Below are positions 1 to 64,000 of a stretch of DNA of 64,000 nt, in pieces. Within the stretch, counting starts at the first letter, position 1. Each line of letters begins with the position of its first letter. Source of the stretch: Nitrospirota bacterium (GTDB lineage: Bacteria > Nitrospirota > Thermodesulfovibrionia > Thermodesulfovibrionales > Dissulfurispiraceae); contig CAWBMP010000004.1 of the NCBI GenBank assembly GCA_963790025.1, forward strand, positions 704,001 to 768,000, written 5' to 3'. Position numbers and translations under genes: made by a program. Under the pieces are notes generated by a model. The model ran no database searches. It was given only the letters and a program-made list of their open reading frames with translations, and was not told where the DNA came from.

Positions 1-38
1 TAGGACAAAATACCCAAAGAAATAGGAACTTCTTCCAA
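1..38 (+). promoter_or_regulatory. Two TAGG-N8-CCNA boxes at 22-bp spacing upstream of the cytochrome c3 operon
   Basis: TAGGACAAAATACCCA (1-16) and TAGGAACTTCTTCCAA (23-38); same design as 9519-9578. Confidence 0.55.
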
Positions 39-107
39 TTTCACTTATGACGCCCGTTTGGTATTCTAAAGTTAATAAAACATCCATACGATGAAAGGAG
101 AGAAGAT

Positions 108-497
108 ATGCACACACTGTTTGATTTCATAACACAGGTAAAGAAAATTGAGTACCTTGCATCCATCTCTTTTATTGCAGGATACCTGCTTCTATGGGAA
201 ATCCTGAAACCGAAGCCGTTCAGCTCACTCGCGCAGGCGGGGAAGGAGGACATCGAACATCTCAGAACAATTGGTCGCGGGCAATTCTTCAAATCAGTGC
301 AAAGGGTAATTGCGGCGCCCTTCATAGTGCTGGCGTACATTGTTATCCTGCCGTTCGGGTTTTTCTATGCCCTCACTTCAACTGTCCTCGGCAGCGCATT
401 GAGATTTGCGGGCAGGGAAGCGTTTTTCGGATGGAGACCGTCGGAAGCATACCTGTCCGGGAAAAAAGAAAAAGGGAAAGAAAGCGGCAGGAAATGA
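108..497 (+). CDS. Small membrane protein, HmcD-like N-terminus, first gene of the cytochrome operon
   Basis: RBS AAGGAG; two hydrophobic segments; C-terminal FGWRPSEAYLSGKK motif; ATGA overlap with next gene. Confidence 0.75.
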   Translation: MHTLFDFITQVKKIEYLASISFIAGYLLLWEILKPKPFSSLAQAGKEDIEHLRTIGRGQFFKSVQRVIAAPFIVLAYIVILPFGFFYALTSTVLGSALRFAGREAFFGWRPSEAYLSGKKEKGKESGRK

Positions 498-985
498 AGA
501 ACATAACTTTTCTCTTAAACAAAAAGTTCATGATTGTATTGTTTCTGCTGGCTGCCGTCTTTTCCTTCGGTCCGCTCCAGGCGGCCCCTGCTGAAAAAGT
601 ACCCAAAATGATCACGCTTGACAGTCTGAAAGACAAATACGGCGCGGTCCATTTCAACCACTCCGAACATGTTTCTCTTGCAGGAGACTGCGGAAAATGC
701 CATCACCAGCACGGTAGCAACAGCTCCCTTCCCTGCAAAGAATGCCACTCCCTTTCACCGGAGCAGTTCAGAAAGAGCGTCATCAACACCTTTATTGCCT
801 GCAGGAACTGTCACGACGCTCCAGACCGGTCGAATCCCGGGATGCCGGGCCTGAAAGCCGCTTACCATGAAAAGTGCTTTCAATGCCACAGGGGCATGGC
901 TGGTATCGGAGATGACCCGAAGGCCTGCGCAGAGATGTGTCATGCAAAGAGAGAGCAGCCCATAAGCAAACGGGCCGGCAACTGA
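494..985 (+). CDS. Periplasmic class III (c3-type) multiheme cytochrome c
   Basis: Signal peptide; CGKCHH, CKECH, CRNCH, CFQCH plus CAEMCH; VHFNHSEH and LKAAYH motifs; start moved to ATG 494. Confidence 0.9.
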   Translation: MKNITFLLNKKFMIVLFLLAAVFSFGPLQAAPAEKVPKMITLDSLKDKYGAVHFNHSEHVSLAGDCGKCHHQHGSNSSLPCKECHSLSPEQFRKSVINTFIACRNCHDAPDRSNPGMPGLKAAYHEKCFQCHRGMAGIGDDPKACAEMCHAKREQPISKRAGN

Positions 986-996
986 AAGGAGGAATT

Positions 997-1953
997 ATGG
1001 CACTCAAACCAGACAAATCAAAGGAAACGCCCGGGGAGGCGGGTCCTTCAATACATAATTTACAATTGACCAGAAGAAAATTCCTGGGTACGGCTGCCGC
1101 CATTGGCGGCACGGCCCTTGTGGCCAGCTATCCTGCAACATCCGCTGCGAGGGAATTTAAAGGCTGGCCCGAAGGGTTCGGCTGTCTCACCGATCTTTCC
1201 GCCTGTGTGGGATGCAGAAGCTGCGAGGCGGCGTGCAACAAACAGAACAACCTTCCCGCTCCTAAAGTTGACTTCGATGATAAAACCGTTTTCAATGAAC
1301 AGCGAAGACCGACCACTTCAGCTTACACGGTGGTCAATCAGTATAAAAACCCCAAAGATGCGGAAAAACCCATTTATCGCAAAGTACAGTGTAATCACTG
1401 TCTTGAACCGGCGTGCGCAACAGCCTGCCCGGTGCATGCCTACTCGAAAACACCGGAGGGGGCGGTTCTGTATGACGTTAACAAGTGTTTTGGATGCCGC
1501 TACTGCATGGTTGCGTGCCCCTTCCTTGTGCCTGCTTACGATTATGAAAGCGCCCTGGAGCCGAAGATAGTAAAATGCGTCATGTGCCATGACAAAGTCG
1601 TGAAGGGGGGAATTCCAGCCTGCGCCGAGGCCTGTCCTGTGGGGGCCATAACCTTTGGAAAGAGGGACGACTTAATAACCATTGCACGGGAAAAGATCAA
1701 GAATCAACCTGACCGGTATATTCATCATATATACGGTGAACATGAGGTGGGAGGCACGAGCTGGATGTACATATCGGGCGTACCCTTTGAACAGATCGGG
1801 TTCCCGACAAACCTGCCGGAAACTCCGCTTCTCGAGCAGACAAAGGGGTTCCTCTCTACAGTGCCGCTTGTCTTTACAGTGTGGCCGGCCCTTTTCGGCA
1901 TGTGCTACGCTGCCTTGCGCCACAGGGAAGGCAATGACGAGGAGGTAAAATAA
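997..1953 (+). CDS. Tat-exported 4Fe-4S subunit (HybA/HmcB/NrfC family)
   Basis: TRRKFL twin-arginine motif, four Cys clusters, C-terminal TM; RBS AGGAGG before ATG 997. Confidence 0.92.
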   Translation: MALKPDKSKETPGEAGPSIHNLQLTRRKFLGTAAAIGGTALVASYPATSAAREFKGWPEGFGCLTDLSACVGCRSCEAACNKQNNLPAPKVDFDDKTVFNEQRRPTTSAYTVVNQYKNPKDAEKPIYRKVQCNHCLEPACATACPVHAYSKTPEGAVLYDVNKCFGCRYCMVACPFLVPAYDYESALEPKIVKCVMCHDKVVKGGIPACAEACPVGAITFGKRDDLITIAREKIKNQPDRYIHHIYGEHEVGGTSWMYISGVPFEQIGFPTNLPETPLLEQTKGFLSTVPLVFTVWPALFGMCYAALRHREGNDEEVK

Positions 1954-3188
1954 TGGGCAACGGATATGCAATAAAAACAGAAGACTTCCGGTCCCGCTTC
2001 ATGAACAAATTACTTATGGGAATGACCTGGCCCGAGTATATGAACAGCCTCGTGACCCCCTTTAATATTATTGCCGCGCTCATACTGAGCGTAGGGCTTC
2101 CACTTATTGCGGTCCGCTTCATCTTCGGCCTCTACACCGTAACCCATGCATCAAACGAATACCCATGGGGTCTATTCCTCGGCTGGGGCCTTTTCGGAGG
2201 CGTACCCCTTTCGGCAACTGGATTTGTAATGGCTACCGCCTACTACATTTTCGGGTTCAAAAGGTATCACCCCCTCGTCAGACTGGGGGTCCTTACCGGC
2301 TTACTGGGCTATTTATTTGCAGTCATATATCTTCTCATCGACCTTGGACGGCCCTGGCGTATCTACTATCCCATGGCAATCGGCTTCGGAACGACCTCTG
2401 TGCTGTTTTTGGTGGCCTGGCACGTGAGCACTTATCTTACGGTCCAACTGCTCGAATTCAGTCCCGCCATACTGGAATGGCTCAAGTCGCAGAGGATGCG
2501 GAGATGGGCAACGAGGATAACGATCGGCATGACTATCGCCGGCATCATCCTTTCAACGCTCCACCAGTCCGCACTCGGCGCCATGTTCCTGCTTGCGCCG
2601 GGCAAGCTGCACCCGCTCTGGTATTCCCCATACATTCCTGTATTCTTCCTTACTTCCAGCATTTACGCAGCCCTGGCAATGGTGATCGTTGTGAGCACTC
2701 TGGCAGTCCGGTTCCTGAGAAGCCGGGCGGACCATGTATTCCTCGACAATATCGACCGCCTTACCCTCGGCCTGGGGAAAGGGGCAGCCGTCGGAATGTA
2801 TGTCTATTTTGCACTTAAATTAATCGGCGTTGCGCACGATGACAACTGGTCGCTCCTCGCCACGCCGTATGGCGCATGGTTTATTACCGAGGTCCTTGGG
2901 TTCGTCGTTCTCCCTGCCGTTATACTTACTCTCGGGGTAAAACGGAAAAGTACGGGTATCGTGCGGTTCGGCGCTTTCTACGCCGCAATCGGAATAGTGT
3001 TAAACCGGCTCAATATATCGATCATAACTTTTAACTGGAACCTGCCCGGCCATCTGCACCATATTATTCCGCCATGGCAGGAGGTAGCCGTCGTTATGGC
3101 AGTGGCGACTGTTCACGTGCTGCTATTCCGCTGGATATTGAACCGCATGCCGGTCCTCAGGGAAGATCCGGAGTATGCGCAGCATTAG
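1953..3188 (+). CDS. NrfD/HybB/HmcC-family integral membrane subunit
   Basis: PWGL, DLGRPWR and STLHQSALG motifs; about 10 TM segments. Confidence 0.92.
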   Translation: MGNGYAIKTEDFRSRFMNKLLMGMTWPEYMNSLVTPFNIIAALILSVGLPLIAVRFIFGLYTVTHASNEYPWGLFLGWGLFGGVPLSATGFVMATAYYIFGFKRYHPLVRLGVLTGLLGYLFAVIYLLIDLGRPWRIYYPMAIGFGTTSVLFLVAWHVSTYLTVQLLEFSPAILEWLKSQRMRRWATRITIGMTIAGIILSTLHQSALGAMFLLAPGKLHPLWYSPYIPVFFLTSSIYAALAMVIVVSTLAVRFLRSRADHVFLDNIDRLTLGLGKGAAVGMYVYFALKLIGVAHDDNWSLLATPYGAWFITEVLGFVVLPAVILTLGVKRKSTGIVRFGAFYAAIGIVLNRLNISIITFNWNLPGHLHHIIPPWQEVAVVMAVATVHVLLFRWILNRMPVLREDPEYAQH

Positions 3189-3296
3189 GAGGGTAAAGGC
3201 GGCCCGCGATAAATATGTACTTGACAGGGGCAATACATACTAAGGTAAGGTTAAGAATTCCGGTCCTCTGCGCCTTTCAAGCCGGACAGGATTACG

Positions 3297-3956
3297 ATGA
3301 ATAAAATAACCGTTCTTATTGCCGATGATCATGCCTTGGTGAGGGAGGGAATCTCCGCATTCCTCAAAATGCACGGCGATATAGAGGTGGTTGGCGAAGC
3401 TTCGGACGGCATTGATGCAATCGATAAATGCAGGAAGCACAAGCCCGATGTCGTGCTGATGGATATATCGATGCCCAGACTGGGGGGCCTTGAAGCGACC
3501 GTCGAGATCAAGAAGGCGCAGCCAGAAATCAAAATACTTGTCCTCACGCAATACGATGATAAAGAATACATTGCGCGTTTTCTAAAAGCAGGGGTTTCCG
3601 GGTACCTGCTCAAAAAAGGGGTTGGAAGCGACTTGGTAACAGCGATCAGGGCGGTCAGCAAGGGAGAATGTTATCTTTTCCCATCCATTGCGTCTGAAGT
3701 GATATCAGGCTATCTCGGCACAGACAAAAAGCCGGATGTTCAGGACCCCTATGAAAGACTCACCGACAGGGAAAAACAGGTATTGAAACTGCTCGCAGAA
3801 GGACACACTCAGAAGGAAACAGCAGGCCTCCTGAACATCAGTGTAAAGACCGTTACCGCGCATCAAACTAATATCTCTGAAAAGCTTGAGCTCCACAGCC
3901 GTTCGGAACTGCTAAAATTCGCTATTCAAAAGGGGATCATAAAAATAGACCAATAG
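3297..3956 (+). CDS. NarL/FixJ-family response regulator
   Basis: Receiver domain (ADDH, DISMP) and LuxR HTH (LTDREKQVL). Confidence 0.95.
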   Translation: MNKITVLIADDHALVREGISAFLKMHGDIEVVGEASDGIDAIDKCRKHKPDVVLMDISMPRLGGLEATVEIKKAQPEIKILVLTQYDDKEYIARFLKAGVSGYLLKKGVGSDLVTAIRAVSKGECYLFPSIASEVISGYLGTDKKPDVQDPYERLTDREKQVLKLLAEGHTQKETAGLLNISVKTVTAHQTNISEKLELHSRSELLKFAIQKGIIKIDQ

Positions 3957-4015
3957 TGAGCTGCGTGCCGACGGTTGCAGGCGGATAGTCCCGTCATCGA
4001 ACCGTGTTGAACTGC

Positions 4016-5833
4016 TCATGCATTTTCAGCCTGGCCGTTCAACGGTATCTGAATGCATACTCTCGTACCCTCTCCCGGGACCGAGTGAACAAACAATTTC
4101 CCTCTCAAAAGCGAGGCCCTTTCTTTCATTCCAAGTATGCCCAAACCCCTCCCGCCTTCAACAGGACGGCCCATCAAAGCACAGACATCGAATCCTTCGC
4201 CATCATCCTCTACGGAAATTTCTACGGAAGACTCTCCCACATCCATGCAAACGAAAACATTTTCCGCATTTGCATGACGTCCTATATTGATTATCGTCTC
4301 CTGGAGTATCCTGAACAGTATTATTTCAACCTCCGGAGGCAACCTTCTCGCAATGGGTGATGCCATATCGAAATAATAGTTAATGCCCCTCTCCGTAAGA
4401 TGATTTTTCAGCAGCCACGTGATAGACGCATCTATCCCGAAGTCGTCAAGAATAGAAGGCCTAAGGTCCTTGATTACCCCATGGACATTATCCAGGGTTT
4501 CGATCACAATATCCCTCATTGCGTCTATTTTCTCGATAGTAACCTTTTCAGGTTCCAGCCTGCATATGTCCAGTTTTATCAAAAAGGCCGACACGTCCTG
4601 GAGAATCGTATCATGGACTTCGCGCGCTATCCTTGCCCTCTCCTCTTCCTGGGACGAAATGACCTTTTTCAACAGGTGCTTAATCCGTTGCCTGCTTTCC
4701 CTTATCTGTTCGGTCCTCTTTACGACACGGTCTTCCAGTTCCATATTCTGAGTTCTTATGCTCTCGAGGGACGCGGCGAGTTTTTTCCTCATATCGTCTA
4801 TGCTTTTGCTGAGCATCATTATCTCGTCACTGCCCAGTTTCCCGACCGGTGTAGAAAGATCGCCCGAAGCTATCTTGTTCGTGGATGACGTCAGCGACCT
4901 GAGGGGCCTCACTATGTTCATGCTTATGCCGACTGAAAAAACAATCGACGTCCCTATGAATATGAACACCAGTATGAAGAACATCCTCTTCAGGCCGATG
5001 GCGGGAGCAAATATATCTCGCTCAGCCTGTCCTACTATTACACCCCACCTGGCTACGCTTAAAGGAACAAAAGCAAGACGGTCTACCGGTTTCACCTTGG
5101 CATCAGGATGAGAAAAACCATGTCTGCATTCCAGTATCCCGTCCCTGCCTTCCATGATCATCCTGCTCAGCATGCCCTCATGATCATGGTGCTGAAACAA
5201 ACGCGATGCATTATCTGAAGCAACTACAATTTCGTTTGAGTCGATTATCTCGACATAACAATTAGCTCCGATCTTGCTGCTCTGCAGCAGCATATCGACA
5301 AAACGGTCCGCCGGACCGAGTATACCGCCCACAATACCGGTGATTTTCCCTTCGCTGTCCTTCAGGGGCGCCATTACGAATATCACCTTTCTATTGGTAG
5401 GTTCGATTGTATAGACGTTGGAGATCACCGGCTGTCCATCCCGGAGCACGCGGTTTACATCGTTTATGTAAGTAAGATTGGAAAAATACTGAAAACGAGG
5501 GGGATACGTCATCACTTCATTGCCGTGCACATCAAGAAGAAATACGCCGTCCGTGAAAAGCGAATATTTGTAAATGGTTTCGAGTACTCTTTTCTTCGAC
5601 TCCCGGTCTTTGTCCTTAAGATTAATCGTGCCCGCTACGGAAACGTCCTCCAGCTTGACAAGATTGCGGTTCAGGAAAAAGTCGACATTGTTCGCTACGG
5701 TCCTGGCAAGGGAAAGCCTGTCCTGCAGAGATCTTTGGATACTTTCATGGACTGCCAGGTCGCTGATTATGCCCAGCGTTACCGATATTAGAATAACATA
5801 AAAAATTACGGCAATGATTATCTTTTTCTGCAT
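4016..5833 (-). CDS. Sensor histidine kinase (Cache, HAMP, HisKA_3, HATPase)
   Basis: Two TM; ERARIAREVHD H-box; DDGEGFD and GLGILGMKER. Confidence 0.93.
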   Translation of the reverse strand: MQKKIIIAVIFYVILISVTLGIISDLAVHESIQRSLQDRLSLARTVANNVDFFLNRNLVKLEDVSVAGTINLKDKDRESKKRVLETIYKYSLFTDGVFLLDVHGNEVMTYPPRFQYFSNLTYINDVNRVLRDGQPVISNVYTIEPTNRKVIFVMAPLKDSEGKITGIVGGILGPADRFVDMLLQSSKIGANCYVEIIDSNEIVVASDNASRLFQHHDHEGMLSRMIMEGRDGILECRHGFSHPDAKVKPVDRLAFVPLSVARWGVIVGQAERDIFAPAIGLKRMFFILVFIFIGTSIVFSVGISMNIVRPLRSLTSSTNKIASGDLSTPVGKLGSDEIMMLSKSIDDMRKKLAASLESIRTQNMELEDRVVKRTEQIRESRQRIKHLLKKVISSQEEERARIAREVHDTILQDVSAFLIKLDICRLEPEKVTIEKIDAMRDIVIETLDNVHGVIKDLRPSILDDFGIDASITWLLKNHLTERGINYYFDMASPIARRLPPEVEIILFRILQETIINIGRHANAENVFVCMDVGESSVEISVEDDGEGFDVCALMGRPVEGGRGLGILGMKERASLLRGKLFVHSVPGEGTRVCIQIPLNGQAENA

Positions 5834-5889
5834 CTATTATTAACATACCGCATAACGGACCTGTTCTGTCAACGCGCCCTGTTAATACT

Positions 5890-6204
5890 TCATTCCCTTT
5901 CCTCGGACGTAGCCTTTACCACTTTCAGCGAATCGATTGCGAGGCCTATGAGCCATCCGATTATCATTGAGCCCCCAACAAAAACAATACCGAAAACAAA
6001 AATGCCTACGATCATCGAGATACTTACAATAAGCCTGGGAAGCACTGCAGAAGTCACTGGAAAGCCGAACAGACTTCCGGCGATATTAAGTCCGGCTATC
6101 CCGCCTATGAATGAGCCGTACAGCAGGCCTACAACTGCAAAGAGAACGAGTCCGGCGCCGGCGCCCACGAGGGCGGTCTTTTTCGTCGCACTGCCTGTTT
6201 CCAC
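5890..6204 (-). CDS. Small Gly-rich membrane protein
   Basis: RBS AGGAGG; 2-3 TM segments; last gene of the minus-strand cytochrome operon. Confidence 0.75.
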   Translation of the reverse strand: METGSATKKTALVGAGAGLVLFAVVGLLYGSFIGGIAGLNIAGSLFGFPVTSAVLPRLIVSISMIVGIFVFGIVFVGGSMIIGWLIGLAIDSLKVVKATSEERE

Positions 6205-6258
6205 CTTTTGCCTCCTTTCTTAAAAGAGATGACACGGGGACGCCACCCTTTCTCCGCA

Positions 6259-6927
6259 TCATGTTTGATCCTCTTGTTTCTTGAATCCGGTAAATATGCT
6301 TTTGTCCAAAGGAAAAACTTCCGGGTTGAATATGGAATCATACATATGCCATATGCCCATCAGAAGGAAAATCAGCATCGCATCGTTGGTGTGGATGACC
6401 TTTGAAACAGGGATAAATTGTCCCGGCAGGTATTTCGTCGCAATTACCGGGAACCAAAGGACAAACCCCGTAATGATCATATGGACGCCCCCTAGGAGTA
6501 TTAACCAATAGATAAATTTTTCCTTGTAGTTGTATCTGCCGCTCATTACCGGCCTGCCGACCATCCCCAGGCAATACTTGATGTTTTGAAGGGTATCCTG
6601 GAAATCTTTGACGGTAATAAGCATCGAGGGCTCCCAGCCCAGGAAAACTACGCCGATAAAAGCTGTGAGTATGTGCTGCACGACAAGCACTGTGAAAATG
6701 ACAGCAGCGATATGATGTATGGACCTTACGCTGTCGATGCCGCCCAGTGAGGCTATGACAAACTGGGAAACGCTTAATAAGTAGAACTTTTGCGGGAGCC
6801 CTGTTATCGCCAGTGTCATAAAAAGCGCGATCAGGGCAAGGTGCTCAATGATCCGCCCCGTGCCGAACTTCCTGAAACGTTCCTTCCCGCCGCTTTCTTC
6901 GTTGACCGACACTTTGCCGGATTCCAT
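6259..6927 (-). CDS. Cytochrome b subunit (FdnI/CbcB-like)
   Basis: Four TM with His ligands (EH, IHH, IH, WH); GRYNYKEK motif; start moved to ATG 6927. Confidence 0.87.
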   Translation of the reverse strand: MESGKVSVNEESGGKERFRKFGTGRIIEHLALIALFMTLAITGLPQKFYLLSVSQFVIASLGGIDSVRSIHHIAAVIFTVLVVQHILTAFIGVVFLGWEPSMLITVKDFQDTLQNIKYCLGMVGRPVMSGRYNYKEKFIYWLILLGGVHMIITGFVLWFPVIATKYLPGQFIPVSKVIHTNDAMLIFLLMGIWHMYDSIFNPEVFPLDKSIFTGFKKQEDQT

Positions 6928-6938
6928 ATGGTCCTTCC

Positions 6939-8591
6939 TTACCTGTTCGCCAGGTACCGCCAGATATGCAGCAGTATCTGGAACAGCACTCCCGCTACCA
7001 TGAGCGGCATCATGATTTTGTAAAATTCTTCTGCGATAAAAACAAAAGGCGCCACCCTGAGGCTCGGCTTGTAGTGGGAAAGCCATGCGTCGGGAAAGTT
7101 AGCGGACGCGTTGCTATGGCACTTCTGGCATCGTTTCAGCAACTTATTCTTCACCACCGGTATGTCAGCGCCCATAACAGCGGCGATTTCGTGCGTGCCG
7201 TGGCAGTCCGTGCATACGGCCATCGGCGGCTCAGGCCGGTAGTTTTTCTGCGGCTCTTTCCGGTGAAGACCGAGGGTCATGCCGTGAAAATCCGAAAGAT
7301 AGGTCTTGACCACCGCAGTGGACAGACCGTATTTGCCCATGAGCTGAGCGTTGGAATGACATTTCGCGCACATATCGGGTATGGAGTCATGAAAATCCGC
7401 TGATAAGGGCCTCTTGACTTTGTGCGACGAATGGCAGTCGATGCAGATCGGCACGTCCTTATTGCTTTCGTTGAGGAGGGCCTTGCCGTGAACGCTCCTC
7501 GCGTAAACATCGTAGATTTTGCCATGGCACTTCCTGCATTTCATCACCACCAAAAGCCTGTTATTGCCGAGGGATGAAACCGCGTGCCCCCCATGGCAGT
7601 CTATGCATGTGGGGGCCTCCAGCCTCCCTGAGCTCAGCATATTGTAATGAATGCTTTCAGACACCATCGAATACTTGTCGAAATGGCACCGCCGGCAGAT
7701 TTCCGCCGAAGAAATCCGGTACTCCCGTTCGTACCTGAACCTTCTCTGCGGGTGGTTTTCTGCCGAGAAACCGAAGTGGCAGTCCGAACAGCCCAGGTCC
7801 CTGTGCGGCGAATTCCGGAGTTCGGAGATGTGTACTTGCAGCGACAGAGATTCCCTGGTGTTGAATACCATCTTTTTGTCCCTGGAGTGACAGCCCAGAC
7901 AGTATTTCTCCTCCGCCGCCGATGCGTTGCCCCCTATAACAGGGGTGACGGCATGAGCACTGTGGCAATTGGTGCAGACGACCGCCTCCCCGGCCTTTTC
8001 TTTTCTGAACAGGGTGTCATGGATGGCCACGGACCTGATGTCCCTCTCTTTATGACAGTCCCTGCAAACGTTCGACGCCTTTATCCGGTACTGAAGTTTA
8101 TTCCTGAACGACCTGTCGGGATGATGCTCGGCAGAGAACTCCCTGTGGCAGTCGGTACAGCGGAGCGTCCTGTGCACCGATAATTTAAATGCCTCGCGGT
8201 CCACATAAGTCGAAATGAAATCCCCGTTAGGGAATTTTTTCAGCGATCCCTTTTCCCCGTGGCATTTAAGGCAATGACTTGTTTCATCGTAATTAACGTT
8301 ACGCTCTGCCCCAAAAAGTTTATCAACTTTTCGGGGACCCTGCTCCTCTGCCCCAAAAAGTTTATCAACTTTTCGGGGACCCTGCTCCTCTGCCCCAAAA
8401 AGTTTATCAACTTTTCGGGGACCCTGCTCCTCTGCCCCAAAAAGTTTATCAACTTTTCGGGGACCCTGCTCCTCTGCCCCAAAAAGTTTATCAACTTTTC
8501 GGGGACCCTGCTCCTGGGCCATGGACGGCTGATAGGAAAGCGCGAGGCAGACAATAAGCACAAACCACGTCATAGACACAGCAGCCTTCAT
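6939..8591 (-). CDS. Membrane-anchored 13-heme cytochrome c with N-terminal 14-aa tandem repeat
   Basis: 13 CxxCH motifs counted; signal peptide; C-terminal TM; RBS GAGGAGG before ATG 8591. Confidence 0.92.
   Translation of the reverse strand: MKAAVSMTWFVLIVCLALSYQPSMAQEQGPRKVDKLFGAEEQGPRKVDKLFGAEEQGPRKVDKLFGAEEQGPRKVDKLFGAEEQGPRKVDKLFGAERNVNYDETSHCLKCHGEKGSLKKFPNGDFISTYVDREAFKLSVHRTLRCTDCHREFSAEHHPDRSFRNKLQYRIKASNVCRDCHKERDIRSVAIHDTLFRKEKAGEAVVCTNCHSAHAVTPVIGGNASAAEEKYCLGCHSRDKKMVFNTRESLSLQVHISELRNSPHRDLGCSDCHFGFSAENHPQRRFRYEREYRISSAEICRRCHFDKYSMVSESIHYNMLSSGRLEAPTCIDCHGGHAVSSLGNNRLLVVMKCRKCHGKIYDVYARSVHGKALLNESNKDVPICIDCHSSHKVKRPLSADFHDSIPDMCAKCHSNAQLMGKYGLSTAVVKTYLSDFHGMTLGLHRKEPQKNYRPEPPMAVCTDCHGTHEIAAVMGADIPVVKNKLLKRCQKCHSNASANFPDAWLSHYKPSLRVAPFVFIAEEFYKIMMPLMVAGVLFQILLHIWRYLANR
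8304..8513. repeat. Five perfect 42-bp tandem repeats, in frame, encoding EQGPRKVDKLFGAE
   Basis: Unit CTCTGCCCCAAAAAGTTTATCAACTTTTCGGGGACCCTGCTC at 8304, 8346, 8388, 8430, 8472. Confidence 0.98.
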
Positions 8592-8647
8592 GCCGCCCTC
8601 CTCATCAAACAAGCGATACGCTGCATCCCAAAGTATTTTTTTCTTTA

Positions 8648-9028
8648 TTATCCATTACCCTTTGTCTTCTTGCTTTTCGCGGAACTGGAAAGATATGATC
8701 TCGAAGGGCTCCAGTTAAAAAATGCGTTCCGCCCGTCAATCCTGCTGCATACTTTGATCCCTGTTGAAGCGGCCGAGACAAGGGTGCATATAACAGGCGC
8801 CATCCATGAGATAAAGAATACTCCTATCCCAAAGAGCGGCAGGAACATCACATACATCATCCCGAAGAGAGGCGCGATGACGAGAAGTGCCACAGATGAT
8901 ATCTTCAGGTAGCGGGTATCTTTATTACCGGGCAGCAAGCCGTCCTCCCGCACATTGATTCTCCCGCCGTCCACAGGGTCCCAATACAGTCCCTTTTCTA
9001 CAACCATTCCACCCTTATACATGACCAT
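8648..9028 (-). CDS. Small membrane protein, paralog of 108..497
   Basis: RBS AAGGAGAGG; TM APLFGMMYVMFLP; C-terminal FNWSPSRSYL. Confidence 0.75.
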   Translation of the reverse strand: MVMYKGGMVVEKGLYWDPVDGGRINVREDGLLPGNKDTRYLKISSVALLVIAPLFGMMYVMFLPLFGIGVFFISWMAPVICTLVSAASTGIKVCSRIDGRNAFFNWSPSRSYLSSSAKSKKTKGNG

Positions 9029-9070
9029 TTCAGCACCTCTCCTTGGAATCTGAAGCGTTTACAGGCGTTT

Positions 9071-9457
9071 TCACTCGTTTTCCTTCTTTTCGTCTTCCGG
9101 CGATCCCTTTTTACTTCTCTTCTTCATCTTTTTCCCGGGCATGTATGCCGTAGTGGGCGTATACCCGAACGTAGCTGTCCTGCCGAACAGGTCCCTTATG
9201 AGACTGAAACAAGCTATTCCCGCCACACAGAGCGCCCCGATCAGGGCGACTGCCCAGGCAAAAACAACCAACCCCATACCGTAAGGAAATGCAACAGAGA
9301 GCGCGAACCCAAAAATTCCCAGAATAATAAGCGCCGTCCGTCCGGACATCAAACCATTTTTTTTGATAGTCTTCATATGCTCCTCCTCCTGCAATCTATC
9401 GCCGCTGGTAAAGAATGCCATCCCCTCTTTGTCCAACTGCTGGCTGAGTGTAATCAT
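9071..9457 (-). CDS. Small membrane protein, paralog of 108..497 (alternative start 9376)
   Basis: Two TM; C-terminal FGYTPTTAYMPGKK; both candidate starts have an RBS. Confidence 0.7.
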   Translation of the reverse strand: MITLSQQLDKEGMAFFTSGDRLQEEEHMKTIKKNGLMSGRTALIILGIFGFALSVAFPYGMGLVVFAWAVALIGALCVAGIACFSLIRDLFGRTATFGYTPTTAYMPGKKMKKRSKKGSPEDEKKENE

Positions 9458-9518
9458 TGTCCAGTCCTCCTTTGGGTTTTCTTAAGTTTATGATAACACC
9501 CTGAACAAGTAATGAAAA

Positions 9519-9578
9519 TCGGGGGTCTTTCCTATATTCATAGGAAAATATTCCTACTCTGACAAGAAAATTATCCTA
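9519..9578 (-). promoter_or_regulatory. Three TAGG-N8-CCTA-like boxes at 22-bp period
   Basis: Boxes at 9519-9534, 9541-9556 (near-palindrome TAGGAAAATATTCCTA) and 9563-9578. Confidence 0.65.
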
Positions 9579-9596
9579 CCGGCTTAAAAACAGGTA

Positions 9597-9699
9597 AGGC
9601 AAAGGTAGAGGTAAAGAAAAGATGCAGAAAAGGTACAGGCAAAAACATATCAGAGGTTCAGGGCGAGTCTTTCCTCGACCTTTACCTCTACCTTTGCCT
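9597..9699. repeat. Hexamer-periodic 20-bp inverted repeat
   Basis: AGGCAAAGGTAGAGGTAAAG (9597-9616) and CTTTACCTCTACCTTTGCCT (9680-9699). Confidence 0.85.
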
Positions 9700-9703
9700 G
9701 TCT

Positions 9704-10234
9704 CTACTGGATCATGCTTTCTGCTATTCTGATCAACTCAAAAGGGGAGGACATAAAAAGGACAGTACAATAAAGGTCGCGGTCGGACCACGATATTCTG
9801 CTGCACGGCTTAACGTTATCGCATGTACCGACCTGAAGACGGGCAATTTTTCCTTTAAGCCGGTAGGGGATATCTTCTTTCACTTCGGACAGCCTGATTC
9901 TCTGAAGTTGGGATTCGCTGCCGCTCAGGGACGATTGGATAACGATCAACATCGTGTCCGTTGATCTTGTTTCCTTGAATTCAAGCACCAATGCCCTGTA
10001 TGGTTTCTTCTGTGCGAATATAAATGACGGAGGCCAGGATAAGCCTTCGGGAAAATACCGGGGGACAAGGATATTATCGAATCCGAGCGACTGTTTTACC
10101 TCCTCCACGGAGTTGTATTGCCGTGCAAAACCTTTCTGCATCAGTGAGGGCAGACGGTTCACCCCGGCCAAAATGGCCACAATTCCCCCTGCTATTATAG
10201 TGACATAAAGCAGTCCACGCACTGTTTTACTCAT
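9704..10234 (-). CDS. Hypothetical membrane-anchored protein
   Basis: N-terminal TM; RBS AGGAG before ATG 10234. Confidence 0.7.
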   Translation of the reverse strand: MSKTVRGLLYVTIIAGGIVAILAGVNRLPSLMQKGFARQYNSVEEVKQSLGFDNILVPRYFPEGLSWPPSFIFAQKKPYRALVLEFKETRSTDTMLIVIQSSLSGSESQLQRIRLSEVKEDIPYRLKGKIARLQVGTCDNVKPCSRISWSDRDLYCTVLFMSSPFELIRIAESMIQ

Positions 10235-10296
10235 ATCAACTCCTAATGTTCCGCGCATAAATAACTTGAACATTCATGCACAGACCCTGATGTCAC

Positions 10297-11310
10297 TTAT
10301 ACAACGAAGTAATTCATGGCTATTATAAGCCCAATGGTTATAAAAAAGGGGAACCCCCAGTGGGGTTCGTCCTGCATGCGCTGCCCGAGCCGCTGGACCC
10401 TGCTTTTCAAAGTCAGATCGAGGCTGTATTGTTCAAATGCCGATGCGAAGTCCCGAACGCCTTTGTTATGCGTGTCAAGGCTGTATTCTTCGGGCTCCGG
10501 ACGAAGCATATTTACCGCGCCGATCACGGCATCCGGCTTTCCGGTAAGGGCAACTGCAATATCATCACAGACTTCTTCCTCCTCCTGGGCCAGTTTTCTG
10601 AACTCAATCATTGCGACAGGATTGTAAAACATAAGCATTCTGAGCATATATGCAAGGATAAGTATCGGTTTCCTGCTCCTCTGGATATGGCCTATTTCGT
10701 GTGCCAATGCGGCCTTCAAATATTCGGTGCTGAATGATTCTATGAGCCCGGTTGAAATAAAGATCCTCGGATTCAGTCCGGTATTGGAATAAAGTGCAAG
10801 GTCTTCGTCGTTAATAATGCCGACACGCCCCTTTTCAAACGGCAGGCCCTTCATGGCTTCCGATAATTTCTCAAGTACAGACACATCAGGCTCTTCAGCA
10901 ACTGTCTCATCGGCTGCGCGCATTTGCCCCAGTTGGTGGACAATTATTGGCACCAGTTCCTGCAGGACAAATACTATGGAGGTGAGCGCCGGTATCACAA
11001 GCAACGCCTTAAACACCGGGGTGCCCCAGATTTCGAGGAAGAGCCATTTATTGCTGTCCAACAGGCTCTCAAGCCGGAAATAAACATCGCCTCTTCCGGG
11101 AAACAGGAACTGGTAGAGGGGAAAAGACGCAACCGGCAAAAAAATGACCATGAAACGGAAGCGCTGCTTCACGCGCGGCGTTCTTAATTCCCAGGCCTTG
11201 AATGCGCAGGCAACGAGCGCAGAGGCTATTACCGAATGAAGCAGCATTTGAACAGCATACATTCCCCAGTACGAGGAAGTGAGCGAACTCATGTCCCAAA
11301 AGGTTTTCAA
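10297..11310 (-). CDS. M56/M48-family membrane zinc metallopeptidase (BlaR1-like)
   Basis: HEIGH motif, EEVCDD, several TM segments. Confidence 0.85.
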   Translation of the reverse strand: MKTFWDMSSLTSSYWGMYAVQMLLHSVIASALVACAFKAWELRTPRVKQRFRFMVIFLPVASFPLYQFLFPGRGDVYFRLESLLDSNKWLFLEIWGTPVFKALLVIPALTSIVFVLQELVPIIVHQLGQMRAADETVAEEPDVSVLEKLSEAMKGLPFEKGRVGIINDEDLALYSNTGLNPRIFISTGLIESFSTEYLKAALAHEIGHIQRSRKPILILAYMLRMLMFYNPVAMIEFRKLAQEEEEVCDDIAVALTGKPDAVIGAVNMLRPEPEEYSLDTHNKGVRDFASAFEQYSLDLTLKSRVQRLGQRMQDEPHWGFPFFITIGLIIAMNYFVV

Positions 11311-11435
11311 TGAATAAGTTTAGCAGTTCTTTTTAATCAGATTCTACTTTTTTCGGGTGAGGCCGGATTCTTTCTCAAAGAACGCAGAGGGAGACGTGTA
11401 TTTAGGAGTGTTGTTAAAAACTCGGATGGGTGAGA

Positions 11436-11466
11436 TCTGTCATTCCGGACAAGCCGGAATGACAGA
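11436..11466. repeat. TGTCATTCC...GGAATGACA REP-like palindrome
   Basis: 13-bp perfect stem, 5-nt loop; related half-element at 27789-27813. Confidence 0.8.
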
Positions 11467-11507
11467 CCCATTACAGATATTTCTGAGCCACTATACTAGT
11501 TCATATT

Positions 11508-11888
11508 TTAGTGGCTGCAACCACCACCCTCACTGTGTCCGGCGCATGTATGCTGCATTGTAAATTGCGGAAGTGCCTGGGTGTTGAACAATTTGACATT
11601 TTCCCGCACTGTCGGTTTCTCTGCCCGGAACACTTTTATTCCGTTCTGATTAAGTTTCATCAGGGCGCCCCCGCCAATGCCTGCCACAATAATTCCATCG
11701 ACAGTCTCTCCGTTCAACGCCATAACGGGATTACATGCCCCGTGCTCATGTATCTGGTTCTTATTGATTATTGAACTTACCTCACTCTTCTCAGTGTCAA
11801 CGACAATAAAAAGTGGAGCCGAACCGAAATGGCCGTAAACCTCACTATTCATTCCATTATTCTCTAATACAGGAAAACAAAGTCTCAT
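11508..11888 (-). CDS. NifB/NifX-family Fe-Mo cluster-binding protein
   Basis: HFGSAPLF, GIGGGA, C-terminal CxH motifs. Confidence 0.88.
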   Translation of the reverse strand: MRLCFPVLENNGMNSEVYGHFGSAPLFIVVDTEKSEVSSIINKNQIHEHGACNPVMALNGETVDGIIVAGIGGGALMKLNQNGIKVFRAEKPTVRENVKLFNTQALPQFTMQHTCAGHSEGGGCSH

Positions 11889-12001
11889 CGCTTATACCTC
11901 CATTTTTTTATAACAAACATATGCTCATTATACCTCCGGTGATAATACCATGTCAAATAGCTATTCTTGATATGTTAAAGAACATAGACATATAATAAAG
12001 C

Positions 12002-12322
12002 GTGCCAAGGCCCAAAAAGTGCAGACATATAAAATGCAAAATAAACGCTTACTACTTCAAGCCGAGGGGTATTCCTCTTGTCGACCTGGAGGACGTTGTT
12101 CTTAGTTTTGATGAACTGGAAGCGATCAGGCTTGCAGATCACAAGGGACTTTATCACGTTGAGGCGGCCGCTGAGATGAAGGTTTCGCGGGCTACTTTTG
12201 GAAGGATCCTCAAACAGGGACGAAAAAAAGTGGCTGAAGCTCTTATTATGGGGAAGGCCCTGAAGATAGATACTGCGCCAGACTTAAAATCCACGAGGAT
12301 GAGCAGTGATAAAAAAAGTTAA
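12002..12322 (+). CDS. DUF134 (UPF0251) DNA-binding protein
   Basis: MPRPKKCR, YFKPRGIP, DELEAIRLAD, MKVSRATF. Confidence 0.9.
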   Translation: MPRPKKCRHIKCKINAYYFKPRGIPLVDLEDVVLSFDELEAIRLADHKGLYHVEAAAEMKVSRATFGRILKQGRKKVAEALIMGKALKIDTAPDLKSTRMSSDKKS

Positions 12323-12737
12323 TTCCGGCAGCGGTGATACCGACAGGGAGAACAAGCCGCTTTATCCAATAGGTATTGTCGCAGAGTTGATAGGCATTAC
12401 AGAGCAGACCTTGAGGCTTTATGAAAAGCACGGCCTTATCAGACCTGCCAGACGCAATAATAGGCGTCACTATTCAGATAATGATATCAAATGGCTCAGA
12501 TGTGTCAGAGATTTAATACATATCCAAAAAGTAAGCATTGAAGGGATAAAAAAACTGCTCGGCTATGCCCCGTGCTGGCAAATCACAGAGTGCCCGGAGG
12601 AGAAAAGGACCAAATGCACTGCCCATATAAATAAATCCAGGCCGTGCTGGGAGCTTAACAAGACAATATGCAATAAGAAGTCGGGCAAGCTCTGCAAGGA
12701 ATGCGTCGTCTATCTCGCCAGAAACGAAAAAAAATAA
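12306..12737 (+). CDS. MerR/HspR-like regulator with Cys-rich C-terminus
   Basis: YPIGIVAEL...TLRLYEKHGLI HTH; CW...C...CW...CxxC tail. Confidence 0.85.
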   Translation: MIKKVNSGSGDTDRENKPLYPIGIVAELIGITEQTLRLYEKHGLIRPARRNNRRHYSDNDIKWLRCVRDLIHIQKVSIEGIKKLLGYAPCWQITECPEEKRTKCTAHINKSRPCWELNKTICNKKSGKLCKECVVYLARNEKK

Positions 12738-12885
12738 GGATTGCGAGGCCGAAAAACCACTTCTGCCTGAATTTAAGTTGTAATTTATAAATGAGTTGAT
12801 AATTGTAATTTTAACGTGTTATATTGTGCAATTGAAGCCAAAACAATAATTGTTCAAATCAATATTGAGAGGAGGGTTAAGATTT

Positions 12886-13740
12886 ATGCAAGACGAAAAG
12901 ACGTGTGAAGAAAACATTTCAAGAAGAGGTCTGATCAAAACTATTGGAGTCGGGGGCCTCGCTATCGCAGCTTCGGGAGCGCTGGGACTTTTGTCTAAAG
13001 CAGAAGCCGCCAGGAATAAATCCTCGAAGGTTCCATGGCCATACAAGGTCTTGAGTGATGCGGAGATCAAACAGGCTGGTGAGCGCGCTTATAACAACTG
13101 GTTCAAGGGTTTTTGCGCGTATGCAGCTGTAAGCGGGATAGTCGAGACGCTTGCTGAAAAAGTCGGCGGACCGTACAAGACTTTCCCCATGCAGTCCGTT
13201 ATGTTCGCTCATGGTGGAACAGCCGGCTGGGGCTGCACATGCGGAACATTAATCGGGGCCGGGGTCGGGGCTTCCCTTGTGGTGCCTTTCAGGGAAGTTG
13301 AAGAATTGGTAAACGAGGTTATGTACTATTACGCCGAAACAGCGCTTCCGACTTTTGTTCCTGCCAAACCTGTAGCATATAAAGAGCCTCTTAAGGCAAC
13401 AAGCACAGCCAATTCCACCCTCTGCCACGTATCTGTCGGCAAATGGATGAAGGCTGAAGGGATTGCTGAAGGCACAGGTCCGGAAAGTGTTGGGTTTCTG
13501 AGCCTCCAGCAGATGGACAGGTGCGCCAGGATGGCAGCTGATATGTCCATGAAAACGCTCGAACTCCTGAATCAATGGAAGGAAGGTAAATTCGAGGCTA
13601 AGAATGAAGCTCCATCTTCTGCTAACCATATACCGTCTCAGAATAACTGTACTGATTGCCACCACGATACTGTGCCGACACCAGGGCCGTTCGGCAAAGG
13701 AGTGGGCATACTCAAAGGCAGGTATGGAGTCGGACTCTGA
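12886..13740 (+). CDS. Split-Soret cytochrome c-like protein (C_GCAxxG_C_C family)
   Basis: Tat motif SRRGLI; GGTAGWGCTCG, LCHVSV, RCAR, CTDCH. Confidence 0.85.
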   Translation: MQDEKTCEENISRRGLIKTIGVGGLAIAASGALGLLSKAEAARNKSSKVPWPYKVLSDAEIKQAGERAYNNWFKGFCAYAAVSGIVETLAEKVGGPYKTFPMQSVMFAHGGTAGWGCTCGTLIGAGVGASLVVPFREVEELVNEVMYYYAETALPTFVPAKPVAYKEPLKATSTANSTLCHVSVGKWMKAEGIAEGTGPESVGFLSLQQMDRCARMAADMSMKTLELLNQWKEGKFEAKNEAPSSANHIPSQNNCTDCHHDTVPTPGPFGKGVGILKGRYGVGL

Positions 13741-13829
13741 AATAAAAATTGCGGCGCTGCGACTATGCCTTTTCCGTAGAAAGGGTGTATATTGAAAACA
13801 TTTATTTAAATTGAAAGGAGGTGAAAAGA

Positions 13830-14084
13830 ATGAAGAAGATTCTGGCAACCGCTGTATCCTTTATTTTTGTTCTCGGTCTTGCTTCCTTCGGTTTTGCTGC
13901 TGAACTGAAGTGCGACAAATGTCACAAAGGTGAGAAAGCAATAGACAAAATAGTGGCTAAGAACAAAATTGCTACCGCCGCTGATCTTCAAAAGGTTTTA
14001 AGAGAAGGGCCTAAAAAAGCCATGCACAAGTCATTAAAGGATGAAGACATTAAAGCTGCCGCTGATACTCTTAAACTGAAATAG
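13830..14084 (+). CDS. Small monoheme cytochrome c
   Basis: Signal peptide, CDKCH, distal MH; RBS AGGAGG. Confidence 0.85.
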   Translation: MKKILATAVSFIFVLGLASFGFAAELKCDKCHKGEKAIDKIVAKNKIATAADLQKVLREGPKKAMHKSLKDEDIKAAADTLKLK

Positions 14085-14096
14085 GACTATTGAAAC

Positions 14097-14135
14097 AATA
14101 AGGGGTGGACGGCAACAAGCCGTCCACCCCTTATT
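14097..14135. terminator. Bidirectional intrinsic terminator
   Basis: 17-bp perfect stem AATAAGGGGTGGACGGC/GCCGTCCACCCCTTATT between convergent genes. Confidence 0.85.
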
Positions 14136-14149
14136 TTAATTTGTCTTTA

Positions 14150-15082
14150 TTACTTTAGAAACAAAAGCGCAAACCCGACAATTCTGATGGTCCATTCTAA
14201 TATTGTTCCAGCAGAAAGCCCTTTTTTCTTATCTTCTTTATTGTCCTCTTTCCCGGCATTTTCCACTTTCGAAACATATGCAGCCGCAGTGTCCTGTGAC
14301 GTATCTGCCGGTGCCGCTTTCACTTCTGATTCTGTTGTGTATGGTGAAACCAAAGGTGAATGAGAAGATGAAGAATAAGAAATGGAGTTCTTGTTTTCAA
14401 CAGGTTTGCTTGCAATAGAGTGTTCGAAATTTACTTGTGCAGGGACAGCAGAAGGCACAGAAATACTTTCCGAATGGGTTAAAGCCGGAGTTTCGGTAGC
14501 AGCTCCACCTTCGTGAATTGTTTTTGCCACATCTTCTGTTGCAGGGGCTGTCTGTATTGCTTTTGGCGCAACTGTTGATGCAATGGGTCTCTCGACTCTG
14601 GCTAAAAGCATTCTATTTTCCGCGGAATGTCCTTTGACTGTCCTGGAAACAGGATGAACAGTTCTCCGTACAGTTCTGAGTTTCCTGACATATGATTCGT
14701 CAACCGGCGACTCAGGCTTTGGCTTTGTAATTCCCTCAGGCGTCGAATCTTTGCCGGACTCAGTCTTGTCGCTGTTGCCGGATACCGCTACGGCGAGTTG
14801 CGGATCCAAAACTGCTGCTTCCCGCAACTGCTCCCGGTATGGCGTAACAGGATCAGTCGTAAAAGGTCGAGTGACCGCCTCCGCAATGGCAACCTCAAGT
14901 GGAGAAATCCTGATAAGTGGAGTAACCTGCATTGGCCGTGTGTCGTTGCTTTGAATTAATCTGATCGCTGCCGAAGCAATAAAACCGCTGATTATAAGCG
15001 CACCCAAAAAAATGCGGACATAACTGGACATCCCATTCCCTTCGATTTCGTTATATTTGTCCCTTGCAGCCGCTAAACTCAT
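14150..15082 (-). CDS. Hypothetical low-complexity protein with hydrophobic segments at both ends
   Basis: 310-aa Ala/Ser/Thr/Pro-rich ORF; no family recognised. Confidence 0.65.
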   Translation of the reverse strand: MSLAAARDKYNEIEGNGMSSYVRIFLGALIISGFIASAAIRLIQSNDTRPMQVTPLIRISPLEVAIAEAVTRPFTTDPVTPYREQLREAAVLDPQLAVAVSGNSDKTESGKDSTPEGITKPKPESPVDESYVRKLRTVRRTVHPVSRTVKGHSAENRMLLARVERPIASTVAPKAIQTAPATEDVAKTIHEGGAATETPALTHSESISVPSAVPAQVNFEHSIASKPVENKNSISYSSSSHSPLVSPYTTESEVKAAPADTSQDTAAAYVSKVENAGKEDNKEDKKKGLSAGTILEWTIRIVGFALLFLK

Positions 15083-15152
15083 ATCTCATTCCACCTTTTG
15101 CGTTACCGTATGTTTTAAAATAAATTCCAACAGATGCGCATAATGCTTAATA

Positions 15153-15168
15153 AGCAAGTCCCATGCCA
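15153..15168 (-). promoter_or_regulatory. Sigma-54 (-24/-12) promoter
   Basis: TGGCATGGGACTTGCT (GG-N10-GC) upstream of 14150..15082. Confidence 0.75.
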
Positions 15169-15395
15169 CCAAACGAATAATCCAAGCCATTGAAGTCTAA
15201 TAGCATTTTAAAAGTCAGGTCTGTTTTTCGTCTTTTCACGGCAATATCGGCAAAAAATTCCCGGTCAAAAAATTTCCTATTGTAATGGGCCGGCATTTTT
15301 CAGGCAAGACGATTAATCACCGCTCTCTCCTTTCTGCTATAATCCGATGAGAACAACGCAGAACATTGCGATTAACAACTGGAGGGCAACCTTTG

Positions 15396-15656
15396 ATGCA
15401 TACCGACGAATACGAGATATCCCTTTACCGGGAGCTTGAGGTCTGCAGGAAAAGAATACAAAAGATCGAAAAAAACCTCTCCAGGTTTGAGAGCTACTAT
15501 ACGCTAACCACCAAAATGTTTGTCGAAAAATATAAGAGCGGGGAGATTGGGACCAGCAAGGATTTTACGCTCTGGAATGAGAACTATGAGGGCTTGAAAC
15601 GCTGGACACAACTCAGAAGGCAATACGAGGAAATGTTCCACCTAATGAAAATCTGA
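15396..15656 (+). CDS. Small hypothetical coiled-coil protein
   Basis: RBS GGAGG; 86-aa charged helical ORF. Confidence 0.7.
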   Translation: MHTDEYEISLYRELEVCRKRIQKIEKNLSRFESYYTLTTKMFVEKYKSGEIGTSKDFTLWNENYEGLKRWTQLRRQYEEMFHLMKI

Positions 15657-15675
15657 CGGCCCGTTTGACGGAATT

Positions 15676-15750
15676 AAAAAAAGCGGGCCTGAAATTCTAC
15701 TGAATCTCAGACCCCGTGGTTAAGTTCCGCAACTGAGGGCTTGCCCTCAC
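15676..15750 (-). ncRNA. Candidate ~75-nt sRNA (5' hairpin, linker, intrinsic terminator)
   Basis: TTGACT-N18-TATATT just upstream; hairpin TGAGGGC-AA-GCCCTCA; terminator stem plus T7. Confidence 0.45.
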
Positions 15751-15821
15751 ACTTTCAATATAGTGCTTACCCCTGAAAAAAGTCAATCCGAGGAAAAAAT
15801 AGGTTAGAGGTCAAACCGTTT

Positions 15822-17330
15822 CTACAGTTGTTTTTTTCTTGCGGCAAGCTTGTTTAACGCCATGATATAGGCCCTTGCAGCGGCAACAATAATATCGGTA
15901 TCGGCGCCGTTTCCCCGGGCGGTTATACCGTCCTCTTCCAGCGATACGGTTACTTCCCCAAGTGCATCGGTCCCACCCGTGATGCCTTTGACCTCAAATT
16001 TCAATAAATTACTCTTTGTCTGTGTAAGGGCGGCAATCGCCTTATAGGCAGCATCCACCGGGCCGTCGCCGTGCTCCACCGCCTCGACAACAACACCGCT
16101 CATTTTCAGTTTCAGCGACGCGGTCGGCTTGGCGCTCGTGCCGCTGGTGATCGAGAGGTCCACCAGGCTGTAAATTTCAGGGGTCCTGGACACCTCTTCG
16201 GAGACAAGGGCTTCAATATCCTCATCGAAAATATTCTTCTTCTGGTCTGCCAGGTGCTTGAATTTCTTAAAAGCTGTTTCCACCTCTTCGTTAGTAAGTT
16301 CGTACCCGAGCTCGCTCAGCCTTGCTTTAAACGCATGCCTTCCAGAGTGTTTTCCGAGTATGAGTTCAGTGCGGTAAAGGCCGATATCTTCGGGCCGGAT
16401 TATCTCATAGGTCACCTTTTCTTTAAGAAGGCCGTCCTGATGAATGCCAGATTCATGGGCAAATGCATTGGCACCTACTATAGCCTTATTCGGCTGCACC
16501 GGTATTCCGGTTATCCTTGTGACCAGCCTGCTGGTGCGGATTATTTCCTTTGTATTGACGTTGGTTGAGGCCTGATAGAAATCTTTACGGGTTGCAAGGT
16601 TCATAACGACCTCTTCCATGGAACAATTGCCTGCACGCTCTCCAATCCCATTTACTGTACACTCTACCTGCCCAGCTCCGTTTATAATTGCGGCAAGCGA
16701 GTTTGCCACAGCAAGCCCCAAATCGTTATGACAGTGGACCGAGATCACAGCTTTATCGCCTATTCGTTCCTTAATTGTCTTGATAAGAGCGCCGAATTCG
16801 TAAGGCGTTGTGTACCCCACCGTATCCGGTATATTAACAGTGGAGGCCCCGGCTTCGATGACGGCCTCTACCACTTCCAGGAGGTATGGGATATCCGTTC
16901 TCGTTGCATCCATAGGAGAGAATTCGACATCATCAACAAGGCCTTTTGCAAGCATGACCATCTCGGCCGACCTCTTCAGTGCTTCTTCACGGCTAACGCG
17001 GAACTGGTATTTCAGATGTATGTCAGAAGTAGAGTGAAATGTATGAATTCGCCGCTGAGGCGCCTCCCTGACAGCTTCCCAGGCCCTTTTGATGTCCTCT
17101 TCTCTGGCCCTTGCAAGCCCGGCAATAGTTGCGCCCCTCACCTCTGCCGCAATCCTCCGCACCGCCTCAAAATCCCCCGGTGATGCGATAGGAAAGCCAG
17201 CCTCTATAATGTCCACACCCAGTTTAACCAGTTGCCGGGCCATCTGCAGCTTCTCTTCGATGTTCATGGAGGCGCCTGGCGACTGCTCGCCGTCTCTCAG
17301 TGTCGTATCAAATATCTTAATAGTTCTCAT
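15822..17330 (-). CDS. leuA: 2-isopropylmalate synthase
   Basis: [31 protein letters not shown], regulatory domain. Confidence 0.97.
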
Positions 17331-18120
17331 GTGTGTTGTCTCGCTGTTCATCAGGAATTTGCTGCTGTGCAGCAAGCTTCATTCTCCTTCGTCTCATAAG
17401 AATATATACATTCTCAATTATACCCCAGACAAGGTATGACATTGCAAAAATAAATATCGCCGTGGGTGGATGAATGAGCAGGATAAAAAGTATCAAAACA
17501 AAAATTATCAGGAACCAAAACGGTTTCTTTTCCCTGAAGTCTATTTCCTTCAAGCCGTGATGTTTGAGCGTGCTCACCATAAGCAAAGATAGGACGATCG
17601 TTATCGCCGGGAAAAAAGCATTCTTCACAGGCAAGCCTTCCCAGAACTCGTAGTAGAATATGATAATAGAGGATAAAATAGTGGCAGCTGCCGGTATCGG
17701 CATTCCTTTGAAAGACTTTGAACCCGGGACCCCTGTCTGTACATTAAAGCGCGCCAACCTCAAGGCCCCACAAGCTACGAACAAAAAAGCTGCAGCCCAC
17801 CCAAGCCTGCCGAAGGGCCCGAGCGCCCACTTATACATCATAATGGAGGGGGCGACGCCGAATGCCACTAGATCGGACAACGAATCCAGCTCTATCCCAA
17901 ACCGAGTCGAGGTATTGGTGAGACGTGCGATCCAGCCGTCAAGCCCATCGAATATATTGGCGACCACTATGGCCCAGGCTGCGTAAATAAAGTTGCCGTT
18001 GATTGCAGACATAATTGCAAAAAAACCGCTGAACATGCCGCAAAGGGTCAGCGTATTCGGCAACAGATAAACACCTTTCTTCGGTTTTTTCCCGTTTACG
18101 TCAGGACATTCATTTGTCAT
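17317..18120 (-). CDS. pssA: CDP-diacylglycerol--serine O-phosphatidyltransferase
   Basis: DGLDGWIAR...FGIELDSLSD; RLARFN. Confidence 0.95.
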   Translation of the reverse strand: MTNECPDVNGKKPKKGVYLLPNTLTLCGMFSGFFAIMSAINGNFIYAAWAIVVANIFDGLDGWIARLTNTSTRFGIELDSLSDLVAFGVAPSIMMYKWALGPFGRLGWAAAFLFVACGALRLARFNVQTGVPGSKSFKGMPIPAAATILSSIIIFYYEFWEGLPVKNAFFPAITIVLSLLMVSTLKHHGLKEIDFREKKPFWFLIIFVLILFILLIHPPTAIFIFAMSYLVWGIIENVYILMRRRRMKLAAQQQIPDEQRDNTHENY

Positions 18121-18749
18121 ATATTCCGTTGTCCTATAATAGTTTCGCCGGCTTTGACGGAATCACCGGTCTTTACTTTGATTACAGTGTCTTCCGGCAG
18201 ATAGACATCGAGCCGGGAACTGAATTTTATAATTCCATAACGCTGGCCCTTCTTGAGTATATCTCCCTGCCGGGCACGGCAGACTACACGCCGTGCAACA
18301 GCACCTGCTACCTGGCGAACAAGTATACTGCCGCTGCTTCCCTTTAGCAGCATTGCGATGTTTTCGTTGAGGATGGATGCCTCCGGTTTGAATGCCGACA
18401 GAAAGGCGCCAGGAGTATATACAACGGACTCTACCACCCCGTCACAAGGCGCTCTGTTGACGTGCACATTGAGAGGCGACATGAAGATACTTATCTCTAC
18501 AGCTCTGCCTTTCAGGTATTTCTCCTCTGTGACCGTCTGCACTTGTAATATCCGCCCGTCCGCAGGCGATACGAAGATGTTATCGCCCTCCGGCACCTTA
18601 CGTTCAGGGTCCCTGAAAAAGTATGCAACGAAAAGTGTGAGGACCAGGGGAAGAGCAGCTGCCCATACCCACCCGGAAATAAAAGCTGCGCCGGTTACGG
18701 CAGCGGTAAGAGCAATAAACGGATACCCTTCCGGTGCAAACTTGATCAT
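18117..18749 (-). CDS. psd: Phosphatidylserine decarboxylase
   Basis: FFRDPER, SPADG, NVHVNRAP; FSSR where FGSR is usual. Confidence 0.93.
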   Translation of the reverse strand: MIKFAPEGYPFIALTAAVTGAAFISGWVWAAALPLVLTLFVAYFFRDPERKVPEGDNIFVSPADGRILQVQTVTEEKYLKGRAVEISIFMSPLNVHVNRAPCDGVVESVVYTPGAFLSAFKPEASILNENIAMLLKGSSGSILVRQVAGAVARRVVCRARQGDILKKGQRYGIIKFSSRLDVYLPEDTVIKVKTGDSVKAGETIIGQRNI

Positions 18750-18776
18750 TATTCCCTCACGCCTTTGACCAGTCCA

Positions 18777-19784
<1,008 letters not shown>

Positions 19785-20008
19785 TTATGTTCAATTTTAT
19801 CAATCAGTTTATACATTAAGGATTATAACACAAAAAATTTATACGTAACGGAGAGTGACAATCAGCAACCAACAGATGAAACAGCTCACATATCGGGTTG
19901 ATTTTTACAGATTCAGGAACATCGAACAAAAAAACTGCACATGACTTTTGTCATGCCGGTTTGCCCGGCACATTTAAAAAAAAGGTTGACGTGGCCCGAC
20001 GCGGAGAC

Positions 20009-20158
20009 TCACTCCGGACCCTGAGAATCCGAGCCGCCTTTCTCATCCGTTGTCGAATCCTTTTTGAAACGCTTCTGTCTTTTCTCTTCCTGTTTTTTCA
20101 ACTTCACTAATTCTTTTTTTCTTTTCTCACTCTTATATGTAACGCCTTTTCTCGCCAA
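20009..20158 (-). CDS. 49-aa Lys/Arg/Glu-rich small protein, absent from the ORF track
   Basis: TTG start with RBS AAGGGGG; MARKGVTYKSEKRKKELVKLKKQEEKRQKRFKK... Confidence 0.6.
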   Translation of the reverse strand: MARKGVTYKSEKRKKELVKLKKQEEKRQKRFKKDSTTDEKGGSDSQGPE

Positions 20159-20308
20159 AGCTTTCCCCCCTTACGTTCTTTAATAGCCGGTAGTAAGCAG
20201 TATGCAGCCAAGGGGTGCAAGAGAATTTATTTTATAGTTTTTTCCCCTTACTATTAACTACTTCCTTCTGGCTACGATACCGATTATTATAGCAGATGCA
20301 ACGCCCAT

Positions 20309-20725
20309 TTATGTTATCGCCGCTTTGCTATCAATAAGAGCAGTTATTTTTTCCGTATTTATATATATATGAGCATACCCGTTAAATATCCCGCCGGCGG
20401 CAACAGATAGTCTTCGGGAGTCAATGTCTCCTTCAATTCGTCCAGTGCGTTTTACCTCGACCAACTCATCGGCACTGATGTCCCCTTCTACCGTTCCCCC
20501 TATTATTACCTGCCTTGACTGCATATCTCCTCTCATATAAGCCTTTTCCAGGATTATGATATGGTTTGCAACCACATTACCAATATGCCTTCCTTCGATC
20601 TTTACTGTCCCGGCTGCATGAATGCTGCCTTTTGATTCCGAACCGGCGCCGATCAGCACTTCAAAACTGTCTGTCTTCCTGAAGAAACCCCTGATTGTTT
20701 CTATGAGAAATTTCAGCAATCTCAT
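20309..20725 (-). CDS. Bactofilin (polymer-forming cytoskeletal protein)
   Basis: Repeated beta-helix motifs (IEG, VEGDI, IEGDI, GIFNG). Confidence 0.88.
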   Translation of the reverse strand: MRLLKFLIETIRGFFRKTDSFEVLIGAGSESKGSIHAAGTVKIEGRHIGNVVANHIIILEKAYMRGDMQSRQVIIGGTVEGDISADELVEVKRTGRIEGDIDSRRLSVAAGGIFNGYAHIYINTEKITALIDSKAAIT

Positions 20726-20978
20726 TAGCTCACTCCCTTAGTATTTGCCCATGATACGTCGCCACTTAATGTTCTTACTGAGCATTCACTATACAAAAAG
20801 ACTGTTACAGGAATATTAATATTTTGTTAAACTTTTCAATCGCCCCTGTACCTGCTAAGCGCAATCAAATACATTCTATCAAAACACGCAGTTGTAGGGC
20901 AGCTATTACGTGAACCGCATAAGGCAGGCTGTATTAAGCAGACAGCTAATTTTGTTCATAAAGACAAGGGGATACCCG

Positions 20979-21203
20979 TTAAACGGATTTTTTTTCTGCC
21001 TGAAGCTCCTCGGCCTTTTTATTTTCGGCTGTTTTATTCTCAATCATCGGCTGCTTCTCGGCATCGGATAAAGCCTTTTTAAATTCCCGAATGCTTTTCC
21101 CCAGACCGGCACCGAGTTCGGGAAGTTTGCCCGGGCCAAAAACGACCAGCGCTATAACCAGGATAATCAGCAAATGCATAGGTTGAAATAATCCTTCAAA
21201 CAT
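20979..21203 (-). CDS. tatA: Twin-arginine translocase TatA
   Basis: FGPGKLPELGAGLGKSIREFKKA; RBS GGAGG. Confidence 0.95.
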   Translation of the reverse strand: MFEGLFQPMHLLIILVIALVVFGPGKLPELGAGLGKSIREFKKALSDAEKQPMIENKTAENKKAEELQAEKKSV

Positions 21204-21317
21204 TGTGTTATCCTCCTTTTTTATTATTATGCGTACAATTATTCTATAACGCCGCCATAACAATCGTCAAATACTATTTTAATATCATTATGGGCTTGTA
21301 AATTTTTCCTATAATAA

Positions 21318-22109
21318 TCAAGGCCCATTTTCTGCATGCCTCATGATCCATACAGTACCGAACTCACCGTCCTGGTAGGCACGTCCAAGCCCTAGCCGCA
21401 GGATTTCGAGTACAGCCAGGAAGGTGACAATAATCTGGACGCGTGACTCGACTCCGCTGAAAAGCGAGTCAAAGCGTGTAGTATGTTCCGTCTCCATTCT
21501 TTCCAGGATGAATGCAATTTTATCCTTTACAGTCAATGTTTCCCGCGATATGCTCATGGCCTCAGGCGGGGCCTTTTTCAGAATTTTTTGCAGCGCGCCC
21601 ATGAGGTCGAACATATTTACTTCGAAAAGTAAGGGTTCATGTTCGACGCTCATATCGTCAGTATTTAAAGGCTCCCGTGAAAAGGAGTTTATCCAGATGC
21701 TTTCCCTCTCCCTCAAGGTAGCGGATGCCTCCTTGAATGCCTGGTACTCAAGAAGCTTCTGCACAAGACCGGCCCTCGGGTCTTCACTCTCTTCCAACTC
21801 GATCGTCTCATCAGGCGGCAGCAGCATCCTTGATTTGATATAGATGAGTGTTGCAGCCATGACCAGGAATTCAGAAGCAATCTCCAGGTTAAGTTCTTTC
21901 ATGATTTCGAGGTATTCGAGGTATTGACCGGTTATCCGGGCTATAGGGATATCATAAATGTCAATCTTGTCATGCTTGATCAGATGAAGGAGAAGATCGA
22001 GAGGCCCCTCAAAAACGGCCACTTTCACACTATATTTATTTGCCGGCGCCGCTGTTTCCAGCGTACCCTGATTATCGGCAGATGCGTTGTCAGATGCTTG
22101 ATCGATCAT
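21318..22109 (-). CDS. scpA: Segregation and condensation protein A
   Basis: FEGPLDLLLHLI, IYIKSRMLLP, TFLAVLE. Confidence 0.96.
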   Translation of the reverse strand: MIDQASDNASADNQGTLETAAPANKYSVKVAVFEGPLDLLLHLIKHDKIDIYDIPIARITGQYLEYLEIMKELNLEIASEFLVMAATLIYIKSRMLLPPDETIELEESEDPRAGLVQKLLEYQAFKEASATLRERESIWINSFSREPLNTDDMSVEHEPLLFEVNMFDLMGALQKILKKAPPEAMSISRETLTVKDKIAFILERMETEHTTRFDSLFSGVESRVQIIVTFLAVLEILRLGLGRAYQDGEFGTVWIMRHAENGP

Positions 22110-22125
22110 GTACTTGCGCTAAGAA

Positions 22126-22300
22126 GAAAGAACGAGGCATGTCCATTTTTCAGCAAAATAGCACGGGTCTACTGTAGCAGGGCCGAGTAACGCCGAGGCC
22201 CAACCCTGTGAGTCCGACAACCTGTAGCCACAGTTTAAAGACCCGGTCTGGAACGAAAGTAGTTTTATTTTGTTGAAAAATGGACATGCCTCGTTCTTTC
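22126..22300 (+). ncRNA. Unknown structured element, copy 1 (175 nt, 35-bp closing stem)
   Basis: 22126-22160 pairs with 22266-22300 (34 Watson-Crick, 1 G-T); core shared with copy 2. Confidence 0.55.
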
Positions 22301-22324
22301 ATAAATTGTGCAACTTTTATGCAT

Positions 22325-22494
22325 AGGATATGGTATATATTCATTTTCGATAAAATAAAACTACTTTAGTGCAAAACATAAATTTTAGACTGTAGACATA
22401 ATCACAGGAATCACAGCGCTGGGGCTCGGCGTTACTCACCCCTGTTACAGTAGACCCGTGTTATTTTACCGAAAATAAATATATACCATATCCT
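22325..22494 (-). ncRNA. Unknown structured element, copy 2 (170 nt, 34-bp closing stem)
   Basis: 22461-22494 pairs with 22325-22358 (32 Watson-Crick, 2 G-T on minus strand); core shared with copy 1. Confidence 0.55.
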
Positions 22495-22508
22495 TACAAT
22501 CACTCAGC

Positions 22509-23417
22509 CTACGGGATAACCTTGTTCAAAGGGTATTCAACGATGCCGGAAGCTCCTGCACTCTTGAGCTTGGGGATAATATCCCGCACCGTCTTCTCAT
22601 CGATTACAACATCGATGGCGTACCAGCCGGTATCTGAAAGGCATGAAACCGTAGGTGAGTGCATGGCCGCAAGCAGGCTCAATACCTTTTTAAAGGACTT
22701 TTCAGGCACGTTCATTTTCAGTCCGACCTTTTCTTCGGCTGCGAGAGCCCCTTGTAAAAGGAGGGCTATGTTCTCCATTTTGTGCCGCTTCCATTTGTCC
22801 TGCCAGGCCTTTTTATTGGCAATAAATCTGGTAGTCGATTCGATCATGGTTTCGACAATTCTAAGATTGTTCGCTCTAAGTGAAGTGCCGGTCTCCGTAA
22901 GCTCTACGATGGCGTCAGCCAACTGGGGAGGTTTCACCTCGGTCGCGCCCCACGAAAAGTCCACTACCGCACTGATTCCCCTTGATTTCAGATACCGCTT
23001 TGTATAGCCGACCAATTCGGTGGCAACACGCTTTCCATTTAGGTCTTTTATGGTCTTTATCTTTGAATCCACCGGAACGGCAATTACCCAGCGCACAGGT
23101 CTGAACCCTTCTTTTCCGTACAACAGTTCGGACACCTCAACAACATCGGCATTCTGCTCGAGCACCCAGTCGCGTCCCGTCAGACCACCGTCCAGGTGGC
23201 CGTCCGCGACGTAGCGCGCCATCTCCTGCGCCCTTATGAGCATGGAGGTTATCTCAAGGTCGTCGAAAACAGGATAATAAGAGCGGGAGGAAACGGTGAT
23301 ATGGTACCCAGCCTTTCTGAAAAGTTTGAGTGTCGCTTCCTGGAGGCTGCCCTTGGGGAGCCCCAGATTCAAAAGATGCTTCTTGTTATTCGTTTTCATT
23401 TTCTTCATTTTCCCCAT
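22509..23417 (-). CDS. hisG: ATP phosphoribosyltransferase, long form
   Basis: LPKGSL, GATEVKP, ETGTSL, C-terminal regulatory domain; exact start uncertain. Confidence 0.96.
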
Positions 23418-23512
23418 TTTTTTTGAGTACTTTAAGTGAATTAATTATTGTAAAGCTTTGTGCCGGACGTGTCAAATCAGCAAGCACATCATCATGCTAT
23501 ACTATTTTGAAT

Positions 23513-24598
23513 ATGACGGGACCACGCCTCTCCATTAAAGAAAATTACCCACTCAGGGAATTGACCACATTTAAAATCGGTGGTCCTGCCAGGTATTTCA
23601 CAGAAGTCGCTAATGAGAACGAAATCCTGGAGGCCCTGGCATTCGCAAAAGGCCGCAATCTCGAACTATTCGTGCTCGGCAGCGGCAGCAACCTTCTAAT
23701 AAGTGACGCTGGGTTCCCCGGCCTTGTTATCCATAATAAGATAACGGGGTTGGAAAGCCGTGTGGAGGCTGGCAGCGCAATTGTAGTTGCCAATGCAGGG
23801 CACGATTGGGATGACTTCACTAAATTCTGCGCTGAACGTGACTGGCAAGGTGTCGAATGCCTTTCAGGCATTCCCGGCACTGTCGGAGCTGCGCCGGTCC
23901 AGAACATCGGCGCTTACGGTCAGAGTGCGGAAAGCGTTATCACAGAAGTACGGGTAATAGATATAAACACAGGCATTTCAGCTATATTCGATAACCCGAA
24001 ATGCGCATTCGGTTACCGGAAGAGCCTGTTCAATACAGATGCATTGGGACGATATATCATCACCAGCGTTGCCTTCAGACTCGCTGTATCGGGGCACCCA
24101 CTTATTTCGTACCGTGACCTGAAACAGCAATTTCCGGCAGCGACAAACATTACCCCCGCCCATGTTAGAGCTGCTGTGCTCTCATTAAGAAACGAGAAAG
24201 GCCTGCTCGTCATCGAGGGATACCAACACCTTAACAGCGCAGGCTCTTTTTTTAAAAACCCTGTGGTTTCACACCTTCAATTTGAATCCACTGAGAAAGC
24301 AGTGCGGGAAATGGGCGGATGCACAAACTGGTATTGGCCCCAGGCTTCTGGAGAGGTGAAGGTGTCCGCCGCATGCATGATTCAGACAGCGGGCTTTGTT
24401 AGAGGGCATCGTCAGGGCAATGTCGGCATATCGCCCCGACATGCGCTTGCCCTGGTAAATTATGGGAATGCGACTGCCTGCGAGATTATAGCCTTTGCAA
24501 AACAGGTGCAAGAGAAGGTAAAGGAAAAGTTCGGCGTTACACTCAAGCCCGAGGTGCAGCGCGTAGGAGTATTGCCGCCATTGTTGGAAGAAGATTAA
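23513..24598 (+). CDS. murB: UDP-N-acetylenolpyruvoylglucosamine reductase
   Basis: TFKIGG, GSGSN, GIPGTVGAAPVQNIGAYG, SAGSFFKNP. Confidence 0.96.
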   Translation: MTGPRLSIKENYPLRELTTFKIGGPARYFTEVANENEILEALAFAKGRNLELFVLGSGSNLLISDAGFPGLVIHNKITGLESRVEAGSAIVVANAGHDWDDFTKFCAERDWQGVECLSGIPGTVGAAPVQNIGAYGQSAESVITEVRVIDINTGISAIFDNPKCAFGYRKSLFNTDALGRYIITSVAFRLAVSGHPLISYRDLKQQFPAATNITPAHVRAAVLSLRNEKGLLVIEGYQHLNSAGSFFKNPVVSHLQFESTEKAVREMGGCTNWYWPQASGEVKVSAACMIQTAGFVRGHRQGNVGISPRHALALVNYGNATACEIIAFAKQVQEKVKEKFGVTLKPEVQRVGVLPPLLEED

Positions 24599-24800
24599 TA
24601 ATGACATTAATAATACTTATAACTCTCATAAGTGCTAAATGGACTTAGTTATTAGCAGTATGTTATATTGAAATATTTATCAGATAAATTCTTATAGATC
24701 GATATGCCGCAGTGGCCGTCCTTAGTTGGGCGATGTTCCCGGTTCAGATCATAGAAGCTATTCGATTTATAAGAAAAAAATATCTCCGAGGAGGCGAGTA

Positions 24801-25667
24801 ATGTATAAAATTTTGGAGAAACAGGTCTTGAGTGATGTCATTAAACTCATGGTCATTGAAGCTCCCCATGTCGCAAAAAGGGCAAAAGCCGGCCAATTTA
24901 CAATTGTGATCATTGATGAGCGAGGAGAGCGAATCCCTCTGACCATAGCTGATTATGACTCGAAGGCAGGCACAATTACTATTATCTTTCAGGAAGTTGG
25001 TCAGTCGACAATGCATTTGGGGACACTCAATGTTGGAGACTCTATTCTCTCATTTGCCGGCCCCCTCGGTCATCCTACCGAAATAGAGAATTTTGGCACC
25101 GTGGTCTGCGTCGGCGGGGGCGTGGGCATTGCTCCTATCTATCCCATTGCCCGTTCACTCAAGGAAGCGGGCAATAAAGTTATTTCAATAATAGGCGCGC
25201 GGTCCAAGGACTTGCTGTTCTGGGAGGACAAGATGCGCGCTGTGTCCGATGTGTTGCATGTTTGTACAGACGACGGTTCCCATGGCCGGAAAGCCCTCGT
25301 CACTGATCCTCTCAAAGAACTTCTTGAATCAAAAACAGATAAAATCGCAAAAGTATGGGCCATAGGCCCTGGAATTATGATGAAATTCGTATCATTAACC
25401 ACGAAACCTTTTAATGTCCCTACAATAGTCAGTTTGAATACGATAATGATAGACGGTACCGGGATGTGCGGCGGATGCAGAGTGAACCTCGATGATGGAG
25501 CTAAGTTCGTCTGCGTCGACGGCCCTGAATTCGACGGCCATAAGGTAGACTGGAATGGTCTTATGTCCCGGCTTTCTTACTATCGTGAAGAAGAGAAGGC
25601 AGCGGTGGAACACTGGAAGGGGCACAAATGCAAGCTCGATAAAGCAATCGCAGAGGGAGGGAAATAG
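24801..25667 (+). CDS. nfnA: NADH-dependent ferredoxin:NADP oxidoreductase small subunit (SudB-like)
   Basis: GERIPLTI, GGGVG, DGTGMCGGC...CVDGPEF. Confidence 0.92.
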   Translation: MYKILEKQVLSDVIKLMVIEAPHVAKRAKAGQFTIVIIDERGERIPLTIADYDSKAGTITIIFQEVGQSTMHLGTLNVGDSILSFAGPLGHPTEIENFGTVVCVGGGVGIAPIYPIARSLKEAGNKVISIIGARSKDLLFWEDKMRAVSDVLHVCTDDGSHGRKALVTDPLKELLESKTDKIAKVWAIGPGIMMKFVSLTTKPFNVPTIVSLNTIMIDGTGMCGGCRVNLDDGAKFVCVDGPEFDGHKVDWNGLMSRLSYYREEEKAAVEHWKGHKCKLDKAIAEGGK

Positions 25668-27116
25668 ATGGCTAAATTAGAACCAAAAGAGAGAATGAAA
25701 ATACCTCGGCAGCCCATGCCTGAACAGGACCCGAAAATCCGTAATGCCAATTTCGACGAAGTGGCACTGGGTTACGACGAAACCACCGTTCGCAGGGAAG
25801 CTGAACGCTGCCTGCAATGCAAGAAGCCGGGTTGTACGGTGGGATGTCCTGTCGGCGTGCGCATTCCCGAGTTTATACTTGCATTACGCGAGGGTAACTA
25901 TCCCAAGGCTGTCGAAGAAATGAAAGTAAAAAATAACCTGCCAGCAATATGTGGAAGGGTCTGCCCTCAGGAAGTGCAGTGCGAGGGTAAGTGCATTTTG
26001 ACCAAAAAGGGCCAGGCTGTTGCCATAGGCCGCCTTGAGCGTTTCGTGGGCGATTACGAGCTTGCCCATCGCACCTGTCCGTTGACTGCAGCTCCTGTAA
26101 CCGGCAAGAAAATCGCTGTTGTCGGCACGGGACCCGCAGGATTGACCGCCGCAGTAGACCTGGCAAGAGAGGGGCATAAAGTCACCATGTTCGAGTCTCT
26201 TCATGGCCCGGGCGGCGTGCTGGTTTATGGCATCCCGGAGTTCAGACTTCCGAAAAAGGTTGTTTTCGGAGAGATCAACTATGCGGTGGAATGTCTCGGC
26301 ATCGACGTCAGGAACGATCACGTTGTGGGCCGTTCCATTTCACTGAATGAATTGCTTGCAGAGTACGACGCCGTGTTCCTTGGAAGCGGAGCGGGCTTGC
26401 CTTCTTTTATGCGCATCCCCGGAATAAACCTTAACGGCGTGATGTCTGCGAATGAGTTTCTCACCCGTGTAAATCTTATGAAAGGATACCTCTTTCCTGA
26501 ATACAGCACGCCTGTTAAAATCGGTAAAAAGGTGGCTGTTGTCGGAGGCGGCAATGTAGCCATGGATGCAGCACGATGCAGTAAACGCATCATGGCTGTA
26601 CAGGCAAAGCAGACCGGCACAGAACCGGGCGAGGTACACATTGTATACCGCAGGTCTAAAGACGAAGTGCCTGCCCGTGCAGAAGAATTTCATCATGCAA
26701 TAGAGGAAGGCATCATATGCGACCTCCTCACCAACCCGGTGGAGATAATAGGAGATGAGACCGGTAAGGTATCAAAGATACGTTGCATACGCATGGAACT
26801 TGGCGAGCCTGACGCGAGCGGCAGGCGCAAGCCGGTCGCTATCCCGGGCTCGGAGTTCGAGATGGAAATGGATACAGTAATCTTTGCGCTCGGCACCAGT
26901 CCCAACCCTATCGTGTTCGTTGATGCCGACGGCCTCGAAAGGACCAAGCATGGCACAGCAGTCGCTGACCTTGAAACAGGCAGGACGCTGAAGCAGCGCG
27001 TATGGGCCGGCGGAGATGTCGTCACCGGAGCAGCGACAGTCATCAGCGCAATGGGAGCAGGTAAAAGGGCCGCAGCAGATATGAGTAAGTATTTGAAAGG
27101 CGAGGCCCCCTGGTAA
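25668..27116 (+). CDS. nfnB: NADH-dependent ferredoxin:NADP oxidoreductase large subunit (GltD/SudA-like)
   Basis: RCLQC..C...CP, CGRVCPQE, GGGNVAMD, GAATVI; adjacent to nfnA. Confidence 0.92.
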   Translation: MAKLEPKERMKIPRQPMPEQDPKIRNANFDEVALGYDETTVRREAERCLQCKKPGCTVGCPVGVRIPEFILALREGNYPKAVEEMKVKNNLPAICGRVCPQEVQCEGKCILTKKGQAVAIGRLERFVGDYELAHRTCPLTAAPVTGKKIAVVGTGPAGLTAAVDLAREGHKVTMFESLHGPGGVLVYGIPEFRLPKKVVFGEINYAVECLGIDVRNDHVVGRSISLNELLAEYDAVFLGSGAGLPSFMRIPGINLNGVMSANEFLTRVNLMKGYLFPEYSTPVKIGKKVAVVGGGNVAMDAARCSKRIMAVQAKQTGTEPGEVHIVYRRSKDEVPARAEEFHHAIEEGIICDLLTNPVEIIGDETGKVSKIRCIRMELGEPDASGRRKPVAIPGSEFEMEMDTVIFALGTSPNPIVFVDADGLERTKHGTAVADLETGRTLKQRVWAGGDVVTGAATVISAMGAGKRAAADMSKYLKGEAPW

Positions 27117-27140
27117 ACAACAAAGACTTCATTTAAACAA

Positions 27141-27186
27141 TAAAAATAAAACCCCTGCCCGATTAACGGCGGGGGTTTTTATTTTT
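27141..27186 (+). terminator. Intrinsic terminator after nfnB
   Basis: AAAACCCCTGCC...GGCGGGGGTTTTT followed by a T-rich tail. Confidence 0.75.
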
Positions 27187-27234
27187 GCAAAATACTGCAT
27201 GCAAAAAATAGCTTCACTATTGCAAATTATTGCA
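27186..27234. promoter_or_regulatory. TGCA-N6-TGCATGCA...TGCA-N6-TGCA operator, site 1
   Basis: Same architecture as 41596-41642 and 57322-57368. Confidence 0.7.
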
Positions 27235-27341
27235 ATTAGACTTGTACAAGAGGTGCAAAATATAAAAAAATAGCCAATATCAGTATAGTATTAATTTGGC
27301 ATAAAATGTGAAGTATAACTGTTAACAAGAAGGATTTATAG

Positions 27342-27458
27342 ATGACTGGATCTTTTTCGGCAAGCTCCCGGTTTAGAATTGCATTAATGGAAGAAAAACC
27401 GTTGCAGGTAGTCGGAGCTATCAACGCTTATGAGGCAAGATTGGCATAACGTATTGGC
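27342..27458 (+). pseudogene. prpB: 2-methylisocitrate lyase N-terminal fragment
   Basis: [38 protein letters not shown] resembles the PrpB N-terminus; RBS AAGGA. Confidence 0.75.
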
Positions 27459-27710
27459 CGCTGATCGTACTGAAAAAGTAATGAAAAGAGAGAAGAACAT
27501 ATTTTCCAACCTTGACTGGTACTCCTCTGTTACGTATCATATCTTGGGTGTGCCTGCTTCTCTCTTCACCCCCATCTTCGTTATTTCACGTACAACCGGA
27601 TGGGGAGCGCACGTTATCGAACAGTGGAGGACAACAAGCTCATCAGGTTTTCCGCAAATTACCTGGGGCCTGAAGACCGGGAATACGTCTGGACTGAGGC
27701 AAGGAAGTAA
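27459..27710 (+). pseudogene. prpC: 2-methylcitrate synthase C-terminal fragment with frameshift
   Basis: [39 protein letters not shown], then in another frame [20 protein letters not shown]...*. Confidence 0.85.
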
Positions 27711-27726
27711 ATGGAATAGAACAGAC

Positions 27727-27879
27727 CACAGAGGCACAGAGACGCAGAGGATTTTTAAATGCTGAAAAGATTAAAACAAACGAAGGGTTGTCATTCCCGC
27801 CAGCGGCTGGAATTTATTTGGTTTTTGCAAGGTGTAATACTATGATTTTGTCTTTTCTCTGTGTCTCTGTGCCTCTGTG
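27727..27879. repeat. Octamer (CACAGAGR)3 inverted repeat enclosing a TGTCATTCCC half-element
   Basis: 27727-27749 vs 27857-27879, 22 of 23 complementary. Confidence 0.85.
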
Positions 27880-27908
27880 TTTATATTCTTATAATAGGGG
27901 AAAAAACT

Positions 27909-30611
27909 ATGAGCTATAACCTCGCTGGTACACTCCGTGAATTCGACGCTGGTAACGGGAGAAAGGGGAAATTCTATTCCCTGCCTGCCCTGGAACAGTC
28001 CGGAATCGGCGCTATTTCCCGCCTGCCGGTATCTGTCCGCATCGTGCTCGAATCCGTACTGCGGAACTTTGACGGTAAAAAGATTACCGAAGATCATGTT
28101 AAGCAGCTTGCCAACTGGGGACCCACTGCTCCCCGCACCGGGGAGATTCCCTTTGTTGTTGCGCGCATCTTGTTGCAGGACTTCACCGGAGTTCCTCTTC
28201 TTTGTGATCTTGCGGCGATGCGCGGTGCGGCTTTCAGGATGGGAAAAGACCCAGGGATCATCGAACCGCTGGTCCCCGTTGATCTGGTTGTGGACCACTC
28301 GGTCCAGGTCGACTACTACGGTGAGCCGGACGCCCTCCGGAAAAATATGGAACTCGAGTTCAAGCGCAACAAGGAGCGTTACCAGTTCCTGAAATGGGGT
28401 ATGAATGCATTTGATACCTTTAAGGTCGTGCCCCCCGGCATCGGCATTGTTCACCAGGTAAACCTGGAATACCTTGCGAGAGGTGTGCATAACAAAGGGG
28501 GAGTATATTATCCTGACACCCTTGTGGGCACAGACAGCCATACCACTATGATCAACGGCATTGGTGTTGTGGGATGGGGAGTGGGCGGCATAGAGGCTGA
28601 GGCAGGAATGCTGGGCCAGCCGATCTATTTTCTGACCCCTGACGTTGTAGGCGTGAACATGAAGGGCAGGCTGAATGAAGGCATTACAGCTACCGATCTG
28701 GTTTTGACCGTCACCGAAATGCTCCGCAGGGAAAAAGTGGTAGGAAAATTTGTGGAGTTCTTCGGCGAAGGAGCTTCTTCCCTCACCCTGCCTGACAGGG
28801 CTACAGTTGCAAATATGGCTCCGGAATACGGCGCGACTATGGGCTTCTTCCCTGTAGACGATGTAACCGTGGATTTTCTCCGGGGCAGCGGCCGGAATGA
28901 TGATGAAATTTCAGCTTTCCAGGCGTACTTTGAGAACCAGGGAATGTTCGGGATGCCAAAAGCGGGTGAAGTATACTACTCCAGGGTTATAGAACTGGAT
29001 ATCTCAAACGTTGAGTCCGCTGTGGCAGGACCGAGGCAGCCCAAGGACCGAATCAGTATGCACGCCCTCAAAGACAGGTTTACCGAGCTATTTGCAAAGC
29101 CAGTGGCTGAGAACGGCTTTGCAAAAAAAGCTGAGGACCTTCCCGGACGTTTCAAGATCAGGGATGGAGTGGACATTGGCTCCGGAGATGTGATCATTGC
29201 AGCGATTACGTCCTGCACGAATACCTCAAATCCAGGCGTGCTCCTGGCCGCTGGGCTCCTCGCGAAGAAAGCGGTGGAAAAAGGTCTCACAGTAAAGAAG
29301 CACATTAAGACATCGCTTGCTCCCGGTTCACGTGTTGTAACTGAATACTTGAACAAAGCCGGTCTCATGCCGTATCTCGAAAAGCTCGGTTTCTATCTCG
29401 CTGCTTACGGCTGCACCACCTGCATCGGTAATGCGGGGCAACTGGATAAAGAAATAGAAGAGACCATTGTCAAAAACGAACTGGTCTGCGCCGCAGTTCT
29501 TTCTGGCAACCGCAACTTTGAGGCGCGTATCCATCCCAACCTGCGTGCAAACTTTCTTATGAGTCCTCCCCTCGTTGTGGCCTTTGCCATCGCTGGTACC
29601 GTGCTCATAAACCTGGAAAAAGAGCCTATGGGGACCGGTAATGATGGAAAGGAAATCTATCTCAGGGACATTTGGCCCGGCGGTGCTGAAGTGTCGGCAC
29701 TGATGAAGTATGCAACAGACAGCGAAACGTTCCGGAAACTGTACTCGGATTTCACCAAAGACAACGTCCTGTGGAACAGCGTTTCCTCGGTGTCAGGTAA
29801 AATCTACGACTGGCCGAAATCAACTTATATTGCCGAGCCTCCTTTTTTCCAGGACTTCGACTTGCAGCCCCGCACCGTGGCCGATGTCACCGGGGCCAGG
29901 GCCCTGGGTATTTTCGGAGATTCGGTCACTACAGACCATATCAGTCCTGCAAGTTCGATTAAGAAAACGTCACCAGCTGGAATGTACCTTATGGAAAACG
30001 GCGTTGCAGATACCGATTTCCAGAGTTACGGTACACGCCGGGGGAACCACGATGTAATGATTCGCGGAACTTTTGCCAATGTGCGTATCAGGAATCTGAT
30101 GCTGCCGCAAAAGAACGACGGCAGTAGTATAGAAGGAGGCATCACGCTGTTCCAGCCGTCAGGGGAACAGATGTTCATATATGATGCTGCAATGAAATAC
30201 ATTGCACGTGGCACGCCCACAGTTGTGTTCGGCGGCGAAGAATACGGCACGGGGTCGTCGAGAGACTGGGCCGCCAAAGGCACGCAGCTTCTCGGTGTAA
30301 GGGCTGTGATAGCCAGGAGCTTCGAACGCATCCACCGTTCGAATCTTGTCGGCATGGGTGTATTGCCGCTGCAATTCAAGGGCAGTGATACTGTCCAGTC
30401 TCTCAATATCCGGGGTGACGAGGAATTCGATATCCTCGGCATGAAGAATATCGGTCCCCGGCAGGACATAACCCTGGTGATTAAACACAAGGAAGGCAGA
30501 GCGCAAGAAGTAAAACTCCTCTGCCGCATCGACACCGCTATCGAGGCTGACTATTTCAGGCATGGCGGAATTCTTCCATATGTATTGCGTGAGCTTATTG
30601 CAGCAATATAG
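27909..30611 (+). CDS. acnA: Aconitate hydratase A
   Basis: [39 protein letters not shown]. Confidence 0.97.
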
Positions 30612-30669
30612 GGCACAATTGCAAACTTCGAGACCATCGAAGAAAAAATCCTTAAAGGAGAAATGAGCG

Positions 30670-32586
30670 ATGGGAAAGTATGATGATATCTTTCAAAAAA
30701 GCATCAAGGACCCTTCAGGCTTTTGGGGAGAGGCCGCAGAACAAATCGACTGGTACAAGAGATGGGACAAGGTCCTGGATGATTCAAGGAAACCTTTCTA
30801 CAAATGGTTTGTGGGCGGCGAACTCAACACATGCTACAATGCGCTGGACAGGCATGTGAAAGGCGGGAGGGGGAACCAGATCGCCCTCATTTATGACAGT
30901 CCCGTAACCGACACTATCGAGAAATTCACCTATTCCCAACTGCTTGACACAGTTGCCAAGTTTGCAGGGGCGTTGAAAGGACTTGGTGTTGTCAAGGGCG
31001 ATACAGTCATTATTTACATGCCTATGATTCCACAGGCAGCGATCGCCATGCTGGCCTGCGCCCGTCTTGGGGCCATCCATTCAGTAGTCTTCGGAGGTTT
31101 CGCTCCGCATGAGCTGGCAATACGCATTGACGATGCAAAACCGAAGGTGTTGATCTCCGCATCGGGCGCCAAGGAGGGGGCCCGCGTCCTGGAGTACAAG
31201 CCGATGATAGACAAAGCACTGGAACTCTCCAAGCATAGACCCCAGAAATGCATAATCTTCCAGAGGCAATTTGTAACGGCGTCTATTATCGAAGGCCGCG
31301 ATCTCGACTTTGAACAGATAACTGCAAAGGCCGCTCCCGCAGACTGCGTGCCGGTTAAGGCTACCGACCCTCTCTATATTCTCTACACCTCAGGAACTAC
31401 CGGTGTCCCCAAAGGGATTGTCCGTGATAACGGCGGTCATGCGGTGGCATTGAGATGGAGCATTCCAAACATCTATGATACCTATCCCGGGGAAGTTTAC
31501 TGGGCGGCCTCCGACGTGGGCTGGGTAGTGGGTCATTCATATATAATATATGCTCCGCTAATAAGCGGCTGCACAACTGTATTATATGAAGGAAAACCTG
31601 TAGGCACGCCGAATCCCGGGGCCTTCTGGAGGGTCATCTCCGAGCATGGAGTCAAGACCCTGTTCACTGCGCCTACCGCTTTCCGGGCAATAAAGAGGGA
31701 CGATCCGAACGGTGACTATATAAAACAGTATGACCTCTCAAAATTTAAATACCTCTTCCTCGCCGGTGAGCGGCTCGATCCCGACACTTACCACTGGGCA
31801 CATGACCTTCTTAACAAGCACGTAGTGGACCACTGGTGGCAGACCGAGACAGGATGGCCTATTACTGCAAACTGCATGGGGATCGAACAGTTTGCTATTA
31901 AACCGGGCTCTTCTACGAAACCGGTTCCGGGGTATAATATTCACATTCTCGACAGCGACGGTAAAGTGCTTGGGCCGAATCAGACTGGGATCATAACCGC
32001 AAAACTTCCCCTTCCCCCTGGAACGCTGCCCACACTCTGGAATGCGGATGACCGGTATCTTGAGTCATATTGTAAAATGTTCGATGGATATTATTTTACC
32101 GCTGACGGGGGATACAAGGACGAAGACGGCTACATCTTCGTCATGGGCCGTGTTGATGATGTGATCAATGTGGCCGGTCACAGGCTCTCAACCGGCGAGA
32201 TGGAGGGTATCATAGCAACCCATCCCGATGTTGCCGAATGTGCAGTGATCGGCGTCGGCGATAACATGAAAGGGCAGTTGCCGGTTGGCTTTGTGGTCCT
32301 TAAGGCAGGCGTAAAGAAAAGCCCTGAGGAGATCAAGAAGGAAGTGACAAAACTCATAAGAGACCAAATCGGTCCCTTCGCGTGCTATAAGGAGACCGCT
32401 GTTGTTACTCGGCTGCCGAAGACGCGTTCCGGTAAAATACTTCGTGCCACCATGAGAAAGATTGCCGATGGTGAAAAATACAGTGTCCCATCCACAATCG
32501 ATGATCCGGCAGTCCTTGGCGAGATGGCGGAGGCCCTGAAGGGCATCGGCTATGCCGGCAAAGGCGACGAGTGTCTTACACTTTAG
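30670..32586 (+). CDS. prpE: Propionyl-CoA synthetase, copy 1
   Basis: YTSGTTGVPKGIVRDNGGH, SDVGWVVGHSY, DHWWQTETGW, LPKTRSGK. Confidence 0.93.
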   Translation: MGKYDDIFQKSIKDPSGFWGEAAEQIDWYKRWDKVLDDSRKPFYKWFVGGELNTCYNALDRHVKGGRGNQIALIYDSPVTDTIEKFTYSQLLDTVAKFAGALKGLGVVKGDTVIIYMPMIPQAAIAMLACARLGAIHSVVFGGFAPHELAIRIDDAKPKVLISASGAKEGARVLEYKPMIDKALELSKHRPQKCIIFQRQFVTASIIEGRDLDFEQITAKAAPADCVPVKATDPLYILYTSGTTGVPKGIVRDNGGHAVALRWSIPNIYDTYPGEVYWAASDVGWVVGHSYIIYAPLISGCTTVLYEGKPVGTPNPGAFWRVISEHGVKTLFTAPTAFRAIKRDDPNGDYIKQYDLSKFKYLFLAGERLDPDTYHWAHDLLNKHVVDHWWQTETGWPITANCMGIEQFAIKPGSSTKPVPGYNIHILDSDGKVLGPNQTGIITAKLPLPPGTLPTLWNADDRYLESYCKMFDGYYFTADGGYKDEDGYIFVMGRVDDVINVAGHRLSTGEMEGIIATHPDVAECAVIGVGDNMKGQLPVGFVVLKAGVKKSPEEIKKEVTKLIRDQIGPFACYKETAVVTRLPKTRSGKILRATMRKIADGEKYSVPSTIDDPAVLGEMAEALKGIGYAGKGDECLTL

Positions 32587-32678
32587 ATATGTGGCGCCGG
32601 CAATCCAGTGCAGCTGTCGACTGTTTTGCCGGCGCCGATAAATGATAAAAATAACTCAAAAGGACAGAGAGAACAAGG

Positions 32679-33716
32679 ATGAAAAACCGATCCCTTATCA
32701 GTCCGCCGACATTGAGTCGCGTCTTCACATCTGAGGACAGGGCCAGCTGTATTCGCGAGGGCGGACTTCTCGGTATCGCCCTTCGTGTTCCGTGCCGATG
32801 CAATCTCAAGTGCCGCTACTGCTATTCGAGTAAAACCGCTGACGGCATCGGCATCGAACAGATTCTGTCGTTCTGTTCCCAGGCAAGGGCTCTGGGCGCC
32901 AGAACATGCTCGATAGTGGGTGAGGGGGAACCGCTTCTTTTCCGGCAGTTGAAAGAGCTGATCTCGAGCCTTCGTCTGATGACGATGGATGTCATTCTTT
33001 ACTCGAACCTTATCGGACTGTCCGAGTCAACCATCGACTTTCTTATGGATCATGAAGTTACCCTCGTCTTTAAGCAGAACAGCCTGGACGAAGAGAGACA
33101 GGACTGGCTTTGTGGCGTGAAGGGAACTTATAAAAAGATCCAGGACCAGATCGATGTTTTGCTGAAGAAGGGCTACGCTTCGAGGCTCAAGAACCGCTTG
33201 TCGGTGCACACTGTAGCGTGCAGGCAGAATCTGGATGAAATCCCCGAAATGTGGAGGCGGTGGAGGGTCGGGGGGATTCTTCCGCAGGTGCAGCAGCTCA
33301 GTTTTTTCCGCCCGGAAGAGGAATATCGGACCTTGGCGATTTCTCCTGCAGAGGCGGGTGAACTCTTTGAGAAGCTCAGGCAAGTAGATAACACCTTTGG
33401 CTATGACTGGATTCCGAGACCGCCTATTGCCCCTTACGGTTGTTCAGTGCATTACACTAGCTGCGCATTAAGGCCAAATGGAGATATCTCAATCTGTGGC
33501 TATACGAACAAGATTCTGGGGAATGTGCTGGAACAGCCTCTCGATGAGATCATAAATTCTGCCGAAGTGAAGAAGATGCGGGAGCGCACACCCGCGGCCG
33601 GTTCAAAGTGCTTTTCATGCACACACCGTCTGAGATATGGTTGTTACGGGTGCATAGCAGACACTGTATGCCGCGGCAAGGGCTATTTTGATGAATACGA
33701 CCAGTGCTGGTTATGA
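32679..33716 (+). CDS. Radical SAM protein with SPASM domain
   Basis: CNLKCRYC; GEGEP; C-terminal C..C.....C.GC cluster. Confidence 0.9.
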   Translation: MKNRSLISPPTLSRVFTSEDRASCIREGGLLGIALRVPCRCNLKCRYCYSSKTADGIGIEQILSFCSQARALGARTCSIVGEGEPLLFRQLKELISSLRLMTMDVILYSNLIGLSESTIDFLMDHEVTLVFKQNSLDEERQDWLCGVKGTYKKIQDQIDVLLKKGYASRLKNRLSVHTVACRQNLDEIPEMWRRWRVGGILPQVQQLSFFRPEEEYRTLAISPAEAGELFEKLRQVDNTFGYDWIPRPPIAPYGCSVHYTSCALRPNGDISICGYTNKILGNVLEQPLDEIINSAEVKKMRERTPAAGSKCFSCTHRLRYGCYGCIADTVCRGKGYFDEYDQCWL

Positions 33717-33759
33717 AGGTGTTCGATAATAAAATGCGGAAATGCGAGGTTCTGTGGAC

Positions 33760-34365
33760 ATGCTGACAAAGGAAGCGATAGAGAAACGAAGGAGCATTCG
33801 CAGGTATAAGCCTGATCCGATACCCGAGGAGCATATAAGAGAATTGCTCGATTCGGCCCGACTGGCGCCCTCAGGCTGTAATGCACAGCCGTGGCGATTC
33901 AAAATTGTAAAAGAAGCGGCTATGAAGGCAAGGTTGGCTGAGGCGGCATACAATCAAGGTTTTATCGCCGATGCCCCTGTTGTAATTGTTTGTTGTGCTG
34001 ATATTCAGGGTTACATTGACGGCACTGTTTCCGGCTTACAGGACCTTGGAAAAGTCGGAGCTCTTAAGGACGGGATGGTCACGGTTCTTCAGGGTAGAGC
34101 CGACAATTTAAAAACAATGGGTCGCAGTGAGCTGGTTCCAATAGTTGCCGTAAATGTGGCGATTGCAATTGAACACATTGTATTGAGGGCCCTGGATTTT
34201 GGACTCGGCAGTTGTTGGATTCGTTTGTTTTATGAACAGAAGGTAAAAGATTTATTTGAATGGCCTGACAATATCTATGTAGTTGCACTTCTTCCCATTG
34301 GTTATCCGGCAGAAGTACCTAAAGCCCGAAAGAGATTGGCACTTAAGGAAATATTGATCGATTGA
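33760..34365 (+). CDS. Nitroreductase-family protein
   Basis: RRSIRRY, APSGCNAQPW, GLGSCW. Confidence 0.92.
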   Translation: MLTKEAIEKRRSIRRYKPDPIPEEHIRELLDSARLAPSGCNAQPWRFKIVKEAAMKARLAEAAYNQGFIADAPVVIVCCADIQGYIDGTVSGLQDLGKVGALKDGMVTVLQGRADNLKTMGRSELVPIVAVNVAIAIEHIVLRALDFGLGSCWIRLFYEQKVKDLFEWPDNIYVVALLPIGYPAEVPKARKRLALKEILID

Positions 34366-34404
34366 GCTGTTGATAATCTTTTACATAAAAGGGGTGAACT
34401 AAAA

Positions 34405-35061
34405 GTGTATTCATTCGAAACACTTGATCTCATCGACAATCGAAACCAACCGATACCGAACACTTTCTTTCGTCAAAAGGCTGAGACGCGGCACCTTGCC
34501 GTCCTTCTGCCCGGATTGGGTTATACATCGCATATGCCGGTAATGTATTACCCCTCGATGTTACTTCTTTCGAGGGGGGCTGATGTCCTGCGGGCAGAGT
34601 GCAATTATGTAAAAAACTCCGACTTCATGGCCCTGCATGTGGCTGAGCGCCTGCGTCTTGCAGCTGAGGACGCGCTGGTGATATATTCCGGCGCTATCAG
34701 GCAAAGAGACTACGAAACGATAACGCTCGTCGGCAAATCGATCGGCACCTATGCAATGGGGCATCTTATAAGCTCGACTGAAATATCGCAGAAGCTGCAG
34801 TGCCTCTGGCTCACGCCTATTCTAAAAGATGATCGGTTCATTTCACAAATAAAAAATGTCGGGCATAAGGCCCTTTTTGTTACCGGCACGTCTGATCCGT
34901 ATTACAATAAAGCAAATCTGGACGACCTTCTGACGGCTACCGGCGGACATGGCATAGTCATCGAAGGCGCAAACCACAGCCTTGAAATAGACGATGATGC
35001 CATAAAATCACTTCAAGCCCTTAAGAGAATGATGACCGGGATTGAAGAGTTTCTGGGTTAA
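34405..35061 (+). CDS. Alpha/beta hydrolase
   Basis: GKSIG nucleophile elbow, GTSDP, ANHSL. Confidence 0.85.
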   Translation: MYSFETLDLIDNRNQPIPNTFFRQKAETRHLAVLLPGLGYTSHMPVMYYPSMLLLSRGADVLRAECNYVKNSDFMALHVAERLRLAAEDALVIYSGAIRQRDYETITLVGKSIGTYAMGHLISSTEISQKLQCLWLTPILKDDRFISQIKNVGHKALFVTGTSDPYYNKANLDDLLTATGGHGIVIEGANHSLEIDDDAIKSLQALKRMMTGIEEFLG

Positions 35062-35074
35062 GGCAGGATCACGA

Positions 35075-36601
35075 ATGGCTCTCACCACTGGAATACCAAA
35101 GAAATGGCACAAAGAGGTCGACGTTGTTTGTGTAGGATATGGTGGCGCCGGAGCTTCAGCCGCCATAAGCGCTTATGATGCCGGCGCGAATGTGCTCATA
35201 ATTGAAAAAATGCGTGAGAGCGGCGGGAACACGCACGTTTCCACAGGTGGGTTTATCTGCCCCACAGATGTGAACGAGGCTATTACATATATTAAAGGAC
35301 TCTTTCAACTTTCAATGTCCGAAATGGACGAGGATCTGGTCAGGGTGTATGCGGAAGAAGCGATAAAGAACGTCGACTGGGTTAAGGGCCTTAAGGAAGG
35401 CACTGATGTAATGGTTTATGGATATGCCGGATACCCGAGCGTGCCTGGCGCAAAATCCATGGTCAAATACGGTGCGAAGGGTCCTGGCAAGGGTCCTAGC
35501 GGCAGCGCCAAGAACCTCTGGGACATCTTCACATATGCAGTGGAGCAAAAAAGGAAAATTCCAGTTATGCTAAATACACCTGCAAAAAGACTGGTTCGGA
35601 ACTGTGCCGGGGAGATTATTGGTGTAGTGGCAGAGTCCAATGGAAAAGAATTTAATATCCTCGCCAGAAAAGCTGTTATTCTGACAACCGGCGGGTACGA
35701 ATATGACAAGAAAGCGCTCCAGAGCTTTATTAAGGGCTACCCGATTTATGCGTTAGGTAACCCGGGCAACACAGGCGATGGCGTCCGTATGGCTTCGGCT
35801 GTTGGCGCCGGATTGTGGCACATGAACGGGACTTCATGCCCGCTGGGCATAAAAGTTCCCGACTATGAAGGTGGCTTCCCTCTCTTAATGGCCATTCCCG
35901 GCTTTATATTTGTCGACAAGCACGGCAAACGCTTCGTCAATGAAAGATCAATGGAATTGCACACAGGGCTCCTTGCAGTGGACTATTTTGACGCTCATTC
36001 CCTCGAATATCCGAGAATTCCATGCTACCTGATCTTTGACGAGACCAATCGCCTGAAAGGTCCCATTACTGCATGGGCCGGCGTCGGTTATACAGCGCAG
36101 AAGTTCTATAAGTGGAGCAAAGACAACAGTGGAGAAATTAACAAGGGTTGGATTATCAAAGCGGAGACGCCGACTGAACTCGCAAAAAAGATCGGAATCG
36201 ATGCGATGAACCTTGAGACAACGCTGTCAAAATGGAATGAGGACATCAAGGCCGGCAAAGGTGACACCACGTTCGGACGGCCGATACATGCGGCGCCTGA
36301 ATCAAATCCGTCAATCAAGGATTTCCAGGTGCCCGTCTTGTCAGCGCCTATAGAAAAAGCGCCTTTCTATGCAGTCCCTATTTACCCCTGCTTACTCAAT
36401 ACACAGGGTGGACCGAGGCGAAATACGAATGCGCAGATTGTCGACCCCTTCGGGCAGGCTATCCCACGGCTATACAGTTCGGGAGAGCTTGGCTCGATGT
36501 GGGGATTGATCTATCAGGGAGCAGGCAACATAGCTGAGTGCATGATATTTGGCAGGATTGCCGGAAGGCATGCAGCGGCCTTAAAACCTTGGAAAAAATA
36601 A
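35075..36601 (+). CDS. FAD-dependent oxidoreductase (flavocytochrome c / 3-ketosteroid dehydrogenase-like)
   Basis: GYGGAG, TTGGY, GNTGDG, NTQGG, FGRIAG. Confidence 0.88.
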   Translation: MALTTGIPKKWHKEVDVVCVGYGGAGASAAISAYDAGANVLIIEKMRESGGNTHVSTGGFICPTDVNEAITYIKGLFQLSMSEMDEDLVRVYAEEAIKNVDWVKGLKEGTDVMVYGYAGYPSVPGAKSMVKYGAKGPGKGPSGSAKNLWDIFTYAVEQKRKIPVMLNTPAKRLVRNCAGEIIGVVAESNGKEFNILARKAVILTTGGYEYDKKALQSFIKGYPIYALGNPGNTGDGVRMASAVGAGLWHMNGTSCPLGIKVPDYEGGFPLLMAIPGFIFVDKHGKRFVNERSMELHTGLLAVDYFDAHSLEYPRIPCYLIFDETNRLKGPITAWAGVGYTAQKFYKWSKDNSGEINKGWIIKAETPTELAKKIGIDAMNLETTLSKWNEDIKAGKGDTTFGRPIHAAPESNPSIKDFQVPVLSAPIEKAPFYAVPIYPCLLNTQGGPRRNTNAQIVDPFGQAIPRLYSSGELGSMWGLIYQGAGNIAECMIFGRIAGRHAAALKPWKK

Positions 36602-36721
36602 ACTTGCGAGGCCACGCGGATAAACATCGCGTCATGCGCCGGGCGTTGTGCGTCGACCGCAAAGGGAAAAAACAGAAAAATAATAAATTGCGGCCAACAA
36701 CTCAGGCATATCGGCAATCGA

Positions 36722-38728
36722 TCATGTTGTGAAAGTGATGAGGACATCATCACTTTCTACGGCTTTGCCGACAGTTGCACTTACTTCTTCTACGACCCCG
36801 TCGCAGGGGGATGAAACACCACATTCCATCTTCATGGATTCGATAACCACCAGGTCCTGTCCGCGGTAGACACGATCACCTTTGTTGACCAGAATACTGA
36901 TTACCATCCCCGGAAGGGGCGAGAGAAGCACATTTTCTTTGCCATCTTTTTTCTCAGTCGGCATGTATTGTGCCAGTTCCCACTCCTTGGGAGAATATAT
37001 TTCAAAAATGCGGGAGTTGCCGCTATAAGCGATCCATATGAAATTCTGCAGGTACTGAAGCCTGAAATATTGATACAGGCCGTTTATCGACAGTTTCAAC
37101 CTTCGCCTGTAGAATTCAAAATATGGGGCAATAACAGTATATTCAGTCCCGTTTACCTTGAAACTCCAGTCCGAGGACGTAAACTGTCCCTGTAATTCAA
37201 CTTCAAAGATATCTTTATTGCCTTTAACGATATAACGATGCGGCTGATCCGGCTTGTGAGACAGCCCAACTTTTGAAGCCATGGGTTTAAAGGATTCACG
37301 GACCAGATTCTTGCGGACATGATAAACGAGGGTTGAGGCAATAACCATGGCTTCAAGCTGCTCCACCGGAGGGTCGATTTTGGCCTTTCCGTCCTCAAAG
37401 TTTTCATCGATGAATCCGGTTGAAAGCTCGCCTCTGATAAAGGCAGGGTGGTTGAGAATAGAGCTCGCAAAATTCAAGTTGGTAGTCACACCCTCGACGT
37501 GATACCGATTCAGAGCATTGACCAGGGTGGTTCGGGCTATTTCCCGCGTCTCTCCCCAACTGATCACCTTGGAGATAAGCGAATCATAATGCACGCTTAT
37601 GAAACTGCCTGCCTCAACACCGCTGTCAAGTCTGATATTTCTGCCCCTGAGATTTGAGTATCGGGTGACCAATCCGGTAGACGGCAGAAAATTGCGGGCA
37701 GAATCCTCAGCGCAGATCCTGGCTTCTATGGACCAGCCCTTGATCGAGACATCTTTTTGAGAAAGCGGCAGACGTTCGCCTGCCGCAACTCTGAGCTGCA
37801 GTTCTACTAGGTCAAGTGAAGTAACCATCTCCGTGACCGGGTGTTCCACCTGAAGCCGTGTATTCATTTCCATGAAGAAAAAATTATGGCTATCCATTAT
37901 GAATTCAACGGTCCCTGCATTGGAATACCCTGCCTCACGGGCCAAGGCACAGGCCATTTCGCCCATACGGGACCTAAGTTCAGCATCAACCGCCATGGAG
38001 GGGGCCTCTTCGATTACCTTCTGGTAGCGTCGCTGGATCGAGCATTCCCGCTCTCCAAGAGAGACGATGTTTCCATGCCGGTCAGCGATGATCTGGATCT
38101 CAATATGGCGGGGATTGCCGATAAACCTCTCCAGAAAGATCCTGTTGTCGCCAAATGCCTTACGGGTTTCTTCCTGTGCTGAATGAAGGGCGGATTCAAG
38201 TTCATGAGGCGAGGCAACCATGCGCATACCCCGGCCCCCGCCTCCGGCAGCGGGTTTGAGCAGAATGGGATAACCGATTTCTGCAGCAAGCGACTTTATT
38301 TCTTCAAGGTCGGCAACAGGCTTGTTGTGACCCGGCACCACAGGCACCCCAGCTTTAATCGCAATATTTTTGGCCGAAATTTTGTCTCCGAGAGCAGCGA
38401 TCACCTCCGGTGAAGGCCCGATAAATGTCAACCCCGCCTTGACCACGGCAGCAGCAAATTTTGCATTCTCCGAAAGAAACCCATAACCCGGATGAATAGC
38501 CCGGCAATCCTGCGCAACCGCAGCCTCGATAATTTTTTCATGCACAAGATATGAGGAAGCAGAGGGCGATGGCCCGATATGAACAGCCTCGTCAGCCTCA
38601 CGGACATGGAGTGAACGGGCATCAATATCCGAAAATACTGCAACTGACTTTACATTAAGCTTCCTGCAGGTACGTATAATTCGGGTTGCAATCTCGCCCC
38701 GGTTAGCTATAAGAATTTTTTCAAACAT
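36722..38728 (-). CDS. pccA: Propionyl-CoA carboxylase alpha (biotin carboxylase plus BCCP)
   Basis: ANRGEIA, RECSIQRR, EMNTRLQVEH, ESMKM. Confidence 0.92.
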   Translation of the reverse strand: MFEKILIANRGEIATRIIRTCRKLNVKSVAVFSDIDARSLHVREADEAVHIGPSPSASSYLVHEKIIEAAVAQDCRAIHPGYGFLSENAKFAAAVVKAGLTFIGPSPEVIAALGDKISAKNIAIKAGVPVVPGHNKPVADLEEIKSLAAEIGYPILLKPAAGGGGRGMRMVASPHELESALHSAQEETRKAFGDNRIFLERFIGNPRHIEIQIIADRHGNIVSLGERECSIQRRYQKVIEEAPSMAVDAELRSRMGEMACALAREAGYSNAGTVEFIMDSHNFFFMEMNTRLQVEHPVTEMVTSLDLVELQLRVAAGERLPLSQKDVSIKGWSIEARICAEDSARNFLPSTGLVTRYSNLRGRNIRLDSGVEAGSFISVHYDSLISKVISWGETREIARTTLVNALNRYHVEGVTTNLNFASSILNHPAFIRGELSTGFIDENFEDGKAKIDPPVEQLEAMVIASTLVYHVRKNLVRESFKPMASKVGLSHKPDQPHRYIVKGNKDIFEVELQGQFTSSDWSFKVNGTEYTVIAPYFEFYRRRLKLSINGLYQYFRLQYLQNFIWIAYSGNSRIFEIYSPKEWELAQYMPTEKKDGKENVLLSPLPGMVISILVNKGDRVYRGQDLVVIESMKMECGVSSPCDGVVEEVSATVGKAVESDDVLITFTT

Positions 38729-38784
38729 ATTGATTCCTTAAATGTAACATCAGCATTGTCTTGAAAAGTATAGCAACTCTCAGT

Positions 38785-40338
38785 TCACAATGGAATATTC
38801 CCGTGTTTCCGCTGCGGCAGGCTTGTCCGCTTGTTTTCCAGAAACTGCAGGCTTCGGATCAGCCGGTGCCTTGTATCACGCGGATTGATGACGTCGTCGA
38901 TAAATCCTCTCTTGGCTGCCATGAAGGGATTGGCGTACGTTATCCGGTATTCTTCCGCTTTCCGGGCAAGCATCTCCGAAGGGTCTTCCGCCTCTTCAAT
39001 CTCCTTGCGGTAAATAATCTGTGCTGCGCCTTTGGGGCCGAGCACGGCGATTTCCGCTGCAGGCCAGGCAAAATTCAGATCACAGCCAATGTGTTTGGAA
39101 TTCATGACCACGTATGCGCCGCCGTATGCCTTGCGAATAATGACCGTTATCCGGGGCACCGTAGCTTCTGAAAAGGCATAAAGCAGCTTTGCCCCGCGCC
39201 GGATAATGCCTCCGTGCTCCTGCTCCGGCCCGGGCATGAAACCCGGTACATCCTCAAGGCAAACGAGCGGGATATTGAAAGCATCGCAGAAACGGACAAA
39301 TCGGGCGGCCTTTTCAGAAGCCTGGACGTCAAGGACACCGGCAAGCACTGCAGGCTGGTTGGCAATGAGGCCTACGGTCTCACCTCCGAGACGGCCGAAA
39401 CCCACAATTATATTCCTGGCAAAATGGGGATGAATCTCCAGAAATTCCGCTCCGTCCAGAATACTGCTGATAAGAATCTTCATGTCATACGTCTGGTTCG
39501 CATTGGCCGGAACCAAATAATCCAGGGCAGGGTCCGAGCGTTCAGCCGGATCCCTCAGATCAAGAATCGGCGCCTGTTGACGATTGTTTGAAGGCAGATA
39601 ACTGACGAGCCGCCTCAGCTCCCTTAGGCAGAGAATATCATTGGGGAAAACGAAATGGGCCACACCGCTTTTTTTGCTGTGCACCATGGCCCCGCCCAAT
39701 TCTTCCGCGGTAATGTCCTGATGGATGACGGTCTTGACCACATTGGGTCCAGTGACAAACATATATGAGGTGTTTTCGACCATGAAGGTGAAATCCGTTA
39801 TGGCAGGGCTGTAGACGGCGCCGCCTGCGCAGGGCCCCATAATGCATGAGATCTGCGGCACCACCCCGCTTGCCTGAACATTTCGATGGAAAATTTCTCC
39901 ATATGCTGCCAGCGATTCAACCCCCTCCTGGATCCGGGCTCCGCCGGAATCGTTAAGCCCGATAATGGGCGCGCCGACCCGCACAGCATGGTCCATTAAC
40001 TTGCAGATCTTCTGAGCATGGGCCTCGCCGAGTGATCCGCCAATGATGGTGAAATCCTGGCTGAATACGAAGACCTCGCGACCATCGATGGTGCCGTGCC
40101 CGGTAATCACCCCGTCTCCGGGAAACTCACCGGCGCCGGTATTCTGGCCCGGCCTTCCGGCCATCAGAAGATTAAATTCTTCAAATGAACCATCATCAAG
40201 GAGCAGTTCGATACGCTCCCGCGCGGTGAGCTTACCCTTGCGGTGCTGGGCCTCGATTCTCTTAATTCCTCCGCCGAGAAAGGCCTCCTCTTTCATGGCT
40301 TCAAGTTTTGTCAGATTATTCTGTTCATACCGCTGCAC
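38785..40338 (-). CDS. pccB: Propionyl-CoA carboxylase beta (carboxyltransferase)
   Basis: [30 protein letters not shown]. Confidence 0.92.
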
Positions 40339-40439
40339 TATTACACCTCCCCAGAAAGGGTTCTATTTACAAAATTCGGTGAGAATATTATGACTTATGA
40401 TGCGGATTACTTATAGATTACAGGATGACAAACCCGATA

Positions 40440-41426
40440 TCAAGCTATTTTCAGCCCGCTCTGCCTGATCAACTCCAGATCATCACCAAAAGTCCTGCCT
40501 GTCGTCGTCAGGTAATTACCTGTAAGGACGGCATCGGCGCCTGCCAAAAATACCATACAGCTGAACTCACCAAGTGTCTGCACCCTGCCTCCGCACACGC
40601 GTATCTGTTTACCAGGCAGGATGAAACGGTAAAGGCTGATAATTTTAAGCGCCTCGAACGGGGGAAGGACCGCATGCTCACCCAGCGGAGTACCTTTGAC
40701 AGGTATAAGAAAATTGATCGGCACAGAGTCGACATCAAGCGCTCTAAGAGCAAAAGCAATGTCCACTCTGTCCTGCCACGTCTCTCCAATACCGAAAATA
40801 CCTCCCGAACACACGGAAAGCCCTGCTGACAGCGCCGCCTCGATGGTTTTCAGTTTTTCATGGTATGTATGGGTGCTGCAAATTTCGGGGAAAAAATTTT
40901 CTGATGTTTCAAGATTATGATGATAACGCACAAGGCCGCATTCCCCGAGATAAGATAGTTCCTCTTTGTTGAGAAGCCCCAGAGTTGCACACGGCAAAAG
41001 GCCCGTGCGTCTTACTTCCAGTACCATACTGCCCATTTTTCTCAGTTCGTTACTGCTGATCTTTCTGCCACTCGTGACAATGCAGAACCTCCTTACCCCG
41101 GCGTTCTTTGCCTCCAGCGCTTTTTCGATAATCCTGCTTTTCTCAAGGAGCGGATATACCTCGACACCTGTGCTGACCTTCGAGGATTGGGCGCAATACG
41201 AACAGTCCTCGGAACAAGCTCCTGATTTTGCATTGACGATAGCACACAGATCGATGATGTCGCCTCTGAAGCACTGCCTTATGCCGCTCGCAGCAGCAAA
41301 AAGACCGAGCAAGTCGGCATCACTAAGCCCGCTTATCCAGAGGGCCTCTTGAGGCGTAATGGTACCCCCGGCGATGACCTTATCTCTCAGGGCCTCAATC
41401 GTGGGCATTATTATCAGTGTCTTCAT
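40440..41426 (-). CDS. bioB: Biotin synthase
   Basis: CSEDCSYCAQS, YHHNLET, VPINFL, GNYLTT. Confidence 0.97.
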   Translation of the reverse strand: MKTLIIMPTIEALRDKVIAGGTITPQEALWISGLSDADLLGLFAAASGIRQCFRGDIIDLCAIVNAKSGACSEDCSYCAQSSKVSTGVEVYPLLEKSRIIEKALEAKNAGVRRFCIVTSGRKISSNELRKMGSMVLEVRRTGLLPCATLGLLNKEELSYLGECGLVRYHHNLETSENFFPEICSTHTYHEKLKTIEAALSAGLSVCSGGIFGIGETWQDRVDIAFALRALDVDSVPINFLIPVKGTPLGEHAVLPPFEALKIISLYRFILPGKQIRVCGGRVQTLGEFSCMVFLAGADAVLTGNYLTTTGRTFGDDLELIRQSGLKIA

Positions 41427-41450
41427 CCGATATTACCAGCCAACCCGTAT

Positions 41451-41588
41451 TTAAAAGAATGGTAGCAAATACTTTGCCACATCGTCGGGATCAGCTTTAA
41501 GCACTGCTTTTACCAAGTATGTTCTTCCATCCCATTTTTTATCTATAATCTCTACCTTCACAACACCAGCGGTCAGAGCGGTTATTTT
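41451..41588 (-). pseudogene. Start-less gene fragment cut by the duplicated promoter block
   Basis: Open frame KITALTAGVVKVEIIDKKWDGRTYLVKAVLKADPDDV... reads as protein and stops at the edge of the 41588 duplication. Confidence 0.4.
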
Positions 41589-41772
41589 ATTATAATGCAA
41601 TTAATTGCATGCAAAAATGTGATTAATATGCAGTATATTGCATACACAAACAGTTCAAATATTGAAGACCCTGATTTGGGAATTCATTATGCCGATCAAT
41701 GAAGACGTTCTGTTACTGATTTTCAAGGTCTATTATTGCTAAACAATATTGGAAGATGGTACAATTATTGCT
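41588..41772. repeat. ~185-bp promoter block duplicated at 57314-57497; contains operator site 2 (41596-41642)
   Basis: Colinear by eye, with scattered substitutions and small indels. Confidence 0.92.
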
Positions 41773-41890
41773 CCGTCAGGCCCGAGGATGCCGACTTTCT
41801 TAATTAAGGACTTCGGGACAACAGTGGGTGCCTTAAGCGAATGACATCCCATAAAGAGACCCTTAGTGATATTACTTTCAAGGAGAGACT

Positions 41891-43441
41891 ATGAAGACCG
41901 ATGACCAACTGGAACATCTGAGAAAACTCAGGGAAAAAGCTTCTTTGGGCGGTGGTCAGAAAAGAATCGATAAACAGCATGAAAAAGGCGTTTTGACCGC
42001 CAGGGAGCGTATTGATTTGCTTTTAGACAAGGGCTCTTTCGAGGAATTCGATATGTTCAAGACCCATAGATGCAGGGATTTCGGCATGGATAAGCAGGTC
42101 TTCCTGGGAGACGGTGTAGTAACCGGGCATGGCACTGTGGATGGCCGTATTGTCTATGTTTTTGCCCAGGATTTTACCGTATTCGGTGGCTCCCTGTCAG
42201 AAACCTTTGCGGAAAAAATCTGTAAGATAATGGATCTTGCCATGAAAAACGGCGCTCCTGTGGTCGGATTGAATGATTCCGGCGGGGCGCGTATTCAGGA
42301 AGGAATTGAGAGTCTCGCGGGCTATTCGGCTATATTTCAACGCAATGTCATGGCCTCGGGGGTAGTTCCCCAGATCTCGGCGATTTTTGGTCCCTGTGCC
42401 GGTGGAGCGGTATATTCGCCGGCCCTCACCGATTTTGTAATCATGGTCCAGAATAAATCGTATATGTTTCTCACCGGCCCGAAAGTCGTCAAATCACTGA
42501 CCCATGAAGATGTCAGCGAAGAAACTTTAGGCGGGGCAGCGATGCATGCCAGTCGCAGCGGAGTTATTGATCATGCTGCTGGGTCAGATGCCGATGCTAT
42601 CGCCTATGTTCGCCGACTGCTTTCGTTTCTGCCCCAGAATAATATGGAAAATCCTCCCCTTGTGCCGTGCACCGATCCGCCTGATCGGGAGAGTGTCGCA
42701 CTCAACCAGATTGTTCCTGAAAATCGCAATGTTAGTTACAATATGAAAGATGTTATCATTCAAACAGTAGATAACAATGATTTTTTTGAGATTAAGGAGA
42801 ACTTCGCACCGAATCTCTTAGTCGGGTTCGCCAGGTATAACGGGATGAGTGTCGGGATAGTTGCCAACCAGCCGGGCTATCTCTCCGGTGTCCTCGATAT
42901 CGACTCCTCAATAAAGGGTGCTCGTTTTGTCAGGTTCTGCGATTGTTTCAATATTCCGGTTGTTACCTTTGTCGACGTTCCTGGCTTCTTGCCGGGAACC
43001 GCTCAGGAGTTTGGCGGAGTAATACGTAACGGTGCTAAAATTCTCTATGCCTTTGCCGAGGCTACTATTCCCAAGGTAACTGTCATTACAAGGAAAGCGT
43101 ATGGCGGAGCCTATTGCGTCATGTCCTCCAAACATTTACGCGGCGATATTAACTATGCCTGGCCCACCGCTGAAATTGCAGTCATGGGGGCAAGAGGTGC
43201 TGTTGGAGTTTTGTATGCCAAGGATGCCAAAAAAGCCCCGGATCCAAGCGCATTTTTGGCAGAAAAGGTTCAGGAGTACAAGGATGCTGTTGCCAATCCT
43301 TACGTAGCAGCCCAACGCGGTTACATCGATGATATTATCGAACCGTCGAAAACCAGGTCAAGAATAATCAAGTCACTGGGGCAGCTCCGGAATAAGCGCG
43401 ATACAAATCCTATGAAAAAGCACGGTAATATACCACTATAA
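41891..43441 (+). CDS. Methylmalonyl-CoA carboxyltransferase (transcarboxylase 12S / PccB-like)
   Basis: [31 protein letters not shown]; operon with 5S-like gene. Confidence 0.9.
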
Positions 43442-43479
43442 CAGTCGCAAATACGTCTGAGTATTATAAGGAGATCCAC

Positions 43480-43764
43480 ATGACAGTGAAGATTTTTATT
43501 AAACGAAAGGTGCAGGATAATAATGTCGTTGAACTGACGCTCCTCCTTAATAAGTTGCGGGCTCTCGCTCTCATTCAACCCGGCTATCTCTCAGGAGAAA
43601 CCTTGAATAGAATAGACAAAAAAGATGAGTGCATGGTGATTGGTACCTGGCGTTCCTTGGAAGACTGGAATAGTTGGGTAAACAATCCGCAACGCGTCGA
43701 AGTTCAGGCGGAGATAGATAAACTGCTTGGCGAGGAAACAGAATACGCCGTGTACAGCTACTAA
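43480..43764 (+). CDS. Antibiotic biosynthesis monooxygenase (ABM) domain protein
   Basis: QPGYLSGETL, WRSLEDW. Confidence 0.82.
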   Translation: MTVKIFIKRKVQDNNVVELTLLLNKLRALALIQPGYLSGETLNRIDKKDECMVIGTWRSLEDWNSWVNNPQRVEVQAEIDKLLGEETEYAVYSY

Positions 43765-43829
43765 TGGTGGTCTTAAAGACAATGACTCGGGATTTTCATG
43801 CTGCCCACGGTGCTGTTTTTGGAGGTGAT

Positions 43830-44039
43830 ATGATGACAGGTCAAAAAAAGAAAATGGCCGCCGCCCTAGCTGCCGTGAGTCTCTATTTGCAAGAGGAGGA
43901 AGCTATGGTGGCGAAAGAGCAGCAAGCACCTCTCAAGAAACCTCAGAGTTTCGAGTTCAGCCAGTGGGGACAGAGTGGACGGCAGGAGATGATGGCCATG
44001 CGGAAATTAATCCAGCTGAGGGCGTTTACGCGCTTTTAA
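43830..44039 (+). CDS. Small carboxylase accessory (epsilon/linker-like) subunit
   Basis: AAALAAVSLYL...WGQSGR; RBS GGAGG; lies between carboxyltransferase genes. Confidence 0.65.
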   Translation: MMTGQKKKMAAALAAVSLYLQEEEAMVAKEQQAPLKKPQSFEFSQWGQSGRQEMMAMRKLIQLRAFTRF

Positions 44040-44081
44040 TAGCATCAATTGTTAATGATGAAGAAGGAGGATACACATACA

Positions 44082-46073
44082 ATGAGCGATCAAGCAATGA
44101 GCAATGAAGTGAAGATGACCCCGTTGAACTATTCCGCAGACCGGCCAAAGGCAAAGAATCCTCTTAAGATTATGGATCTGTCCCTGCGTGATGGCCATCA
44201 GTCCCTTTTCGCTACTCGTGGGCGTACAGAGGATATGATTCCGGTAGCTGAACTGATGGATGAGGTCGGGTTCTGGGCGATTGAAACTTGGGGTGGAGCC
44301 ACCTTCGATACAATGCACCGGTTTCTCAACGAAGATCCGTGGGAACGTTTACGCACCTTGAAACGCTATATTAAAAAGACCCCTTTCTCTATGCTGCTTC
44401 GGGCGCAAAACCTGGTCGGTTATCGAAATTACGCCGACGACCTGGCCTTTGCTTTTGTTGAACGCGCGGCGGAAAACGGTATGGATATTTTCAGGACTTT
44501 CGATGCCTTAAACGATTATCGCAACTTCGAGACAGTAGTCAAACAGATAAAAAAGAGTGGCAAACATTTTCAAGGCTGTATATGTTACACCCTCACCGAG
44601 CCACGGCTTGGCGGCGAAGTCTACAATCTTGAATATTATACTGATAGAGCAAAATCCCTTGAGTCGATGGGAGCGGATTCCATCTGTATCAAGGATATGG
44701 CTGGGCTATTGGCTCCCTATGATGCCTATCCACTCATTAAGGCCCTGAAAAAAGGGGTCAAAGTACCCATTCATCTGCACAGCCATTTTACCTCAGGCAT
44801 GTCGCCAATGTCGCACCTTAAGGCCATTGAAGCAGGAGTGGACATTATCGATACTTGCATGACGCCATATGCTTACCGGACTTCGCATGCTGCTGTTGAG
44901 CCTTTGGTTATGGCCCTTTTGGGGACAAATCGCGATACCGGCTTTGATATTAAAAAGTTAGCTAAGATCAATGAAATACTTGAAAAAGAGGTGATGCCGA
45001 AATATAAGCATCTCCTCGATGACTCGAAGGTTTCGATTATCGATATCAATGTCTTGCTGCATCAGACTCCGGGCGGGATGTTGTCGAACCTGGTCAATCA
45101 ATTACGGGAAATGGATGCCCTGGATAAAATTGATGAGGTGTACAAGGAACTGCCGCGTGTGCGCAAAGACCTCGGCCAAGTCCCCCTTGTTACCCCGACC
45201 AGCCAGATAGTTGGTGTGCAGACCGTCAACAATGTCCTGCATGACACTCCCGGCGAACGTTATAAGATGATCACCGGGCAGGTAAAGGACCTCTGCTTCG
45301 GCTTGTACGGCAAGACCGCTGTGCCTATTAATCCTGAAGTGCAAGAAAAGGCCCTGAAAGGCTACCCTCGCGGAGAAAAGCCGATCACCTGTCGTCCGGC
45401 AGAAGTTCTCGAGCCGGAACTGGCCAAGGCGAAAGCCGAGATTGGCGATTTGGCAGCAGATATCGATGACGTCATCACCTATGCTCTGTTTCCAGTCACC
45501 GGTAAGAAATTTCTTGAGTGGAAGTATGGCAAAGCAGAGGTTCCAGCCAGTGTGAAGCCGATCACCCTCGAGGATGTCAAGAAAAGAGATGAACTTGTGA
45601 AAAAGGCCGTGGCCGGTAAACTCGCTGAGGTGAAGCAGGTTGAAAAACCTCCGAAGTCACAGGCAGTCAGGACCTTCAACGTTTTTATTGATGAGGAATT
45701 TTTTGCAGTCGAGGTTGATCCTGTTGGCAACACTCATCTTGTGTCGGTTCCCCAACCAGTGGCCGCTGCTCCTGTGAAGGTCCCTGTACCCTTACCTGCT
45801 CCTGCACCTGCGCCGGCCCCGGCTCCTGCACGTGCCGCTCAACCTGCACACCATGGAGAGGGAACAGTCCTTCTTGCGCCTATGCCCGGGATGATCATCA
45901 AGTATATGGTAATAGCCGGAGATGCTGTAAAGAAAGGCGATACCATTGTTGTCCTTGAAGCAATGAAGATGGAAAACAACCTTACGGCACCCTGTGATGG
46001 GAAGGTCCAAGGTATCAAGTTTGCCAGTGGCGACACGGTCGAAAAAGGTGCCGTTCTCTGTGTAATCGTGTAA
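44082..46073 (+). CDS. Pyruvate/oxaloacetate carboxyltransferase fused to a biotin carrier (PycB/OadA/5S-1.3S)
   Basis: LRDGHQSL, IKDMAG, PGGMLSN, LVTPTSQ, PA-rich linker, EAMKM. Confidence 0.93.
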   Translation: MSDQAMSNEVKMTPLNYSADRPKAKNPLKIMDLSLRDGHQSLFATRGRTEDMIPVAELMDEVGFWAIETWGGATFDTMHRFLNEDPWERLRTLKRYIKKTPFSMLLRAQNLVGYRNYADDLAFAFVERAAENGMDIFRTFDALNDYRNFETVVKQIKKSGKHFQGCICYTLTEPRLGGEVYNLEYYTDRAKSLESMGADSICIKDMAGLLAPYDAYPLIKALKKGVKVPIHLHSHFTSGMSPMSHLKAIEAGVDIIDTCMTPYAYRTSHAAVEPLVMALLGTNRDTGFDIKKLAKINEILEKEVMPKYKHLLDDSKVSIIDINVLLHQTPGGMLSNLVNQLREMDALDKIDEVYKELPRVRKDLGQVPLVTPTSQIVGVQTVNNVLHDTPGERYKMITGQVKDLCFGLYGKTAVPINPEVQEKALKGYPRGEKPITCRPAEVLEPELAKAKAEIGDLAADIDDVITYALFPVTGKKFLEWKYGKAEVPASVKPITLEDVKKRDELVKKAVAGKLAEVKQVEKPPKSQAVRTFNVFIDEEFFAVEVDPVGNTHLVSVPQPVAAAPVKVPVPLPAPAPAPAPAPARAAQPAHHGEGTVLLAPMPGMIIKYMVIAGDAVKKGDTIVVLEAMKMENNLTAPCDGKVQGIKFASGDTVEKGAVLCVIV

Positions 46074-46087
46074 ATCTGTGAGGTTCA

Positions 46088-46597
46088 ATGCTGATAAAAG
46101 AGTTGAATGGACATACCCCGAAGTTCGGTAAAGATTGTTTTCTGGCCGAGAATGCCGTCATTGTTGGCGACGTGGTGATGGGAGATCAGTGCAGTATCTG
46201 GTACAATGCTGTGGTTCGGGGTGATGTTAATTTTATTCGGATGGGTAACAAAGTGAACATTCAGGATGGCGCTTCAGTGCATGGTACCTATCAGAAATGG
46301 CCGGCCACTATCGGTAATAACGTCTCCGTTGGACACAATGCCATCGTTCATGGATGCACTATTCACGATAATGTTCTTGTGGGAATGGGGGCGATTGTTA
46401 TGGATGGTTGCGTGGTTGAAAGCAATTCAATCATAGCTGCCGGCGCCGTAGTTACCGAAGGTACACGGGTAGAGGCGGGAACGATTTATGCCGGCGTGCC
46501 CGCGAGAAAGATAAAAGACATCAGTCAAGAACTGATTTCTGGTGAAATTGAAAGAATAGCGAACAACTATATTAAATACGCCGGCTGGTACAAATAG
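46088..46597 (+). CDS. Gamma-class carbonic anhydrase family protein
   Basis: Hexapeptide repeats; RGD, NIQD, three His positions. Confidence 0.92.
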   Translation: MLIKELNGHTPKFGKDCFLAENAVIVGDVVMGDQCSIWYNAVVRGDVNFIRMGNKVNIQDGASVHGTYQKWPATIGNNVSVGHNAIVHGCTIHDNVLVGMGAIVMDGCVVESNSIIAAGAVVTEGTRVEAGTIYAGVPARKIKDISQELISGEIERIANNYIKYAGWYK

Positions 46598-46785
46598 CAT
46601 TTTCTACCCTGCACCCTTCTTTTATTTGGAGATTCTTGACGAAAGCGGACACAGAGTCTCCTGATGCAAATCGGAGAAATAACGCCAGGTTATCACTTCT
46701 GTCGAAAAGTGGACTTCACCAAGCTTATCGGCACTTTCAGAAAATTGCAATTATTGAGGATTTCCAAAAGAACATATTACTGGGT

Positions 46786-46809
46786 GTAACTTGCAACGTT
46801 ACGCGTAAC
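46786..46809. promoter_or_regulatory. Palindromic autoregulatory operator of higBA
   Basis: GTAAC-N7-GTTAC overlapping GTTACGCGTAAC. Confidence 0.55.
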
Positions 46810-46827
46810 ATGTTATCTCAATAACGG

Positions 46828-47106
46828 GTGATACGGTCATTTAGACATAAGGGACTTGAGGTTTTTTTTCGCGATGGGGAAAAGAATGGGATTGACCCGA
46901 GCCACTCTGCAAGACTTGCGAGGATACTCGACCGTCTGGATGCTTCAATGTCTGCTCAGGACATGAACTTGCCAGGCTTGAAATTGCATGAGTTGAAAGG
47001 CCGGGAGAAAGGAGCTTGGTCAGTCACTGTGAGCGGCAACTGGATGGTGGTTTTTAGATTTGAAGGCAATGATGCGGTCCAAGTTGATTACCTGGATTAT
47101 CATTAG
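46828..47106 (+). CDS. higB: HigB-family toxin
   Basis: MIRSFRHKGL, LHELKG, VSGNW, DYLDYH. Confidence 0.93.
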   Translation: MIRSFRHKGLEVFFRDGEKNGIDPSHSARLARILDRLDASMSAQDMNLPGLKLHELKGREKGAWSVTVSGNWMVVFRFEGNDAVQVDYLDYH

Positions 47107-47121
47107 GGAAAAGAGTTTGAC

Positions 47122-47412
47122 ATGATTGGAAAAAGAAAACCGGTTCATCCCGGAGAAGTATTATTGGAAGATGTTATGAAACCGCTTGGTCTAACGGTTA
47201 CAGAGGCTGCCGCACGATTGGGTGTGACCAGAAAAACACTTTCGACCTTACTGAACGGGAAGGCATCGTTAAGCCCTGAAATGGCGATGAGAATAGCGAG
47301 TGCGACAAACACGTCACCTGAGAGCTGGCTATATATGCAGGCAAAATTGGATCTCTGGAACGTGGCAAGAAAGCCCCCGAGAGTGCGAGAGCTAAAGTCA
47401 GTAGCTGTATAA
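47122..47412 (+). CDS. higA: HigA-family antitoxin
   Basis: HPGEVL, HTH, LSPEMAMRI, ESWLYMQ. Confidence 0.94.
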   Translation: MIGKRKPVHPGEVLLEDVMKPLGLTVTEAAARLGVTRKTLSTLLNGKASLSPEMAMRIASATNTSPESWLYMQAKLDLWNVARKPPRVRELKSVAV

Positions 47413-47436
47413 ACGCCCAGGGAAGAACGCTTTGGA

Positions 47437-48379
47437 GAAACGGGGTCAGGTCTAGAATGTTTACCTTTTTGCATGCCCTCGAACAACCCGGCTTATATAT
47501 GTAAAATGCAAATTGAGATGATTTGCGATTGCCCGCTGAGTATATCCAAATTCGTAGACAGCAGTAATTATTTTGCTGTCCCTCTGACTTTTATCCATTA
47601 ATATGTTTTTGCTGAATATGCTATCCAACCCGGGTCTGTTGACATACCGTTGCGTTTTGGATATTTCGGCAATATTCTTATGTTTATTGAGATGATGATT
47701 CAGGCTATCAACGAATTCTTCTTTTCCGAGAACTACCTGGCCCTTAACAGCATTCCAAATACTTTCTTGTTCGATGCCTGATTTCACAAACTCACGGTAT
47801 TTTCTTTCTGCCTCACTCCTTTCCTCGCTGAATTGCCCTAGTATCCAGTCAGTGGTAAGACACGGATGAGGCGTTTTCTTTCCTGCGGTTTCCCCGTAGC
47901 TGGACCATTTCCAATCTTCAGGCTGTTCAACTATGTGCGCACGTACCGGATTCAGCACAACATATCGGCACACTTCAAGAAGATGACTGTCTTTCTGGAT
48001 CACAATAGCCTTATATCTACCTTGCAACAGATGACCTGATCGGTTGCGCTTTTTGTTGTAAGCCTGGCTGTAGACACTGTTTAATTGCCTCATCCCTATG
48101 GACAGATTTCCATCCGGCGTTTCAATCATCAAATGATAATGGTTATCCATCAGACAGTAGGCATGGCATAGCCAATTGTACCGTCTATTGATATCGACAA
48201 GAATCCCAAGGAATGTTTCACGGTCAGCGTCATCCCTGAAAATTGACTTCTTCTCGTTTCCACGAGAAGTAACATGATATACAGCGCCAGGATATTGTAT
48301 CCGCAACGGTCGAGCCATAACAGCCAATTTATCAGATTTATCATGAACATGTAAAACATTATAGACCTGACCCCATTTC
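47437..48379. mobile_element. RAYT unit bounded by 28-29-bp inverted repeats
   Basis: GAAACGGGGTCAGGTCTAGAATGTTTAC (47437-47464) vs reverse complement of 48351-48379 GAAATGGGGTCAGGTCTATAATGTTTTAC. Confidence 0.8.
47461..48318 (-). CDS. REP-associated tyrosine (Y1 HUH) transposase with C-terminal HTH
   Basis: MARPLR..YHVTSRGN, LMDNHYH (HUH), YVVLNPVRA, WSSY. Confidence 0.92.
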   Translation of the reverse strand: MARPLRIQYPGAVYHVTSRGNEKKSIFRDDADRETFLGILVDINRRYNWLCHAYCLMDNHYHLMIETPDGNLSIGMRQLNSVYSQAYNKKRNRSGHLLQGRYKAIVIQKDSHLLEVCRYVVLNPVRAHIVEQPEDWKWSSYGETAGKKTPHPCLTTDWILGQFSEERSEAERKYREFVKSGIEQESIWNAVKGQVVLGKEEFVDSLNHHLNKHKNIAEISKTQRYVNRPGLDSIFSKNILMDKSQRDSKIITAVYEFGYTQRAIANHLNLHFTYISRVVRGHAKR

Positions 48380-48413
48380 CTTTCGGGCAAGTTGCGATTT
48401 CCCTCGTTTGTAG

Positions 48414-48427
48414 TGTATTGTAATACA
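48414..48427. promoter_or_regulatory. Palindromic operator upstream of RHH antitoxin
   Basis: TGTATT-GT-AATACA directly before the RBS. Confidence 0.5.
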
Positions 48428-48438
48428 GGAGGTGCATT

Positions 48439-48657
48439 ATGAGAACAGTATTATCGATTAGCCTTCCGGAAAACATGTCAGAGGAACTTGAAATGGTTGC
48501 AAAGAGTACCGGCCGTAACAAGAGCGACATTGTTAAAGAATCGCTTGGTCTATTCCTGTGGGAAATGAAACTCAAGGCGGTACAGAAGAAACTTGGCCCA
48601 AAGGCAAAAAAGCTTGGCATGGTCAGCGAAGATGATGTATTTAAGAAAATATCATGA
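48439..48657 (+). CDS. CopG/RHH antitoxin
   Basis: LSISLPE...KSDIVKESL; ATGA overlap with the PIN gene. Confidence 0.88.
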   Translation: MRTVLSISLPENMSEELEMVAKSTGRNKSDIVKESLGLFLWEMKLKAVQKKLGPKAKKLGMVSEDDVFKKIS

Positions 48658-49055
48658 TTGTCGTCTTTGATACCAACGTTCTGATTGCGGCAATTATCAC
48701 TGAAGGGCTTTGCTCGAAACTATTGCACAGGGCACGCGGCGGAGAGTTCTCCCTCATCCTATGCCCATTCATTCTGAAAGAACTTCGGAGTATTCTCTCA
48801 ACGAAATTTCGCCTCTCGCGGGAAGACGTGGCTTTAGCTATGGAACCTATAAACGAGGCGATCTATGAAGTTATTGAGCACGGCATCAATATCTCCGGAA
48901 TCTGTCGGGATGCTGATGATGACAACATTATTGCGTGTGCGGTGGCAGCAAAGGCTGATTATCTTGTGACCGGCGACTCTGATCTGCTGGAGATAAAAAG
49001 CTATCACGATATTAAGATTGTAACTCCAAGAGATTTCGAAGTCTTATTTGTGTGA
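48654..49055 (+). CDS. PIN-domain (VapC-like) toxin
   Basis: DTNVL, CRDADD, VTGDSDLL. Confidence 0.92.
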   Translation: MIVVFDTNVLIAAIITEGLCSKLLHRARGGEFSLILCPFILKELRSILSTKFRLSREDVALAMEPINEAIYEVIEHGINISGICRDADDDNIIACAVAAKADYLVTGDSDLLEIKSYHDIKIVTPRDFEVLFV

Positions 49056-49058
49056 AGG

Positions 49059-49829
49059 ATGATGAATAGTATTCAAAGGCAGGTTAACGTCTTCAGGCAA
49101 ACTCTGAAAGAACATGCTGACGCTGAAAGGGCAATACAAGAAAAGAAATACCTGAAAAGTCCTTTCAAGTTTTTCGGTACATCTCTGCTGCTTGCGGATA
49201 ATATTGCCAAAGGGTTCAGAAGATCAAATATGGATGCCGGACGGGACTACGTTTTTGCTCTGGCAGCGAAGCTCTGGAGTTCGGATTACCACGATGAAAA
49301 GAGACTCGGCCTCAGGATGCTGCAGTATTATCCGGAATATATCGAATTTGCTATAATGCCGATGCTCGAAAAAATGCTCATGCAGTCTTCGGGATGGGAC
49401 TTTGTAGATGATATATCGATCCACCTCGTCGGCACGGTGCTCGGGAAAGCCAAAAAAGCATATGTCTACCTGGAAAAGTGGAGCGAACTGGACAATTTCC
49501 GGATGAGGCGGGCATCTCTCGTTTCACAGATTCTCCTTTTCAGGAACGGCAATGGAGATAAAAAACTTTTCTTCAGTTTCGCAGAAAAAATGATTCAAGA
49601 AAAGGAATTCTTTATTAGGAAGGCTATAGGATGGTGTATCAGGGAAATCTCTAAGGCCGATCCCGATGAGGCCTTTGATTTCCTCGTGACAATAAAAGGC
49701 AGGGCATCAGGCCTCACACTCAGAGAAGGAGCGAAGAGACTCTCTGATAGCCAAAAAGGAGCAGTACTGGCTGATCGCAAATGTCAACATCTTCTCACAG
49801 CCAACAGTTTCAAAGTCCTGCAACTATAG
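49059..49829 (+). CDS. AlkD-like DNA alkylation repair protein
   Basis: WDFVD, EFFIRKAIGWCIRE, LTLREGAK. Confidence 0.88.
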   Translation: MMNSIQRQVNVFRQTLKEHADAERAIQEKKYLKSPFKFFGTSLLLADNIAKGFRRSNMDAGRDYVFALAAKLWSSDYHDEKRLGLRMLQYYPEYIEFAIMPMLEKMLMQSSGWDFVDDISIHLVGTVLGKAKKAYVYLEKWSELDNFRMRRASLVSQILLFRNGNGDKKLFFSFAEKMIQEKEFFIRKAIGWCIREISKADPDEAFDFLVTIKGRASGLTLREGAKRLSDSQKGAVLADRKCQHLLTANSFKVLQL

Positions 49830-49861
49830 CAAGGTTACAAATGGAAATCGTATTCATACTC

Positions 49862-50137
49862 CCTGTCAAACTCGAAGAACAGGGTAAGATCACCCATTAA
49901 AAGATGCAAGCGCTTATCTCCGGCATCGCTGCCGTTGTAGCCCACGCAAAGATAGTTAATCCCATAAGAAAGTTCTCGCTTTGCCGGGATCCGGAAGATA
50001 ACATGATTCTGGACTGCTGTTACGCTGCGAAGGCTAAGATATTGATTACGGGCGATAGGGACCTTATCGAGATTACCGGCTTGCCTTTTAGCATCAAGTT
50101 CATGACACCGCAAGCATTTGTGGAAGTTGAGGATTGA
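49862..50137 (+). pseudogene. Truncated PIN-domain toxin
   Basis: CRDPEDNMILDC...ITGDRDL; no N-terminal DTN; in-frame TAA at 49898-49900. Confidence 0.75.
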
Positions 50138-50353
50138 AAAGCGTGTACGGGTAATCAAGGACGGCCAAGTATCAGGACGCTTCGTTTGATAACTCATCGA
50201 TTTTTCTGTGTGAAGTGCTTCCTGAAGAACTCACTGGCTGACCCTACTACAGTCTTGATTAGTACAAATAGAAATCGAGTGGCTTGCCTACGTCAGCTTG
50301 TTAGCACTGGGTTGATTGGTGCATTTTGATGCAGATTGGTGTATAATAATTTT

Positions 50354-50611
50354 ATGGCTACAGTGAAAAAAGCAATTCGTCAAAGCGTTACCCTACCTTC
50401 TCAGGTTGCCAAGCAGGTGAAGGCATTGGCGAAGAATCGAAAAGTAAGCTCGAATAGGATACTGGTGGAACTTGTTGAAACCGGTCTGCGATCAAAAGAA
50501 GAGGAGAAACGCAGATTCTTCGAATTGGCGAATCGGTTAAGCACTGCAACAGACGCGAAAGAACAACAAGAATTGAAGGAACAACTCGCCAGAATGACTT
50601 TTGGAGACTGA
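50354..50611 (+). CDS. RHH-like putative antitoxin
   Basis: RQSVTLP...SSNRILVELVETGL; abuts next gene. Confidence 0.72.
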   Translation: MATVKKAIRQSVTLPSQVAKQVKALAKNRKVSSNRILVELVETGLRSKEEEKRRFFELANRLSTATDAKEQQELKEQLARMTFGD

Positions 50612-50854
50612 GTGCCTAAAATCCGATGGACCGACCTTCCTCCTGCTCTCCGTGATCATCTCTTTGAACGGCTTCGGGAACGTCAAATTACGGCTGAGGA
50701 TATTTATCAACTGAAACTATGGCGAGAATCTGACCCCGAAGCCCCGGATGGCGACTGGTATAAGGATTTTGGTTCATTCAAGATATGCGGCAGGGGTCAG
50801 CACCCAAAAACTTTTCTTCTTCGAGGTCAACCTGCCAAAGGCGAAAAATTATAA
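50612..50854 (+). CDS. 80-aa hypothetical protein, putative toxin
   Basis: Starts on the base after the RHH stop codon; no family recognised. Confidence 0.68.
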   Translation: MPKIRWTDLPPALRDHLFERLRERQITAEDIYQLKLWRESDPEAPDGDWYKDFGSFKICGRGQHPKTFLLRGQPAKGEKL

Positions 50855-51153
50855 ACGACAGCATCTGATCTGACAACGATCTGCACGCTAACTTCGGACT
50901 CTTATAAAGTTCTATTTTCCAGATGCACATTTAAACCCGTATTCCGCAGAATTTCCGCTCTCCTGATTTTGCGGATAAGTCGGGTGAAACCCTCACTATA
51001 AATCTCACCGTTTCCATCGATAATCTGCATCTCGTTGTCCGCAAGACGTGTGAGGGTTATTCAGGTCTAAAGAAAAATCCCCATGAAGGCCACTGCAGGT
51101 GTTCACTTTTTAAAAAAAGGTGAATTCTACTTTGTCGCAGCGGCAAGTACATT

Positions 51154-52143
51154 TTATTTGCCTTTTTTGTTATACAAAAAGGCGAGAAGGCTATCGGCGG
51201 CTGCAGTCGGCGAAGTCTTTTTTTCTTCCACGTTTCTTCTTAACGTTGGTAAGGCCTCGCGGACATGCGGGCTGGTGTAGAACCAGTGTCGTAATCCTTC
51301 GTCAATAAGAAAGGCCATCCAGTCGAGGGCTTGGGTTTTTCTTTTTTTCGCCATTTCGCCGCTGACGGTCAATTTGTCGCGATGGTCCAGGATAGTCTCC
51401 CAGATTTTGTCAATTCCTTTGCCTTCCATGGCGCTGCAGGTAAGAACCGGGGGACTCCAATTCGGACTGTTGGGCAAGAGCATGTGCAAAGCCGTCTGAT
51501 ACTCCTTCTGAGCTATCTCAGCCCGCAACAGATTGTCTCCGTCGGCTTTATTGATGACAATGGCGTCAGCCACTTCAAGCACGCCCTTTTTTATTCCTGT
51601 AAGTTCGTCTCCCGCTCCTGCAATCATCAGCACCAGGAAAAAATCGACCATGGAGGCTACGGAGGTCTCCGCTTGACCGATGCCAACCGTTTCGATTATC
51701 ACAACATCATAGCCGGCGGCTTCGCAGACGAGCATGGTTTCCCGGGTTTTTCTGCCGACACCGCCGAGAGTTCCACCTGACGGGGACGGGCGAATAAAGG
51801 CGTTTGGGTCAACCGCCAGTCGTTCCATGCGAGTTTTGTCACCCAGAATACTGCCGCCGCTGCGGCTGCTGCTTGGGTCGATGGCAAGGACGGCAACCCG
51901 GTGTCCAAGATCTGTGAGCATCGTCCCAAACCTTTCGATAAATGTACTCTTTCCAGCACCAGGAACGCCGGTGATGCCGACACGAATGCCGCGGCCGGTA
52001 TAAAGAAGGAGTCTGTCAACTATGGTTCGGGCAAGCTCTTGATGGGTCGGAAGAGTGCTTTCGACGAGGGTGATGGTTCTGGCGAGTGTCAGAGGATCAC
52101 GATTAAGAACTCCTGTCACATAGTGCTGGGGATCATTTAACAT
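51154..52143 (-). CDS. meaB: Methylmalonyl-CoA mutase GTPase chaperone
   Basis: GVPGAGKST, GGSILGDKTRM, ETVGIGQ, NKADG. Confidence 0.96.
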   Translation of the reverse strand: MLNDPQHYVTGVLNRDPLTLARTITLVESTLPTHQELARTIVDRLLLYTGRGIRVGITGVPGAGKSTFIERFGTMLTDLGHRVAVLAIDPSSSRSGGSILGDKTRMERLAVDPNAFIRPSPSGGTLGGVGRKTRETMLVCEAAGYDVVIIETVGIGQAETSVASMVDFFLVLMIAGAGDELTGIKKGVLEVADAIVINKADGDNLLRAEIAQKEYQTALHMLLPNSPNWSPPVLTCSAMEGKGIDKIWETILDHRDKLTVSGEMAKKRKTQALDWMAFLIDEGLRHWFYTSPHVREALPTLRRNVEEKKTSPTAAADSLLAFLYNKKGK

Positions 52144-52227
52144 TTAATATTTTAACATTGATCCCGGTTGGTAAGCCATTGTCTTCTAAATGGACTTCTC
52201 GCAAAAAAGCCATGAGAAGTACACATC

Positions 52228-54369
52228 TTATTTAAGATATTTTTCTTCCAACAAGGCAAGAGTTTTATCGGCAGATTCGGTGATCGGCGTACCCGGCCCA
52301 AAAATAGCCTTTACTCCGGCTTTATAGAGGAAATCATAATCCCCGGGAGGTATAACACCCCCGGCAACAACGAAAATTTCGCCACCGCCGATTTTTTTCA
52401 GTTCTTTGACCAGTGCAGGAATGAGCGACTTGTGCCCGGCCGCAAGACTTGAGGCGCCAACGACATGAACGTCGTTTTCAATGGCCATTTTCGCCGCCTC
52501 CTCAGGGGTCTGGAACATCGGGCTGATGTCAACATCGAAGCCGAGGTCGGCATAGGCGCAGGCAACAACCTTGAAGCCGCGATCATGACCGTCCTGGCCC
52601 ATCTTGGTAACCAGGAGTCGTGGGCGTCGGCCCTGTTTTTCAAGGAACACATTTGTTCGTTGTTTTATCGCCGTGATAGCATTGTTGTCACCCTTGTATT
52701 CCGCCGAGTAGGCGCCGGAGATACAATGGGTCGTGGCAACGAAGCGGCCAAACACCGATTCCATGGCAGTAGAAATTTCACCCAATGTGGCTCTTGCCCG
52801 GACCGCAGGCAGTGCTGCCTCCAACAAGTTGCCGCCGTTTTTTGCGGCGTTGGTCAGATCTGACAGGGCTTTTTCGACTGCCGCCTTGTCGCGGCCGGCC
52901 TTGATTTTTTTGATGCTGGCAATCTGTTCATCGCGAACGGTAGCCGGTACTTCCCGGACTTCGAAATCTATTTTCTCGTCGGCAAGCTTGTATTTGTTGA
53001 CACCGACTATCACATCAAGGCCCTGATCGATCCGAGCCTGTTTTCTTGTCGCTGATTCCTCGATACGCATTTTGGGCATACCGCTTTCGATGGCCTTGGC
53101 CATTCCACCAAGTTCTTCGATTTCATCGATTATTTTTTGAGATTCATTGATGATGCTGTTGGTCAGTGATTCGAGATAGTATGAACCGCCCAAGGGATCA
53201 ATGACATGACAGATCTGCGATTCTTCCTGGATGATGATCTGGGTGTTGCGGGCAATGCGGGCTGAGAAATCAGTCGGCAGACCGATAGCTTCATCAAAGG
53301 AATTGGTATGCAGTGACTGGGTCCCGCCAAGTGCAGCGGTCATGGCTTCGAGAGTGGTACGAATGACGTTGTTGTATGGGTCCTGCTGGGTGAGACTCCA
53401 CCCCGACGTCTGGCAGTGGGTACGGAGCATGGAGGACTTGGGATTTTTCGGGTTAAACCGGCTCATTAACCGATACCAGAGGAATCTGGCTGCCCGCAGC
53501 ATGGCAATATCCATGAAGAAATTCATGCCGATGCCGAAAAAGAAAGAAAGCCTTGGGGCAAAAGTGTCAACATCCATACCGCTCTTCAATGCCGCTTTCA
53601 CATATTCCACACCATCTGCTAAAGTAAAGGCCGTCTGCAGAACGCTATTGGCGCCTGCTTCCATCATATGGTAGCCGCTGATGCTGATGGTATTGTATTT
53701 GGGCATCTCCCTGGAACAATAGGCCATGATATCGGAGACAATACGCATCGATGGCGCGGGAGGGTAGATATAGGTGTTTCGGGTAAGATACTCTTTGAGG
53801 ATGTCGTTCTGTATAGTGCCTTCCAGTTTGTCGTGGGCAACGCCCTGTTCTTCGGCGGCAACAATGTACCCGGCGAGTATCGGAATAACCGCACCATTCA
53901 TGGTCATCGATACAGACATCTGGTCAAGAGGAATACCGTTGAAAAGAATTTTCATATCTTCAACGGAATCTATAGCAACACCCGCCTTGCCGACATCGCC
54001 GGCAACCCGCGGATGGTCGGAATCATAACCCCTGTGTGTAGCCAAATCGAAGGCGACCGACAGACCTTTTTGCCCGGCGGCCAAGGCCTTATGGTAAAAG
54101 GCATTCGATTCTTTGGCGGTTGAGAAACCGGCATACTGACGAATAGTCCATGGTCGCCCGGTATACATGGTGGCCATGGGGCCCCGGACATAAGGAGCCA
54201 TCCCGGGGATGGTGTTAGCTGATTCCATGCCCTCCAGATCTTCGGCGGTATAAAGAGGTTTGACTTTAATACCTTCCGGGGTCATCCAGGAAAGTGTCTC
54301 TACGGACTTGCCCTTCATCTGCTTTTCAGCAATTCCTGTCCATTTTGGCAGTTGTGGATGTTGTGCCAT
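52228..54369 (-). CDS. mcm: Methylmalonyl-CoA mutase (fused, B12-dependent)
   Basis: [22 protein letters not shown] (DxHxxG). Confidence 0.97.
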
Positions 54370-54400
54370 TTATTACTCCTTGTCTAACGGTATTTCATCG

Positions 54401-54434
54401 CACCCCAGAAAGTCTACGACTTTCCGGGGACCCC
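54401..54434. repeat. REP-like hairpin CACCCC...GGGGACCCC, copy 1
   Basis: CACCCCAGAAAGTCTACGACTTTCCGGGGACCCC. Confidence 0.85.
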
Positions 54435-54470
54435 GTCATGCCCGTGAAGCGGATAAGTGCAGAGGGCGTG

Positions 54471-54872
54471 TCAACGCTCACAGAGTTCAACCAGGACACC
54501 TCCGGTGGCCTTGGGGTGCAGGAAGGCAATCTTGGCACCACCCGCACCAATTCGCGGTTGCTCGTCGATGAGTTGGATACCTTTTTCCTTAAGTTCTTTT
54601 AAGGCCTCTTCGATATTAGCTACCCGAAAAGCGACATGCTGAAACCCAGCGCCTTTCTTTTCAATAAATTTTGCCACCGGCCCATCGGGTGAGGTTGACT
54701 CAAGAAGTTCCACTTCACTTTCACCGACCGGAAAAAACGCTGTGGTCACTTTTTGGGTTTCTACCGTTTCAGAGCCTTCGAACCTCAGTCCGAGAACGTC
54801 GGACCAAAAAAGTTTTCCGTCATCAATACTGTTGACAGCTATTCCCATATGGTCAATCTTGAGTATTTCCAT
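54471..54872 (-). CDS. mce: Methylmalonyl-CoA epimerase
   Basis: IDHMGIAV, ELLE, IAFLHPK, GVLVELCE. Confidence 0.95.
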   Translation of the reverse strand: MEILKIDHMGIAVNSIDDGKLFWSDVLGLRFEGSETVETQKVTTAFFPVGESEVELLESTSPDGPVAKFIEKKGAGFQHVAFRVANIEEALKELKEKGIQLIDEQPRIGAGGAKIAFLHPKATGGVLVELCER

Positions 54873-54883
54873 TGTATGCCTCC

Positions 54884-55054
54884 ACAGTTTCGTATAAAGT
54901 CCATATGCTAGTGCCACCCCAGTAAGTCTGCGACTTACTGGGGACCCCGGTGCGTTGCCCTTCGCCCTTAGTCACTCGCACCCCGAAAGACTTCGGCTTT
55001 CGGGGACCCCGTGCGGACTCGTGCGCCTTGCCTATGAACTTTTTACGAAACCGT
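54884..55054. mobile_element. MITE-like element holding two nested REP-like hairpins (54915-54948, 54979-55010)
   Basis: Ends ACAGTTTCGTATAAAGTCCATATGCTAG vs reverse complement ACGGTTTCGTAAAAAGTTCATAGGCAAG (23 of 28). Confidence 0.7.
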
Positions 55055-55068
55055 CATATTTGTTAACA

Positions 55069-55938
55069 TTAAAAAATGCCGGCACAGAAATCGCCGAACC
55101 TGCCAAGATTATCACATATATGAATTCCCGCTTCCTTCATGACCGCAATCTTTGACTGGGCAGTACCGCTCTTGCCGCTCACTATCGCCCCTGCGTGTCC
55201 CATGCGTCTGCCCGGGGGAGCGCTTAATCCCGCAACAAACCCGACTATGGGCTTACTGACTTTTTCTGCAATATACTCAGCAGCCTCTTCCTCTGCAGTG
55301 CCGCCGATTTCACCCACAAGGACGATCCCCTTTGTCTCGGGATCTTCTTCAAAGGCCTTGAGGCAATCAATAAAGTTTGTTCCGTTTACCGGGTCACCTC
55401 CGATGCCGAGGCAGGTTGTCTGGCCGATTCCTTTCGTAGTCAATTGATGCACAACCTCATAGGTCAACGTGCCGGAGCGCGACACGACGCCGATGGGGCC
55501 GCCGGGCTTGTGGATGAAGCCGGGCATGATACCTATCTTGCACTGACCTGGCGTTATGATTCCGGGACAGTTCGGCCCGATAAGCCTGACTTGTTTCCCA
55601 TTCAGATAATTCTTGATCCGCATCATGTCGAGCACCGGAATGCCTTCGGTGATGGCGACAATAATATCCACATCACCGTCGATCGCCTCCATGATGGCCT
55701 TTGCGGCAAAGGCCGGAGGGACAAAAATCATGCTGCAGTTCGCACCGGTTGCACGCACAGCCTCCTTGACAGAATTAAATACCGGCACATCGTCCATGTT
55801 CTGTCCGCCTTTCCCGGGGGTCACGCCGGCCACGACCCGCGTACCGTATTCAATACACTGCCGGGTATGGAACTGGCCTTCTCTGCCGGTAATCCCCTGG
55901 ACAAGCAGTCTTGTTTCCTTATCTACAAATATTGCCAT
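55069..55938 (-). CDS. sucD: Succinyl-CoA synthetase alpha
   Basis: [26 protein letters not shown]. Confidence 0.97.
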
Positions 55939-55971
55939 GATCTTCTATCCTTCTTTCCAAAACAATATCAT

Positions 55972-57135
55972 TCAATTCCTGGTGATCTCTGCAATTTTTC
56001 CGGCTGCATCGTTCAGGTTGTCTGCAGTAATGAGATTCAGGCCTGAGACCGCAAGAATTTCCCTGCCCTTTTCCACATTGGTCCCCTGCAGCCGGATCAC
56101 AACCGGTACCTTTATTCCCGTTTTCCTGGCTGCCTGGACAACCCCTTCGGCCAGGACGTCGCACCGCAGAATCCCGCCGAAAATATTGATCAGAACCGCC
56201 TTAACATTGCCATCGCTCAAAATGATGCGGAAACCGTTTTCAACCATTCCCGCATCGGCCCCGCCCCCCACGTCAAGGAAATTCGCAGGCTCCGCGCCGA
56301 CGCTCTTGATCAGGTCCATGGTTGCCATGGCGAGTCCAGCGCCGTTAACCATATTGCCGACGTTGCCATTTAGGTTGATGTAATTAAGGTTGTATTTCGA
56401 GGCCTCCACTTCCAGGGGGTCCTCTTCATCAATGTCCCTGAACTTCAGAATATCCTTTTGCCGGAACAGGGCGTTATCATCGATCTCCACTTTTGCATCC
56501 AAAGCAACAAGTGTCTCCTGAGCAGTAATCACGAGAGGATTGATCTCGAGCAGTGAACAGTCGGCTTCGATAAAAAGTCTGTACAGGTTTTCAACCAGCG
56601 CGGAAAACTTTTCGGCAAGCGAATCGGGCAGATTGAGACCGGCTCCGATTTCTCTACAATGACCGGGCTCGATTCCAGTGAGAGGATTAATCAACACCTT
56701 GATTATCTTTTCAGGGGACTTCGCGGCAACCTCTTCGATATCCATTCCCCCTGCCCGGCTTGCAATTATCATGATCTTTGCTGTGGACCGGTCCGGGATG
56801 ATCGAAAAATAAAGCTCCTGAGTAATATCAAGCCCTTGCTCCACCAGGACTTTTCGGACCTTCCTTCCCTGCGGTCCTGTCTGGGGAGTCACTAGTGGCC
56901 TGTCGAATATGGCCGCTGCCGCGCTTTGCACCTCCTGAATATTCCGGGTAAGTTTAACGCCTCCTCCCTTGCCTCGGCCACCCGCATGAACTTGTGCCTT
57001 GACTACAACTGGAAACCCGCCAAGCCTTCCAGCAATAGCACAGGCATCATCAGGGCTTGTGGCAACATACCCCTCAGGCACAGCAATATGATGATTCCGA
57101 AATAATTCCTTGGCCTGATATTCATGTATTTTCAT
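55972..57135 (-). CDS. sucC: Succinyl-CoA synthetase beta
   Basis: HEYQAK, GGRGKGGG, NGAGLAMATMD, NIFGGILRCD. Confidence 0.97.
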   Translation of the reverse strand: MKIHEYQAKELFRNHHIAVPEGYVATSPDDACAIAGRLGGFPVVVKAQVHAGGRGKGGGVKLTRNIQEVQSAAAAIFDRPLVTPQTGPQGRKVRKVLVEQGLDITQELYFSIIPDRSTAKIMIIASRAGGMDIEEVAAKSPEKIIKVLINPLTGIEPGHCREIGAGLNLPDSLAEKFSALVENLYRLFIEADCSLLEINPLVITAQETLVALDAKVEIDDNALFRQKDILKFRDIDEEDPLEVEASKYNLNYINLNGNVGNMVNGAGLAMATMDLIKSVGAEPANFLDVGGGADAGMVENGFRIILSDGNVKAVLINIFGGILRCDVLAEGVVQAARKTGIKVPVVIRLQGTNVEKGREILAVSGLNLITADNLNDAAGKIAEITRN

Positions 57136-57313
57136 TAACCCGCCTTCTCATCTAAAATTTCTGTTGGCCTGTTTGCCTCATTAGAAGACGTTCGGCCTTC
57201 TATCGGGACAAACAATTTTTAAAAGTAATCCTTGCAAAAAAGGGGCCAATTGAATATTAACAGAAATACCATGAAAAGGGAATAACTTTATCCACCCACT
57301 CCTGCGTAAAGCA

Positions 57314-57497
57314 TATTATAATGCATTTAATTGCATGCAAAAATATGCTTAATATGCAGTATATTGCATAAACAAACAGTTCAAACATTGAAGACTCTGA
57401 TAAGGGAATTCATTGTGCCGATCAATGAAGACGTTCTGTTTTACTGATTTTCAAGGTCTATTGTTGCTAAATATTGAAAGATGGTACAATTCCTGCT
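57314..57497. repeat. Second copy of the promoter block; contains operator site 3 (57322-57368)
   Basis: Matches 41588-41772. Confidence 0.92.
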
Positions 57498-57535
57498 AAC
57501 CAGTACCCGAGACTGTTGTGTTATTCTAAGAACAC

Positions 57536-57686
57536 GGCCAGAGACCGCCAGGCTTTAGCCTGGGGATTAATGGCCTCCCGGAGCAGAGCGGAGGCGCCTT
57601 TTGGCATATTCTGGTATGGCCAAAGGTCAGCACCAGGGATGCCGGAGGCCTGAAACCCCGGTCTTAAGACCGGGTGAGAGGGTTCA
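57536..57686 (+). mobile_element. Non-autonomous IS200/IS605-like mini-element
   Basis: Left hairpin CCAGGCTTTAGCCTGG inside GGCCA...TGGCC; right hairpin CCCGGTCTTAAGACCGGG ending GTTCA; no transposase ORF. Confidence 0.6.
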
Positions 57687-57712
57687 ATATATATGTCCAC
57701 CGGAAACGTGCC

Positions 57713-57850
57713 ATGAGTTGCCTTGATGAAATAAAACATCTCATAGAAACCGACAAAAAATTTGTCTGGCATCCCTTTACCCAGATGAAGGGCTGGCTTG
57801 AAGAGGACCCGATTATCATTGTCAAGGGGAAGGATTTTGGAAAGATATAG
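57713..57850 (+). pseudogene. bioA: N-terminal fragment of DAPA aminotransferase
   Basis: MSCLDEIKHLIETDKKFVWHPFTQMKGWLEEDPIIIVKGKD...* (WHPFTQM motif), 45 aa. Confidence 0.82.
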
Positions 57851-57908
57851 AGCGTAACAAGAGACTTCGAGGTTATCGAAGAAAAAATCCTTAAAGGAGA
57901 AATGAGCG

Positions 57909-59822
57909 ATGGGAAAGTATGATGATATCTTTCAAAAAAGCATCAAGGACCCTTCAGGCTTTTGGGGAGAGGCCGCAGAACAAATCGACTGGTACAAGAG
58001 ATGGGACAAGGTCCTGGATGATTCAAGGAAACCTTTCTACAAATGGTTTGTGGGCGGCGAACTCAACACATGCTACAATGCGCTGGACAGGCATGTGAAA
58101 GGCGGGAGGGGGAACCAGATCGCCCTCATTTATGACAGTCCCGTAACCGACACTATCGAGAAATTCACCTATTCCCAACTGCTTGACACAGTTGCCAAGT
58201 TTGCAGGGGCGTTGAAAGGACTTGGTGTTGTCAAGGGCGATACAGTCATTATTTACATGCCTATGATTCCACAGGCAGCGATCGCCATGCTGGCCTGCGC
58301 CCGTCTTGGGGCCATCCATTCAGTAGTCTTCGGAGGTTTCGCTCCGCATGAGCTGGCAATACGCATTGACGATGCAAAACCGAAGGTGTTGATCTCCGCA
58401 TCGGGCGCCAAGGAGGGGGCCCGCGTCCTGGAGTACAAGCCGATGATAGACAAAGCACTGGAACTCTCCAAGCATAGACCCCAGAAATGCATAATCTTCC
58501 AGAGGCAATTTGTAACGGCGTCTATTATCGAAGGCCGCGATCTCGACTTTGAACAGATAACTGCAAAGGCCGCTCCCGCAGACTGCGTGCCGGTTAAGGC
58601 TACCGACCCTCTCTATATTCTCTACACCTCAGGAACTACCGGTGTCCCCAAAGGGATTGTCCGTGATAACGGCGGTCATGCGGTGGCATTGAGATGGAGC
58701 ATTCCAAACATCTATGATACCTATCCCGGGGAAGTTTACTGGGCGGCCTCCGACGTGGGCTGGGTAGTGGGTCATTCATATATAATATATGCTCCGCTAA
58801 TAAGCGGCTGCACAACTGTATTATATGAAGGAAAACCTGTAGGCACGCCGAATCCCGGGGCCTTCTGGAGGGTCATCTCCGAGCATGGAGTCAAGACCCT
58901 GTTCACTGCGCCTACCGCTTTCCGGGCAATAAAGAGGGACGATCCGAACGGTGACTATATAAAACAGTATGACCTCTCAAAATTTAAATACCTCTTCCTC
59001 GCCGGTGAGCGGCTCGATCCCGACACTTACCACTGGGCACATGACCTTCTTAACAAGCACGTAGTGGACCACTGGTGGCAGACCGAGACAGGATGGCCTA
59101 TTACTGCAAACTGCATGGGGATCGAACAGTTTGCTATTAAACCGGGCTCTTCTACGAAACCGGTTCCGGGGTATAATATTCACATTCTCGACAGCGACGG
59201 TAAAGTGCTTGGGCCGAATCAGACTGGGATCATAACCGCAAAACTTCCCCTTCCCCCTGGAACGCTGCCCACACTCTGGAATGCGGATGACCGGTATCTT
59301 GAGTCATATTGTAAAATGTTCGATGGATATTATTTTACCGCTGACGGGGGATACAAGGACGAAGACGGCTACATCTTCGTCATGGGCCGTGTTGATGATG
59401 TGATCAATGTGGCCGGTCACAGGCTCTCAACCGGCGAGATGGAGGGTATCATAGCAACCCATCCCGATGTTGCCGAATGTGCAGTGATCGGCGTCGGCGA
59501 TAACATGAAAGGGCAGTTGCCGGTTGGCTTTGTGGTCCTTAAGGCAGGCGTAAAGAAAAGCCCTGAGGAGATCAAGAAGGAAGTGACAAAACTCATAAGA
59601 GACCAAATCGGTCCCTTCGCGTGCTATAAGGAGACCGCTGTTGTTACTAGACTGCCGAAGACGCGTTCTGGTAAAATACTTCGTGCCACCATGAGAAAGA
59701 TTGCCGATGGTGAAAAATACAGTGTCCCATCCACAATCGATGATCCGGCAGTCCTTGGCGAGATGGCGGAGGCCCTGAAGGGCATCGGCTATGCCGGGGA
59801 CAATGAATGTTTAACGCTTTAA
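57909..59822 (+). CDS. prpE: Propionyl-CoA synthetase, copy 2
   Basis: Protein identical to copy 1 except the last few residues. Confidence 0.93.
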   Translation: MGKYDDIFQKSIKDPSGFWGEAAEQIDWYKRWDKVLDDSRKPFYKWFVGGELNTCYNALDRHVKGGRGNQIALIYDSPVTDTIEKFTYSQLLDTVAKFAGALKGLGVVKGDTVIIYMPMIPQAAIAMLACARLGAIHSVVFGGFAPHELAIRIDDAKPKVLISASGAKEGARVLEYKPMIDKALELSKHRPQKCIIFQRQFVTASIIEGRDLDFEQITAKAAPADCVPVKATDPLYILYTSGTTGVPKGIVRDNGGHAVALRWSIPNIYDTYPGEVYWAASDVGWVVGHSYIIYAPLISGCTTVLYEGKPVGTPNPGAFWRVISEHGVKTLFTAPTAFRAIKRDDPNGDYIKQYDLSKFKYLFLAGERLDPDTYHWAHDLLNKHVVDHWWQTETGWPITANCMGIEQFAIKPGSSTKPVPGYNIHILDSDGKVLGPNQTGIITAKLPLPPGTLPTLWNADDRYLESYCKMFDGYYFTADGGYKDEDGYIFVMGRVDDVINVAGHRLSTGEMEGIIATHPDVAECAVIGVGDNMKGQLPVGFVVLKAGVKKSPEEIKKEVTKLIRDQIGPFACYKETAVVTRLPKTRSGKILRATMRKIADGEKYSVPSTIDDPAVLGEMAEALKGIGYAGDNECLTL

Positions 59823-59856
59823 CTGCCATTAAAAAGGAGACTGAAGGGACCACGGC

Positions 59857-60543
59857 ATGTACTTACACATATTATATTTTTTGAAAAACATGGTGGGGAA
59901 AAAATTAATCATGTCGGTTTCCGGTTTTTCGATGCTCCTCTTTGTCGTAGTGCATCTGATCGGGAATGCCTCTATTTATGACGGCCCCAGCGGCATCAAT
60001 GTCTATGCTCAGGCGCTACATCATAACAGCACTTTCCTTTTCTCAGTACGGATGGGGCTGCTCGCTGTATTTTCCCTGCATGTCTTTTACGGGATCCAAC
60101 TGACCCTCGAGAACAATGCCGCAAAACCGCAGGGCTATGCAGTAAACAAAAGCCTCAGCGCCACCTTTGCTTCCAGGAATATGATCTGGACAGGTCTTCT
60201 CGTTGCAGTATTCGTTATCTACCACCTGCTCCACTTCACATTCCATGTTACAAACCCGGAGATCTCGGCAGACAGACATCTGGATGCAATGGGCCGTCAT
60301 GATGTATACATGATGATAGTGCTCAGCTTCAGGAACCTTTTTATTTCCCTTGCTTATGTCTGTTCCATGGGTTTTCTAGGCCTGCATCTTTCACACGGCA
60401 TCCAGAGTTCCTTCCAGACCGTTGGACTGAACACCAGGAGGTCTTTCCCCTTTATCATGAAAGGGGCAACGCTTCTCTGGATAATCATTTTTCTCGGTTT
60501 TGCTTCATTTCCGATAGTCTTTCTGACAGGGCTTATAAAATAA
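59857..60543 (+). CDS. sdhC: Succinate dehydrogenase/fumarate reductase cytochrome b558 subunit
   Basis: Five TM; HLIGN, YHLLHFT, HLSHG. Confidence 0.93.
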   Translation: MYLHILYFLKNMVGKKLIMSVSGFSMLLFVVVHLIGNASIYDGPSGINVYAQALHHNSTFLFSVRMGLLAVFSLHVFYGIQLTLENNAAKPQGYAVNKSLSATFASRNMIWTGLLVAVFVIYHLLHFTFHVTNPEISADRHLDAMGRHDVYMMIVLSFRNLFISLAYVCSMGFLGLHLSHGIQSSFQTVGLNTRRSFPFIMKGATLLWIIIFLGFASFPIVFLTGLIK

Positions 60544-60546
60544 AGG

Positions 60547-60656
60547 CAGGCTAAAGGCTATAGGCAAAAGGCAATAGGTGAAAGACAAAAACCAAAACAC
60601 TATAAGTAAGGGAATATCTTCTATTTTTTTTCTTATAGCCTTTTGCCATTTGCCTG
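60547..60656. repeat. Heptamer (GGCWAWA)n inverted repeat between sdhC and sdhA
   Basis: GGCTAAA GGCTATA GGCAAAA GGCAATA ... TATAGCC TTTTGCC ATTTGCC. Confidence 0.8.
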
Positions 60657-60678
60657 ATTTTTTTGAGGAGATACAATC

Positions 60679-62592
60679 ATGATACTTGACGGAAAATGTC
60701 CATCCGGTCCTCTTGCCGAAAAGTGGGACAGACATTGCAGGGAAATAAAGCTTGTTAATCCGGCAAACAAGAGGAAATTCAGGATCATCGTCGTCGGCAC
60801 CGGTCTGGCCGGCGCATCTGCGGCAGCGACCCTCGGGGAACTCGGCTATAATGTGGATGCCTTCTGTTATCAGGACAGTGCCCGCCGTGCCCACAGCATT
60901 GCAGCACAAGGCGGCATTAATGCTGCAAAAAATTATCCCAATGACGGCGACAGTATCTTCAGGCTCTTCCATGACACAATCAAGGGAGGAGATTTCAGGT
61001 CCCGCGAAGCTAACGTATACAGGCTGGCGGCTGTGAGCAACAACATCATCGACCAGTGCGTGGCTCAGGGGGTCCCCTTTGCACGCGACTATGCCGGATA
61101 TCTCGATAATCGTTCCTTCGGAGGCGCTCAGGTCTCGCGCACCTTCTTCGCAAGAGGGCAGACAGGACAGCAATTGCTGCTAGGCGCTTATTCGGCCCTT
61201 TCCCGCGCGGTGAAAAATGGGTCCGTAAAACTACACTGCCGTACGGAAATGCTGGACCTTGTTATCGTGGACGGTGAGGCCAAAGGGATCACAGTCCGTG
61301 ATATGGTTACAGGTGAGATAAAAAGTTATGCGGCGGATGCGGTTTGCCTCTGTACAGGCGGATACGCGAATGTTTTCTACCTTTCGACAAATGCAATGGG
61401 AAGCAATGTGACCGCAACATACAGGGCTTACAAGAAAGGGGCCTTCTTTGCCAACCCTTGCTACACTCAGATCCATCCGACGTGCATACCGGTGAGCGGC
61501 GACCACCAGTCCAAACTCACACTTATGTCCGAATCCTTAAGGAACGACGGCAGGGTTTGGGTGCCGAAGGCCAGTGGAGACAAACGCCTTCCCCATGAGA
61601 TCCCGGAAGATGAAAGGGACTACTATCTGGAGCGCAAGTATCCGAGTTTCGGGAACCTTGCACCGCGCGATATATCATCCCGGTCAGCCAAGGAGGTCTG
61701 TGATGAAGGCCGTGGAGTAGGCACTAGCGGCCGTGGCGTTTATCTCGACTTTGCCGAGGCCATAGGGCGCGTCGGCGAAGACAAGATACGCGAGCGTTAC
61801 GGCAACCTTTTTGAGATGTATGAAAAAATAACCGGCGAAAATGCTTATAAACAACCTATGCGCATCTATCCAGCACCTCATTACGTCATGGGCGGCCTCT
61901 GGGTTGACTATAACCTGCAGAGCAATATCCCGGGACTTTTTGTGCTCGGGGAAGCGAACTTCTCCGACCACGGCGCCAACAGGCTCGGGGCAAGCGCTCT
62001 TATGCAGGGGCTTGCCGATGGGTATTTCGTCATTCCTTATACAATATCAAACTATCTGGCGCAGACGAAGCCAGGCAATGCGGAAAGCTGCCATCCCGAG
62101 TTCGTGAAATCGGCTGTAGAGTGCTCGTCATCAATAAAAAGGCTTCTCTGCATGGAAGGAAAAAAGACGGTGAATGAGTTCCACCGCGAACTCGGCCATA
62201 TCATGTGGGAGAATGTTGGCATGGCGCGCAGCCGTGAGAGCCTGACAAAGGCCCTGCAACTGATTCCGGAACTTCGCACTGAATTCTGGAACAAAGTTAA
62301 AGTCACAGGGAGCGAAGCCGACCTTAACCAGGAGCTCGAAAAAGCCGGCCGCGTAGCGGACTTCCTCGAGTTCGGTGAACTCATGGCACGTGACGCCCTT
62401 CACCGTGAGGAATCCTGCGGAGGCCACTTCCGGGTGGAGTATCAGACGCAGGAGGGCGAAGCTATGCGCGACGATGATAAATTCTGTTATGTGGCTGCAT
62501 GGGAGTTCAAAGGACCGGACAAAGAGCCGGAACTGCATAAGGAGCCTCTCGTATTCGAAAACGTTCATCTTGCCGTAAGGAGTTATAAATAA
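60679..62592 (+). CDS. sdhA: Succinate dehydrogenase/fumarate reductase flavoprotein
   Basis: [25 protein letters not shown]. Confidence 0.97.
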
Positions 62593-63344
62593 TGGATTTA
62601 ACACTCTATGTCTGGAGGCAGAAAGGCCCGGACCAACCGGGAGGACTTGAGGAATATCAAGCCAGGGACGTAAGTCCGGACATGTCCTTTCTCGAGATGC
62701 TCGACGTCGTTAATGAGGGCTTGATAAAGAGTGGCAAAGAGCCTATAGCTTTTGACCACGACTGTCGTGAGGGGATCTGCGGCACATGCTCCCAGGTCAT
62801 CAACGGTGTTCCCCATGGACCGCAGGAGAAGACCACAGTTTGCCAGCTCCACATGAGACACTTCAGGGATGGGGATGCGCTCTACATTGAACCCTTTCAC
62901 GCAAAGGCCTTCCCAGTGATCAAGGATTTGATCGTAGACCGAAGCGCCCTCGATCGCATCATGCAGGCCGGCGGTTTCATATCCGTGCATACTGGTGGCA
63001 GTCCTGATGCTAATGCTGTCCTGGTTCCGAAGTCTTATGCCAATGTTGCCATGGATGCCGCAGAGTGTATCGGTTGCGGTGCGTGTGTCGCCGCCTGTCC
63101 GAACGGTTCAGCTATGCTTTTTACGGCAGCGAAAGTGGCGCACCTTGCGAACCTGCCTCAGGGAAAGATCGGGGCGGCCCGGCGTGTCTGCATGATGACT
63201 GATGCGATGCTGAAGGAAGGCTTTGGCAATTGCAGCAACCACTACGAATGCCAGGCGGTATGTCCCAAAGGTATAAGAGTTCAGTTCATTGCGAAACTTA
63301 ACAGGGAATTCATTAAATCACAGACTATGACGAGGAGAGACTAA
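62592..63344 (+). CDS. sdhB: Succinate dehydrogenase/fumarate reductase Fe-S subunit
   Basis: [28 protein letters not shown]...CP. Confidence 0.97.
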
Positions 63345-64000
63345 TGAAAAAAAAGATAACAGTTGTCGGCGCAGGCAATGTAGGGGCTTCTCTTGCACAG
63401 ATGATCGCTCAGGACGGCGCCGCCAACGTGGTGCTGTGCGATATAGTTGAGGGGGTTCCCCAGGGCAAGGCACTCGATATGTCCGAGGCATGTCCTTTAT
63501 GGGGATCGGCGTCATCCATCACCGGTGCGAATGACTATTCTTACACGACGGATTCAGACATAATTGTGATTACTGCCGGGTTGGCCAGAAAACCTGGAAT
63601 GAGCAGAGATGATCTTTTATTTGCCAATGCAAAGGTGATATCCGGTGTTGTAGAAAGCACCTCGAAGCTGTCCCCAAAAGCAGTTATCATTATCGTTACA
63701 AATCCCATGGACGTTATGACCCAGGTTGCACTCAAGGTGTCCGGTTTCGATTGGGCCAGGGTGATAGGGATGGGCGGCATCCTGGATTCCGCACGGTTCA
63801 GGACATTCGTAGCATGGGAATTGGGAGTATCCCCTCAGGATGTCGAGGCTCTCGTGCTCGGAGGACATGGAGACCTTATGGTTCCAATGCCACGATTTAC
63901 TACAATCAAAGGAGTAGCACTCCCGGCGTTACTGAGCCAGGAGCGGATCGACGAACTCGTCAAAAGGACCAGGAGCGGCGGAGCAGAGATAGTAGCACTG
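63344..64000 (+). CDS. mdh: Malate dehydrogenase, partial (runs off the window)
   Basis: Translated by hand: [14 protein letters not shown]...GKALD...RKPGMSRDDL...VTNP...LDSARF. Confidence 0.95.
   Translation, partial: MKKKITVVGAGNVGASLAQMIAQDGAANVVLCDIVEGVPQGKALDMSEACPLWGSASSITGANDYSYTTDSDIIVITAGLARKPGMSRDDLLFANAKVISGVVESTSKLSPKAVIIIVTNPMDVMTQVALKVSGFDWARVIGMGGILDSARFRTFVAWELGVSPQDVEALVLGGHGDLMVPMPRFTTIKGVALPALLSQERIDELVKRTRSGGAEIVAL

Follow-up and report, generated by a model that had tools for sequence, protein, structure and literature searches.

Convergent hairpin-forming repeats with a conserved asymmetric core in the hisG–scpA spacer of a Nitrospirota bacterium

The doublet between hisG and scpA

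Within the window, by which we mean the whole 64-kb stretch of DNA analysed here, the spacer separating hisG from scpA is occupied by two copies of a hairpin-forming unit in convergent orientation, their 3′ ends facing an AT-rich spacer of 24 nt (22301..22324). The gene for ATP phosphoribosyltransferase, hisG (22509..23417, minus strand), has its stop 14 nt from copy 2, and the annotated start of scpA (21318..22109, minus strand), which encodes segregation/condensation protein A, lies 16 nt from copy 1. Copy 1 covers 175 nt on the plus strand (22126..22300) and belongs to a window-like subfamily designated D, while copy 2, characterized by AT-rich arms, covers 170 nt on the minus strand (22325..22494). 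Their scores with the covariance model R1 described below are 149.5 and 137.4 bits, respectively. Both the positions and the closing stems of 34-35 bp given in a preliminary description of this DNA are confirmed.

In copy 1 the closing stem is made of two 35-nt arms (22126..22160 and 22266..22300, plus strand) that are 97% complementary; the outer ~20 nt of the 5′ arm are subfamily-specific and its inner part, TTTTTCAGCAAAATA, is homologous throughout the family. The arms of copy 2, 34 nt each (22325..22358 and 22461..22494), form a stem of 34 bp. The core of copy 1, read on the plus strand, has a conserved 5′ box, CACGGGTCTACTGTA (22162..22176), with CTAC inside. This box is followed by an inner hairpin, P2 (22180..22201), consisting of a 5-bp stem, a tandem G·A, a G-C pair and the hexaloop UAACGC, and further downstream by a conserved 3′ box, AAAGTAGTTTTATTTT (22256..22271), with GTAG inside, which continues into the 3′ arm. 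The corresponding elements of copy 2 on the minus strand are the 5′ box at 22446..22460, P2 at 22421..22442 (GGGGU...GCCCC, with a U·G closing pair) and the 3′ box at 22352..22367. The predicted RNA fold has a stability of -85.4 kcal/mol for copy 1 (z -10.3) and -66.0 kcal/mol for copy 2 (z -8.9), and in either case none of 200 shuffles reached the stability of the native sequence; DNA folding parameters also gave a z of -10.3 for copy 1.

The two copies show a mean column identity of 83% over 176 columns, and the blocks CACGGGTCTACTGTA, GAGTAACGCCGAG and AAAGTAGTTTTATTTT are identical in both and have no other occurrence in the 64-kb window, which agrees with the shared core noted previously. 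Each outer arm is present in the window solely as its own inverted pair. These arms had been described as self-complementary yet unrelated between the copies; the former holds, whereas the latter is too strict, given 8 identical bases and 6 transitions over 17 aligned positions. The differences are mostly transitions, each one mirrored on the opposite arm, and other genomes contain intermediates between the two arm sequences (L019, ATATGGCATAT; L032, ACATGGCATGT), the arm of copy 2 being similar to that of L019 and to the D arms.

Pair-by-pair inspection verified that the three non-Watson–Crick pairs of the closing stems (position 28 in copy 1, positions 18 and 26 in copy 2) are all G·U on the strand that reads the core, and the inner hairpin covaries between the copies as had been proposed, with GGGCC/GGCCC in copy 1 and GGGGU/GCCCC in copy 2. 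An additional pairing that had been put forward, ACUGU/ACAGU, is confined to the window-like subfamily and absent from the abundant subfamilies A and B. Neither promoter-like nor terminator-like sites were predicted between positions 21950 and 22650 of the window.

A dispersed family and its folded strand

Genomes were scanned with one exact pattern of 18 bases from the inner hairpin, a query that biases the resulting set towards close relatives. The scan gave 32 matches corresponding to 28 real loci in 7 MAG assemblies, nine of these loci being located in one assembly; L007, L013, L024 and L025 were discarded as chance matches, since they come from unrelated phyla and have no other similarity. 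All seven assemblies are labelled Nitrospirota, Nitrospirae or Dissulfurispiraceae (order Thermodesulfovibrionales), a set of sulfur-cycling bacteria, and the window belongs to the same group, because its LeuA, PssA, Psd and IlvC proteins are 86-90% identical to their counterparts in two of the MAGs. We obtained 26 full-length copies from 25 loci and rearranged copies at 3 loci. The covariance model R1, built from 28 sequences and run over 419,198 bases comprising the loci and the window, revealed 7 more full copies within the same loci, so that one assembly contains at least 14 copies, while only the two known copies were found in the window. Sense-strand matches scored 80-183 bits and the palindromic arms alone 31-64 bits on the opposite strand. 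Homologues in relatives, for which the preliminary description had suggested a search, are thus numerous.

The copies are all located between genes, in most cases at a distance of 10-150 nt from a gene end, and the 66 immediate neighbours, classified with Pfam, are unrelated housekeeping proteins. Between co-directional genes a manual tally gave 3 copies in sense and 4 in antisense orientation. Plasmid and phage collections yielded no match by blastn. As already surmised from the sequence alone, no known family could be recognized: Rfam 15 produced 0 matches at gathering thresholds in the 64-kb window, a permissive scan of 801 bases returned only 7 miRNA-precursor models below threshold (the best at 32.6 bits versus a threshold of 110), and a scan of L018 had the same outcome. 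The miRNA-precursor models describe long hairpins and their matches were judged spurious. No relevant description was found in the literature on Thermodesulfovibrio MITEs or on structured RNAs of Nitrospirota, and as far as Rfam 15 and this literature show the family is apparently undescribed.

Retron ncRNAs have terminal inverted arms and the size of the present units, ~170 nt, falls within their known range. The doublet had indeed been considered a candidate for an orphan retron-like ncRNA with a1/a2-type arms. Such an ncRNA, composed of msr and msd, would serve as template for msDNA with the help of a reverse transcriptase (RT) encoded elsewhere. With at least 14 copies in one genome, and no RT detected in the 66 immediate neighbours, in a PADLOC search of 215 further ORFs (≥110 aa, within ~6 kb) or in the window ORFs compared with NCBIfam (17) and Pfam (35), we consider this idea extremely improbable. 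The only PADLOC matches labelled RT turned out to be a PolA-like polymerase and a protease-domain match.

The unit measures ~165-190 nt, with a closing stem of 32-36 bp around an asymmetric core. Conservation of the stem is limited to its inner half (...TGTTTTTCGG/CCGAAAAACA...), which is maintained in the whole family with the U-run always on the 5′ side; the outer half is subfamily-specific, such that the outermost arm bases vary between subfamilies. The core comprises a 5′ box, GCACGGGTCTACTG, an invariant hairpin, GGGGC-GA-G-UAACGC-C-GA-GCCCC, a GAGAATG box followed by a variable central hairpin, and a 3′ box, AAAGTAGTTT. It is the core and not the ends that represents the most conserved part of the unit. 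The outer arm is GGAGCGGCAGGGGCAGG in subfamily A, CAGGAGAAGGGGAGCAC in subfamily B and ACTGCAATTCAGACAG in subfamily C; subfamily D includes copy 1 and the copies at L032, L003 and L029:4545, and several single copies fall outside A-D.

Within a subfamily, near-identical arms recur at many loci in several species. The D-type arm of copy 1, for instance, is found with few changes at the three loci mentioned, in three other species, and the D copies adjoin unrelated genes in all four species, which argues that the outer arm travels with the core instead of being copied from local flanks. An earlier proposal that the doublet might be a mobile element carrying inverted copies of its own flanks is therefore retained as far as a dispersed repeat is concerned, but rejected with respect to the origin of the arms, as these accompany the core to unrelated loci.

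Conservation of the fold is evident in the alignment. Of the 39 pairs predicted by RNAalifold, 31 have undergone compensatory double changes. Standard pairs occupy 96.4% of the cells, compared to 75.4 ± 0.8% when the 3′ partners are shuffled (0 of 500 shuffles reach the observed value) and 41-50% when they are slid by 1-3 columns; the corresponding covariation scores are 0.555, 0.171 and 0.074-0.107. In the closing stem, both sides have changed at 30 of the 32 pairs. These data substantiate the initial claim of selection on the fold. In P2, the loop is unchanged in 28/28 aligned sequences, and the stem contains a single double change, three wobble pairs and zero A·C. Our description of P2 as 5 bp, a tandem G·A, a G-C pair and a hexaloop is supported by a divergent copy (L026:1509) that has Watson–Crick pairs in place of the tandem G·A. 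The alignment gives consistent support to P2 and to the closing stem, but to no further helix within the core: the extra helix CUACU/AGUAG has 2 compensated cases and several breaks. The hairpin following GAGAATG, as far as the alignment can be read, keeps pairing despite different sequences in each subfamily.

The closing stems of 33 copies contain 1109 Watson–Crick pairs, 27 G·U, 10 A·C and 20 other mismatches, and a manual tally of independent events, filtered by hand for inheritance and doubtful end positions, leaves roughly 17 G·U versus 4 A·C. The strand reading the core is the more stable one in 30 of the 33 copies, by 5.8 kcal/mol on average; these strand-bias numbers overstate independence, given that the copies are related and the sense strand is G-rich, but their direction is consistent across subfamilies. 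Judged from the sequences, selection acts on a single strand of fixed polarity, either RNA or ssDNA, in keeping with the strand specificity deduced from the window alone.

If that strand were RNA, the units could encode a family of structured small RNAs, made alone or cut from longer transcripts at the long stem, e.g. by RNase III; a new ribozyme or sRNA was among the options raised earlier. Function would then reside in a surface formed by the invariant loop and the 5′ and 3′ boxes, with specificity coming from the outer stem or the central hairpin, both of which vary. We regard this as possible, though on the doubtful side. The G·U excess on the sense strand, also visible in the wobble pairs of P2, the higher stability of this strand, the constancy of the P2 loop on a stem that varies and the hairpin that stays paired after GAGAATG are all in its favour. 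On the other hand, composition alone tends to make a G+U-richer strand fold better, consistent support for helices is limited to P2 and the closing stem, the orientation relative to neighbouring genes is random, and the region around the window doublet is devoid of predicted promoter- and terminator-like sites.

Rearrangement, nesting and possible mobility

Four complete doublets composed of an A and a B copy (L001, L006, L027 and L030) are arranged head-to-head around a conserved AT-rich spacer, and many of the ‘single’ copies retain a remnant of the partner's arm. The AT-rich doublet spacers in other genomes are 13-27 nt long, and the 24-nt sequence between copies 1 and 2 is their counterpart. 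In L030, subfamily A displays an outward promoter-like arrangement, TAAACA-N18-TATAAT, in which TAAACA is part of the arm and the TATAAT-like box lies just outside. The same type of arrangement is present in 10 aligned junctions and aims at the B copy, or at the next gene start in L010. A site in the A arm pointing into the B copies of doublets would suit the production of small RNAs; no terminator was found in L030.

Viewed in an arm-spacer-partner frame, the core of the B copy in L008 and both cores in the window are opposite to those in L001, L006, L027, L030, L018 and L031. Cores either flip between arms or enter in either orientation. One way to account for this would be invertible cassettes in which the 33-bp inverted arms act as recombination sites and the core flips as a switch. 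The inner arm motif is conserved and chimera junctions occur there, and repeated exchange could keep the perfect arms alike. Nevertheless, we find such a switch quite improbable, because no invertase lies nearby, the core contains no convincing promoter and frequent flipping should erase the G·U strand bias, while rare homologous recombination between arms explains the orientations equally well.

Decayed copies take several forms: L011 and L023 have suffered deletions at microhomology, L014 is truncated at its 3′ end, L022 carries an inversion at the inner hairpin, and L016 has kept one arm and ~45 nt of the copy that is intact at the orthologous L026:1509. A different picture is seen in the htpG-ilvC spacer, an orthologous site in two species (L018/L031), where the B copies are identical at 172/176 positions (98%) and the neighbouring E element plus spacer at 184/187, compared to only 70-77% at the third codon positions of the flanking genes. 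Such conservation would be compatible with a functional small RNA. However, sister copies within one genome are mosaic, with identical arms and 5′ cores and ~20% divergent centres that match other copies. Since this suggests gene conversion, we have downgraded an interpretation of the site in terms of purifying selection; gene conversion among copies could be a sufficient explanation of the identity, and a function is also possible. The high identity fits function or concerted evolution better than neutral junk.

The same genomes harbour sister hairpin families, E, F, G and H, whose parts are combined with those of the present family. The E core occurs within A-type arms (L018, L031) and also within unrelated 36-bp arms (L002:8605), the G core is enclosed by a C-type outer arm (L032:1836) and the H core by B arms (L026), with the junction at the shared inner motif. 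Moreover, a mini-hairpin of ~38 nt is inserted in 4 elements of three families, twice exactly inside the invariant P2 hexaloop, in opposite orientations. A modular hairpin-in-hairpin system would explain why the same core is met in unrelated perfect stems and the same stems around different cores. Two kinds of separate module would be involved, conserved asymmetric cores (those of E, G, H and the present family) and palindromic ‘slots’ formed by the arms, and their exchange or invasion would take place at the apexes of hairpins and at TGTTTTTCG, the inner-stem motif that they have in common. From the strand that reads the core, a processed structured RNA or an ssDNA intermediate would arise, with the invariant UAACGC hairpin as a handle for a trans-acting protein. 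We think the proposal unlikely.

A 7-bp direct repeat flanks one family copy (L002:5891) and a perfect 10-bp direct repeat flanks a sister element (L001:8143-8337), but a flanking duplication is absent in 20 of the 21 family copies examined, including both in the window. Solo arm palindromes that might have been pre-existing targets were not present in the loci, where arm words are confined to hairpin elements, and no insertion polymorphism, i.e. a filled versus a truly empty site, was seen. Taken together with the copy number, the chimeras and the remnants, those flanking duplications that do exist are repeat-like and speak against the units being small RNA genes.

Examination of the neighbourhoods, another step proposed at the outset, disclosed no RT, HUH enzyme, transposase or recombinase adjoining any copy, either among the 66 neighbours or among the 215 further ORFs. 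A transposase was seen nearby in one case only, that of an unrelated 1.36-kb IS which abuts a copy in L004 and has ends different from those of the elements, and no parent IS with matching ends was found in the ~12 kb searched per locus. A gene located between elements in L006 and two other unannotated neighbours look membrane- or coiled-coil-like by eye and were set aside as candidates for nucleic-acid enzymes.

The window itself encodes a predicted REP-associated tyrosine transposase (RAYT) of 285 aa (47464-48318, minus strand), ~25 kb from the doublet, between a HigB/HTH pair and an RHH/PIN pair; it exceeds the NCBIfam cut-off (91.2 versus 80 bits) and matches Pfam Y1_Tnp. The units might accordingly resemble REPINs, being composed of two inverted halves, each a GTAG box plus an arm, that fold as ssDNA and are copied by a RAYT such as this one. 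CTAC and GTAG boxes do lie just inside the two arms and the conserved hairpin is imperfect, with mismatches. HUH enzymes, as known from IS200/IS605 and REPINs, are not expected to duplicate their target, and the scarcity of duplications would agree with this. Compensatory changes are also described for REPINs in PMC3116915. Yet the RAYT gene is bracketed by a private 13-bp inverted repeat absent elsewhere in the window and the loci, its flanks bear no similarity to the hairpin elements and no RAYT homologue exists in the 28 loci, which speaks against a link between this gene and the elements. Two relatives do have duplications of 7-10 bp, and a core that is asymmetric and conserved is the opposite of the REPIN layout, as PMC3116915 and PMC3337134 present it. 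A REPIN-like origin is consequently unlikely in our opinion. By its domain matches, the gene shows that the lineage has hairpin-processing HUH enzymes; it is not evidence that its own product moves these repeats.

Interpretation and comparison with known systems

The structure in the hisG–scpA spacer is, we believe with some confidence, a doublet of lineage-specific hairpin-forming interspersed repeats akin to MITEs, REPINs and Correia elements. The units would propagate as mobile DNA of a non-autonomous kind, dependent on an enzyme that acts in trans and has its gene elsewhere, and a folded single strand of fixed polarity would matter for their persistence. Candidates for this strand are ssDNA formed in the course of mobilisation and, in read-through transcripts, an RNA hairpin; such a strand would account for the compensated changes in the stem and for the location of G·U pairs on the core-reading strand. 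As a possible side effect in subfamily A, the arm would contribute the -35-like TAAACA and the adjoining leader the -10-like TATAAT of a putative promoter pointing outward. Some observations count against mobile repeats. The terminal arm bases differ between subfamilies, which is odd for ends recognized by a single transposase, flanking duplications are missing from nearly all copies examined, no transposase adjoins the copies, and it is the core that is most conserved.

What is unusual in this family is its conserved asymmetric core, its variable arms, the modular shuffling and the nested insertions directed to the apex. Among bacterial interspersed repeats it is a clear example of conservation that resides in a folded core, asymmetric and strand-specific, and not in the ends; arms and cores are shuffled between families, and large hairpins receive small ones in their loops. 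Knowledge of Thermodesulfovibrionales comes almost entirely from MAGs, and we came across no account of repeats in this order. With RNA as the acting form of the fold, the family would add a class of multi-copy structured RNAs; with ssDNA, it would point to a mobilisation enzyme that recognizes structure. Should the modular hairpin-in-hairpin interpretation be true, we would be dealing with a new structure-targeting mobile or recombination system and not with an ordinary MITE. In practical terms, the covariance model can be used to mask the elements during annotation, and the family accounts for oversized spacers between genes and for possible breaks in the assemblies of these genomes.

Among known systems, the retron ncRNA (msr-msd) shares with the present units a size of ~170 nt and a long closing stem of terminal inverted repeats, a feature that at 34-35 bp is not retron-specific. 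It differs in that the hairpin family is multi-copy, never adjoins an RT and has no Rfam match. As to invertons, the core orientation differs between loci in the same frame; neither an invertase nor an internal promoter was found here.

Bacterial MITEs are similar in size, in their terminal inverted repeats, in being non-coding and multi-copy and in forming subfamilies; two members of the superfamily (L002:5891 and L001:8143-8337) also have the flanking duplications of 7-10 bp. In contrast to MITEs, there is no parent IS with matching ends among the sequences searched, most copies lack a duplication and the terminal bases vary across subfamilies. REPINs and their RAYTs likewise involve hairpin-forming doublet repeats that persist in a lineage with compensatory changes across the hairpin, and a RAYT-type gene is present in the window, although it is not flanked by hairpin elements. 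According to PMC3116915 and PMC3337134, however, REPINs consist of symmetric, short and conserved REP ends with a free middle; in our units it is the middle that is conserved, as well as asymmetric, and the ends that differ.

Correia repeat enclosed elements (CREE/NEMIS) of Neisseria are also small, non-coding, many-copy and intergenic, with inverted-repeat ends and a conserved core. Promoter creation, IHF binding and binding or cleavage by RNase III are reported for CREE in PMC2649163, and the possibility of outward promoters at the ends and of long RNA hairpins constitutes a further likeness, the promoter-like sites in our family being predicted only. There is no sequence relationship between the two and no TA duplication was seen in the hairpin family. 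Its arms are longer (32-36 bp) than those of CREE and variable between subfamilies, and the constant part is the core.

Sister hairpin families and their arms

A second family of rod-like hairpins, family E, has a core of ~123 nt and was found at four of the loci recovered by the genome scan (L018:5766-5920, L031:5767-5921, L002:8605-8799 and L015:2299-2459). Its core is enclosed at one site by arms of the type that defines subfamily A and at another by unrelated arms of 36 bp. In the L002 element the start of the arm coincides exactly with the stop codon of a gene. The sister element H (L001:8143-8337 and L026:6097-6330) has an inner-stem motif in common with subfamily B. The L001 copy lies between two perfect direct repeats of 10 bp, TTACCCGGAC, and the L026 copy is a chimera, with the H core enclosed by B arms. 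A third hairpin family, F, with the arms GACGGTTTCGTAAAAAG, occurs in two assemblies, one containing both L005:1660-1783 and L019:2028-2187 and the other L028:9772-9899.

A mini-hairpin nested in larger elements

Four larger hairpin elements belonging to three families (L027:6087-6301, L021:9819-10035, L015:2299-2459 and L019:2028-2187) carry an inserted mini-hairpin of ~38 nt, GCACCCCAAAAAG...CTTTTTGGGGACCCC. In two of the four cases the insertion point is exactly the invariant UAACGC loop of the element core, and these two insertions are oppositely oriented. The mini-hairpin may be a tiny mobile element that targets loops.

Sequences adjoining subfamily A copies

An insertion sequence of ~1.36 kb encoding a transposase with an HTH_29 domain is present at L001:3050-4500 and L004:6223-8950, with one intact copy in each locus; additional fragments of it in L004 adjoin an A copy. 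The ends of this insertion sequence show no relation to the hairpin arms. Immediately next to the A copy in L026 lies what, to the eye, looks like a tRNA gene (5761-5893), and the orthologous spacer at L016:680-950 contains the same sequence together with the remnant of a C-type arm.

The RAYT gene and other inverted repeats of the window

The RAYT-type gene (47464-48318, minus strand) encodes a product of 285 aa that passed the NCBIfam curated cut-off for REP-associated tyrosine transposase and also matched the Pfam family Y1_Tnp. The two halves of a private 13-bp inverted repeat (47442-47454 and 48362-48374) enclose the gene, and on either side lie type II toxin-antitoxin-like pairs on the plus strand (46828-47412 and 48439-49055): in one, a HigB-like toxin is coupled to an HTH protein, and the other is made up of RHH and PIN-domain proteins. 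Together, the gene and the two pairs form a small accessory island amid central-metabolism genes. Elsewhere in the window, an inverted repeat with 17-bp arms and a 119-nt loop lies upstream of acnA (27727-27879), and one with 14-bp arms, within a carboxyltransferase ORF (39164-39321), may have arisen by chance. A further repeat (9597-9699) has 20-bp arms made of short tandem units, and similar repeats are found at L002:3847, L009:9052 and L030:10928.
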